DNA of 63,745 nucleotides, counting the filler, from Klebsormidium nitens (Eukaryota; Plantae; Klebsormidiophyceae): assembly GCA_000708835.1 (NCBI GenBank). It is 6 parts of 6 records of this genome, joined end to end, with 100 filler letters (N's around TTAATTAATTAA, not from the genome) between each part and the next. Parts side by side here need not be neighbours in the genome. Positions count along the whole stretch, not along the records: positions 16,668 to 45,882 come from DF237798.1; 5 more parts are not named here. One strand, written 5' to 3'. Made by a program: the position numbers and the translations under genes. Each line of letters begins with the position of its first letter. The first letter of the stretch is position 1. Shown here piece by piece: positions 1 through 63,745 of this stretch. The notes under the pieces were generated by a model, which was not told the origin of the DNA, made no database searches, and saw only the letters and a list, made by a program, of their open reading frames with translations.

Positions 1-2326
1 TGAGAAGCTTCGCATGGTTTCCGCACATGTGAAGTAGACAGGCAGCGTGTGACCCTGTCCAACCGTCACAGCGTTCGTTCAAAGAACGGTGACTTGAGAT
101 TTGCGGAGCCGCACCATGTTAAATGGTTGCTTCGCACCATGATACTGCTGTATATGCGCGCTCGTTTAACATGCATGCAAAGAGTGAAAGGTATGATCAA
201 GGTGCACGTGCTTGGGCCCAAGCTTTCCGATCATCTTTGACAAGGATAATGTCGCCCAACAAATGATATCCACCGATACTAGCAATATTTGGTGCTCGTA
301 TGGATGCGATGAATTCAGCAGAATCATTGTTGTCACATCGAAATTAGAGTATGCCAAGTTGGATCATTCGTACATGCCACGCACAAGGCTTGCTTTCTGA
401 AATGAGAGCAGTCCAGAACAATGGGATCCCTCATGTATCCTTCGCAAAGAATGGATCCGAAAGGGCTTCATGGCACATACAAGCGAGCTCAAGATTCAAA
501 CTTGTAGCCTACTCTTGAATCTCGATCAGTCGAAGAGTGTACTATCGGTCGGTTGTCAACTCGCCAGTCTCCTGTGACTTAGTTTGCTTTGGCAACACCG
601 TAGCTACAACCGTCTTCTCCTCCTGCCGTGGCCCAATCTGCAAGGATGCATCAAGGCGGCATTTGCTTATCATGTCCGAGTCGTTACTTGGAAGCGGCAA
701 AACCAATGAATGAAGCAGCCCGAAAGAGGCACCAAATATCAGGGAAGCAGCTCATTCTAACGACACTGACTGAAAGGAGCTCACTAAAAGAGGTAAAGTG
801 ATGGCTGCAGAACAGTGGATGAGATCCGACTGGTTCGATAGCAACCCGGAGATCCAACGGCAGAAGTTACTACATCAGAAACGATCATATGCCACGGGTG
901 TTTGATTCTGGCGGACAAGTGAGCCGAGCAGGACACCCCGAGGACAGCTTAACCTGCCAAGCCGACTGCCAAAAAAGGACGAGAGAAGAAACTTGAAGGA
1001 GGACAGATATTGCTGCTTCCAACATGTTCGATGCACAAGCATGCCAACTCACCAGAGTCCCCCTGTATGAGAACTGGAACTTTCGAGGTGCATCGTCCGC
1101 ATGGAACTCCACAATTTGCTCGCGCACGTACGTGAGCGTATCTTTCAGGAGCAGATTGTCGATTGTGAAAGAGGCGTTGCCTTCCTCGGTGAAAACATCC
1201 AGCGACGCCTCCTCGGCCACTGCGGTTGCAAGGCTGGAAATAACTCAGTTGAAGACTATCTAACCGTTTGTTCAGATCAAAATATCGAAATATATCTGCA
1301 ACACCAATGAGCAGAATGATTCGTTCCAGCTCTTGTTCAAAGACAGCGGCAAGGCACCAAACTGCTAAGCCGGAGCCGATCAACAAAGCCCAATAATCTT
1401 GCATGTTATGAATACACTTTGCAGACACTGGCTCTGTTAATCCATGCATCTGATAAAGAGAGTGCCCAGTTCTGACGAGAATGGCAGAGTGACAACACAC
1501 CTTATTCACAACCAACGCAGATACCAGCCATCGCACGAGCGAAAGGAGAGACAAAAAGAGAAAGCCCACTCATCAAAACATGCTGCCATGATAGAAGAGT
1601 GAAGGCAGACAAGACCCACCAGAAGCAACACCACAGGGGTCACGTCTTCATTGCACTTTCAGCTTCGAAAACCACATTTTGGAAAGCACCCTTCTCAAAT
1701 TCCCCAGAATTGAACTGAGCGGGTCGCTTTAAAAGGAATCAATCCTTGCAGAAAGTTAACTCTGACAAACGCCGACCAACAGAATGACTCGCTGCTCAAT
1801 CACAGGTTGATAGAAAAAGGGCTTCTCACCCTCGTAGTGATCGTCTTGCGGCGTCCAGCAGTACCTGACCTCAAGTGGCATCATCAGGTCCCTCGTATAC
1901 TTGTACCTGCTTTGCTGGAGGCTGAGGTACAGCATACACCTCTCAATGTGATACCTGCGCAACATTCTTTCAACATCTTAGATACTTGATTGAAGATGGC
2001 AAAGTAGTGGACCAGCAGATGTGCTTCAAGGGGCGCGAGAAGCAAGGCAAAGAATGTGTACAGGCCAGCTATCATTGGCAGTGGGTCACATCCTTTTCTA
2101 AAGCAAGAGTGCGGGCTCTTTCTGAAGTTTCGAAATGGCTGATGAGCTCCACGAGTTGGTGAAGTTCACGGATTGTGCGCTTGGCGTGAACCAGCAGACA
2201 GTAAAGTTCGTACCCTGTGCAGCTCAAGGGGTTCAAAGAAACTAAGTTGCTATAGGATCTGGATTGTAATCAAGAGCTGGTATTGAGCGAAGCCAACATG
2301 CACGCAACAGAGACCTGTTCATGTGC

Positions 2327-3226
2327 TTACGTCTCCCACTCACCTTCCCACCAGCGATTCCCTCTTGACTCTGGCCTGATTGATTTCAGGTCAGCGTTCA
2401 GGTTCCTAAGATCCCAGTGCTCCCCTAGCAGGTTGTCAAAAGCACGGCAGAGAACGCCTTTGTTCCACACCAGATATGTAGTGCCTATGCGAGAGCATGG
2501 GGCCGCTTCGAGCAGGTGGGGAATGGCTGTGATGGGGATAGCAACCTTTGCAGTCCGTTGATGAGCCCCTTGCGACGGCCGCAGAGTCAAAATGACTGAT
2601 TTGGCAATCATTTTACAAAGCTGTGACCACGTGACATCAAGGTTGTCACAGCGTGGCCAATCAGAGGGAGTCGGCTGCTGGCTGACAGGAACCAGCTTTC
2701 GCTCTGCGACGACGAGCTCATGACAGCAGTAAAAGCGGCCGCTTACTGCTAGTTTCTGAGGGGTTAGCGGGGGATAGGTAGCTGCAGCAAGTGACTTGGA
2801 AAGGATCTCAACCTTCCCAGAGACTGCCTCTGCAGGTATCCAGGAGGTCGAATCTGAGCTATAAAGCTCGTTGGCTGCATGCTCGGCTGGAGGCTTCACG
2901 CCCTCCTGCAATAGATTGTTCTGCGTGTAGAACCATTGCACCAAGAGCTCAACACCCGTTGCAGTATGGCAGAATTCTTTGATGATGCCCACAAAATCTG
3001 TGGCTTGACCCCAGGATTTGCGGTCAGCAGCTTCGGGTGAAATTGTGACCGCTGTCCCGATATCAAGGACCGTGTGGCGGCTTCTGATCCCAGTCTGAGG
3101 GTCTGCATTGCTGATGACGTGATACAAGGAGCTCATGGTAGCCCCTCCTGAACGAGGCAACAAGATAGGTACGGTAGAAGGCTGAAGCCTCAGAAGGAGA
3201 CAGAGACAATGCGCCAGAACTCTCAA
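2327..3226 (-). CDS. ORF containing a BAH (bromo-adjacent homology) domain at about 2670-3070; gene boundaries uncertain
   Basis: VGIIKEF..VELLVQWFYTQ..ANELYSSDSTSWIPAEAVSGKVEIL..FYCCHE follows the BAH pattern (V.WFY, NEL..SD, I.GK..V). Confidence 0.6.
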   Translation of the reverse strand: MRVLAHCLCLLLRLQPSTVPILLPRSGGATMSSLYHVISNADPQTGIRSRHTVLDIGTAVTISPEAADRKSWGQATDFVGIIKEFCHTATGVELLVQWFYTQNNLLQEGVKPPAEHAANELYSSDSTSWIPAEAVSGKVEILSKSLAAATYPPLTPQKLAVSGRFYCCHELVVAERKLVPVSQQPTPSDWPRCDNLDVTWSQLCKMIAKSVILTLRPSQGAHQRTAKVAIPITAIPHLLEAAPCSRIGTTYLVWNKGVLCRAFDNLLGEHWDLRNLNADLKSIRPESRGNRWWEGEWET

Positions 3227-3548
3227 ATCACCTTGGACGGTGGTCCCATGAAATTTGAATTATCACTGATAGGAATCCTCCTATCCTGGCAGGAAGCTGC
3301 GCCGCTGAGGGCTGACCTTGCTCTGTGAGGAGCCGCACAATTCAAATTTCTTGGTTATCTAGAGATTGTTATGTTATGAATCTACTTTGAGGTCTGGATT
3401 CAGCCCTTAACATGGTGCTTGATACTTGGTTGACGGCTTCTAACCCAAAATGTTTGCCGCATTGAATGCACGGCGCCCCGCCAAGATATCCAGATCTGCT
3501 TGACGTCATAGCTTTTCAATTTGCGAGTTTGGCCGTCGTGCCCTCAGA

Positions 3549-3648
3549 NNNNNNNNNNNNNNNNNNNNNNNNNNNNNNNNNNNNNNNNNNNNTTAATTAA
3601 TTAANNNNNNNNNNNNNNNNNNNNNNNNNNNNNNNNNNNNNNNNNNNN
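3549..3648. other. Artificial contig linker N44-TTAATTAATTAA-N44
   Basis: Identical 100-nt spacer occurs five times; it has stop codons in all six frames. Confidence 0.97.
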
Positions 3649-3660
3649 ACATGTTAGCTG

Positions 3661-6600
3661 ATCGTGTGTAGTTATCCTGCCAGCTCTCTGCATATAGCTG
3701 GCCAACCATAACATAACAGCCCGAACAATTATGATGCTTTGGGCGGTATCTGGGGTCTAAGTATTGGGAGTCAGACACTGAATTCTATGGCAAACGGACG
3801 CTTTGGTATAGGAACAACAACGCCTGCAGCAACTTTCGATATCGTGGGTAGTCTGAAAGCATCTACAGATGCCACGATCGGGGGGACGTTGACCGCTACC
3901 GCCTTGTCAGGAAACCACAGCAACAACACCGTCTTTTGTGGACTCATTGGTGTCGGGAACAGCAGCCCCGCTAACTCGCTGGACATCATAGACTCTAACA
4001 GTTCAATCATAAGTCTGGTGGAGTACAATTCAGTCGACGGAGCTGTGCTAAGGTGCAAAAGAGCGAGAAGACTACCGTCAGCACCCTCTAACCTTTCCAA
4101 TAACGACGTCATCACGGGTCTGAGAAGATTTGGTTATGGGAGCAACGTTGGCTTTGTCCGAAACGTGGGGATCGACATGCTAGCGGCAGAGAATCAGCTG
4201 CTAGGTTCTAACGGGACTTACATAATATTCCAAACAACAGCTTGCAACACGAGCACTTTGACAGAAAAAATGAGACTGACAGACGCTGGGCGTGTAGGAA
4301 ATGGCACTACAAACCCTGCTTCGGCTCTGGACGTGAGCGGGACAATCACCGCTACCACCCTGCAAGGCTCGTTGGCGTGGTCTTACCTCACTGGAACGCC
4401 CGCTCTTCTTTCCAACACATCGAGTCTTCCTTTCACAAGCCTGACATCAGTGCCTGCCTTATGCTCGAACAACGGAGGTATTTTGACGCTTTCTGGGACT
4501 TCAACCTATCTAGACATAATAGGGACAGGAGGAGAGACCCGTGTTTACTGTCACAGCGACGGCGTTTCATACTTCCAGCATCAAAACAACCTTATCTTCT
4601 CGACCATCGGTGGGATTACTCCTCAAGTTGTAATGTCAAATAACGGTTCAATGTCTATAGCATCAAACCTTAGCGTGGGCAGCAATCTCGGCATCGGAAA
4701 AACTCCTGCTTACCCTCTCGACGTAAACGGGACTGCTGTTGCGACCACATTCGCGGGTAACCTTGCGTAGGGCTATCTTTCATCCGTGCCTTCCGGCTTA
4801 CTCTCTAACAACGGTGCTATAAACACAGCAACCGTTTCCAATCTTACGATTGCCACTTCGCTTTCGAATTCTGGAAACTTAGTGCAGAAAAACACGACTG
4901 ACTTCAGTATGTCAGGGGGGGCGCATCAGTGGGCATACTCAGCAGCCGACACAAGTCCTATGTATCAACAGCTAAATTGGGGTCATAACAACATTTCATT
5001 GAACTTCGACTCCTACTACAACAACAATTGGTTTTCATCCTCAGGCACAGGTTCGTATCAGATATATAAGGTGCAGAATCAACTGCAATTTAACTATGCT
5101 ACGTACTCTAACACCAGCAACATATCAACTTGGAATTCCGGATTGACCTTAGACCTCTCTGGAAATGTCTCGGTAAATAACGATGTCTTCACAACTTCAA
5201 ACGAGATAAGAGCTGTCGGCAATAACACTTGTCAACTTCGCTGGACTAATCCGCTTCTTGGCGGCAGCTCGTGGATGTACCGATGGGACTCGAGCCAACT
5301 TTATCTACTATTTACTGGATTTTCGAATGCCAATGGATCATGGAATTCTATCCGCCCTACTTGGTATAACACAAGCGGAGACGTATTCCACGCGAACGGT
5401 CAAGTTTCGATAGCCCACACGACAGGATATGTGTCAGCCCCTCAGTTTGTCGGTGCGGCAGAGTGGTCGAACCTCTTGAACGTTCCGGCAAGTCTCGCAA
5501 GTAATGCGTCGGCACTCACCAGCCTTACCGTCTCCAATCTTGTCTGTTCGAATATAGGAATCAATCTCACGAATCCAGTATACGCTCTCGATATTGCTGG
5601 GTCGATCTACGTTAGACCTCCGACAGGTCTGACCTTTGCTAGTCAGACGATCGGGCAATCGACTTTAGCTATAGGAGGAAATATCGATCTGGTTGGGTCT
5701 AACTCCGCGTACACGAGACTCGCCTCTCTAGGATTCGATGGGACGTCCGTTCTCACGCACTCCAATGCATTCCACATCTGCAGTCCTGGAACAACTCAAT
5801 ATCAGTTCTCTGTTCTGACTGATGGGAAAGTGGGTATCTCAAATACAAGTCGTCAAGAGAGGCTTCACGTTTCGAGCGGAAACATTAAGAGTGATAGCAA
5901 TGTCTATGTAATGAGGCGGCTCGGAATCATGACGAGCAACCCGAGTTATTGTCTGGACGTTGGTTCAAACAGCATATTCAGAGGGCAGACTCAATTAAAC
6001 TACTCGGTAGATACCACTACGTTTCTTCAAGGTGCAATCCAAGTATTTAGTACACAAAATACATGGGCGGGCATGATAGAATCCTCGTATGGAGTGAATG
6101 ATCGATACTGCTTTGGTCAAGGTGCTAACGGAACTACTTTCATTGCTACAAGCGGATCGTATGCTCCGTCAACGATCAAATTTGGAGTAACTAATGACTC
6201 AAACACCACAAATGGGTTTTTACCGTTTACCACAATGGATCATTACGGCGGCTGGACGTATAATGATAGCAATCAGTTAAACTACGCAAAGATAAACAGT
6301 AATTACGTCGCATTTGGATCCTCCACTGTAAGCGGAGTGACGGCCTGTAATTTGGGTGTGGGAAGTTTCATGCGAACTAGCCCCTACACGGCTACGTCTG
6401 CTCTGAACTACACTATCCCGTGGTCAGAGCTGGTTGGAACTTCAAGTAATTGCTGTCTTGATCTGACTATCTTCTACAAGAATAATACCATCAACAGTCC
6501 AAGCACTATGACGACGTCGGTGCTAGCTAAGTACTCAATAGTGAAAGGATACGGAGGGACAGCTACCATGTCTCAATATCATCTAGCCGCTGTCGGTAAC

Positions 6601-6696
6601 GGCACACTGACTTCGGCTGCGGTCGTGTCCGGAAACCTGTCTTTTAACTTTACTTGTAACGGCTGGGTCTCTTACCACTGCACAGGATTTGCTTAA
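3661..6696 (+). pseudogene. Viral fibre/spike protein of about 1000 aa, interrupted by in-frame stops at 3709 (TAA) and 4768 (TAG); 5' end probably beyond contig
   Basis: ORFs 3739-4770 and 4786-6696 are in the same frame. Repeated G.(V/I)GIG...P...LDV.G fibre motifs; Ser/Thr/Asn/Gly-rich beta repeats. Confidence 0.8.
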
Positions 6697-6724
6697 CCCG
6701 GGAAAAGAATCTCCTCTTACCTTA

Positions 6725-7387
6725 ATGAAATCCTTCGAAGAGTGTTGCGAGGAGTGTCAAGAGCAGAATCCCTTCTTTCGCCTCGGTGGTAATGTAGTGG
6801 GTAAGTTCGCCTACACGAGAGACACACCGTTCATTCAGCCCTTCGAAAGCATCGAGAGCCCTTGGACGGACTACATTAAGAGCGACAGCCTCGAGACAAA
6901 CATAAAGAAGTTGTATAAGTTGGCTCAGAAGTATTCGAAAAGCCAGACTGAGAAAGACAAGAAGGCGGAGGAGGAATCACCGGGAGAGGAAGAGGAAGAG
7001 GAAGTTAAGCCAAAGCCAAAAGCAACCGCAAGGAAAGAGAAAGCAAGCGCAAAAGCAGCCGCACCGAGGCCAAAAGCTAAAGGAAAAGAAAAAGTGATCA
7101 ATTTAGACGAGTCTGATGAGGAAAAGGAAGAGACGCAAAAGACGCAAGGTATGCTTACAAGAGCACAATTTGAAGTTCTTCAAAGTAGGTGGAAATCTAT
7201 CAACGCATCTAACCGACTTACTAGGGTTGAAAAGCAAGAGCTTGTGGTGATGGCTGCAAAGTTGGGTGTACTAACAGAAAGCAAGAAAGGATTTCGAAAT
7301 GTAGATCGACACCTCTACAAAAAATTGAATGACAAGTTTGGCACAAACTTCTCGCCAAAGAAATCAGGTATGCGAATGAAGAGGTGA
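6725..7387 (+). CDS. PLV hypothetical protein (Glu/Lys-rich linker, small helical C-terminal domain)
   Basis: Long ORF packed between fibre and MCP; ATG at 6725. Confidence 0.7.
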   Translation: MKSFEECCEECQEQNPFFRLGGNVVGKFAYTRDTPFIQPFESIESPWTDYIKSDSLETNIKKLYKLAQKYSKSQTEKDKKAEEESPGEEEEEEVKPKPKATARKEKASAKAAAPRPKAKGKEKVINLDESDEEKEETQKTQGMLTRAQFEVLQSRWKSINASNRLTRVEKQELVVMAAKLGVLTESKKGFRNVDRHLYKKLNDKFGTNFSPKKSGMRMKR

Positions 7388-7428
7388 AATCAACGGCTAA
7401 ATAATTATCTGAACCCAAATTATAAAGC

Positions 7429-8652
7429 ATGTCGTATCCTTCCGTCCTTAAGTACTATCTTGAGAAGCTCGACAACGTTTCTAGGAATACTTTCCTCCTG
7501 TACCCCCAGACGCCTCAAACGGCTTATGCTGGGGACACGATCTCCATTACCCTTCCTGAGAACAGCATCGTGAACCTGGATGCTTTCACGCTGTATGCTG
7601 GCCTGAACACACCCATTGGAACATGCCCACCAAGGCACGTCGAGTCTTTGATTGATCAGGTCACGGTGCTCGTGAACGGTATTGCTGTTGCTCCCGGAGC
7701 TCAAATGACCAACTTCCTGTCGACCGCTCTCATCGATTGGTATGGTGCTGACAAGATCGCTCAGAGGCAGGTGATGCAGTTGGGCGGCGATGTCACCGCT
7801 CCTCCAGATGCGACTCACCCTGTAGCAGCAACGGGACAAAACGCCTTGCCGATTGCAATCTCTCACTTCCTTGGATTCCTGTCCAGCGCGCAACCCAGGT
7901 ATTTGGACACTTCTATCCTTGGAAGCGTCCGCCTGCAGATAAAATTGGCTAGTCAGGCTGTCCTCCCCACATATACTGGAATAGCTGGTGCATGGTATTT
8001 GACTGCTATTCAGGCTCTTTGCCAAGTGGTCAGCATTGATGATGGCTCTTACTCTCAGATTGTGCAGCAGAGGCTGAGCAACGGAGGGGTTAAGATCCCC
8101 TTCAAGTATTACTTGAACTTCCAGGGCAACGCCGGTACTGCTGCGCAGAACCTGAGAATGACCGTCAGCTCTCAAAGCGTCGACGGTATCTGGGCTACCT
8201 TCCAGGACTCGGGCACTTACACCACAAATGCTACCGATGCGGTTCTCCGCAACACTGCTTACTTCACGAGGAAGGGCACGAACGTGACGGACTCCGTCTT
8301 CTCAGTGAATGGAGTCCGCTTCCCATCCCTCCCCCTTACACCCAGTCAGATCTGGATGGAGAATTTGCACAACATGGGTCTGTCTGCGGACATTGTTGGT
8401 GCGATGGACACCTCCCTGAACTCCCTGACAAAGTTCACCCAAAACGGTTTCTTCCACTATTTCAAGTTCAACGTGGACAACGATGAGAGCACGGCCAGGC
8501 TCAGCTCTGGACTGGACACCCGTGGTTCGGCTTCCACGATCACCTGGCAGACGACTGGTGGGGGCTCTAGTACCTACCTGCCGACGGTCTTCGTGGAGTG
8601 CACGGGAATTATGGAGGTGGGTCCGAATAGACAGGTCTCGGTGGTCTGGTAA
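7429..8652 (+). CDS. Double-jelly-roll major capsid protein, PLV type (resembles PgVV/Gezel-like MCPs)
   Basis: 407-aa intact ORF. N-terminus YYLEKLDNVSRNTFLLYPQ..AGDTISITLPENSIVNL, then LIDQVTVLVNG, FSVNGVRFP and C-terminal SGLDTRG..ITW..VFVECT.IMEVG are typical PLV MCP motifs; TATAAA directly upstream. Confidence 0.88.
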   Translation: MSYPSVLKYYLEKLDNVSRNTFLLYPQTPQTAYAGDTISITLPENSIVNLDAFTLYAGLNTPIGTCPPRHVESLIDQVTVLVNGIAVAPGAQMTNFLSTALIDWYGADKIAQRQVMQLGGDVTAPPDATHPVAATGQNALPIAISHFLGFLSSAQPRYLDTSILGSVRLQIKLASQAVLPTYTGIAGAWYLTAIQALCQVVSIDDGSYSQIVQQRLSNGGVKIPFKYYLNFQGNAGTAAQNLRMTVSSQSVDGIWATFQDSGTYTTNATDAVLRNTAYFTRKGTNVTDSVFSVNGVRFPSLPLTPSQIWMENLHNMGLSADIVGAMDTSLNSLTKFTQNGFFHYFKFNVDNDESTARLSSGLDTRGSASTITWQTTGGGSSTYLPTVFVECTGIMEVGPNRQVSVVW

Positions 8653-8689
8653 ACAGTTTGATTTTTATTGTGTTTCTAATGTATAAAGA

Positions 8690-9100
8690 ATGGCAGTCGC
8701 GTTTAAGACCCCCCTGGCTAACATGTTCCCTGAGAAGCTGAAGCCTAGTGAGCAGCCCCAAACAGCCCCCAAAAGTAATCGCAACCTTCCGAAAGTCGTT
8801 CGCATGCCCGTGGAAACAGATTATGACGAGCTAGCACAACCCGAAGACAAGCTGGCATGGAATCTGCCGTGCAAGACTGATCTATATGGCAACTCGCTAA
8901 CCATGATCGACCAAAAGAAAAACATAGCTCCTGCAAACAAGATTGGCTATAAGGAGCTTCCTGACCTGAGCCTTCCAGATCTTACGCAGACGAACGTGAG
9001 CGGATTCACCTGCTTGACTGGCTCGACGGCTGCCCAGCGTGGGGAGAAGCTTATTGTCAATGTTCCTCCTGTGGAGAAGCGCTGGAACACCCAGATTTAA
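8690..9100 (+). CDS. PLV hypothetical protein (136 aa)
   Basis: ATG preceded by TATAAAGA; directly downstream of MCP. Confidence 0.7.
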   Translation: MAVAFKTPLANMFPEKLKPSEQPQTAPKSNRNLPKVVRMPVETDYDELAQPEDKLAWNLPCKTDLYGNSLTMIDQKKNIAPANKIGYKELPDLSLPDLTQTNVSGFTCLTGSTAAQRGEKLIVNVPPVEKRWNTQI

Positions 9101-9191
9101 CTTATATATTCACCCTTCAGAAGCTCTCCCTCGCAAAACCTGTCAGAAAGAACAGAGAATACAGTCATTTTTTTTTCTTTATTGAATGTAG

Positions 9192-9830
9192 ATGTCTGAC
9201 ACGTCTATAGAGCCCATCGAAGAGGTTGCGGAAACCGTCGAAGAAACAGTGGAAGCTCCCGCCGCAGCCGCGACAGGGAAGGTTAAGAAGCCCTGCAGCC
9301 CAGAAAAGCTAAAGCAGATGGCTTTAATGCGCGAGAAAGCCAAGCTAAAAAAACAAGCAATGAAGGAACTTACCGAGAAGGAAAAAGCCCTAAAGCAGAA
9401 AACATTCGAAGAGCGAGTTAAGAAGGTGCAAGCTTTGGAGAAGGCATTTGAACCTGAACCTAAACCTAAACCTAAACCTGAACCAAAGGCACCCGAGCCT
9501 GCGCCTTTAGAGGAATCTGAGGCAGAAGTTGAGGTGGTCAAAGTTAAAAAAGTAAAGAAACCTAAAAAGGTTAAGAAGGTCATTTATGAGTCTGATTCAG
9601 ATTCGTCTGCATCTTCCGAGAGCGACGATGATGCTCCATATGTTCAGCGCAAGCAAAAAAGAAGATTTCAGAAGACTGTCCGAAAGGAGGTAGCCAAGGA
9701 GATGGCTAAGTTAACTGCTGCCAGACCAACACAACGAGACATTATGCAGGTTGCTGCTCGTGACGAACTTAACTCGAAGGTTTCGAAGGCGATGCGGGAG
9801 ATGGCGATGCGATCGGTGTTTCCTGAATAG
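9192..9830 (+). CDS. PLV hypothetical Lys/Glu/Pro-rich coiled-coil protein (212 aa)
   Basis: Long ORF with strong charged low-complexity composition; fills the space before the convergent ATPase. Confidence 0.7.
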   Translation: MSDTSIEPIEEVAETVEETVEAPAAAATGKVKKPCSPEKLKQMALMREKAKLKKQAMKELTEKEKALKQKTFEERVKKVQALEKAFEPEPKPKPKPEPKAPEPAPLEESEAEVEVVKVKKVKKPKKVKKVIYESDSDSSASSESDDDAPYVQRKQKRRFQKTVRKEVAKEMAKLTAARPTQRDIMQVAARDELNSKVSKAMREMAMRSVFPE

Positions 9831-10699
9831 TTTCGAGCAAAATCTTGTTATCCCAACATTGCCTGAACATTCTATTTCTATCTTTTGAATCGTAATCCAC
9901 AAACAGAAAGTCGTGAGGCTTCTGGCAGGCTTGCGTCCAGGCTTCCAATACCTCCTCGGCGGTTGCTTTGGATGCCAATTCTTCCGCAATCGACTCCTTG
10001 AGTTTATCGGATTTCGTATCGAAAAGTACCCAGCAGCTGACATTTCCCCGGACACCTCTAGGGATACCGTTGGTTAACACCTGACTTGCCATGATAACAG
10101 TGCAAGAGTGATGCCTGTGCAGAAGGATAAAGTTCACAAAAGCCCCACGCATGGTTTGGCTGAACATCTTCTTGTCTGCCACACAATCATCTACCACTAC
10201 ACAGAAAGATGGGAAGCCATGCTTGTAGATTGTTTTGGGTGCTTCGAAGTCAAGGCCATACAGCAAAGCTATGTCATCATTGCTCAGCGAATCTATGTTC
10301 TTGCATTTCAGGAAGCGCTTCCATGCCTCCAATTCCTTCAAATACTTTTTGTATTCATCGACCTCGTGTACCATGTAGGCCATGATGTCTTTAAACCCTT
10401 CCTCTTTATACCCTGGAATCACTTCGATACATAAAGTTGCGAGGCTCCTCCGTCAAGCAAGCCGTCTTGGGGTCTCTGGTAAAGGTAGGAGAAATAACGA
10501 AGACCTTGTCATAAGACTTTGCTGCGTCATACATAAGAAGCCACTCACATATCCTTGTCGTTTTGCCTTGGCCACGAGAGCCAACCAGCGCCACCAGCGG
10601 GTGAAGGGCAGGCATGTACTCAGGCACTTTGCGGTCTCCATACGGCAGCTTGTTGTTCTTGATGTCCACCTTGGAGATAGGAAGTCGTTCCGTCTTCAT
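9769..10699 (-). pseudogene. A32/FtsK-HerA-type genome packaging ATPase, split by one frameshift near 10425-10450
   Basis: Walker A VALVGSRGQGKT in the 5' frame. Walker B CVVVDDC, HRH and the ASQ motif are in the +1 frame. Start ATG at 10699 is preceded by TATAATAAAA. Confidence 0.9.
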
Positions 10700-10723
10700 T
10701 TTTATTATATCAGCACATATAAA
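10700..10723. promoter_or_regulatory. 24-bp AT-rich bidirectional promoter/start region
   Basis: TATAATAAAA-ATG on the minus strand (10699) and TATAAA-ATG on the plus strand (10724), back to back. Confidence 0.6.
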
Positions 10724-11040
10724 ATGGTAGCAGACAAGGTCAAAGAAGAGTGGATTAGTGCTATGTGCCGGGATCATCCTAGGCTTCCTTGAAGGTTTGT
10801 GGTAGAGGAGCTGGCAGAACCTATGCGTTAGATGACGGGGAATGGTTGCGAGAGAACAAGAAGAAGGGTGAGAAGTTTTCAAGGAAGCAGGCAAAGAAGA
10901 GCAAGGGAAAAGAGATGGTGGCAGAGCAAGACCCAGACAGGTTCAAGATTGTGGGCGCGATCGAGGTGGAGGCAGCTTCCGAACAGGAGCTAAGTGATGA
11001 CTTTGAAAAGGTGTCGATAGAGGAGATCACTGAAGATTAA
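10724..11040 (+). pseudogene. Small PLV protein broken by TGA at 10790 and a 1-nt frameshift near 10820
   Basis: TATAAA-ATG start; MVADKVKEEWISAMCRDHPRLP*RFVVEELAE then YALDDGEWLRENKKK..ITED* in the neighbouring frame. Confidence 0.5.
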
Positions 11041-11059
11041 AATGTCTGATTAACTTAAA

Positions 11060-21219: not shown

Positions 21220-21365
21220 GCGCTGAATGGTGGCAGCGGGCGGTCGCCCTCCCGCAAGCGCGCCATCAGCGCGGGCGTGCTGCAGGAGCTGGCGACCAGC
21301 AACGACACCATGGCGGCGGCCAAGCAGGCGGCGCGCATCACGCGGCTCACCGGCCAGAAGCAGAG
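21220..21365 (+). other. Isolated GC-rich coding exon without evident partner exons
   Basis: TTTTTTCCGCAG acceptor and GTGAGG donor; open frame ALNGGSGRSPSRKRAISAGVLQELATSNDTMAAAKQAARITRLTGQKQ with strong GC3 bias. Confidence 0.55.
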
Positions 21366-24076
21366 GTGAGGCCCGGGATGACGTCATCTTTGCACACCTG
21401 GGATGACGTCACGAACATAACAACTTGTCGGTTGCCATGCTTACGAATCTTTTGACATTCTTGGCTCGCTCCATGAACTGGCTTTGACCGTTGAAAGAAC
21501 CTTCCCTGGTTAGCTGTTGCCGAATGGAGAGAGGGGATGTCTGCTCAATTTACGAAGTCCCTTTACGCAACGGGGTGAGCAAAGGCTAGAGACGAAGTCA
21601 CCAAGTGGTGAAGTGAAAGCAAATTGGCGGCCGGTCACGAAGATGCCCTGTCGTCGTCTAAGTTAGATGAATCGACTTTGCCTGAAAGTCGATCTAACCA
21701 AGACCGCAAATCACAAGTCCGTTGCGCCGGGTCTGCGCTTAACAGAACGATAGCATTGACTGGTCCAGGTTTGACACTTTCCCGTCACATTTCTTTGACG
21801 TCGACCTAGCAACGCCTGTACCTGATTCGACCTAGTGAGGAAGCTTCTGAAAATTCCGCTTATTTGTTTTAGCACCTCAGGGCTCAGGCGTTCTTTGGCT
21901 TCCAAGGGATGCATTTGTACACCAGCTCATCAGGCTAGCCAATATGTGTCTGACACGTGGCTTCTCTGGGCAGGTACATGGAGATGAGTCGGGCGACCGA
22001 GAACGAGCGCGCGTCGGCGGCCGCGACCGGGTCTCAGACGCTCTTTGGAGTCGACGTAGCCGCGTGAAAAGGAAGCAAGAAAGAGTCTTCTCAGTTAAAA
22101 GCATAAAGCTGAGGACGTAACCAGCCTTGAAAGTGTTTGATTCGGCAGGAGTGTCGAACTCAGTTGTTAAGAGATTTCGAAGCGGCGAAAGCCAGGTCGG
22201 CAGGTCTTATGCAACTGTTGAAGCCGCTTTTCGCGAGGCCATCGCCATTTTGCAGAGGCACGCGCGCGCGCGCTATCAGAGCGGTACATGTTGGTGTAAG
22301 AGCAGGAGTGCTGCAATCGTGCTCCCCTTGCACACTGTCGTAGTCCTCGGAAATTCTGTGATGAGCAAAAACGTATGCGCCGCAAATTAATGCTCGTCAA
22401 GAAACGAATAGCGAATTTGTAGCAAAACTCACTGAAGGATAAATCCGGATTCCGTGTGCTGAGCTACTACTGCTGCATGAACGATAGGACGTCAGGTGAG
22501 CTGACTAGATCTGTCGCCCGGTATATAATGACAGGTGGGAATGAGAGAGGTTGCCGCCGTCAAGCTACGACAGGGGAATTGACCACGAGGTTTTGTCAGA
22601 CGCCACGAGCTCCTCAAATCACTGAATGCATTGAGCCCAAACGAAAGCGTTTCTTTGCTCTTTCGGTTACATTAGACGAGATCTTTCGTTGGAAAGATCG
22701 CCTCTTGCAATCTGACCACTCTTGTCACGGACGTAGGGCAAGGGACCGACAGAGCCTGCAGTGCTGCCAAATCAAACCACATCCGTCACAGTTCAGAAGA
22801 AGGAAGGCTATTAAACGAACGTGACAGCGATAGCCATAGCCCATACTCTGTCATGCCGCATTACAATCGTTAGCTCCTGCTGGATTTATGATTTGGGACC
22901 AGTGATGTATGCTGAGGGTACGTCTCATTTCGTAAAGCGACGCCGTAGCTTGTGCGGCCATGATGCACAAGCTTCCGACTCTGCCATGGCGCATAAATGG
23001 TTTGTATGTGCCCTCTTTTGACCAAAATATAAACACAAAGCACTGATCAGGTATATGGCTCCGCATGCACCACCGCGGCGCGGCCCAATCGTATCCCGTC
23101 GCGGCGGCGCGCGGCTGCTCATTATCGCCACCGGGGTCCATATGCGTTCATAGAATCCGCCTCATTATTGGTTCGTGTATTGTGTCCAATCACCGATCGC
23201 TAGACACGATTGAAATCAATCATTCAATCTTGAATTCCAGCCTGAACTCAACCGACAATACAGGGCGGCAAAGTCAAACAGCCATTTGAAAAAACTTAGT
23301 GTGCACCTGTGTGCCAGCGCTATCATAATGCATATACGTGGTACTGAGTCTCCGACTTTCTGGCGGTGCAAGGTTAAGAACAGGCTGTTCGATTAGAACT
23401 TACCATGTGTCTGCGGCGGCTCATGCAGACCGGCCAATCATCTCTGACAAACAACCAAAGATAGAAACTATCCGTATAATATGTAGTGTTGTCTATAGTG
23501 TATATATTCGAGTATATAATTCTTGATCTACCTCGCCCGGAATGTTGTCGGGCACGGTAGTACAATAATCCGGTGACATGGTGTGATTACCTAGTCGCAT
23601 GCATGATCAGCCTCAAAGCCATGTTAGAAAAGCTACGAGCACGATTATTAAGAAGCCAGATCGTCAGTCCGTACACAAAGTATGCATGCGGTTTTTGAAG
23701 TCGCGTTCTATTGCAATTTGTCAAGGCAGCGTTTCGATCTCAGGAAAACAAACACACAAGAATTGTCACTGCTTGTTTCTCTGATATCTGCAGTTTTACA
23801 CTCTTGTTTCAAGCTCGTTGGTAGTAGACGGTAAGATATGTCTTTGATGGATAGGCAATGAAGACCAAAAACGTGTTCGGTTGACCACGGCTGACGGTTA
23901 CAAGCTGCGCAAGTCGTACGTTGTTGCTACGGACAACTCAACCCACACCGACCCCTCTAGCTTCATGCACTTGTATCTACTATACTCAACATATTCCGGC
24001 CTGCTGGCTTCGAAATCATCGTGCCTGGTCCTGAGAATATTAGCCGTCAACTTGGCACCAGAAGAACCGGCGCCTT

Positions 24077-25517
24077 TCACTGCTGCCAGAGCTTAAGCCC
24101 AAGGCCGGAGTACGCGTTGATTGCAATTGTGGTGGTGCCATCCAGCGACATCTGCTGCCCACTGATGGTCTTGGATGCTGCCTCGCTGGAGGCGAGGTCA
24201 GTCAGCTGGAACAGGTACGCGTCGATGACACCCTCATATTGTCTGAGCACTTCTGCGACGGGCTGTCCGATGAAGGGGACGGTGTTGAAGAGGCCCGCCT
24301 TGCCGATCAGGATGTTAAGCAGCGCCTGGTGCACGCGCACCATGTCGCGGACTGCGTCCGCAACGGCGGTTGTGTCGGCGCCGCTCAATCGCTCGGCTCC
24401 TTGGGCCTCCTGCAATGATGGGCAACAAGATCTGGATCAGCAGACCACCACGTGGGCCGTTTAAAGCCTCGGTTCATGAAAATCCTTTTCAGGATATTCT
24501 TTGACAGAGGAAAAGTGCTGCTCTGGTCTCTCAAACTATGATGACATACAGGTCACCACCTGCAAACACCCGCTGTTAAGTCGGTCATTTTTTCGTGTGC
24601 ACTATTATGGCGCTGTGCAAGGGTAGTACTGCGCGGTTGGTTATCAAATGCGCGCCTTCTATTGGATGATTTTAGCTCGGCTCTTGGGATTTAATCTGGT
24701 CAGAATTGGAGCCGTCAAAGTCAAGTCAGTGGTGCTACATAGCATTTCAGTACAGGTTATTTCTCAAGCAAATGAAAAGTTGATGTAGATCAACAATCGA
24801 GGTTACTTCGGAGCCTGCTAGTATGTCTTTGGATTGCAGGATAGTCAAACTTCAAATCGACATAGGCCAGGCTTCCACAACAGCAGATTGAAGAATACAA
24901 GTTGAGGATGTACACTTGATGCTTGACCTAGAGCATAATCCATGCAGACTCATTCATACTTCATCATTGAGTCTTCACAAAGCAGCTTGCTCTGGACAAG
25001 CCACCCTTTAGAGACTTTGGAACTTCCTGTGTGGTTGTACAAGCTTGCCCTTTGAACTGGGCTGAGCTCTGCAAAAGCTGTGCAGAATTACAGACATGGA
25101 GCCCCATTTTTTCACACAGAGCAGTTAAGAGGACCAACTTCAGAGAGGGAAGTCTCGTGTTACCGCGTCCAGGGCAGACAGTGCTTTCCCAAATCACCTC
25201 AATTGGGAGCCAGCATGAAGGACTCAGGCTTGAGAAGAGGTGTTCAAGTTGCATACCGCAATGCTGGTGGTCAACTCGGTGATCATCTCGGTGAAGCCTA
25301 CAATGATCTTGGGGAAGGGGCCCTGGCCAATGACGATCAGCGGCCCATTGATAATGGTGATGGATTGGGCGGGGGCCTGGAGAGCTTGGCCTTGCTGAGT
25401 CGCCCTCTTGATGGAGTCAACCAGCTGACGGGGCGTCGCGGACGCGGATGTGGTTGGGGCGCACAGCAGGAGCAGTGCAGAGAGAGCCAACAGGCGGAGG
25501 GCAGTGGGAGAAGCCAT
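24077..25517 (-). CDS. Secreted protein of fungal type (UVI-1-like), two exons 25517-25257 and 24409-24077, about 197 aa
   Basis: Signal peptide MASPTALRLLALSALLLLCA. QALQAPAQSITIINGPLIVIGQGPFP and RVHQALLNILIGKAGLFNTVPFIGQPVA match ascomycete UVI-1-like proteins from memory. Phase-0 GT..AG intron. Confidence 0.8.
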
Positions 25518-27910
25518 GGTACCTGGAGGGAAAGGATGGATGCAACTGTCAGGGACAGCTTGTAAAAGAATAAGCATTTCCTGGGGAAAGGATAGGGAAA
25601 CAAAGTGGCTAAGAGCACACTGCTGAGAATCAGGCTCCTCACGATCAATGAGGACAAGAAGCCAAGAATTGTGAACAAGGAAACGAGAATAAGACTGAAA
25701 GCAACAAGCTTTTTATGATTCTGACTAGAATTGCTTTGAAAGCTTTCTTGGAGACTTTGTCCAAAAACGAGAGCACCGACAGAAAGCAGGAACAGGATTG
25801 ACGGAAACACTATTTCAGCACGAGATTGTAAGGTTTCTTGGACTACCTGCAGGCCTAGCTTCATGTGACCCTCTCTCAGCATTCAGCAGAACATTCCAAC
25901 TTCTGGGATTGCTGAACCCATTGATTGAAGATTATTGAGAGGTGCTCCAAATCAAGTGAACATGTCAACAGAGGTTTTGCGAGTGACTTCAGAAAAGACT
26001 CAAAGGTCTCTCGCAAGCAGGCCAATAATGCAAACACTCTCTTTCCTGAGGTTGCCATTGATATGTGGATGGCAGCCAAAAAAGGAATGTTGCAAGTAAA
26101 TGTGGCATTGCGTGAGTTCTGCGATTCCTAGCGCCTAGGTGGTTTTTGATCATGCTAAGTTGATGAATTTCTGGCTTAAGCTAAATCAAACAAGCAGTTG
26201 CAGAAACAACAATGCTACATGTTCAAAAGGAGAATCTCAACAACCAACATGGCAGCATGCTCTGATCCACCACACTGTCAATATCAGCTCAAGATTCAAA
26301 CAGCCACCATCAAAGAAGGACGAAGGGCAGCAAGATGGCACATCAGCAGCCAATCTTGAGTAGAATTACAAGAAGGTATTGAAGCAGAACAGGCTGTTGC
26401 AACATGCAGCATAAGCTTCAGAGAGCCTGCGACTGAGCTCACCTGAGACGAAGACTAGCTCGCAGAGGTCCTCTCACCGCAGAGACTGCTGGTGGTGATC
26501 TGGTCAGCTGCTGACAGGGTTGGGGATTGGTGGCGCCTGCTCTTGAAGTAAGCAAGTGCAATAACACCAGGTCTTCGGGCACCGAGCAGGAGTAGCAAAA
26601 TTGCTGGCTTGCAGGGGAGGAATCAGGGGGCAAAGACCGGTACTCAGTTCTCGAATCCCCTTAGGTAGTAGAAGGACCTAAGAATCTGTGACAAGCCTGC
26701 TACTGTAGCCAGCAGTACTGAGTAGGTACTAGGTACCGTATCGGGTGTTGGACCAGCCAACGAGAGAGGACGGTACTTGAGCAGTGTGCAGTGCTGGGGG
26801 AATAATTTGCAATGTACGTACCGGTACCTACCATGGTAGCCGACTGCACGTCTTGAGCCCTTTGTCATTGGCAGACCCTTCCCTCATGGTCCATGGAATC
26901 CCCAGACGTATACCGTATCCCTGTGAGTCACCGACTTGTGGTGCCTTGGTCTGACCGTACGCCGCGCAATCATTATGCCCAATTACTGCTGAAGCTGACA
27001 CTCGTCGTATGTCACATGGCCTAGCCGCTTATGTTCCTTCAGGTTCACATTTTACGGATCACGCTTCAAGCTGGATTGGATATCATGCATTCCCGCATCT
27101 AGACATATTGCGTGTCTTTCTATCTCCGCGTATGAAGAGGGTTGTTACCTACCGGCTGGAGGCTCCGCTGCTTGCGAGAATGCGAACATGTACGGATATT
27201 GACCGACTCCTGACGTGATCAACGACCGTTAGGTATAAGGATGGATAAGGATGACGTTGTTCATAGAATGCATCGGACGGTTTGCAATACCAGTCGAGGT
27301 CATACGAGGGTGCAGATCGCTCCACGTCAACAATCCAATTCATCCGCCCGACTCGGATTATTTTGCGGATCTTGGTTCTTCATGTGATGACGTTGTGTAT
27401 CTTTGACATATGCAAATTCGGGCCAAACCTCCGATCAATTCGCCGGTACGTCGCGCCCCGGGCCAGCCAGCCGGCGCCGGCCCGGCCGCGGCCTGTCATG
27501 CCCTGAGTGCACACTGATGCGCCGCGCCTAGTCGCGCGCGGCGGCCTTGTAATATGACATCGGAAGAATGCTGGGCCAGAACAGCTACGACTCCATATAA
27601 GCCATCGAACCAAACAACAAGTTTGTGTGACGATATTATATTCTGACCTCTTCGTTCCATTGTCAATGGAAATATCTGCATATTCATACACTTGACATTT
27701 CACCCGACAATGGGTGGATCTACTAAGCTGTCAACCCTGCAAACTCAAGTATCAAAGTCTGCATAATGGACTGGGTTACTCCCGTGACAGGACGACGCGC
27801 TCACATATTTGGCTACATGTCATCGAGCCAGCTCTATGTTGGCGAGCGCGCCATTTGATTTGAGTTGAACCGCTCCGCACTGCTCACGACCCAGTTCCCC
27901 CTCTAACCCC

Positions 27911-30900
27911 CTAGTACGACTTCACAAGACTTCTCCAATGTATGCCGACCAGCGTGGGCAGCATGCGCTTCATTTTGGAGAAGCTCCGTTGCGGCTTCAG
28001 CACGACCTTCTCGAAGCTCGGCCGCCGCTTCATCTCCTGGAGGTACTCCAACAAGTTGGGCCGCGGCTCCAGGATCTCCTTCGTCAAGTCCGCCAACTCG
28101 ATCCGCGCCAGGATGGGCAGCAGCATGCAGTCCGCGGTCGACAACGCGTCCCCGCACAAGAAACTCGTCACCGCGAGCTGCCGCTCCGCGGCGTCCAGGA
28201 GCACGTACAGCTGCCGCATGTTCTCGTTCACCATCTGGCAAGGGGTTAGCGCACCAGTCAGGAATGTAGTTAAGAGTTTGGGGAGAAGAGTTTAGTACCA
28301 GATCTCAGGGGACTATCTACGTAGTCGCGGATGTGATGAAAGAGATGTTGACCTCTGGACTGTCCACAAAAGAGTCGACGAGTCCTGAAAGTTCTTCACG
28401 ATCGTTCAATCAAGAGAGAGGGATTCCCAATCCGGAGAGGGGTTCTTCAACATCGTTCCTCAAAATCCTCACCCGAGGAAACTCCAACATTCTCGAAGGC
28501 TGTCCAAAAGAGTGAAGATAGGGTCAGAAGTGTCGAGAATGTCTCGGGCTGTCACGGCTATGACCAACCTAGGTCCAGACGAGAAAGCCAGCAAGCAAAG
28601 CAAGTGACGCACGCGTGACAGCACGCGCGAGGTTCAAGAGAGCTCGAAAGATGTAGACAGACTTTCTGGCTTTTCTACTGCTTTTACACCGAAAGACCAG
28701 ACCGGAAAGGAGTAGAAAGAGTAGCAAGGCGTCAAAGAAGACGCTGAAAACGTGCATTGGTCATGACTTTGCCCGCTGAGAAGGTAGATGTAAAACGAGT
28801 ATTGTCGAACGAAATTGTTTGGCTCCCATACGTGTTGCTGACGAGCTTCAGATAGTCCTGAGCCGCCAGGTGATGTACATTGGGCTCTTGAAACGGATAC
28901 TGGCGAGAAAACAGCTTTCCATCTTTCAGCAGACTCAACGCAGATACGAAATTTCCGAATTTGGACAACCCTGTCACGTCCCGGATAGGCTGATAATCAA
29001 GGAATGCAACGTCGTCAAAACGAATAAAAACCGGGGTTGCCGGGACCCCTGAGCTCTTCCGGATGTCGAGGCGAAGCAAGAATGAAGCGAGACTCCCGAA
29101 AGCGTCAAGACCGCAAGACGCCCCAAATGCAACGCATTGGACATCCTCAAAAAGACCCTCAATCGACTGCCCGGCACTTTTGAGAAGCAACCACCAAAGC
29201 TTTCGAAAAACGACTTTCGAAGGAAGGCAGAGGAAGACAAAGCGTCAAGTACAAACGAAGGGGTCGAACCACCGGCCAAAAGAGAAGGTTAGAAACAAGT
29301 GTCAGAGACAGACGAAGTACTATCATTGACTGACTGACGTCCTCTAACTTGCAAGGTCGCAGGACGTGTTTTTTGACAGTCCGTAGGGGTCCTGCTATCT
29401 CTGCCTCTCGACATTGTAAACCCTGAGGCGTGATTCGAAGGTCCTTCTCAAGGTCAGCCAGCAAGACGTCGGACAATTGAAGAATCATGGATAGGACATA
29501 CGAGCAAAGCGGACCACTCCTTATTGGTAGCCCAACCTTTACAGAACCCCGACGTCTGGACGCCACATAAGTCCTCCTGAAAAGAATGTCAACGGCCCTC
29601 GAAATTGCAGCATACTGTCCATACTGAACGAACCGTGCCCCTGGGACTATGGTGGTGGGAGCGGACCGAGTTACGCCAACCTATTTGCGGAAACATTGAA
29701 TAAACTTACCTCGGGATTCCGAATGTCTTCTAGCAGCTTGTGGAGGGCATCAAGCTTGGCCCGGTAGGACGGCACCAGCGACGGATGCCGCTCCATGCGT
29801 GCGATAATGCACCGTCGCTTGAACTCGCTCAGCTTGCCCCGCAGGTACCGCCCGTTTGAGCCAGGCATGTAGCTGGGGCGGAGAAAAGTATTCCCATCAG
29901 ACACGAATTGGACCTCATAGAGGGAGGAGTTCCACCAAGCGTTTGGTCGGGTCAGCATTTACAGCGGTCCAACTCGATTAACTTGGGCTTACACCTGCTA
30001 AAAACAAGGTGTGAGGAAATCTGGCGTTGAAGAGCTACTCATTGACGTAAAACATTGTTATGTCTTGATGAACGTCAAAGATAACGGCAGCAGACATGCC
30101 TCACGTTACACCGACCTCTGGTCACAAAAAACATCCAATTGGAGGCAACAGAAGGAGCGTGAAATACTGCAAAGAGGAAAAAGCTCTGGCAGATTCTCAA
30201 CTTTTTTTGGACAGTCATTCAGCTTGAAGCGGTTCGCAACCATCATAATAAGACAGGAGACAAAATGGAAGATCATTGAAGGACAGAAACGTGTCTTGTG
30301 GTTGTTGATCAATTGTGGGGCGGAGTGGTCCCTGAGGAGGATTCTTGAGCAAAAGCTTCACAAAGGAGCAGCCTGATGTCTGCGGAGGCGAGACTGATGT
30401 GTCCCGCAGGACGACTATGCTACGGATTGCTCATCAGACTTGTCATAAGGTACAATGCTTAAGATTCCTAATAAGCAACAATGCAACAGGTCGACAAGTC
30501 AACTGTCATAGTAAATGCATTATATTAACATAAGAAGGCGCGGAAGGCATCAAGAAAAAGTCGGGCAAGGAAAGTGGTGGTACCCCAAGATTGCTTTGGG
30601 TCAGTTCCAAACAATCAAATCCTCTTCATGCAATAGCAATCTTGTGATCAAAACAAAGGAAGACCTGAAAGCAGGGGACTCACGCATATGTCCAGAAGGT
30701 GTCGTCCCAGTCTGTGAGCTGCTGCACCCAGTTGTTAACCAGGGGTCGGTTGACCAGATCCTTTCCTAGGGGCTCAAACATGGAATCCAGGTACCTATAC
30801 AGCACCGAGGCGTGGAGGTTTCATAAGAATTACTGCATCCTTTGTACCTGTGTGAAAAACTTTGAAAGAAGCCCGCCTCACAGTCCATCTTCACACACTT

Positions 30901-31950
30901 ATGTCCGGGGGTCGAAAAAGTGAGCAGTTACTGTAGTCACTGACATCGCCCCGCCTTCAAATATAAGTTGTCAGGATATAATCAAGCACACGGACACGTG
31001 ACACAGTTCAAACTAATTATAAGACCCCTTCTTTTTGGGGGAGTGCCTGAGATTCCTGAGCATGTTGAAGACGAACAGAGGCCAGACTTCAAGTCATGTC
31101 CTTGAGCAGCGTCCGATGTTTGGACTGGACTCTTGTATTCCAGCAATTGACCTCAGGCGGTCATTTTGTTTGCTTCCCTTGTGGCTAGTACCGAACCGTA
31201 TTGAGGCAACACTGCAACGTGTGTATGTGTATTTGAGGCTCTTCAAACCAATTGGCAGAGCCCTTGCCGGCTTGGGTCGGAGCTACACTTTGGTGGTGCT
31301 TCGCATTGTGTGCACCAGATCTCAAATGCAGCTCTGGTTAACCTTAAAATGGTAACCTGAGCGTTGACCAATATGCGCAGGATGACAGTGCAGGAACTCA
31401 CCTTACGATTGTTTTTGTCTCTATCAAAGATATTCGATGATCAATCAGTGTTGGGACGGTCCCTTTGTTATTCATTTTCATGTACTCCTCTTCGAGGCAC
31501 GAACCGTCAAAAGGGTTCATGACGTGCCCCCAGTAATCAAGGCCTGTTCCATATAAAAGAAGCCTGAGTACAAATCATCAGACACCAACTCAATCCGATC
31601 TTCTTGCAGGCACATTGGCGGCCAATACTTTTAAAGCTGACAAGGGTTTCAAGATCCTATTTGCTGACGGAAAGACAGGCAGCTTCAGAAATGCGACTTA
31701 CAAAACCTGTGCAGTTGAAGCAAGTCAGCTGATGCTCCAGTTGTAGAAGACATGCGCTTCCTGGCTTTAGCAAAAACCTTTCCAATGAGCTTCAAGCTAA
31801 GCTGAGGGCCTTACCTTTCTCTTCTAACACAAGCATACACCTCTGCGAGGCTATATTGGTAGGCCAATAGTAGTAATTTATACCGGCACTCATTCCTCCA
31901 CCCTGTTCAATCCCTCGTGGTGGTATGTCATGCACTGCGGCTTTGTTCAT
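27911..31950 (-). CDS. TCHQD: Glutathione S-transferase, TCHQD class; exons about 31950-31815, 31543-31402, 30794-30684, 29872-29710, 28234-27911
   Basis: In-phase GT-AG splicing. YYWPTNIASQRCMLVLEEKG..MNNKGTVPTL..WDDTFW..IIARMERHPSLVPSYRAKL..STADCMLLPILARI..RRPSF..RSLVKSY*. The start codon could instead be 31893. Confidence 0.9.
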
Positions 31951-32905
31951 GCTGCCTGGCAGCTCCCTCCTCAAACCTGAGCTTCTGTTTCATTCGTATA
32001 GGCTAATTTTGAAGGCGAATTGGTTTCAGAGAAGCATTACCTGCTGAAAGCTCAGTTCCCCAACGGAGTTGCCCATGCAGGACCAGTTTCTAAAGCAGCA
32101 GTTTTTGCATGTATTGGCTTATTGACAGCTTTCCCGCTCTTTCAGCAGATTTCAACAAAGCCAACTTGAGGGGCTTAAAGCACGTAATTGTCAATGTCTT
32201 GGCCCACAATTGCTCCAGCTTCACCCCCGACCTGCACAACCCTAAAAATGTGCAAGTAACCCCCTTGCACTTCTCAAACAGGGGCACAAACACACCTTTC
32301 AACGCGTTTCTCACAAAGGAGAAACTCGCATCGCTCCACCAACCTTGGCATCAAACAACACCAACTTTCCTTTGTCTTCTGCATGCGAACTTCCGATTCG
32401 AAGCGCAGGGCAGATAAATACCTAGGTATGCGAGACCGCCTGGAGCGCCAAAGCGCAGGTAAGGGCAGACCTGGTTGTCAAATGTGCAACGCCCCTGCAA
32501 CCTGCCCCGACCAACGTTGACTGGGCGCTTTCCTCTAGCAAGAATCATTAAAGCATGCAAGTCTCAATCGACCCACTAGCTAGGGACTGGTATGCGGTGA
32601 TTGCTGTCAGACCGACTGCCGATGAGGACAGCAACGGTCAGATTCTTGCAAGACAAAAGAATTGGTACGTCTGTGACGTTCGCCATGGAACCTTGACTGC
32701 CATGCGGCCGCCCCACCGTCCTTGCCCGCTAGACAATATCCAAGGATTGCACGAGGATCGAGCTAGAGTAGGTATTAGGTACTACCGTATTAGGGCAGGA
32801 GGACAGGGTGGATCATTCCCTTTTAAATCGAGCACAGCATCTCCTTTGTGGCGTCGTTGCAGCCTCCAATCCCTTGAAAAGAATCAGATTTTCGGGGCTT
32901 TTGGC

Positions 32906-35343
32906 ATGGAGGACGCGGCAGCCAGGAAAGCGCGGTTGAAAGCTTTGAGGGAGGCCGCAGAGCTGAGCGCTCGAGCTGAGGAGGAGCTGGAGACTGGTGC
33001 TCGGGATGAGGAAAATGGAGCGGACGAGCCTGAGTGAGTTGGTTGTCGTTGAATATGTCTATGACCGTTGGTTGGTGCTTCTGTGCCGATTTTGATAAGT
33101 TGTTGATCAGTGTCAATATTGGTACAAAGTTTATCTTTGCCTCAAGCCCTTGCACTGACAATCTCTTGCTGTACCTGTAGAGTAGGGTTTCCTTACTTTT
33201 TGAGGAGCAGTGAATGGAAGTGCTGGGTTTTGCCGGTTCTACAGAAGAAATGTCAAGCAGAATTGACTTGCTGTCCACTCTTTGGGCAAACCCTAATATG
33301 TCTAACCGAGTGTGGTAACTGTGAGAAATTTTGCTGCAACCTCCTGTGATTTTGGGGCTCCGGACAGTAGATTCTCGGTTCTGTAGAAGCACTTTGGTGC
33401 TGCTACTCGGAAACGCAAGCAAGACTCTATCAGCCCTCGTTCGCTGATTTTGACCGGCTATGTATATGTTGTTTGCCTCTGATCAGATGCGTTGAGGTCG
33501 CCCATTTTGTGTAACGTTCATTGCGCAAATTCGAAAAGTTGTGAGCTCTGAGCATTTGACGCCGCCACATCATCTTTTCTAGAACTATTACTGCTAGTCT
33601 GTGCCGGTCTTCAGGAGCTCGAAGCCCCATATCCTTGCCACTGTTTTGGATAAGAACGTACATCAGAAGGGTTTACCACTGCGCCATGCCGCAATGCTGC
33701 AATTCATGATTGAAGGGCTTCTTCCAAACATTCTCAGGATCTCGTTACAGTTGTCTTAACCAACCCGGCAATTGTACTTTGCACATACGGCAAAATATAC
33801 TGTGCTGCGACGTTGCGTACTGTTCAGGACGTTCATCCGGGAGCACTGCTCGTTAATCAATGTTGTTTCCTCCACACTTTCTGCAGGAATGAACAGGGGG
33901 TCCGGTTTCGAAATTACCTGCCCCGAGATGAGGAGCTCCAGCGCCAGCGGGAAGTAGGGCCGATCATCCCCAAGTTTGAAGACCCAGTGGCAAAGTCCCC
34001 AACCGAGATAGACGACCCAGAGGCAAGTGGACCAACTTCGTGCTCAGACATGGAACTATCTTCAGTGCTGGAATGGATGCAAAGGGACAACAGATCTGAA
34101 CCGAGCGTTTGTATACCTGAACGAATGGAATAGAAAATGTTCCTAACATATACGTTTTCACCCTTAGCCAGAGTGCTGTCTCATGCCTCTTTGTAAGTTT
34201 GCAGCAGAGGGAGGTTGCTGCTAAGTGTATTTGGATGTTGGTCCTATCTCTGTCTCGATGAAGCTTTGGCCGGGGTTTCTGCACTGAGGCGCATATCGCT
34301 GTGGCACACAAGACTGATTATATGAAGGAGTCAGAATTTCTGAGAAACTCGAGATTGAGGCTTTGGTAACATTTTACTGGCGTTTCCTGACAGCCGATAA
34401 GCCGCGTTTCTCTGGCCTGGAACCAGGGGGCTGCTTCGACTTGTCGTGCTAGCCAACGGTCGCTGAGGGAAAACGAATCGTACAAACATTCTTCGAACTT
34501 GCACAGGGAAACCTCAGTGTTCCCTCAGACCGATTGTGTTGATCTCGCTTTGGCTTTGACATCAGAGGAAGTGGCGCCTTTTGAACCTGAGCGCTCTTTT
34601 GATGGCTACTTCAGCTGAGGACAGCGAAGTCGGCAACTCTGATGGCCCGTTGTGTGATTTGTGCTAATTTTGGACACTTGACAGATGTGGAAGGGTTGCG
34701 GCCTTTGTTCCTCACCTCCTGTGAAGCAGGCAGGATCAGGAGGCATGAAATCAATGACTTTCAATTCGAACACGGATCGTTCAGCCACAAGAATACCTTC
34801 TCTCAAGGTATTCTCTTACAGCAGTAACTGTCAGTAATGAACATTGATTTTCTTATCTGCAGGATCCCCTTGGCAGTATAGCGCCAAAGAAGCCCAACTG
34901 GGACCTGCGGAGAGACGTTGCCAAAAAGTTGGAAAAGCTTGAAAGGCGGACACAACGGGCCATGGTAGAGCTTCTTCGTGAGTCTCATACTTTCCTCAGT
35001 GCTGTTTTCTTTTGTGATTGGAATCATTGCTTTCGTCAACTCTCGTCTTCATACTTTTCAGCCCTGCTTGGTCGGCTTCAAGGCCGGGTGCTTATCCGAA
35101 AGTGGAATGACGATCTACTCCATTCTGGGTTAGCGGCTGTGGGAAAAGTCTATTGAACGGAGGCAAATGAAGGTGATTTGAGTTGGATTCGCGTTGTTGT
35201 CCCTCCTTACAGGTTCGCATATGCTGGCGTGTTAAGTAAGGAAGTTCCCTCCTATTGACGAAGTTTGTTGGTGTTCATGTGCAGAAGAGGAAGAAAAGCG
35301 GAGACAGGCCGTTTCGGAGGACCAGCAGGTTGTTTTGCAATAG
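32906..35343 (+). CDS. CCDC12: Spliceosome-associated CWF18/CCDC12 protein, 145 aa; exons 32906-33033, 33887-34022, 34863-34977, 35285-35343
   Basis: RKARLKALREAA..RFRNYLPRDEEL..PKFEDPV..IAPKKPNWDLRRDVAKKLEKLERRTQRA; phases are consistent; intron 2 is GC-AG. Confidence 0.92.
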
Positions 35344-36267
35344 TCCTGGTATAAGTAATTGAGCTGTATCGGACGACGGAAGGTACTAGACACTGTAACA
35401 TTGTCAATCAACCTGGAAAAAGGTCGCTCGGTCTTTCTTATTCCAATTGCAGAATCCATGCGACTTTTGTGAAGTATTCATAGTATGCGCCAAGTAGTTG
35501 CAGAACTCAGTAATGACATCGGTGCCATGGACAAATGCATATATACAGTACTGCACCATCTGCCGTCGACCCGTCCTCGATCGAATTTATACTATGATAC
35601 GGGTTCGTCCCGCCATGTGCATGGCGTGTGACGGGGCCCAGGATCGAATGATCATGTCATACAGATGCACACATATATGCAGTTACTTATAAGTCCGGCC
35701 GCCCACGGTCGCAGCTTAATTGCACTTGATTTGATCATTGCAGCGATCGAAAATTCACTGCATGCAAGCCTACAATCAATCATGTTGCACATATGCCAAT
35801 TAAGGCCGCCGGCTAGCCTACCTGTCAGTGCCGCCATGGTTGTACCATGCATACGTCATGCCAATATATCCAATTCGATATTGGCATTCTTGCATGCACA
35901 TGTTCAATGTGGCGTACCGTCGATATTGGCGTGCATTCTTGTTGTCCGGTCATGCGCGCGAGCACTGATCGGACGTTGAGATCCCTAGGCGGGCCCGCCC
36001 AAGCAGAAGCCAATGTGTGTGTACATTTTCAGAACGTGCCGCGCCAAAGGCCGCGCCACCGCCAGTTGAACGTGCACAACACGTACCGTATTGCAGTTCC
36101 AGTCCGTTTCGGAAGTTGCCGGAGTACGCAACTCGCCGCAAGTTTGAGTACAACGTGTCCGCTAGATCTGGGTCAAAGCTTTGGTTACCGTCAAATCCTT
36201 CGCCTCTCCAACAGAAGCCAATACGGTACCGTAACAGGAACTTGAACTTACACATTCCAGTGCCGTC

Positions 36268-39200
36268 CTAGGTCGCCATGTTACTGAATACTGAATCCAC
36301 GTCGTCTAAATCTAGCAGTCTTTCCATGATGGCTTCGTTGACTTCACCGGCGGCGTCGTCAACCTGCTCAAATGTGAGAAAGTAACCTTTGAGAGGGCTG
36401 GCGCGAGTCCAGATCTACAAAGCACTCTCTTGCAAATCGAGCTACTTCATCCCTTTCAGTCGAGTAAGACACCCGGCCGCCCCTAGCCTACGCTCTTGAG
36501 GTCAGGCGTGCATAAATAGATAGGGCCTATACATCGAGGTTGTAAGAGAGCGAAAAATTCTCTGGCGCAACTGGTTAACAGTATAGACATCTCGACTTTA
36601 TGGAGACCGGTTCTGGGCAGATTGACACTCTCTTCAGCGCCCTCGTTGTGTCGAACCTACTACGCAACGCAAGAGCACCTGTGTCCTTAGCGCCTCGCCA
36701 AAAAGTGCGGTGACCGAGATTACTTAGCGGCTGAGAAGATGTGTCAACGTCAGCTGAGTTCGAAAGGTTAAGCATGAGGATGCCCTGACGCCTATTCACA
36801 TTGTGAGCCTTCAGCGGGGTGAAGACGCAAGCAACGAGAACCAGATGCACAGTTGGGAACGGTTCTAAACCCAAAACTTTCGGACCTTTCTAAACTCCAA
36901 ACTTCGTTTCTAAATCACAAGTCTTAAGCACAGGGACGGCTTATAAGCAAAAGGAACCGCAGAGAACTGGAGGGATACGATGGCTGAAACAACGGGTGGC
37001 TCACCTCTATGTGTGCTAGTGGAACCATTGCCAAGCCCGAGTCTTCTTCGTCAATGTGTATACTGTTCTCCGCCAAACTTGACTTGACGGCAGAGAACTG
37101 GTCCATCTCAGAGATGACCTTGAAGCGCCTGCAAGGAATGCGCTATGACTTTGTTGACGGGCCTGAATCAACTTTTAATAGAATGCACAAGCCAGTCAAA
37201 GAACAGCGTGCAGCACCAAAAGAGAGAGCAATACCATATCAAAGTGATCGGAGATACAGCAGATTTACCGGGCAGCTCATTCTCCCAAAGGCGAGAACTG
37301 AAAGCCCGTGTAGTGCTCGTTTTAAGACTAACTGAGCGTTCAAAGACCGACGTTCGTATGGCGACGTTGCCCCCAACGGATCCAAACTACCGTACTACCC
37401 GGCTTGGGCTTTCTGTTGACGTCGCTGAATGCACGATCAGACGCAGAAAGAGTTTCCCCCTAACAGTTCGAAAGATTGTCAACCCCGCCAGAGCCCGAAC
37501 CCCACCCGCTTCTCATCAAGCTGACTCCCCACAAAATAACGGGAAGTCTGGAAAGGCCCGAACGTAGTAGAATATAGTAATCTCCATCCGTTGTCAAGTT
37601 CTGAAAACCGTTTAGAATTAGTACCTGCTGCCCTCCTCTTCCTCGCTGTCCTCATTTTCCTCCGGCAGCTTGACGTCATCGGCCCCCGCATCCATGGCCG
37701 CCATCATCAGATCGTCCGCCTCCAGCTCGTCCGCGAATACGCTTATGATGCCCTGCGAGCAAAAATCTCGACTTAGAAGGGTAACTTCGAATGGACCAGG
37801 AGCCTAAGCGAAAGAGAGTGGAGGGCCGAGAAAGAAAACGAGAAGGAAGACTACGTTACCAAAAACATTGTTTGCAGAAAATCCGCCTCCAGGCCTTCTT
37901 ACATGCCCTGTGGGAAATCGAGGACTGCGGATCTGCGGCAAGGAGACAACTCTTGGCGGAATACTTGACCTCCAACTTCTAATGCCGACGAAGGCAACTT
38001 CGACCCCGCTTTCGTCGACTGACCGGTCAGGACTGTCATCAAGAATTAGAAGATCGACTCGTGCACTCAAGGCGGCGTTCCGAAGAGTCTCACCTGGGGT
38101 TTGTGAAGACACAACGGAAGAGCAAGGAGTAAGAACCACCAATTGCAGCAAAAAAGAAGTTGTTCGAGGCAAAGAGCTGGGAGCGCGGAGTGCCGTACTT
38201 TTCGCTCAAAGTTGAACAGCACCGACCCCGGGTCCGCCATCTTTCCACCCGCCTTTTTTACGGCGTCCCTAATGTTGGCCGCTGCGCGATTCAGGTTGTC
38301 CGTGAACGCTTCCACCACGATCCCGACGCCCCCCGCGCCATATACCTGGAAGGGGAAACGGGTCGTGTTCTTAGCCAGCTGCCGTTGCTTGAAACGCCAA
38401 GTGCCGTTCTCTTGGAGACATCGCAAGCCGAACTTTGTGTCTCGACCCTACTTGGAGAAGCGGAGGTCCCGTGATAACGGCGTATACTTTGCCAGTGTTC
38501 GAAAGGCAGCGAACGGTCGCCATGCATCGGTGGCTTCGGACGTGGCATACGTCTCTCTCAAATGGGATCCTATGACGGCTACAATAGCTCGCGGACGTTG
38601 TGAACCACAAAGAGCTACATTCACGCTTTAGAAACCTGATGCCCGACATGAACAAATGACACGGATTTCGAGAGCGAAAAAGGCTTCGGCGGGAATCTAC
38701 GAATTTCCCAGTCCTTCGACTGACGGGCTACCAGTGATGGGTGAAAAAGGAAGACCAAACGGTGAAACGGTGAGCGAAACGATTAGAAGCCTCGGACGGC
38801 GTCAGCTGTCGCAACTTCCAGATTATAAGCACTCAGGTGCCGCCAAGTTTGCAACGATTCACAAGAACGCTATGCAAAGTAAGCTTACCTCGTACGTTTG
38901 TTGGATGTATTCGGCTTGGTCCTTGTCCGACGCCTTCTTTATATTCCGGTCAATAATGTCCTTCGGTACATTCGACTGTCGGGCAGCTTGCAAGACCGCC
39001 GCCAGCTGGACATTGGCGTTCGCGTCAGTGCCCCCCGCTTTCACACTGCAAAAATAACACACATTGTTGCTGTAAAATTGTACCAACCGAGATGGGAGGT
39101 TGCCTCAGTCACCCGCAAGATCACCCATCTCGTCGCCGCTAACTCGAGGTTTCGTTTGCACTTTCAGAATTTCTCTCGATCGACAAAGCGTAGGTCAATA

Positions 39201-40578
39201 CTTTCCCCGTGGATGCAGTCTTACCGCCCTCTTGAAGTGCCTGCGGTGTGCACACTAAAGAATTTTCATTCCCTCAGAATTGCAGAAGCTTACATGCGAG
39301 ATAATTTCGGTTGGGGAGCTTGTGAAAGCGAAGCGAGGCGCTTTTTGGCTATTGCAAGTTATCACAGGAGACCATTTTCGTGGTGGATTCTCCACAAGTG
39401 GATCAATTGTGACACTGACCAAGTTCTTTCAGAGTCAAACCAGCATCTCCACTCCTTCATGTTGTTGGGTGTTGAGGAGACTTGCACTAAGCGGTTAGAA
39501 AGATTCACCTCACACTAAAGGGGCTGCTTGTGAAAGGCGGCAAAGGTTTGAGAATTGCCCCTCACGCTGAGATAATCTGCTTGCCGATCCTTCCGTAGAC
39601 CTTGGCCTTCTTCTTATCCTGCGCTCCCTGAAAGAGAAAACAGAAGGGGGTCCAGACCTCAAGCAATCCAATGTATGTACACATGCCTAGGAAGGCTCTG
39701 AAAGTCAGTACAACTCTTCCGCAAAGCACAGTGAGAAGACCAATCAGGTGCTGTAGATAAACCATCGACCGCGGCCAAACTGTAAGTCCACGTCTGCATC
39801 TGCGAACCCAATGTATGGGAGAACGCAGGAAACATTCAAAATAAGAAGTGTTCAGAAGTCTCTCAGGCTGTGACAGGAGACCGGGACGTCCACAAGCCGA
39901 ATCCATCGATAGCTTCCCAGTTTGAAAATGGTTCTAGGCTGAAACCTTCCGCAGCCCATATCCTAATACCGACAGTGTCAACAAGGACGACTGCCAAATT
40001 CTATGCGCCAATGTCATCTTCTCTCATCTTCTTATTTCAGAGAAAACCGGTGGCCTAGAAGGACTGGCTTTCATATTCCCCAAGACGTCCTATGAAATAC
40101 AAGAAGGGAAAACGAGCCCCTTCCCCCAGTACCAGGAGACAAACAATCATGTACTGCAATTGGTCCACCACCTCACCTTTCTAGTTGCAATCTTAGCTGC
40201 CCTCCTCCCCATCATGATGGGAGAAGTAAGGAAGCCCCTCCTAGCCTCCTTCGCATTGCCACCCCCCCATCGCAGTCCCTCCGCAAACGCACTGGCGCCC
40301 CAAGCACTATTGCTGGAGCGCATCCCCTGACACTGACCCCAAAAGTCTGTTCCTAATAGCGTGTTCCCCTGCCTTTGGCAACTAGTATGTGTCACTTCTC
40401 CAGCCACAGAACTATGTGGGTTCGATCGAACAGAATGCTGCGGTCGGCAATTGGACAAGAAGGAAGAGAAATGGCAGGCTGCAGGAGTAGAGTTGCATTC
40501 TCGACTTGGAGAGGCAATCTGCAGTGAGGAAAAGTGGAGGTGTCTCAGCGACGCCCTCACGCCAATTGCCCGAGCCAT
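36268..40578 (-). CDS. TACO1: YebC/PmpR/TACO1-family protein with organellar transit peptide; exons 40578-40177, 39627-39566, 39045-38889, 38345-38199, 37752-37625, 37128-37005, 36363-36268
   Basis: MGRRAAKIATRKGAQD..KVYGRIGK..YEVYGAGGVGIVVE..TDNLNRA..GSVLFNFERKG..LLDLDDVDSVFSN; all junctions GT-AG and in phase. Confidence 0.92.
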
Positions 40579-41060
40579 GCGAGCTGCTGCACAGCGAGAC
40601 AAGCGCCCTAGCGCCGTATCTGCCCAATCAATAGCAAGCAATGCAGTGTGGTTCAGAGATAAATGTTGGCTCAACAACTAACTTTTGGCTCAATGACTAC
40701 CTTCCTAATAAGCATGCTTTGCAGAACGCTCCAATACTCCTCCCCTTGTCAATTGCAAATCTGGTGCTAGCTTGACACGTCCCTGCGCCGCCGCCTCCGC
40801 GGCTGAACTTGAACTTAGCTGAAGGCAGCAGGCTGAAGAAAGTTCAGGATGGTAATGGTCCAAACCCTAATTGTTACCTTGCTACCAACGGGCCTAGGCC
40901 TATGGCAGCCATTACCACTGGGCATCATGCTGCAGAACTAGCTGCGGCGTACTGTCTACATTGCTTTCACGACTGGCAGAGCTAGGACTGGGATTCAGAG
41001 GGCGAGACTCAGAAAGGCGCCCATCACTTTTTTCAGGCGCTTCTGCACGTCAGGCTGGCC

Positions 41061-41246
41061 ATGGCTCCCCGTATCCTGAGCCCCGAGACGATGGAGAGCC
41101 TGGAGAAGGTGGTCAAGGAGGTGCCCACCGCCCTGATGAAAAAGGGGAAGGTTTTGATGCACTACGGCTTCGTGCCTTTCATCATTCTCCTGGGCATGTA
41201 CTCAGAGCCACGGCCGACGTGGAGCCAACTTTTGGGGCCCGTATAA
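41061..41246 (+). CDS. TOM7: Mitochondrial outer-membrane translocase subunit TOM7
   Basis: HYGFVPFIILLGMYSEPRPTWSQLLGPV is the plant TOM7 signature; single exon. Confidence 0.92.
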   Translation: MAPRILSPETMESLEKVVKEVPTALMKKGKVLMHYGFVPFIILLGMYSEPRPTWSQLLGPV

Positions 41247-44164
41247 AAAGGGTCGGAAGCTGTGTGTGCGCCGCTTGAGCGAACTGTACGTCGGCGGCAG
41301 TTCGGCGTCAGCGTGAGGTTCCAGGTTTTCAGAGCTGTGGGAAGCAGGGCGCAAAGGCTTAGGTGCAAGTTGAAAGACTGGTGCTTGCAGTAACTATAGG
41401 AGCATCCAGCTCTTAGACTTGATGGCAATCCTTTGAAAACAAAAAGTTGGCATCCAATAAGGCTGTGACATCGAAGGCATCGGCGCAATAAGGTTTACAA
41501 GTATTTTAAGCTGCTGCGATCTTGAGTAGTAGGGGAGTGGTAAACGATAACTTCTGATCTTTGTATATATGAAGAAGTTCACAGCTATTGCTAGGTTTCT
41601 GTGATTCCGTGTTAAATGCAGGAAAAACGGCCTGTCTGAGTTGTGTGGTACTTTTTCTGGCAATTAGATCTGGTGTCACCTTTCTGCTTCTTCTCAGGCC
41701 GTTCTGCCTTCACAATCTGAAGAAAGGTGTTTTCTGCATACCATTGGCGCCATATTGCAGTGATATAAAACGTTGGGTTTGGATCCGACAAATTCAAAGG
41801 CTTGCTTTGCTGTAAGTTTGGTATAGCGATTCTGATTGAAATCTTCTTTTCACGGCAGTATATCTAGGGGCTAATGCTTAGATTGAACGCCAGTAGCATG
41901 CCTGGCTGCTGAATGAGTTCTGTGGCTTGAGGGCAGGGAAGTGGCTGACCAGTGGACGAGAAGGTGAGGGAGTCTGGGTACAGTTGGGCATGAAGTAGTA
42001 CAGAATCTTGTGGTGGCTAATACAAGATTGCTTTTTCCGTGTGCATCATCGATGCGCGCAGTGAAAGGAGGTGCAAACCTTTACTGTTGCGAGAGCAAAT
42101 TGTGATACGGGCTGCCCATGCACCTCCTTGTGCATTGATTGGTTGCGTCCTTGTTAACGTTGCAAGATTTCCGCAACTTGGTCTTACTCCTGTTGTAAGC
42201 AAACCAGGCTGTGGCAAGATTCGATCTTGGTCCAAGTGGTTTCAACCTTGCGTGACGACCAGGCCTGGTTCCTTCCTGGTGAAGTGATCGACCACAACCA
42301 CATTCCTGGACGTTTGCGTTCAAGTTTGAACGGTCGCATGCACTTGCTTGCATGCATCAAAAGACCCTACAATGCTGGCAACTCAGATTCACTTGCAACC
42401 AGTACGAGGCATGCGATTCGTTTGCCAGATGGTCATTAGATGCTGGAGCAAAGCAATGTCACGTGTACATCTCTTGCATATCGTCTTCAAACGAGCCCGT
42501 TTCATCTGATGAATTACGAGCAATCGCCCTCGATCGGTGCACATTGGCATTTCGTTATTCTATTATATTGGCAATGGGGCATCACTGAGTCAACATGGTT
42601 CTCAGTGCACAAGTTCAATGTTAACTAAATGAAGCGTGCTCTGGGATATCCCACGAAATTCGATCAACATGTGCAAGGTTTGGGCTGGAAAAAGTACTAC
42701 TATAATCAACGGATGTGTGACAGCATATATCCGAGTATATAGTAATTGCAAGCCGGTCCGGCTTTTGATTGGTTGATAGTTGTGCGATGGTGTCGGACAT
42801 AGTTTGGACCAATCTAGCTGCACATTCTTGCAACCTAGCGCGTTAGCATTGCATAGCTACTAGTTTGACACACACTGACCGAGATCCCTTCCTTGCCATT
42901 AACTTGAAAGTTTGGAGCATGGTTAAATGTTGGCGATAGCTCCGCAATATTGACTCGCGTACCTTGTCATGTTCCAATGCAAGTCTTCTGATTGCCGCCT
43001 TCAATGGATTGTAGTAGGACCTAGTTGAATGGACATGAATCATGCAATGATGTTTTTCGTGCAACTATAAAACACGACTCAGTGGACAATGTGGACATCT
43101 TCCAATTCTTAACTTAATCAACTTACCTAATTCACGTTTCAAGTTTCACCTTTCATTGGAGACTTCGAAGTTCGGAAGTTACAAACTTTCTAAGAATTGG
43201 GATCTCGTTTCTCAAGTGAACACAAAGGAGCGTCCGATCCTTTCATCGACGATGTAGAATAGGCCAAAAGATGACTGCATCTGTGTAAAAATCCATCTGG
43301 TAAGGTTTTCATAGCGTATACAATGAATGAAATGGTCAACTTCAGCTGCAAGGGTCAAGACTCAAGGACGAATCCCTTTTTTCGAGATTCTTAACCTGGT
43401 ACAGTAAGTTATCTTACCGGGTGTCAAGTTTCAACCCAGCAAGATCCCCAGCGGGAAATTAAAAACTTACCGGCACCGGCCTGGCAAACCGTAAGGCTAC
43501 GCGAAGTCGATATGGGGTTTCCGGTCCGCGACCGACCCGGATTTTAGATTTTTTTGAAAAACTGACATAAAATATTCTCAGATTTGCCTCTCAGGGCCTT
43601 TAATTATATGCAATTATCATTGGTTTGCCCGTGAGTGTTTTCAATTTTTAGGACACATTCAAACTTTTTCTTCGCCTTATCATGATATTCTCTAGTAGCA
43701 TATGCTCGAAAAGTTTCAGAATGTCAGGTCGAACCACAAAAACTGAGCCTATTATCGTATATAGACCCAAATATGATTGAAATATTGCCCGGGACTTAAA
43801 GTTGGAGCGACGGGTGGAGCCCGGTGAACCTCGAGACCCCGAAACCTCACTTGTTTTCCGATCATAATCCCGGGATATTGACCACCTGTAAGGAATTTAA
43901 GGCTCAGGGTTTGCTTGAAAACCCTAAAACGGGGCCCGATCCTGGAGCAAATTAGACGGGCCCCCAAAATCCCGAAAACGCACTGGATTTTCCAGAACAA
44001 ACCCCGAAATTTCGCACCGGGACTCCAATACAAGGTCCCTCACAAAACCCCGAAAATGCTGCCAAAATCGACCCCAAAACCCGGATTTTCATGCACCTAC
44101 GAAATAGAGTATAGAACATACGAGAAGTAGATTTTGACAATAGGTTTGAAGCTCCAACTCTCCA

Positions 44165-44235
44165 AACCTCTTGATGAAGCATACCGTACGGATGGCCGGG
44201 TGCAACCCCCTCCACCTCCAATTGAAGCGGAAGGC
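44165..44235 (+). mobile_element. Gypsy/chromovirus integrase C-terminal fragment running into the N gap
   Basis: EAYRTDGRVQPPPPPIEAEG matches EVYRSDGRYQPPPPTFDVDG of the element at 56-60 kb. Confidence 0.6.
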
Positions 44236-45084
44236 NNNNNNNNNNNNNNNNNNNNNNNNNNNNNNNNNNNNNNNNNNNNNNNNNNNNNNNNNNNNNNNNN
44301 NNNNNNNNNNNNNNNNNNNNNNNNNNNNNNNNNNNNNNNNNNNNNNNNNNNNNNNNNNNNNNNNNNNNNNNNNNNNNNNNNNNNNNNNNNNNNNNNNNNN
44401 NNNNNNNNNNNNNNNNNNNNNNNNNNNNNNNNNNNNNNNNNNNNNNNNNNNNNNNNNNNNNNNNNNNNNNNNNNNNNNNNNNNNNNNNNNNNNNNNNNNN
44501 NNNNNNNNNNNNNNNNNNNNNNNNNNNNNNNNNNNNNNNNNNNNNNNNNNNNNNNNNNNNNNNNNNNNNNNNNNNNNNNNNNNNNNNNNNNNNNNNNNNN
44601 NNNNNNNNNNNNNNNNNNNNNNNNNNNNNNNNNNNNNNNNNNNNNNNNNNNNNNNNNNNNNNNNNNNNNNNNNNNNNNNNNNNNNNNNNNNNNNNNNNNN
44701 NNNNNNNNNNNNNNNNNNNNNNNNNNNNNNNNNNNNNNNNNNNNNNNNNNNNNNNNNNNNNNNNNNNNNNNNNNNNNNNNNNNNNNNNNNNNNNNNNNNN
44801 NNNNNNNNNNNNNNNNNNNNNNNNNNNNNNNNNNNNNNNNNNNNNNNNNNNNNNNNNNNNNNNNNNNNNNNNNNNNNNNNNNNNNNNNNNNNNNNNNNNN
44901 NNNNNNNNNNNNNNNNNNNNNNNNNNNNNNNNNNNNNNNNNNNNNNNNNNNNNNNNNNNNNNNNNNNNNNNNNNNNNNNNNNNNNNNNNNNNNNNNNNNN
45001 NNNNNNNNNNNNNNNNNNNNNNNNNNNNNNNNNNNNNNNNNNNNNNNNNNNNNNNNNNNNNNNNNNNNNNNNNNNNNNNNNNNN
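44236..45084. other. Sized scaffold gap (849 N)
   Basis: Run of N. Confidence 0.99.
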
Positions 45085-45882
45085 GTTTCTCGTAAGATCG
45101 TGGATTCGATCTGAATCGTTCCTGGATTGGTTCGATTGCTATATTTGATCTAACATGTTGAAACTTGTTGATGCTAATATTGAAGCATATTTAAAAGCTA
45201 AAAGAACGTGTATCACATATACCGTATGATACGTTGAATCGATGAGATAAGTTGAATATAGTTTCAACATGTAATCGGCAAAGTCATCAAGACATCGAAT
45301 ACAAGGTGATTGCTCGTATCATTTGGAGTTGCTTCAAATACAAACAAATATTTACTTTCGTGCGGTCATTCGAGGAAGTTCGGCACATTCATGATTTCAT
45401 GATCTCAGTGAACAGTGAGATACCATGGACTCACCCATGGATTGTTAGATTGTTGGAATGATATTGACATATCGTCCAACTTTAACCGTTCAAAAGTTGA
45501 TTCAAGAGTACAAGAGCTTTTCAACTTCTTCACGAAGCTTCAAGTAGTCTTCGAATAACCATTTGCCCATCACGACTATGAAATGATTCATCGTAGCATC
45601 GTTTAAACGCATTGAACCCCTTTTCACAATAATATTTATGGTTCATACGAAATCCGGGATTTCTGCTTGGTAAATGGGTGTGTTTTTGGGGTACCGGCCG
45701 TCCGCTGCAGTCAATGAAACCAGGGTTTCGTGCCCGTTCATCGGGTGGTTTTCCGGGGTTTTTGATGGAGCATAGAAGGCATCAACTCTCGTCGAGAAGT
45801 GCACAAATCCCGGCATTGGGCCTTCATTATGGGTGATTTTTCGGGGTTTGCTATTTCCTGGTACGTGGCCACAGTACCGTCA

Positions 45883-45982
45883 NNNNNNNNNNNNNNNNNN
45901 NNNNNNNNNNNNNNNNNNNNNNNNNNTTAATTAATTAANNNNNNNNNNNNNNNNNNNNNNNNNNNNNNNNNNNNNNNNNNNN
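45883..45982. other. Artificial contig linker
   Basis: N44-TTAATTAATTAA-N44. Confidence 0.97.
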
Positions 45983-46249
45983 CTAGGTCTACACTCTAGC
46001 CTAGTGGGCTCGGTCGACCGTTACCAAGTAAGTCCGAAAATTTCACTCTATACCATACAGCGACGGCTATTATCGAACCTACACAATATCTACGGTTATC
46101 GCCAAGTCTTTTGGGTGTTACGCTGTAACCCGCGCGCATTTAACCGTGTAACCGTAAATTCTAGTTACAGTCGAAATACCGTCGACGTCGTGATCGTAAA
46201 ACCCTAGAGTCACCCAGAGATTCGGTCACTAAATGCCCGTATCTCAACA
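45983..46249 (-). repeat. Copia LTR (family 1) in minus orientation, truncated by contig start
   Basis: Reverse complement begins TGTTGAGATACGGGCATT and aligns with 49919-50190 and 53239-53297. Confidence 0.8.
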
Positions 46250-46980
46250 GCGACTCCGTCGGCCCCACCATGTAGCGCAACAACCCTCACATACAAGCGC
46301 CTTCAGAAAGAAGCGTCTTTCTCTCTCGAAACACTCCTAGAATGAATGTCACCACATAAGAATAGGTAGTTCAATCCTGGAGCTAGGAGTACTCTAGCCT
46401 AGGTCGGGTCTACTTCCAAAAAGTGCAACTATATGCATTTCGTTCCATCAGCCGGTCACTCTACCGGTTATAATACGATTTCCGCTCGGACTTGTGACCG
46501 GGGCACTGTTAGAATTCGGTGATTATAGTCAGCCGAATTATCGTGTGATTAGGATTCGGCCCATGCAAGTTAGGGTCTAAACTAGGAATGCTGGCGTGCG
46601 TGTACGGCGGTTGGATGGTTAAAGCGTTAGGGGGTTTGGAGATTAGACGGTTGAGAGAGTTGTCAGTGTAAGCCGTAGATGAGGATATCGAAGGCTGAAA
46701 TTGAGAGGGCTTGTGAGCTACGCTAGTGAGCCTAGTAGTCTGTGAGCCTAGTGGAACTGCAGAGACCTGTGAGACGATAGTGGTGAGAAAGACTATTGTT
46801 ATACATCATTCTATGAGAAATGTGTAAAGAGAAGAAAGCCGCTTGTGAGGCGCTTCATGTGTTGAGTCTTAGGATGCATGGCTGCCATCAATGAGTGATG
46901 AGCTTGGTGCCGGGCAACGCGAATAGACCCGATGACGAGTAACTCAACTACGTTACGACTCCCTACACTGAGTTTCAACA

Positions 46981-47850
46981 GGCACTATACTGCTAGTGGT
47001 CGGTAGTATCGTACTACTAGTGGTCAAGGTAATATACTACTCGAGTCGCGACTAACAATCAACGATCCACAATCCGAGTCAACACGCAACCCGACGGTCA
47101 ATACCCAACGACACAAACCACTAATTTACGGTCGCTATACACGTCACAAACCACAATCCTACGGCCGATGTTACACGACACATCCACGATCCTACGGCTC
47201 AATTCTGATGAGTCTAATTCAAGAATTTGGTTGGTTATGAATCCCATTTCTCAACACGATGTCGGGTCCCTCGTGCACACCCAGGTACAACGGGCTTCCC
47301 ACACACTGGCTGTATGGAAACTACTTATGTAAAGGGTGTGTGCGCGCCTCTCTATCGAGCATCAGCTTCAGCCCAAGGAAGTACGTCGCCTATTCCAGAT
47401 TGGGTTGTAATATCTCCGCCAAGCGCGCCTTCTCTTTGCAATTGAATTCCGCGCCCTGGGCCGCCACGAGAATATCAGCCACCCTCCCGAGAACGTAGAT
47501 CGCTCCCCGTCTGTTATCCTTGTGAGAGCGGGGAGAAGAGGCTAGGTGTGAGCGGGACAATTTGTCCGTGTGGGAGTATTGAGAAACGGAGTTGATTGAC
47601 GGCCAATTGTTGAGTTAGGCTCGATAGATTTGAGCCGTATTATCGTGAGTTGTGTCGTGTAATATCCACCGTCCGATTGCGGTTTGTGTCGTGTAATATC
47701 GACCGTAGGATTAGATGTTTGTGCCGTTGAGTATCGACCGTCGGATTGCGTTTGACTCGGATTGTGGATCGTTAGATGTGAGTTGACTCGAGAAGTATAG
47801 TATCCCGACTACTATAGTAAGGTACTACCGATCACTAGTGGTATAGTGCC
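46981..47850. repeat. Inverted pair of modular repeats (46981-47205 and 47627-47850), probably LTRs of a second family
   Basis: Colinear inverted similarity with ~33-bp sub-repeats (ACACAAACC.CAATCCTACGGTCGATA); TGTTGAGAAA-type starts at 47256 (minus) and 47577 (plus). Confidence 0.7.
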
Positions 47851-49918
47851 CCAGTAACACGTCCGAGTTGAATGTAGGCCGTATCGTGAGTGATAGAGTG
47901 ACCGGTTGATTAAAAGGAGTCCATATAGTTGAACCGGCCAGTGGGTGGTGCAAGTAGACCCGACCTAGGCTAAAGTACACCTAGCTACGGGATTGGAGTG
48001 ACTTTGGACTATTGTCATGTGATGGTATTAATTTCAAGAGATGCTTGAGGAGAAAAAGGCGCTTCTTTGTGAAGGCGCTTATGTGTAAGCGTGGTTAGAC
48101 CCTAGCTTGTGACAAGCATGAGTGAATGATTTCAACAAAGCGTGTGGGGAGAAGGAAGCCGCATGTGAGGCGCTTCGTGTTTTCCTCTTGGATGCATGGC
48201 TGCCACCATTGAGTAATGTGCATGCCGAGTACTGCGATAAAATCCGATAACGAGTGAACACAACACAATCTAGTCCAATCTCAGCAGAGTCCACTTGGTG
48301 TAGATCCAAGTTGCGCTCCTCGACCACTGCCAGCAGCACATGCAACGACGTTTGCTTGCTCATCAGGGCGAACTTCCTTGAGGTGAAGCCCTTGCTTCTG
48401 CAAGAGCTCTTTGCCACCAGCCCAAACTTGTATTGCTCCACATCACCATGAGCGTCCCGCTTATCTTATAAACCCACTCTATGGAACCCGCTTCACCCCT
48501 CCGATTCTCGACGATCTCCCACGTCCCGTTGTCCAACAAGGGAAGCATCTCCTCGTCCACAAAAATTCCGCAAGAGGTCGCTGTTGTCTCCCCCTACGGC
48601 TGCCTAATAAATTTGCGCTTCTGAATGCTCCCCCGTCCCTTTGGCGTGCTCCCCCGCTTCAGGGTTTGCCGCCAGGTTGGCACGGTATCATTCCTCGATG
48701 TCCTTCTAGCACGGACGAGGTGAGTTTGGCAGCCGGTGTTTGACTCCTTAGCTCCATCTCCATTTTCCCGGCTCGGCTTTACATGGGGCATGATCGAAAA
48801 CTCTCTGATTTGGCCCGGTTTTGAATTCAACGCGCTAAGTTGCGCCGAAGGGTCTTGGGGCCCCAATTCCGAGAAGGGCCCCCTTTTGACCACTACCGGA
48901 TTTGTCTGCCACTTTCCTCCGCCGTGGGCGAATACTTTTTGATGTCGGACCTATCCTCGACAATTTCTTGTCGTTTGCTGCTCGTCGAAAATTTATGTCC
49001 GGGCGGATGGTGAGCTTCCGTCTCTCTTCGGAAGCACTCGAGTCGCCTTGAACTCCGGATCTTACCCCACGAACACAGCTTCGCTTGCTTATTGGATCCA
49101 ATCTCCGTCTCCGGCGCTTCGCCACGTGCGCATATGCCCGCATACCCCCATGTGCCCCACTTAATGCCGAAGAACGCCTCTCACGGGGTATAATTCCGTA
49201 CGCGTCCACTGTTGAAAGCAAGCGCCTTTCAAGTGCACAACCACAAGGAAGGAGTGTGGTTTTTTTTAAAATCGAGTCCAAGTCTTATAGCCTAGCTCAA
49301 GCCTAGCTATTACCCTAGGTGTTTCAATCGCAAATCGACGGTCCTTATTCGATGTCTACAAAAGAACCCATCAAACGGCTACACCGAATACACATCATAA
49401 AAGAACCCATGCACAATGGACTCAATTGTACGGCTTACGTTTCGCACATCCTACGGTGGACTTTCAATCATGCAAGCTCACAATCGTACGGCCAAGCTTA
49501 TGCATCAAACCTACGATTCTATGGACGATATATCATAGGGTATTAGGGCGTACTCAAGGCTAGTAGCGCATAAAACACTCACAAATGCTCGATTTCTGGG
49601 GTGTTGGCCGTCAAGGCCTTCGGTCACAACTCTTTGAGCAGGCCCAAGTCCCTCAATGCCTCAAGCATTGCTCAAACATTCTCAACAAATAGCCGATTGG
49701 CCCGCTTTGCCGACCCGTTTAGTTCGGCCGTGTGTGGAGTCTTCTCGGCCCCGTTCCCTTGCCCCTCAACTTTTTATTGATGGCTTTGTTGACGTATACC
49801 TTTCCCCTACTCATCTGCACCGATTTGAGTTTCTTCCCTGATTGCAACCTCAACCGGTTGGTCACGTGCTCAATCACTTTGGCCACCTCGCTCTTTGGCT
49901 TCGTGGGAAGGGAACTAC

Positions 49919-50361
49919 TGTTGAGATACGGGCATTTAAGGACCGAATCTTTGTATAATCCTAGGGTTTTAGAATCACGACGTCGACGGTTTTGACGGTA
50001 ACTAGTAGCTACGATTACACGGTTAAATGCGCGGGGGTCACAACTTTACACCCCGAATGACTTGGCGATAACCGTCGATATCGTGTAGGTTCGATATAAT
50101 AGCCGTTGATGTACGGTATAGAGTGAAATTTCGGACTTACTAGGTGACGGTCCATTGAGCCTACTAGGCTAGAGTGTAGACCTAGACATAGGCCGTGACT
50201 CGGAACACTCCATATACAATGTGTGANNNNNNNNNNNNNNNNNNNNGAGCCTACTAGGCTAGAGTGTAGACCTAGACATAGGCCGTGACTCGGAACACTC
50301 CATATACAATGTGTGAACTTGATTGATTGAAGATCACTTCGAACAACGCTGTCTTTCAACA
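49919..50361 (+). mobile_element. Solo Copia LTR (family 1) with near-perfect 5-bp TSD
   Basis: TGTTGA...TCAACA termini; flanks ACTAC (49914-49918) and ACTAG (50362-50366); the integrase reading frame continues on both sides. Confidence 0.85.
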
Positions 50362-51224
50362 ACTAGAATCGAGAGCTTGTTGTAGTCAGGCAGAACGTGG
50401 CGTAGTACCCCATGCCCCCCATCAAAGCCACAAGCATCGGCCCGCAAACTTCCATGTGAACTAGCTCGGGAGGCTTCGCGCTCACCGACTCGGTCCCCAA
50501 AAAGAGTTTCCGCCTTTGCTTCCCCACGTTGTAGGGCTCACATACCGTGCTTTCATTCGCCAAAACGCATTTGCTTTCACCTCCACACCCTCAACGAGGT
50601 TCCCTTGCACCATCGTTGCCAAGAATTCACGTATTGGGCGTGTCCATCCGATAGTGCCAGAGCTCCGCCATCTCCGCCTTCCTCACGAGGAGACGATTTG
50701 TCCGTCACCGTCCCGTCGATCACGTAGTTCTCTTTCACCTCCCAAGCTACAATTATCAATTTAGAGCTGTTCTTTTGAACGACACCGTAGCGACCTCGGT
50801 TGCCTTTCACACATCGAGATCAGATGTGGCGTTGCCTTCAAGACACACATCACGTTCCGCAGACTAACCAGACTTTCTCCAGTTGATGTTGCACATTGCA
50901 GCTCGACGGAGCCGCTCCCCTCCGCCCACAAGCTTCCTTTGTCCCCCAACGTAAACTCTCGGCCACTCTCACCGAATCCAAATGTAAACTCTCGGCCACC
51001 CTCGCCGAAAATGTCAACTGTGTTAGATAGAGCACTTGTCCCCAATACGTTGTTTGTTGGAGGTACCCATCTATCGACGAGCCATTCGTTGACAGCTACC
51101 CACACGCTAAAGGCACATGAAATGCCACTACCCGAGAAGGTCTCTCTCCCTTCCGCTGCTCCGATTTGAGATCCAATTTATCCACCTTGCTGCATCACAG
51201 AGAGGACTCCGCGACAGACGTGTG

Positions 51225-53297
51225 ATCTACGGCAAGAAGCCCAACGTGGGGCACGTGCAGGGCTTTGGGGCGCGAGCCTACAGGTCAAGCAGAGAAGACG
51301 GAAGTTGGATCCGAGAAGCAAGAAGTGTGTGTTCGTGAGGTATGAGCCGGACTCGAAGGCGTATTGGGAGCTCCGGAGAGCGACTCGTGAGGATCATGAT
51401 CTCCCGGGACGTCATTTTTTTCGAGGGCCAGTGAGACAACGGGGTTGTTGAGCTAAGCTCCGACCCACGAAGGGTTTCTCAAAGGCGGCCGGCAAGCGTG
51501 ACACCGCGCCCGCGCCTACCTCCACACACGCGCACGCACCCGCAGCCGACCACGGCCGCGTCGTACGCACAATTTCCAAAACCGACCAAATGGCGAGTTT
51601 TGAAGGTTACAATGCGAGAGCAGAGGCGAGCCGGACTGGAGAATGCGGAGGACATGGGGATGCCAACACCGGCTGCTCGGAGTTACCCCACGCGAGAAAG
51701 ACGTGCACTTGGAGGGTGGTACCGCGCCGTCGGACACTGAAGCGAGGAAGCATCTCAAAGGGACGGGGGAACACCTAAGACCGTGGACTTATCGGGAAGC
51801 CGTAGGTGGAGAAGAGAGTGACTATTGGCGGAAGTCAATAGACAAAGCTCGAGCGTTGTCTGTTGGAGAACGGGACGGTGGCAATCGTTGAAAGACTGGA
51901 AGGGGTCAAGCCAATTCTCATAGAGTGGGTTTACAGAATCAAGCCGGACGCTCTCGGAAATAAGGAGCGATACAAGCCCTTGCTGGTGACGAAAGGCTAC
52001 CTACAAAAGCCGGGGATTGACTTCGATGATCTACGCCTCAGTGAGCAAGCACACTATGTTGCGTGCGCTGTCGATGGTGGTTGCGGCTCGGGCCATGTGG
52101 AGCTGCATGAGCTGGATGTCAAGACGGCGTTCCTTATGGGGAGCCGGAGGAGGAGCTCCACACGCAGCAACCAAAGAGATACGAGCAAGGTGGGCCGGAG
52201 ATGGTCTACCGCCTCAAGCGCACCTTATACGGATTGCGTCAAGCGCCCGCGTGCGTGGCACATGCGTCTGAAGGAGGAGCTCGGGCCTTGAATTTCGAGT
52301 TCGTGGCGTCCATGGCAGACGCAGCGCTTTTTACGGGGATTGCAGCGGGGAAGCAGGTTTACATTGTGGATGGACGACATTCTCGTGGCCGCTCGTGGAG
52401 CAAAGCGCATTACGAAGGTGACGGCACACTTGGCTAAGAAATTTGACGTGTGCGATCTGGGGAAGGCGACGTACGTCTCGAGATTCAGCTGACGCGCAAT
52501 AGCGCCACGCATCGCAAAGCTGACGCAAAAGAAGCTGACACGGGAGTTGGTCGGCGTTACGAACTGGCGAACGCGCTGTCGCGTAACAAAATCCCCTTAG
52601 AACGGGGGACAAAATTAACGACTCGGAAGGAAGACCTGTGAACCCCTCGACACAAAGCGGTTCCTATATAGCGAGTGTGTGGGAAGCTTGCTGTACCTGA
52701 GTGTGCGCATAAGGCTCAAAATCGCGCATATGGTGGGCGCGCTTGCGCGCTACTTAGCGAGGCCGACGGAGGCGCAACGGCGAGGACAATAGAGGACGAG
52801 GTTACCTTCGGGGGGAGGTTGACGCCTTTTCGTTGATAACAATGACCCGGATTACTCAGGTGACGTGGACACGAGGCGGTCCACAACGGGGCACGTCTTT
52901 CTATGTACAGGGGGCGGTCAGCTGGTCGAGCAAATTGCAGCCAACGGTGGCGCCTCGACGGTGGAAGCTGAGTACCTGAGTGCAGCGCAAGCAGTCACGG
53001 TGAAGGAGGCGTTGTGGTTTCGCAAGCTTGAGGGAGATCCTGAGTTGGACCTCGTCCGGAACAATTTGAGTCCGGATACTACTGCGCGACAACCAAGGGG
53101 CAACCTACGGCTCTTAAAGCATCCAATCGCTTTGCAGCGGTCGAAGCACATTGACGTGATTCACCACTTGGCACGCAAGGAGGTCGCGTTCGCGTACTAG
53201 GGATGGAAGATTCGCAATTTCATTGATGTGGGGACGAGTGTTAAGATACGGGGCAATCAGGGACGAATCTCTGGGTGATTCTAGAGTTTTAGGATCA
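51225..53297 (+). mobile_element. Degenerate Copia element B: SH3-like region, RT, RNase H, PPT and start of 3' LTR
   Basis: YGKKPNVGH..FGARAY; GVKPILIEWVYRIK..LVTKGYLQKPGIDF; ELDVKTAFL; DTRRSTTG; STVEAEY; RSKHIDV; GGGACGAG followed by TGTTAAGATAC at 53239. Confidence 0.9.
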
Positions 53298-54364
53298 TTG
53301 CGCGCTAACAAGAAACCAGTAGCTTGTCTCGTTTGTTAACAAAAGCAGAATTTGTATGCCGAGTCCGATGTGGATGCAGATATTGAATGCAGAGAATGTG
53401 TAGAACTTTATCACAAATTCACTGTACCAGCAAAAAAGCCGCGAGCCTGTACGCCCCGCCTGAGTGAAAATACTGTACAATTGTCGGATTGGGCATGGTT
53501 TTGCCCAATGATCAATTTCGTCTGCTTTTTGGAGACTTGGACAGCTTGGACCTATTTCAACTCGATATTTCCATTGGAAAAACGAGCTGGTACTTTTACC
53601 CGTGTGGTTTTGAAATGGAAGAAAGTGGCGCTTTAGACTTGATCACTCCATGAAGAGCAATTTTTCCATCGAAGGCTACTTTGTCCGATTTCAGGTCTGA
53701 AATGCTCGACCCGGATTTTCGACGGCTTTTTGGATTCGATGCTCCAATATTCTTTCTTGTGAAGGCCCTCATTCACACCACAAACGACAAGCATCAGTCA
53801 GATTTAACCCCGACAATTGTACACGGAGAGTATTGCTGACTACCGTGCCGTCATTCGTAACCGCGTGCTTTTTGCGTATAAAGCCTAAATCCGTGTCGCA
53901 CCGAATTAGTACACGGCCGGCTGTATAGTTCGTGATACATTCGTAAACGTATAGTGAAAGTCATAAGGTATTTGATTACTAGAAAATTTGTAGTATCTGA
54001 GTCATATAGCCGCATCTCGGATGTAAATAATTCAGAATCGGTAACATGTGCGGCATGGCGCCTCCCCTATACCTTGCAAAACGGTAGACCAAGCATTCCG
54101 AAGTTCATACCGCACCGCGGTTTCTAAAGTGTAATTGTTTTGAGGGCCAAACCCCAAAGTCCTGCACCCGCCCAGTTGGTTGGCTTTCAATTGCGCGCGG
54201 CGCCGTACCTTGCGAACCGTGCGGCCGGCAGGGCGGGCATCACTGTAGATTGGACTTTACTATAAGGAGGCTCAGCTGAGCTCCGACCATCGGCGACGCC
54301 AGGCGGCAGTGCCCGGCTCTTCCAACTTATTCGAAGTGATATACACGACCAAACACACACTCAA

Positions 54365-56095
54365 TGTAACGAGTCGGTCAAGCCGACAGTCCAAGTACAA
54401 CGTGATCGCAACGGATCAAGAGCCTAAAGCCTAGAAGTGTCTAAGATCCTTCTACCCAGGCTAGACAACGTGTGCAGTCCGGAACCGACGGAGGCTCAAG
54501 GGCCTAGTAGCACTGGAAGTACTCAAAACTGCACGAGCTCGGCCTATGGTGAACACCTCTGGGCCGGCTATGCTGGAGAGCTACGCCGGCGACAGACACC
54601 CGCTGCCAGCTGAAGCAAAGCAGCCTAGAAGTCAACCGGCGTGAATATAGACCAACTGGATTTTGAGCTCAGCGGCTCGTCTAGCACAAGTATCTATAAA
54701 CTCGTCAAAGAAGGAATCAAGGCATCCGGGTACGTCTGGACCGCTTCCGGGGATGAAGGTATCCGAGTGCGGGGAGTGATCCGCGTACTTCCCCTCCTTC
54801 ATCTCCCACGCCAGCCATGTAGCGTGCCCCCGCTCCGAACCCTCGACGTAAATACTGCTGTTGTCGACGGCGTCGGATCCGTGGCCACCCCCATGTCGGC
54901 GAGAAACCCGGGACCACCACAAGGGTCGATCCGCTCTGACCAAGGAGTCCATTCGTCTCCCCGCCAACTCTCCTGCTGTGGGCGGTGTTCATCCCGCACT
55001 GCTCTCGGCGTGCGCTATTCAAAGCTCGCCTCCCACATGATGTAGATTCTGGTATAGGTAAGGACAGACAGGATAAGCCTATATAGTTTGTAGGGCAGTC
55101 GTCATCAAGGTATAGTGTAACATGCCGGATAGTCCCGAGCCTGCGATGCTCAGAACCCCCAACACAGAGTTAGCGGAATTGCGGAATGTACGCTGCGGGA
55201 GCTCAACACTTGGGAGAATTGCGAAACTCGCTTCTGGCTAGAAGCCGGCGTGTTGAATGAGCAACTTTCGTCCGACCTTATAGCTGTGCTCCAATTCAGA
55301 AGCCAGCAGAATGTTAGTCGCTCCATCCTAGAGATCTGCAGCGTCTTGCAGCACTCTATAACGTTAGATGAATTCGCTCTGCACTCTAGGTTATGCAACT
55401 GGCGTGTAACTGGATATGCGACCTTTGCCAGCTAAGAAACGTCCAGGTTCCTTGAACAGCCTGTCGCTTTCAGCCTAGAAGACGCCATTGTGTCAGCAAG
55501 TGACATCGTGCCTGCATCGCAGATCCACAGAAGGATGACAGCAAGGCATGCGCTTAGAAAGTCGCTCTGTGATTCGTTGAGTTAAGGAAAACGCGTCCTT
55601 GGTTCTCTCACCACTTGTTGATAGTGACTGCAGTCGCTTTCAGTCGCGCACCTAGCTTGAAGAAGCTCAAAGTTAGGTTCAAGTCCGTCACTGGATGAAA
55701 ATCCTGGATCCCGTAATAAGGTAATTAGCCCCGAAGTCATCGGACGGACTAAACGTACCAAAATAATCACTCGACGGTCAAAACGTACCAATTCTGTAAA
55801 TGTTGTCCCAGAATCCGATGGGGTAAATGTGGCCAAATCTGGATAAAATCCGAGCGCGTTCTCATTATTTAAAGAGCCGTCGATTTGAGATTCAAGCTCT
55901 TGTGTGACGTTGATAAAGCAACAACTTTCATACTCGTTTGAATTCACTTGAAGTCGATCTCAGGAGTTCAAGTCATAAGCTATGCTCAAATGTACATTCG
56001 CTACTAGGCACAGTGTACCTAGAAATTAGGGTTTCGCATTTTGCAAATAACCGTAACGATTTCAAAGGAGACCGGTAAAAGAGCACATCGTTACA
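54365..56095 (-). repeat. Candidate long 3' LTR of the Gypsy element (distal end uncertain)
   Basis: Starts TGTAACGA directly after the PPT (56095, minus strand); an 8-bp inverted match TGTAACGA lies at 54365; shorter TGTAAC alternatives at 55116 and 55405. Confidence 0.35.
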
Positions 56096-59000
56096 CTCCT
56101 CCCCCCTTTAAAGAATCAGCGTCCGCGCTGATACAGTTTTACTCCGAGAACGTTTCGATGGCTGAGTAGGCCCTGCCCTTGTGGGCTTACGTTTCCGAGT
56201 TCCGCTTTTGCTAATTGACGGGCCGGCTACACCAGGCTGCCTATCAATGTTAACACGTTGCCAATACTCCGCTTTGGCTGCCGGGGCGTTTTTCAAATTC
56301 ACCTGGGGTTCCCACGAATTATGCTCCGGACCATAATGGGACCAACTGACCAGAAACTCAAGAGAGGGTTTCTTACTTGAGCCTGTCGGACGATGCGATA
56401 GGATCCTGTCGACTTCGTACGCTAGGGCACCGTCCACGTCGAATGTTGGAGGCGGCGGTTGGTAGCGTCCATCTGAACGATACACTTCCAGCAACGAGAC
56501 GTGAAAGACGATATGGATCTTCCAGCGATCTGGAAGAGCCAGTTTGTAAGCAACTTGACCGATCCGTTCAATGATTTCAAACGGGCCAACAAACCGAGGC
56601 AAAAACTTAGGAGTTCCCACATGTTTGATGGGCAGACTTTGTGTTTAGAAGAACTTTATCTCCCAAAGCAAACTCAGCTTCTGAACGCTTCTGATCTGCA
56701 AAAGACTTTTGCCGTTGCTGAGCCGCATGCGGGTTGGTTTTCGCCCTAGAAATGCCTGCTTCCAATCGCTCAACAAAAGACTTTGCCGCAGGGACCGGAG
56801 AGTCTGCAATGCACCCCATGGGTGTTCGAGGCTGCTGACCAGAATTAAGCGAGAACGGAGACGCTTTAACTGAGGCATGCCAGGCATTGTTGTACGCAAA
56901 CTCTGCCAGGCCTAGCAAACGAGCCCAATCTGAACGATCCGGAGAAACATAATGACGCAAATACGTTTCAAGCGTCCAGTTCAAAATCTCCGTTGCCCCA
57001 TCGCTAGCCGCATGGAAAGAAGAGGACATAGCCAGCCGCGTACCAAGCAGAGTGGTGACCTCCTTCCAAAAACGACTCGTAAATCGCGGATCACGATCGC
57101 TTATGAACTTCGCACTGAGCCCGTGATGTTTGAAAACGTTTTCAACATACAGCTGTGCAAAGCCTTCAGCCGAGACTATTTTGACAGTAGGAACAAAGTG
57201 CGCCATCTTTGTGACTCGATCCACAAAGACGATAAATGAAACCTTTTTCGATTCTGTCATCGGCAAGTCTGTGATCAAGTCAAAGGAGATGCATTCCCAG
57301 GGGCGATCAGGAATCTCAACAGGTTGTAACAACCCACCTGGCTTTCGTAGCCTGTACTTGTTCCTTTGGCACGGCACGCACTCTTTGATGTACTTTCGCA
57401 CGTCGGCCCTTAACCCGACCCACTAGAAGTGGCGCTCAACCGCGTGCAGGGTCTTCTCAAAACCAAAATGTCCAGAGAACGGCGCGTCGTGCAGTTCCTG
57501 TAAAATCAAACGCTTCAGACTTTCGTTTGCTGACACGCAAATCTTGGAATCCTTCAAAAAGAAACCTTCCGCACTGGTACGCAGTTGATTGGACTTCCCG
57601 CTGTTTGCATCTCGCAGCCAGTCGTCCTGGTCGTAAGCTCTGATGATTGCATCCCTAAGAAGGTTAGGCACGCTAAACACACTGTTAGAGCTATGATCCT
57701 CCGCACGCCTGCTGGGAGTTCGACTCTGTGAAGGTTGGCCGACCGACTCAGATTGAACTCTACTCGACCTCAGCCCTATTACAGCCAGGTAAGCGGATCT
57801 GACATTCGGGTTTCGGCTCAAAGGGTCGGCAACATTCGTCCTGCCTGGACGATAGACCCACTCGAAATCGAACCGCTGAAGGAGCTCAGACCAACGAGCT
57901 TGACGCCTACTAAGGTTCGCTTGTGTTTTTAGGAAAGTGTTGAGACAATGATCCGTTACAACGGTAAACGAAACACCCTCGAGATAGCAACGCCAAGTGC
58001 GCAAAGCATGTACTACTCCCAACAACTCCTGTTCGCTTGTTGTGTAATTTCGCTCGGCGGGAGAAAGCTTACGAGATTCGAAAGCTACCGGTCGCTCATT
58101 CTGAAGCAGAACTGCGCCTAGCCCTTCCAACGAAGCATCACTGACGACCTCATAGGGTTGCGTTTCGTCAGGCGACACTAGGACAGGAGCATGCGTTAAG
58201 GCGTACTTGATCTGTTCAAACGCATCCCTACAGCGCTCAGTCCAAACAAACTCAGCCTTTGCCTTCAAAAGATTCGTTAGAGGCGCCGCACAGGAAGAGT
58301 ACCCTTGAATGAACCTTCGAAAATAGTTAGCCAAGCCAAGGAACGATCGCACCTGATGAGCGTCTGACGGTGTAGGCCAGTCCTGGACAGCGGCGACTTT
58401 TGCCGGGTTCACCTTGATCCCGTCAGCCCCAACGATGTGCCCAAGGAACTTGCACTCGCGCTGACTGAAGGACGACTTCGCCGTGCAGACGAAGAAACGT
58501 TGACGTCGAAGGACGTCCATCACCAGTCTCAGATGTCCCTCGTGCTCCTCTTCCGTTTTGCTGTAAACAAGGATATCATCCAGGTAAACAACCACGAAAT
58601 CTTTCAGATAAGGACGGAAGATATCGTTCATGACCGACTGAAACGTTGCTGGCGCGTTCGTTAGTCCCTCGATTAAGACTTTAAACTGATAGTGACCGAA
58701 AGGAGTTCGGAACGCAGTCTTGGGGACGTCTTCATCAGTGATTCGAATCTGATGATAGCCTGAAGTAAGATCCAGATTTGTGAAGTACTTGGCGCCAGAC
58801 ACCGCATCAAGCAAATCATCAATTCTAGGAATGGGATACCGATTTTTGACCGTGACCGCATTCAGAGCCCGAAAATCAAGACAAAGTCTCAGACCTCGAC
58901 CGTTTGGTTTAGGGACAAACAAAATCGGAGCTCCATAAGGACTGCTTGACGGTTCAATCTGTCCTTTTGCTAGCATCTCTGTAATTTGCTTTTTCGCTTC

Positions 59001-59827
59001 CCTCATTTCCAAAGGACTCAGGTCTACGGTACATCGGACGATAAGGAGGACTATGACCAGGCTCCGTAGGAATCGAATGAGAAACATTCCTAGACGGAGG
59101 TAAACCCTCAGGCAAGGGATCCTGGAAGACGTCGCTGTACTCCTTCTGTAACGCTTCAACCCAAGAAGCAGAAGCAGAACTTGGCTCAGAGGACTCACCG
59201 TCGAATATTTCCTTCAAGGTAGCTAGGAAAAGCGGGTTACCTCTCTTGACCAACCGCTTCACTTGCCTCGCCGACAGAACCGGTGTAGCTTTCCCGTCAC
59301 TTGGCTCCTGCACAGGTTCTCGCACTAACGCTTTCTGTTTAACCGTAACTCGCTTTCGGCCCTTGGTTAGTAGCGCGCTTTGGGTTCGATAGTCTAGCAC
59401 AACATTGTTGGCGGTCATAAAATGATCGCCAAGTACGATGTCAACACCCTCGAGCAGATTCGTTACTAGACATGTAACCGGTTGATGGAAGGCACCTAAT
59501 CGTAGGTGTACGCGCGCCGTACACCAACTGCAGTTATACTCGAGTTGTCGCCAAGTTTGATCGAATCTGCGTTTGATTCGATTGTCAAACCTGTTAGCTT
59601 GGCAAAGGAGAGAGATACGAAGTTGTGATCTGCATCGCTATCAAATAGCACATTCGCATGCTGATCAGCCGCGCGGCCTGCAAAGCACATTTTCAATTGC
59701 CCAAGCTCGAGTGCGCTCAGGGTCGACGGTTCGCCCTGGTGAGAATTTCGAAGACCAACAGAAGGACTAGGGGCGTAGTACCATACAGAAATTGGTCGAT
59801 TTGTGGTACTGACTTTCGTTGCTAGCT
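56096..59827 (-). mobile_element. Ty3/Gypsy chromovirus pol (protease-RT-RNase H-integrase-chromodomain) with few lesions; gag truncated by contig end
   Basis: VLFDSD protease; YPIPRIDDL, DLTSGYHQI, YLDDIL; DASLEGLGAVL; ISFDLITDLP, DRDPRFTS; chromodomain YEVDRILSHR..FLVSW..NSWEP; PPT AAAGGGGGGAGGAG; in-frame TAG at 57423; frameshifts near 56615, 59030 and 59500. Confidence 0.95.
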
Positions 59828-59927
59828 NNNNNNNNNNNNNNNNNNNNNNNNNNNNNNNNNNNNNNNNNNNNTTAATTAATTAANNNNNNNNNNNNNNNNN
59901 NNNNNNNNNNNNNNNNNNNNNNNNNNN
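59828..59927. other. Artificial contig linker
   Basis: N44-TTAATTAATTAA-N44. Confidence 0.97.
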
Positions 59928-60072
59928 GCTAACCGACCGGGCACCACAGCCCAGGGTCGGGGCTCAGGCACTTAGGGAGAGGTGTTGAGTCCGAAAGGCA
60001 AGTTTCGAGGGCCCGGTAAAATCGGACCGGGGAGCAGGAGGTAGGAGGTAGGCGGAAGGCGCACGGGGCTTA

Positions 60073-61523
60073 GGGAGGTCCGCCCCCCTTAGAGTAGCGG
60101 AAGGAAGGGTGGTAACCATGGAGTCCCAAGCTAGTCTTCAGCATTTCAGCAGTGCGCTAGGCCATATAGAGCGAGGTACTGTAGTGAGCATCGCGTCCGG
60201 TGAAATTAGGGTTGACATACGGAGTTGCAAGAAACGTGTTGCTGTCAGGTGCTTGACGTGCTTGCATCAAATCTGGGTGAAAGGCAAAGAGGGGCGGTTG
60301 AAGCTCAATTTCCGAAAGAGCGACCGGAGGATCATGGGCTACCTCATCAGCGCTGAGATCCCAAAGGCCAAGCAATGCAAGCAGATTGTGTGCCTGAGCT
60401 GCGTCGACAAACTGCTCGGCAAGGTGACGGAGAACATTGATGGTCTGTCGATCACGTTGAGCATTCGAAAAGATGGCGGCCAAGACACTGCTGTCCTACG
60501 GCGGGAGACACTGAGGAGTCCTTGGAGCCAGACCCTCGAGCTCACGGATGATGTGCTGAGCTTCCTCTGCCGGGAGAATGCAACAACAGTGCCGGGGCGG
60601 AGGCCAGTCGCCACGGCGGCGTCCCAGGTCGGCAAGCGAGGCATGGCAAAGGGGATGCGGCCAAGGGCGAAAGGCGCTACGGAAGAATCGAGCACCGAAG
60701 TGAGCTATCATAATTTTTTCTTGATATACATCCAACCAAAGTATGTGTGTGTAACGATTACGACTGGTTAAGCCTAACCTCGTTCTCGACAGGATTTCGT
60801 TGACCTGCGGGTTAGCGAAACNNNNNNNNNNNNNNNNNNNNGGGAGGTCCGCCCCCCCTAGAGTAGGGGAAGGAAGGGTGGTAACCATGGAGTCCCAAGC
60901 TAGTCTTCAGTATTTCAGCAGTGCGCTAGACCATATAGAGCGAGGTAATGTAGTGAGCATCGCGTCCGGTGAAATTAGGGTTGACATACGGAGTTGCAAG
61001 GAACGTGTTGCTGTCAAGTGCTTGACCGTCGTGCTTGCATCAGATCTGGGTGAAAGGCAAAGAGGGGCGGTTGAAGCTCAATTTCCGAAAGAGCGACCGG
61101 AGGATCATGGGCTACCTCATCAGCGCTGAGATCCCAAAGGCCAAGCAATGCAAGCAGATTGTGTGCCTGAGCTGCGTCGACAGACTGCTCGGCAAGGTGA
61201 CGGTGAGCATTGATGGTCTGTCGATCACGTTGAGCATTCGAAAAGATGGCGGCCAAGACACTGCTGTCCTACGGCGGGAGACACTGGGGAGTCCTTGGAG
61301 CCAGACACTCGAGCTCACGGATGATGTGCTGAGCTTCCTCTGCCGGGAGAATGCAACAACAGTGCCGGGGCAGAGGTCAGTCGCCACGGCGGCGTCCCAG
61401 GTCGGCAAGCGAGGCATGGCAAAGGGGATGCGGCCAAGGGCGAAAGGCGCTACGGAAGAATCGAGCACCGAGGTGAGCTATCATAATTTTTTCTTGATAT
61501 ACATCAGATCAAAGTATGTGTGC
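60073..61523 (+). repeat. Direct tandem duplication of about 680 bp (60073-60752 and 60842-61523) across a short N gap
   Basis: Near-identical copies with scattered substitutions and an indel near 61025. Confidence 0.9.
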
Positions 61524-62413
61524 GTCAAGCTCTTATTGCCCAGCTCGCACGCGCTGCCACCGCTGCTACATAGCAAGAGCGAATCGTCGTCATCGCCATT
61601 CCAGAGAGTTCACGGTTCTGCTGAAGTTGCTCCACGACAATTCTGAGTTGTGTGGTCACAAGGTGTCTCAATTGTTTGAATCCAGAAACATTGACTCAAT
61701 GGGCTCCATACTTGTAACACTGCCTCACAATGGCAGGGAGGTCCGTCTGAAAGACCTGCTCCCGCCTTGTGTTCCAGGGGGCGGTGCTGGGCATCAAGGC
61801 TCACGCGGTGCGCTACCTTGGGATGATGGTATCTCCCGACGAGTCGGTTCGCGTCTTCCTACCAACGGGGTCGGCGTCCCCTCCGCTTAGGCTGTACATG
61901 TCAGCGTGGGATCACAACGGTGAGGGCCGACCAAAGAAGTTGGGGAAGCCGGACAAGATGCACGCGCTGCCGGAGATTGTTTGGTTGGACACGCTTGGCG
62001 AGCTCTGCTGCTCGTGCGACCGGGGGCGGCTGATGGAGGACGCGCCGTGCGTGCACAAGCTGGCAATGGCGGCCATCAGCGAGAGCTGGGCCTTGACGGC
62101 GGAGCTGCCTACCCACGAGTCGCTCGGCAGAGGAGCAAGGGTTGAGCGGGTTGGAGCGGACGCGACGGGGAGCTACTTTGCGGTTGCCGACAACCTCCAA
62201 GGGCCGCCTGGCCCCCGGAGGCGCATGCTGTTCCGCAGAAGCAAGGGAGCTTGGTATTGCGAGGGCAAGCGCGAAGGGTGCCCAAGCCTCATGGACTGCT
62301 CACACGTCTCGGCAGCTAAAGCGGCTCTAAGGTTGGATTAGGGGGGCGTTTCTATGGCCGACCAGCTGATCTTGAGGCTTTCGGAACCCTTGTCGATAGC
62401 GGCGCTGAGCTCG
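60887..62413 (+). pseudogene. Spliced SWIM/Cys-His zinc-finger protein gene, probably transposon-associated; 3' truncated
   Basis: Exon 1 ends TE|GTGAGC (~61472), acceptor TTCCAG|GGG at 61778; CCSCDRGRLMEDAPCVHK and WYCEGKREGCPSLMDCSHV; in-frame TAG at 62339 with an open frame beyond. Confidence 0.55.
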
Positions 62414-62513
62414 NNNNNNNNNNNNNNNNNNNNNNNNNNNNNNNNNNNNNNNNNNNNTTAATTAATTAANNNNNNNNNNNNNNNNNNNNNNNNNNNNNNN
62501 NNNNNNNNNNNNN
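62414..62513. other. Artificial contig linker
   Basis: N44-TTAATTAATTAA-N44. Confidence 0.97.
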
Positions 62514-63745
62514 CGCGAATTAGGGAAGTTCGACCTTAAAGGACTGTACACGATATATACTTAGTATGTGTCGAACGTTGTCCAAGCCTACGCATGGGCG
62601 CCAAGGTATTTACCGGTACATCGATCAGAAATTGCTCATGTTAACCTCTGTAGGCCATACTATAGCATTCATTCTTTGATCAAATTCCTGCCATATCCAC
62701 TGGCATTCTGCCCTCTGTTACCAACTTCCCAATGTGCATAGCCCGCGTGGCAAGACACAGCCTGAGAAGGCGCGGTGGGGCAGCAAAAGTTGCAGCATTC
62801 GGCTGCATCATCCCCTGAGCGCAGCAATGTAGAGCATCTGGGCAGCTTCTCAAATGCTGGCGCAGGCCTTGGTGCGGTGGACCTCCAGACACTTGGCAGG
62901 CTTGGGGGATGCTGGCAGAATCTAGATCTCACTACAAGCATGAAGGGGAGCAACCTTCTCCTTACCGTTTCCTTGCATGCCTTTGCTTCTGCCTTCGCTG
63001 ATCTAGTGTCCATTCAGATGCTACCAATGCTTCAGCAAGTTTTACCACTCAACTACTCAAGGAGTGGCTAAAGCTTGACCGACCGAAGGCTATGCAAAAA
63101 CTGAAATTGGAAACGCTGATTGACTCTGCTTTTTCTTGTTTGTTGGTCTGCCGCGCATTCTGAAAGGTGGCATGCAATTTTGCCCAGAAGGAAGTGCGCT
63201 GCGTCCTCGCATCAGACTACCATCTAAATGCAAGCACTCCTTTGATCCTTGCAAAGGCTGAAACTCCATGCCTAAACATTGCGTGCATCACAAGCACAAG
63301 AATTCAGGGTTTTGAGCAGCCATTAAAGTGCTTGCACAACTCGCAAGTCAAAAATCTTGAACTTGTCGGTACCTTTTTCTTTTCCTCAGGAAGAGTTTTT
63401 TAAAGGCCGGTTCAAAAATCTGTGGGTCACACTCTATACAGGTGTGCACTGTTTGGTGGAAACCCCGATGAAGGCGACTGCACGAGACAAAGATGGGCGG
63501 GGCTGTACATGACCATGCGAGCATCACTCAAAATCAGCGCTGCCACAAGTTCTAGTACAGCTCGGAAAATCACATCCACTGAATAGCCCTAGTCTTTGAA
63601 AGTTGTAGTCTAGCCACACATCTAATTGGGTTTCCATCAAACAGTTGCATATACGAGTGAGGCATAGTATAGATTATGCATCTCAAAATTTAGGGTCTCG
63701 TTATGTAAACATTGCTTGTTGTGTAGGGATTGCTTAGTTTCATTC

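Follow-up and report, generated by a model that had tools for sequence, protein, structure and literature searches.

The window, by which we mean the whole 63,745-nt stretch of DNA that was analysed, includes a 29,215-nt scaffold of Klebsormidium nitens (DF237798.1, window positions 16,668 to 45,882). Its minus strand carries KFL_008490030, annotated as a hypothetical protein, at 24077-25517, the same locus at which an earlier note on this DNA had described an intact two-exon gene with a signal peptide. The coding part, read from the ATG at 25517, does have two intact exons (Table 1), and the predicted product is 197 aa long, a signal peptide followed by ~170 mature residues. Exon 1 encodes the predicted signal peptide and, of the domain itself, the first two and a half helices; it is 100% identical from residue 25 to the public protein record of the gene (P0105) and 78% identical to a second record, P0002. 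Exon 2 is 100% identical to residues 112-221 of P0105. The exons were searched separately, by coordinates, and their matches to the Pfam family PF17615 are co-linear on the 171-position profile; full-length searches and fold prediction used P0105. The splice junction (TSIA/EAQGAE, the slash marking the splice site) is the same in P0105 and in our exon reading, and it is crossed without a gap in two intron-less, transcript-type records, P0002 and P0104, the latter from Klebsormidium subtile.

Table 1. Features at and around KFL_008490030, in window coordinates.
Feature	Position	Strand	Details
Coding exon 1	25257..25517	-	87 codons, ATG 25517; PF17615 profile positions 15-94, E = 3.5e-12
Spliceosomal intron	24410..25256	-	847 nt, phase 0, GTATGC...TTGCAG (GT..AG), 46% GC
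Coding exon 2	24077..24409	-	110 codons (24409..24080) and TGA stop 24079..24077; PF17615 profile positions 106-169, E = 3.7e-17
Predicted signal peptide	25437..25517	-	27 residues, ends in SASA cleavage motif; read from sequence
Upstream intron	25523..26442	-	920 nt; acceptor 5 nt before ATG 25517; spliced mapping of P0105
Two short annotated upstream exons	26868..26832 + 26472..26443 (span 26443..26868)	-	359-nt intron between them; concatenated annotated exons reproduce P0105
Neighbouring GST C-terminal exon	27911..28234	-	"TCHQD" gene of the earlier note; GST_C_2 E = 8e-11, GST_C E = 2.5e-9
Duplicated block	18605..27349	.	UVI-1-like gene and neighbouring EF-hand gene; copy on DF237515.1 (L005)

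The annotated gene model extends beyond this coding part, as the two short upstream exons supply a 24-residue N-terminal extension of P0105. Five related proteins (P0002, P0104, P0106, P0107 and P0109) all begin with MASPA... and have no such extension. Because it is missing from all relatives, the description of the gene as two-exon is valid for its coding part, provided that 25517 is the translation start; the two short upstream exons are probably untranslated, and the intron that follows them is probably a 5'-UTR intron. To the eye, the N-terminus that begins at this start, MASPTALRLLALSALLLLCAPTTSASA, shows the n/h/c organisation typical of signal peptides and an A-x-A motif for cleavage, in agreement with the signal peptide read previously, and the leader is nearly identical across all seven Klebsormidium-type proteins. 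On this reading of the sequence, the product is predicted to be secreted.

The gene resides in the algal genome. As the earlier note had held, it shares a contig with algal genes: no run of N separates it from the neighbouring GST gene, to which it is joined by gap-free assembled sequence, and the scaffold is continuous to GST, EF-hand and TACO1 genes. A dc-megablast comparison found the duplicated block to be collinear with DF237515.1, with 88-92% identity over the exons of the neighbour (18605-22056) and 70-76% identity over a stretch made up of the upstream introns and exon 1 (25285-27349). This segmental duplication, which also includes the host EF-hand gene, holds the second K. nitens paralog, KFL_005660100, with a 913-nt intron at the site of the main intron and a 1208-nt intron at the position of the upstream intron. 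An ortholog with 78% identity is present in the transcriptome of K. subtile (P0104), and a metagenome contig (L012) carries an intron of ~1.04 kb at the site of the 847-nt intron. The note's further claim that the 847-nt intron and a host-like codon use mark an assimilated gene also agrees with what we see, as the introns are long and of host type (847-1594 nt in Klebsormidium versus 49-113 nt in the fungal genes) and GC3 is ~77%. Stable integration is supported by introns of host type, by unbroken sequence to host genes, by a segmental duplication shared with a host neighbour gene, and by an ortholog in K. subtile.

These observations bear directly on the possibility that the gene is an artefact, either contaminating fungal DNA or part of a chimeric scaffold in the assembly of K. 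nitens. An identity of 50-58% to ascomycete proteins would fit such an origin, as would a short scaffold (29 kb) with one N gap (44236-45084). Against it, none of the 49-113-nt fungal introns is present, and the 29 kb differ from the fungal contigs L001 and L006 in having no ORF longer than ~200 aa. The gene was also copied onto a second scaffold together with its host neighbour, and orthologs occur in the transcriptome of K. subtile as well as on environmental contigs that have the same intron site. Contamination is thus effectively refuted. Two records considered as possible algal relatives, P0098 on L001 (GCA_003429145.1) and P0192 on L006, lie on intron-poor contigs of fungal type; synteny between L012 and the window is confined to the gene itself, since an apparent GST match in tblastx failed in tblastn; and the low GC at 43.7-45.9 kb is the 849-nt N gap. 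Rfam and tRNA scans of the 29,215-nt piece found no RNA genes.

The membership of the UVI-1 family given in the earlier note was correct. P0105 scores 117.8 bits against PF17615 (UVI-1 family, "C166"; cutoff 36.7) over positions 12-169 of 171, and each exon alone exceeds the cutoff (47.4 and 63.6 bits). The same model gives 149.7 bits for the prototype, UVI-1 of Bipolaris oryzae (P0016 = Q9P338), which is also matched directly, with 59% identity over exon 2. Identities to UVI-1 proteins of Pezizomycotina range from 47 to 58%, with class means of 47-49%. Proteins of this family have ~185-205 aa, a single domain and an N-terminal secretion signal, and the 197-aa algal product shares this size and layout, its secretion being taken from the sequence reading above. 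The blocks QALQAPAQSITI-NGPLIVIGQGPFP and VRVHQ-LLNILIGKAGLF are common to the fungal and algal proteins; the difference lies in the hosts, fungi on one side and a streptophyte alga on the other. UVI-1 owes its name to induction by near-UV light. A weak and consistent HMM similarity extends to HsbA (PF12296, cutoff 33.5), with 31.5 bits for P0105, below the gathering threshold, 28.3 bits for the paralog and 37.6 bits, above the threshold, for the K. subtile ortholog. PF17615 is the better and a sufficient assignment. The UVI-1 family is a branch of the HsbA/Mp1p superfamily. Our literature search returned nothing that links UVI-1 to algae and no paper naming either K. nitens gene ID; a fungal timetree paper mentions Klebsormidium solely for pectin-related constraints.

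The link to the solved structures of this superfamily lies at the level of the predicted fold. The structure model of P0105 has a pLDDT of 87, low in the leader and confident from about residue 50 onwards. It superposes on Afmp4p of Aspergillus fumigatus with bound arachidonate (5J5L) with Z = 20.8 and an rmsd of 1.8 Å over 152 of 152 residues, and on LBD1 and LBD2 of Mp1p from Talaromyces marneffei with Z of 19-20; unrelated helical proteins follow at Z ≤13. Across the solved structures of these two proteins (PDB 5J5K/5J5L, 5CSD, 5ECF and 5FB7) the predicted algal model matches the whole domain, with Z of 19-21, rmsd of 1.7-2.0 Å and 149-154 residues aligned, and with only 12-18% identity in the structural alignments. 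At the sequence level, a profile built from 52 family members gave no match to any PDB chain with an E value of 1 or below. An atlas structure search gave TM 0.65/0.81 to an HsbA cluster; the closest clusters belong to HsbA or galactomannoprotein families, and all neighbours are from Ascomycota. According to the titles of the PDB entries, the helical bundle encloses palmitic or arachidonic acid in the Afmp4p and Mp1p crystals.

Mp1p and Afmp4p are cell-wall mannoproteins, and Mp1p has a region rich in Ser/Thr and, at its C-terminus, a signal for a GPI anchor. The algal protein differs in having neither a Ser/Thr-rich nor a hydrophobic, GPI-type tail, as its C-terminus (...GLGLKLWQQ) runs only ~9 residues beyond the last long helix. 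We interpret the model as one elongated bundle of helices of the Afmp4p/Mp1p kind, which suggests that the protein may bind lipids, or hydrophobic surfaces, outside the cell or in the cell wall. The fold match thereby provides the uncharacterised PF17615 family with a concrete functional hypothesis.

An exhaustive search yielded 455 representatives of the family, in which the only named groups outside the fungi are Klebsormidium and the bryophytes. Among the matches listed, which are the best 120-150 of each search and for the most part unnamed, so that divergent members in other streptophyte algae may lie beyond them, all close named matches are fungal, and named matches as a whole are confined to Pezizomycotina, one chytrid, Klebsormidium and bryophytes. 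The earlier note had described the family as not known from land plants, and this did not hold: mosses and liverworts carry a divergent subfamily with the PF17615 domain. It had also regarded a broad presence across green algae and plants as a sign of vertical inheritance; such presence is seen in part, for mosses and liverworts, and no close homolog from other named green algae or from vascular plants occurs among the matches listed. The bryophyte HsbA-like proteins (MPTK1_4g06545 of Marchantia, A0A7I4AQQ5 and Pp3c14_22870 of Physcomitrium, KC19_10G027400 of Ceratodon, and proteins of Sphagnum) belong to the same domain family in another group of streptophytes and likewise have a signal peptide. 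They differ from the Klebsormidium proteins in that most consist of 2-5 tandem domains, in an identity of ~29%, and in a separating branch of ~2.3 substitutions per site.

The Klebsormidium proteins stand much closer to fungi than to bryophytes. Identity is 47-49% to each fungal class versus 29% to the bryophyte proteins, and patristic distances are ~1.5 substitutions per site between Klebsormidium and fungi, 4.5 between Klebsormidium and bryophytes, and ~1.0 between classes of Pezizomycotina. These distances also run against an inheritance of the family from the common ancestor of plants and fungi with loss in nearly all other eukaryotes. The unrooted tree that sets fungi against streptophytes is not rejected and would accommodate such descent; vertical inheritance, however, predicts the opposite of a Klebsormidium-fungus distance that is only 1.5-fold the value seen among classes of Pezizomycotina and one third of that between Klebsormidium and bryophytes, and very many losses would be needed given the named matches listed. 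We consider it highly improbable.

Tree topology is less decisive. The Klebsormidium clade (support 100*) falls among Pezizomycotina in a FastTree and in two quick mixture-model trees, at nodes with support of 81-94. Careful trees were computed on sets of 55 and 59 rows, with the longest, unstable and unnamed rows (e.g., P0303, P0295, P0234 and P0280) left out. The 55-row maximum-likelihood tree separates Klebsormidium and bryophytes from all fungi with a support of 58/17; the tree with denser sampling places Klebsormidium beside the chytrid protein with a support of 91/74, and there a streptophyte clade costs 3.8 lnL units and is not rejected (AU p = 0.425). The backbone is a polytomy. As for the maximum-likelihood tree that the earlier note proposed, the alga falls among Pezizomycotina in the quick trees, whereas the careful analysis tolerates a clade of streptophytes. 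The note's main proposal, horizontal transfer from a fungus, fares similarly, as distribution and distances favour a fungal origin, whereas the alga is not firmly nested within the fungi.

Since the trees are unrooted, we infer the direction of transfer from distribution, not from topology. An origin in streptophytes followed by movement into fungi would be compatible with unrooted trees and with the close contact of fungi with early land plants or algae. The diversity of the family, however, is overwhelmingly fungal and takes in a chytrid and the Orbiliomycetes, which diverged early; a gene structure with three introns is conserved there. The family sits within the wider, fungal HsbA/Mp1p structural superfamily, and the Klebsormidium sequences form one tight clade. 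A reversed direction is very unlikely. A fungal origin is likely, and it explains distribution and distances most economically.

Intron positions were compared across the same groups. Bipolaris, Orbilia and Rhizophlyctis share three phase-0 introns (GPFP/, AFRE/FV and VVD/T), a structure that is typical of fungal genes but does not define the UVI-1 protein family. The Klebsormidium genes have none of these three and instead carry their own intron at SIA/EAQG, together with long upstream introns; no intron was found at the Klebsormidium site in the fungal genes compared. With no fungal position kept, the introns do not tie the algal gene to a donor. No intron position was found to be common to Klebsormidium, bryophytes and fungi, and the shared-intron test of a common origin therefore decides nothing.

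Given the distant copies in mosses and liverworts, the transfer may date back much further than the earlier note had supposed, and there may have been one ancient event or two separate ones. In the former case, a fungal UVI-1 gene would have entered streptophytes once, before the Klebsormidiophyceae and the land-plant line split, and would have survived as a slowly evolving single-domain protein in Klebsormidium and as fast-evolving tandem-domain proteins in mosses and liverworts, with loss elsewhere. The best careful tree of 55 rows, the AU result for a joint clade under denser sampling, the shared habit of Klebsormidium and bryophytes as streptophytes of land surfaces, and the spread of the subfamily over Marchantia, Physcomitrium, Ceratodon and Sphagnum are all consistent with a single event. 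The support for the joint clade is nonetheless negligible, and because this clade unites the two longest stems, it may reflect long-branch attraction. As Klebsormidium is much nearer to fungi than to bryophytes, a single transfer also demands a strong acceleration of rate in bryophytes; it needs many losses, since no member from Chara, Zygnematophyceae, hornworts or vascular plants is among the named matches listed; and Klebsormidium and bryophytes have no intron position in common. We regard a single ancient transfer as a possibility to be taken seriously, albeit a doubtful one.

Taken as a whole, the evidence is best explained by a horizontal transfer of a UVI-1-family gene from a fungus into the Klebsormidium lineage, separately from the bryophyte subfamily, a reading to which we assign a probability of roughly 0.55. 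The donor side would be Pezizomycotina-like. We envision that, after the transfer, the three conserved fungal introns were lost, if they were ever present, that long introns of host type were gained and a host-like codon bias was acquired, and that several paralogs arose by duplication before the split of K. nitens from K. subtile. With a short protein, a polytomous phylogeny and a putative function, the case amounts to a good candidate rather than a completed discovery.

Klebsormidium is a key reference for green-algal adaptation to land, a history in which the part played by genes from soil microbes is debated. Here, a streptophyte alga carries an expanded set of intron-bearing genes from a secreted-protein family that is almost wholly fungal, which raises a testable question: was a tool for handling hydrophobic surface lipids borrowed from fungi once or twice by early streptophytes of land surfaces? 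Very tentatively, one may picture a single capture of the gene for a secreted lipid-binding bundle by an early land-surface streptophyte, its retention only in Klebsormidium, mosses and liverworts, which are surface-exposed and have no vascular-plant cuticle, and its amplification in bryophytes into tandem-domain wall proteins. If so, a fungal surface-lipid tool would have been among the equipment of early streptophytes for terrestrial life. In the bryophytes, proteomics papers have detected both a secreted, PF17615-annotated protein of Physcomitrella and the HsbA-like Pp3c14_22870.

An earlier note had described a two-exon gene for a UVI-1-like secreted protein, and its structural claims are borne out: the intron-bearing gene is present at that site, and the 847-nt intron length is exact. 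The exons are GC-richer (61%; GC3 76–78%) than the intron (46%). Both exons are 100% identical to the K. nitens hypothetical protein KFL_008490030 (P0105, 221 aa), which has the same exon junction, between TSIA and EAQGAE, and whose annotated exons, joined in order, give back the record. The exons were searched separately, and full-length analyses were based on P0105. Each exon alone matches a single Pfam model, PF17615 "C166", co-linearly (profile positions 15–94, E = 3.5e-12, for exon 1; 106–169, E = 3.7e-17, for exon 2), with an additional weak HsbA match. P0105 scores 118 bits against PF17615 (cutoff 36.7) and a borderline 31.5 bits against HsbA (PF12296, cutoff 33.5). The near-UV-induced UVI-1 of Bipolaris oryzae (Q9P338, P0016) reaches 150 bits across the full PF17615 model, and is 59% identical over exon 2, for which the named proteins among the matches listed are all Pezizomycotina "UVI-1". 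The family identity given in the earlier note holds, and PF17615 is in effect the UVI-1 family.

The database model begins 24 residues upstream via two extra exons within 25523–26868 (minus strand), which buries the signal peptide. Because all transcript-type relatives begin MASPA..., this extension is probably 5′ UTR, with translation from 25517; given that start, a typical signal peptide is predicted from the sequence at the N-terminus, as previously proposed. The paralog is annotated likewise, an intron ending just ahead of its MASP start, and the upstream introns of both models look like 5′-UTR introns annotated as coding.

Features of the UVI-1-like gene, its neighbours and the chytrid relative
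Feature	Position	Strand	Details
Coding exon 1	25517..25257	minus	87 codons from ATG at 25517
Intron	25256..24410	minus	847 nt, phase 0, ends GTATGC...TTGCAG
Coding exon 2	24409..24077	minus	110 codons, then TGA
Annotated upstream exons	26868..26832 and 26472..26443	minus	introns 359 and 920 nt; add 24 N-terminal residues
GST C-terminal exon	27911-28234		host neighbour, sequence continuous with the UVI-1-like gene
Probable cwf18/CCDC12-like splicing-factor gene	32555-34133	plus	weak Pfam match, E = 0.008
TACO1/YebC-family gene	37800-40700	minus	one exon E = 1.5e-16
Chytrid UVI-1 gene	8001-8903 of L011 (Rhizophlyctis rosea JADGJC010000082.1)		has all three conserved fungal introns

The gene resides in the alga, on a genuine algal scaffold. 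Since the sole N run on the piece lies at 44236–45084, the sequence is unbroken from the gene to the GST exon and to further genes, namely an exon of TACO1/YebC type and, as weaker matches, cwf18 and EF-hand. That 849-nt run, an assembly gap, produces an apparent low-GC region and X-filled long ORFs at the scaffold end. No ORF longer than about 200 aa was found in the 29-kb piece, in contrast to L001 and L006, which are contigs of fungal type. Intron lengths are 847–920 nt in the gene and 913–1594 nt, at the same two positions, in its paralog KFL_005660100 (P0108, scaffold DF237515.1). The paralog locus is collinear with 18.6–27.3 kb of the window (18605–27349), and hence the gene and a host neighbour were duplicated together; EF-hand neighbour exons are 88–92% identical between the loci, and upstream introns and exon 1 70–76%. 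A Klebsormidium subtile ortholog (EukProt EP00243) is 78% identical, a near-identical leader occurs in five further proteins, and the metagenome contig L012 (41.8 kb) holds a related copy whose intron, about 1 kb long, occupies the same site; the flanks of this copy show no synteny with the window. The long introns, contiguity, joint duplication and K. subtile ortholog exclude contamination or a chimeric scaffold, and leave artefact as an origin with a negligible probability. The UVI-1-like coding sequences of the two loci share about 57% protein identity, versus 88–92% for the EF-hand exons, which suggests that the secreted protein has evolved much faster than its neighbour.

Because the claim of transfer depends on absence of relatives, an exhaustive HMMER search was chosen; it returned 455 representatives at E ≤ 1e-3, 178 at 1e-10 and 21 at 1e-30, the listing of each search covering its best 120–150 matches. 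The best match is Marchantia polymorpha MPTK1_4g06545 (899 aa, about 33% identity), with a signal peptide and five tandem domains, and matches to a profile built from bryophyte-type proteins, mostly of 2–3 domains, come from M. polymorpha, M. paleacea, Physcomitrium patens, Ceratodon purpureus and Sphagnum. The statement that the family is not known from land plants was therefore wrong. Such moss proteins have been reported in two independent proteomics papers: one is a Physcomitrella protein that is secreted, prolyl-hydroxylated and carries the PF17615 annotation (10.1101/2024.03.26.586753), the other Pp3c14_22870, described as "HsbA" (10.1101/2022.10.21.513210). The tandem domains are near-identical within a protein (branch lengths 0.002–0.07) and different between species (Ceratodon P0336, Physcomitrium P0350, Sphagnum P0352, Marchantia P0190), a pattern that points to recurrent recent duplication or concerted evolution. 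A grass record, "UVI-1 [Zoysia japonica]" (P0115, A0A516UX42), nests in Sordariomycetes beside Paramyrothecium and is probably a fungal sequence within plant-derived data, not a plant gene. Among the matches listed, the fungal range comprises Sordariomycetes, Dothideomycetes, Leotiomycetes, Orbiliomycetes and one chytrid, Rhizophlyctis rosea. The chytrid contig looks genuine, since housekeeping and tubulin-tyrosine-ligase genes rich in introns lie on it. The family could predate the Pezizomycotina within fungi; otherwise the chytrid would have taken it up, together with its introns, from an ascomycete.

As the family is fungus-dominated and present, among the named matches listed, in only two streptophyte groups, horizontal transfer from a fungus is the best explanation, and we put fungus-to-streptophyte transfer in some form at a probability of about 0.8. 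Klebsormidium proteins are 47–49% identical (maximum 58%) to each fungal class versus 29% to bryophytes; bryophyte proteins are 29–32% identical to fungal ones, and fungal classes 58–63% among themselves. Patristic distances are 1.5 between Klebsormidium and fungi, 1.0 between fungal classes, 1.1–1.2 between the chytrid and Pezizomycotina, and 4.0 between bryophytes and fungi. Klebsormidium is far nearer to fungi than to bryophytes (4.5 substitutions per site), contrary to the expectation for vertical descent within streptophytes unless rates rose sharply in bryophytes, and we regard vertical descent as highly improbable; reverse transfer, from streptophytes to fungi, is just as hard to credit.

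Whether streptophytes gained the gene once or separately was approached through trees, which are unrooted and built from a short protein (about 187 aligned columns; ultrafast bootstrap without full convergence, correlations 0.986–0.989). In all trees the seven Klebsormidium-type proteins group into a single clade (100*) of two subclades: in one P0105 joins P0104 of K. subtile, in the other P0108 joins P0109. Each subclade contains one K. nitens paralog, so their duplication predates the divergence of these species. Bryophyte domains make up a separate clade with full support, whose branch measures about 2.3 substitutions per site. Klebsormidium falls among Pezizomycotina in the 215-row FastTree phylogeny and in two quick trees under mixture models (nodes 81–94). 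The careful 55-row tree has a polytomy at the fungal base, and a branch supported at only 58/17 sets Klebsormidium and bryophytes apart from the fungi. Once 16 further bryophyte domains are included, the chytrid protein becomes the partner of Klebsormidium (91/74), and forcing a single streptophyte clade costs 3.8 lnL units (AU p = 0.425). A single streptophyte origin is consequently neither shown nor rejected. A fungal origin, as the earlier note proposed, is probable from the family's distribution and distances. Phase-0 introns between AFRE and FV and between VVD and T are common to Bipolaris, Orbilia and Rhizophlyctis, the chytrid having a third between GPFP and T; Klebsormidium genes lack all of them and possess a single intron of their own, the Ceratodon single-domain gene is intronless, and the Marchantia record's introns lie elsewhere, so intron positions link no two groups. 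We lean slightly towards a gain in the Klebsormidium lineage separate from bryophytes, and consider a single older gain shared with them rather unlikely. The gene as a public hypothetical protein, the family and fold, and fungus-to-streptophyte transfers as a kind of event are already known; the literature searched contains no report of this case.

An AlphaFold2 model from a 52-sequence alignment (pLDDT 87, pTM 0.76) predicts an all-helical bundle starting at about residue 50 of P0105. No PDB relative was found at sequence level. The best Foldseek matches in the PDB are Afmp4p of Aspergillus fumigatus bound to palmitic or arachidonic acid (5J5K/5J5L; TM 0.90–0.92 by target, rmsd 1.8 Å), the arachidonic acid-bound ligand-binding domains of Talaromyces marneffei Mp1p, and g7941, a virulence factor from Drechmeria. 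A second structural aligner gave Z = 20.8 for Afmp4p (152/152 residues), 19–20 for Mp1p and 16 for g7941, with helical proteins of unrelated kind at Z ≤ 13, and an independent atlas structure search gave TM 0.65/0.81 to an HsbA cluster. Mp1p is GPI-anchored, whereas the alga's protein lacks a Ser/Thr-rich or GPI-type tail. From this fold, we envision a soluble bundle, secreted into the wall or mucilage, that may sequester or carry hydrophobic molecules such as long-chain fatty acids; alternatively, it might coat hydrophobic surfaces there. Source names appear wrong among P0343, P0346, P0351, P0079 and P0366; the name "glycopeptide antibiotics resistance protein" is attached to bryophyte-type proteins, and "FAD-linked oxidoreductase hmp9" to a UVI-1 homolog from Colletotrichum. 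P0366, an environmental protein of 413 aa, combines an HsbA-like domain with leucine-rich repeats.
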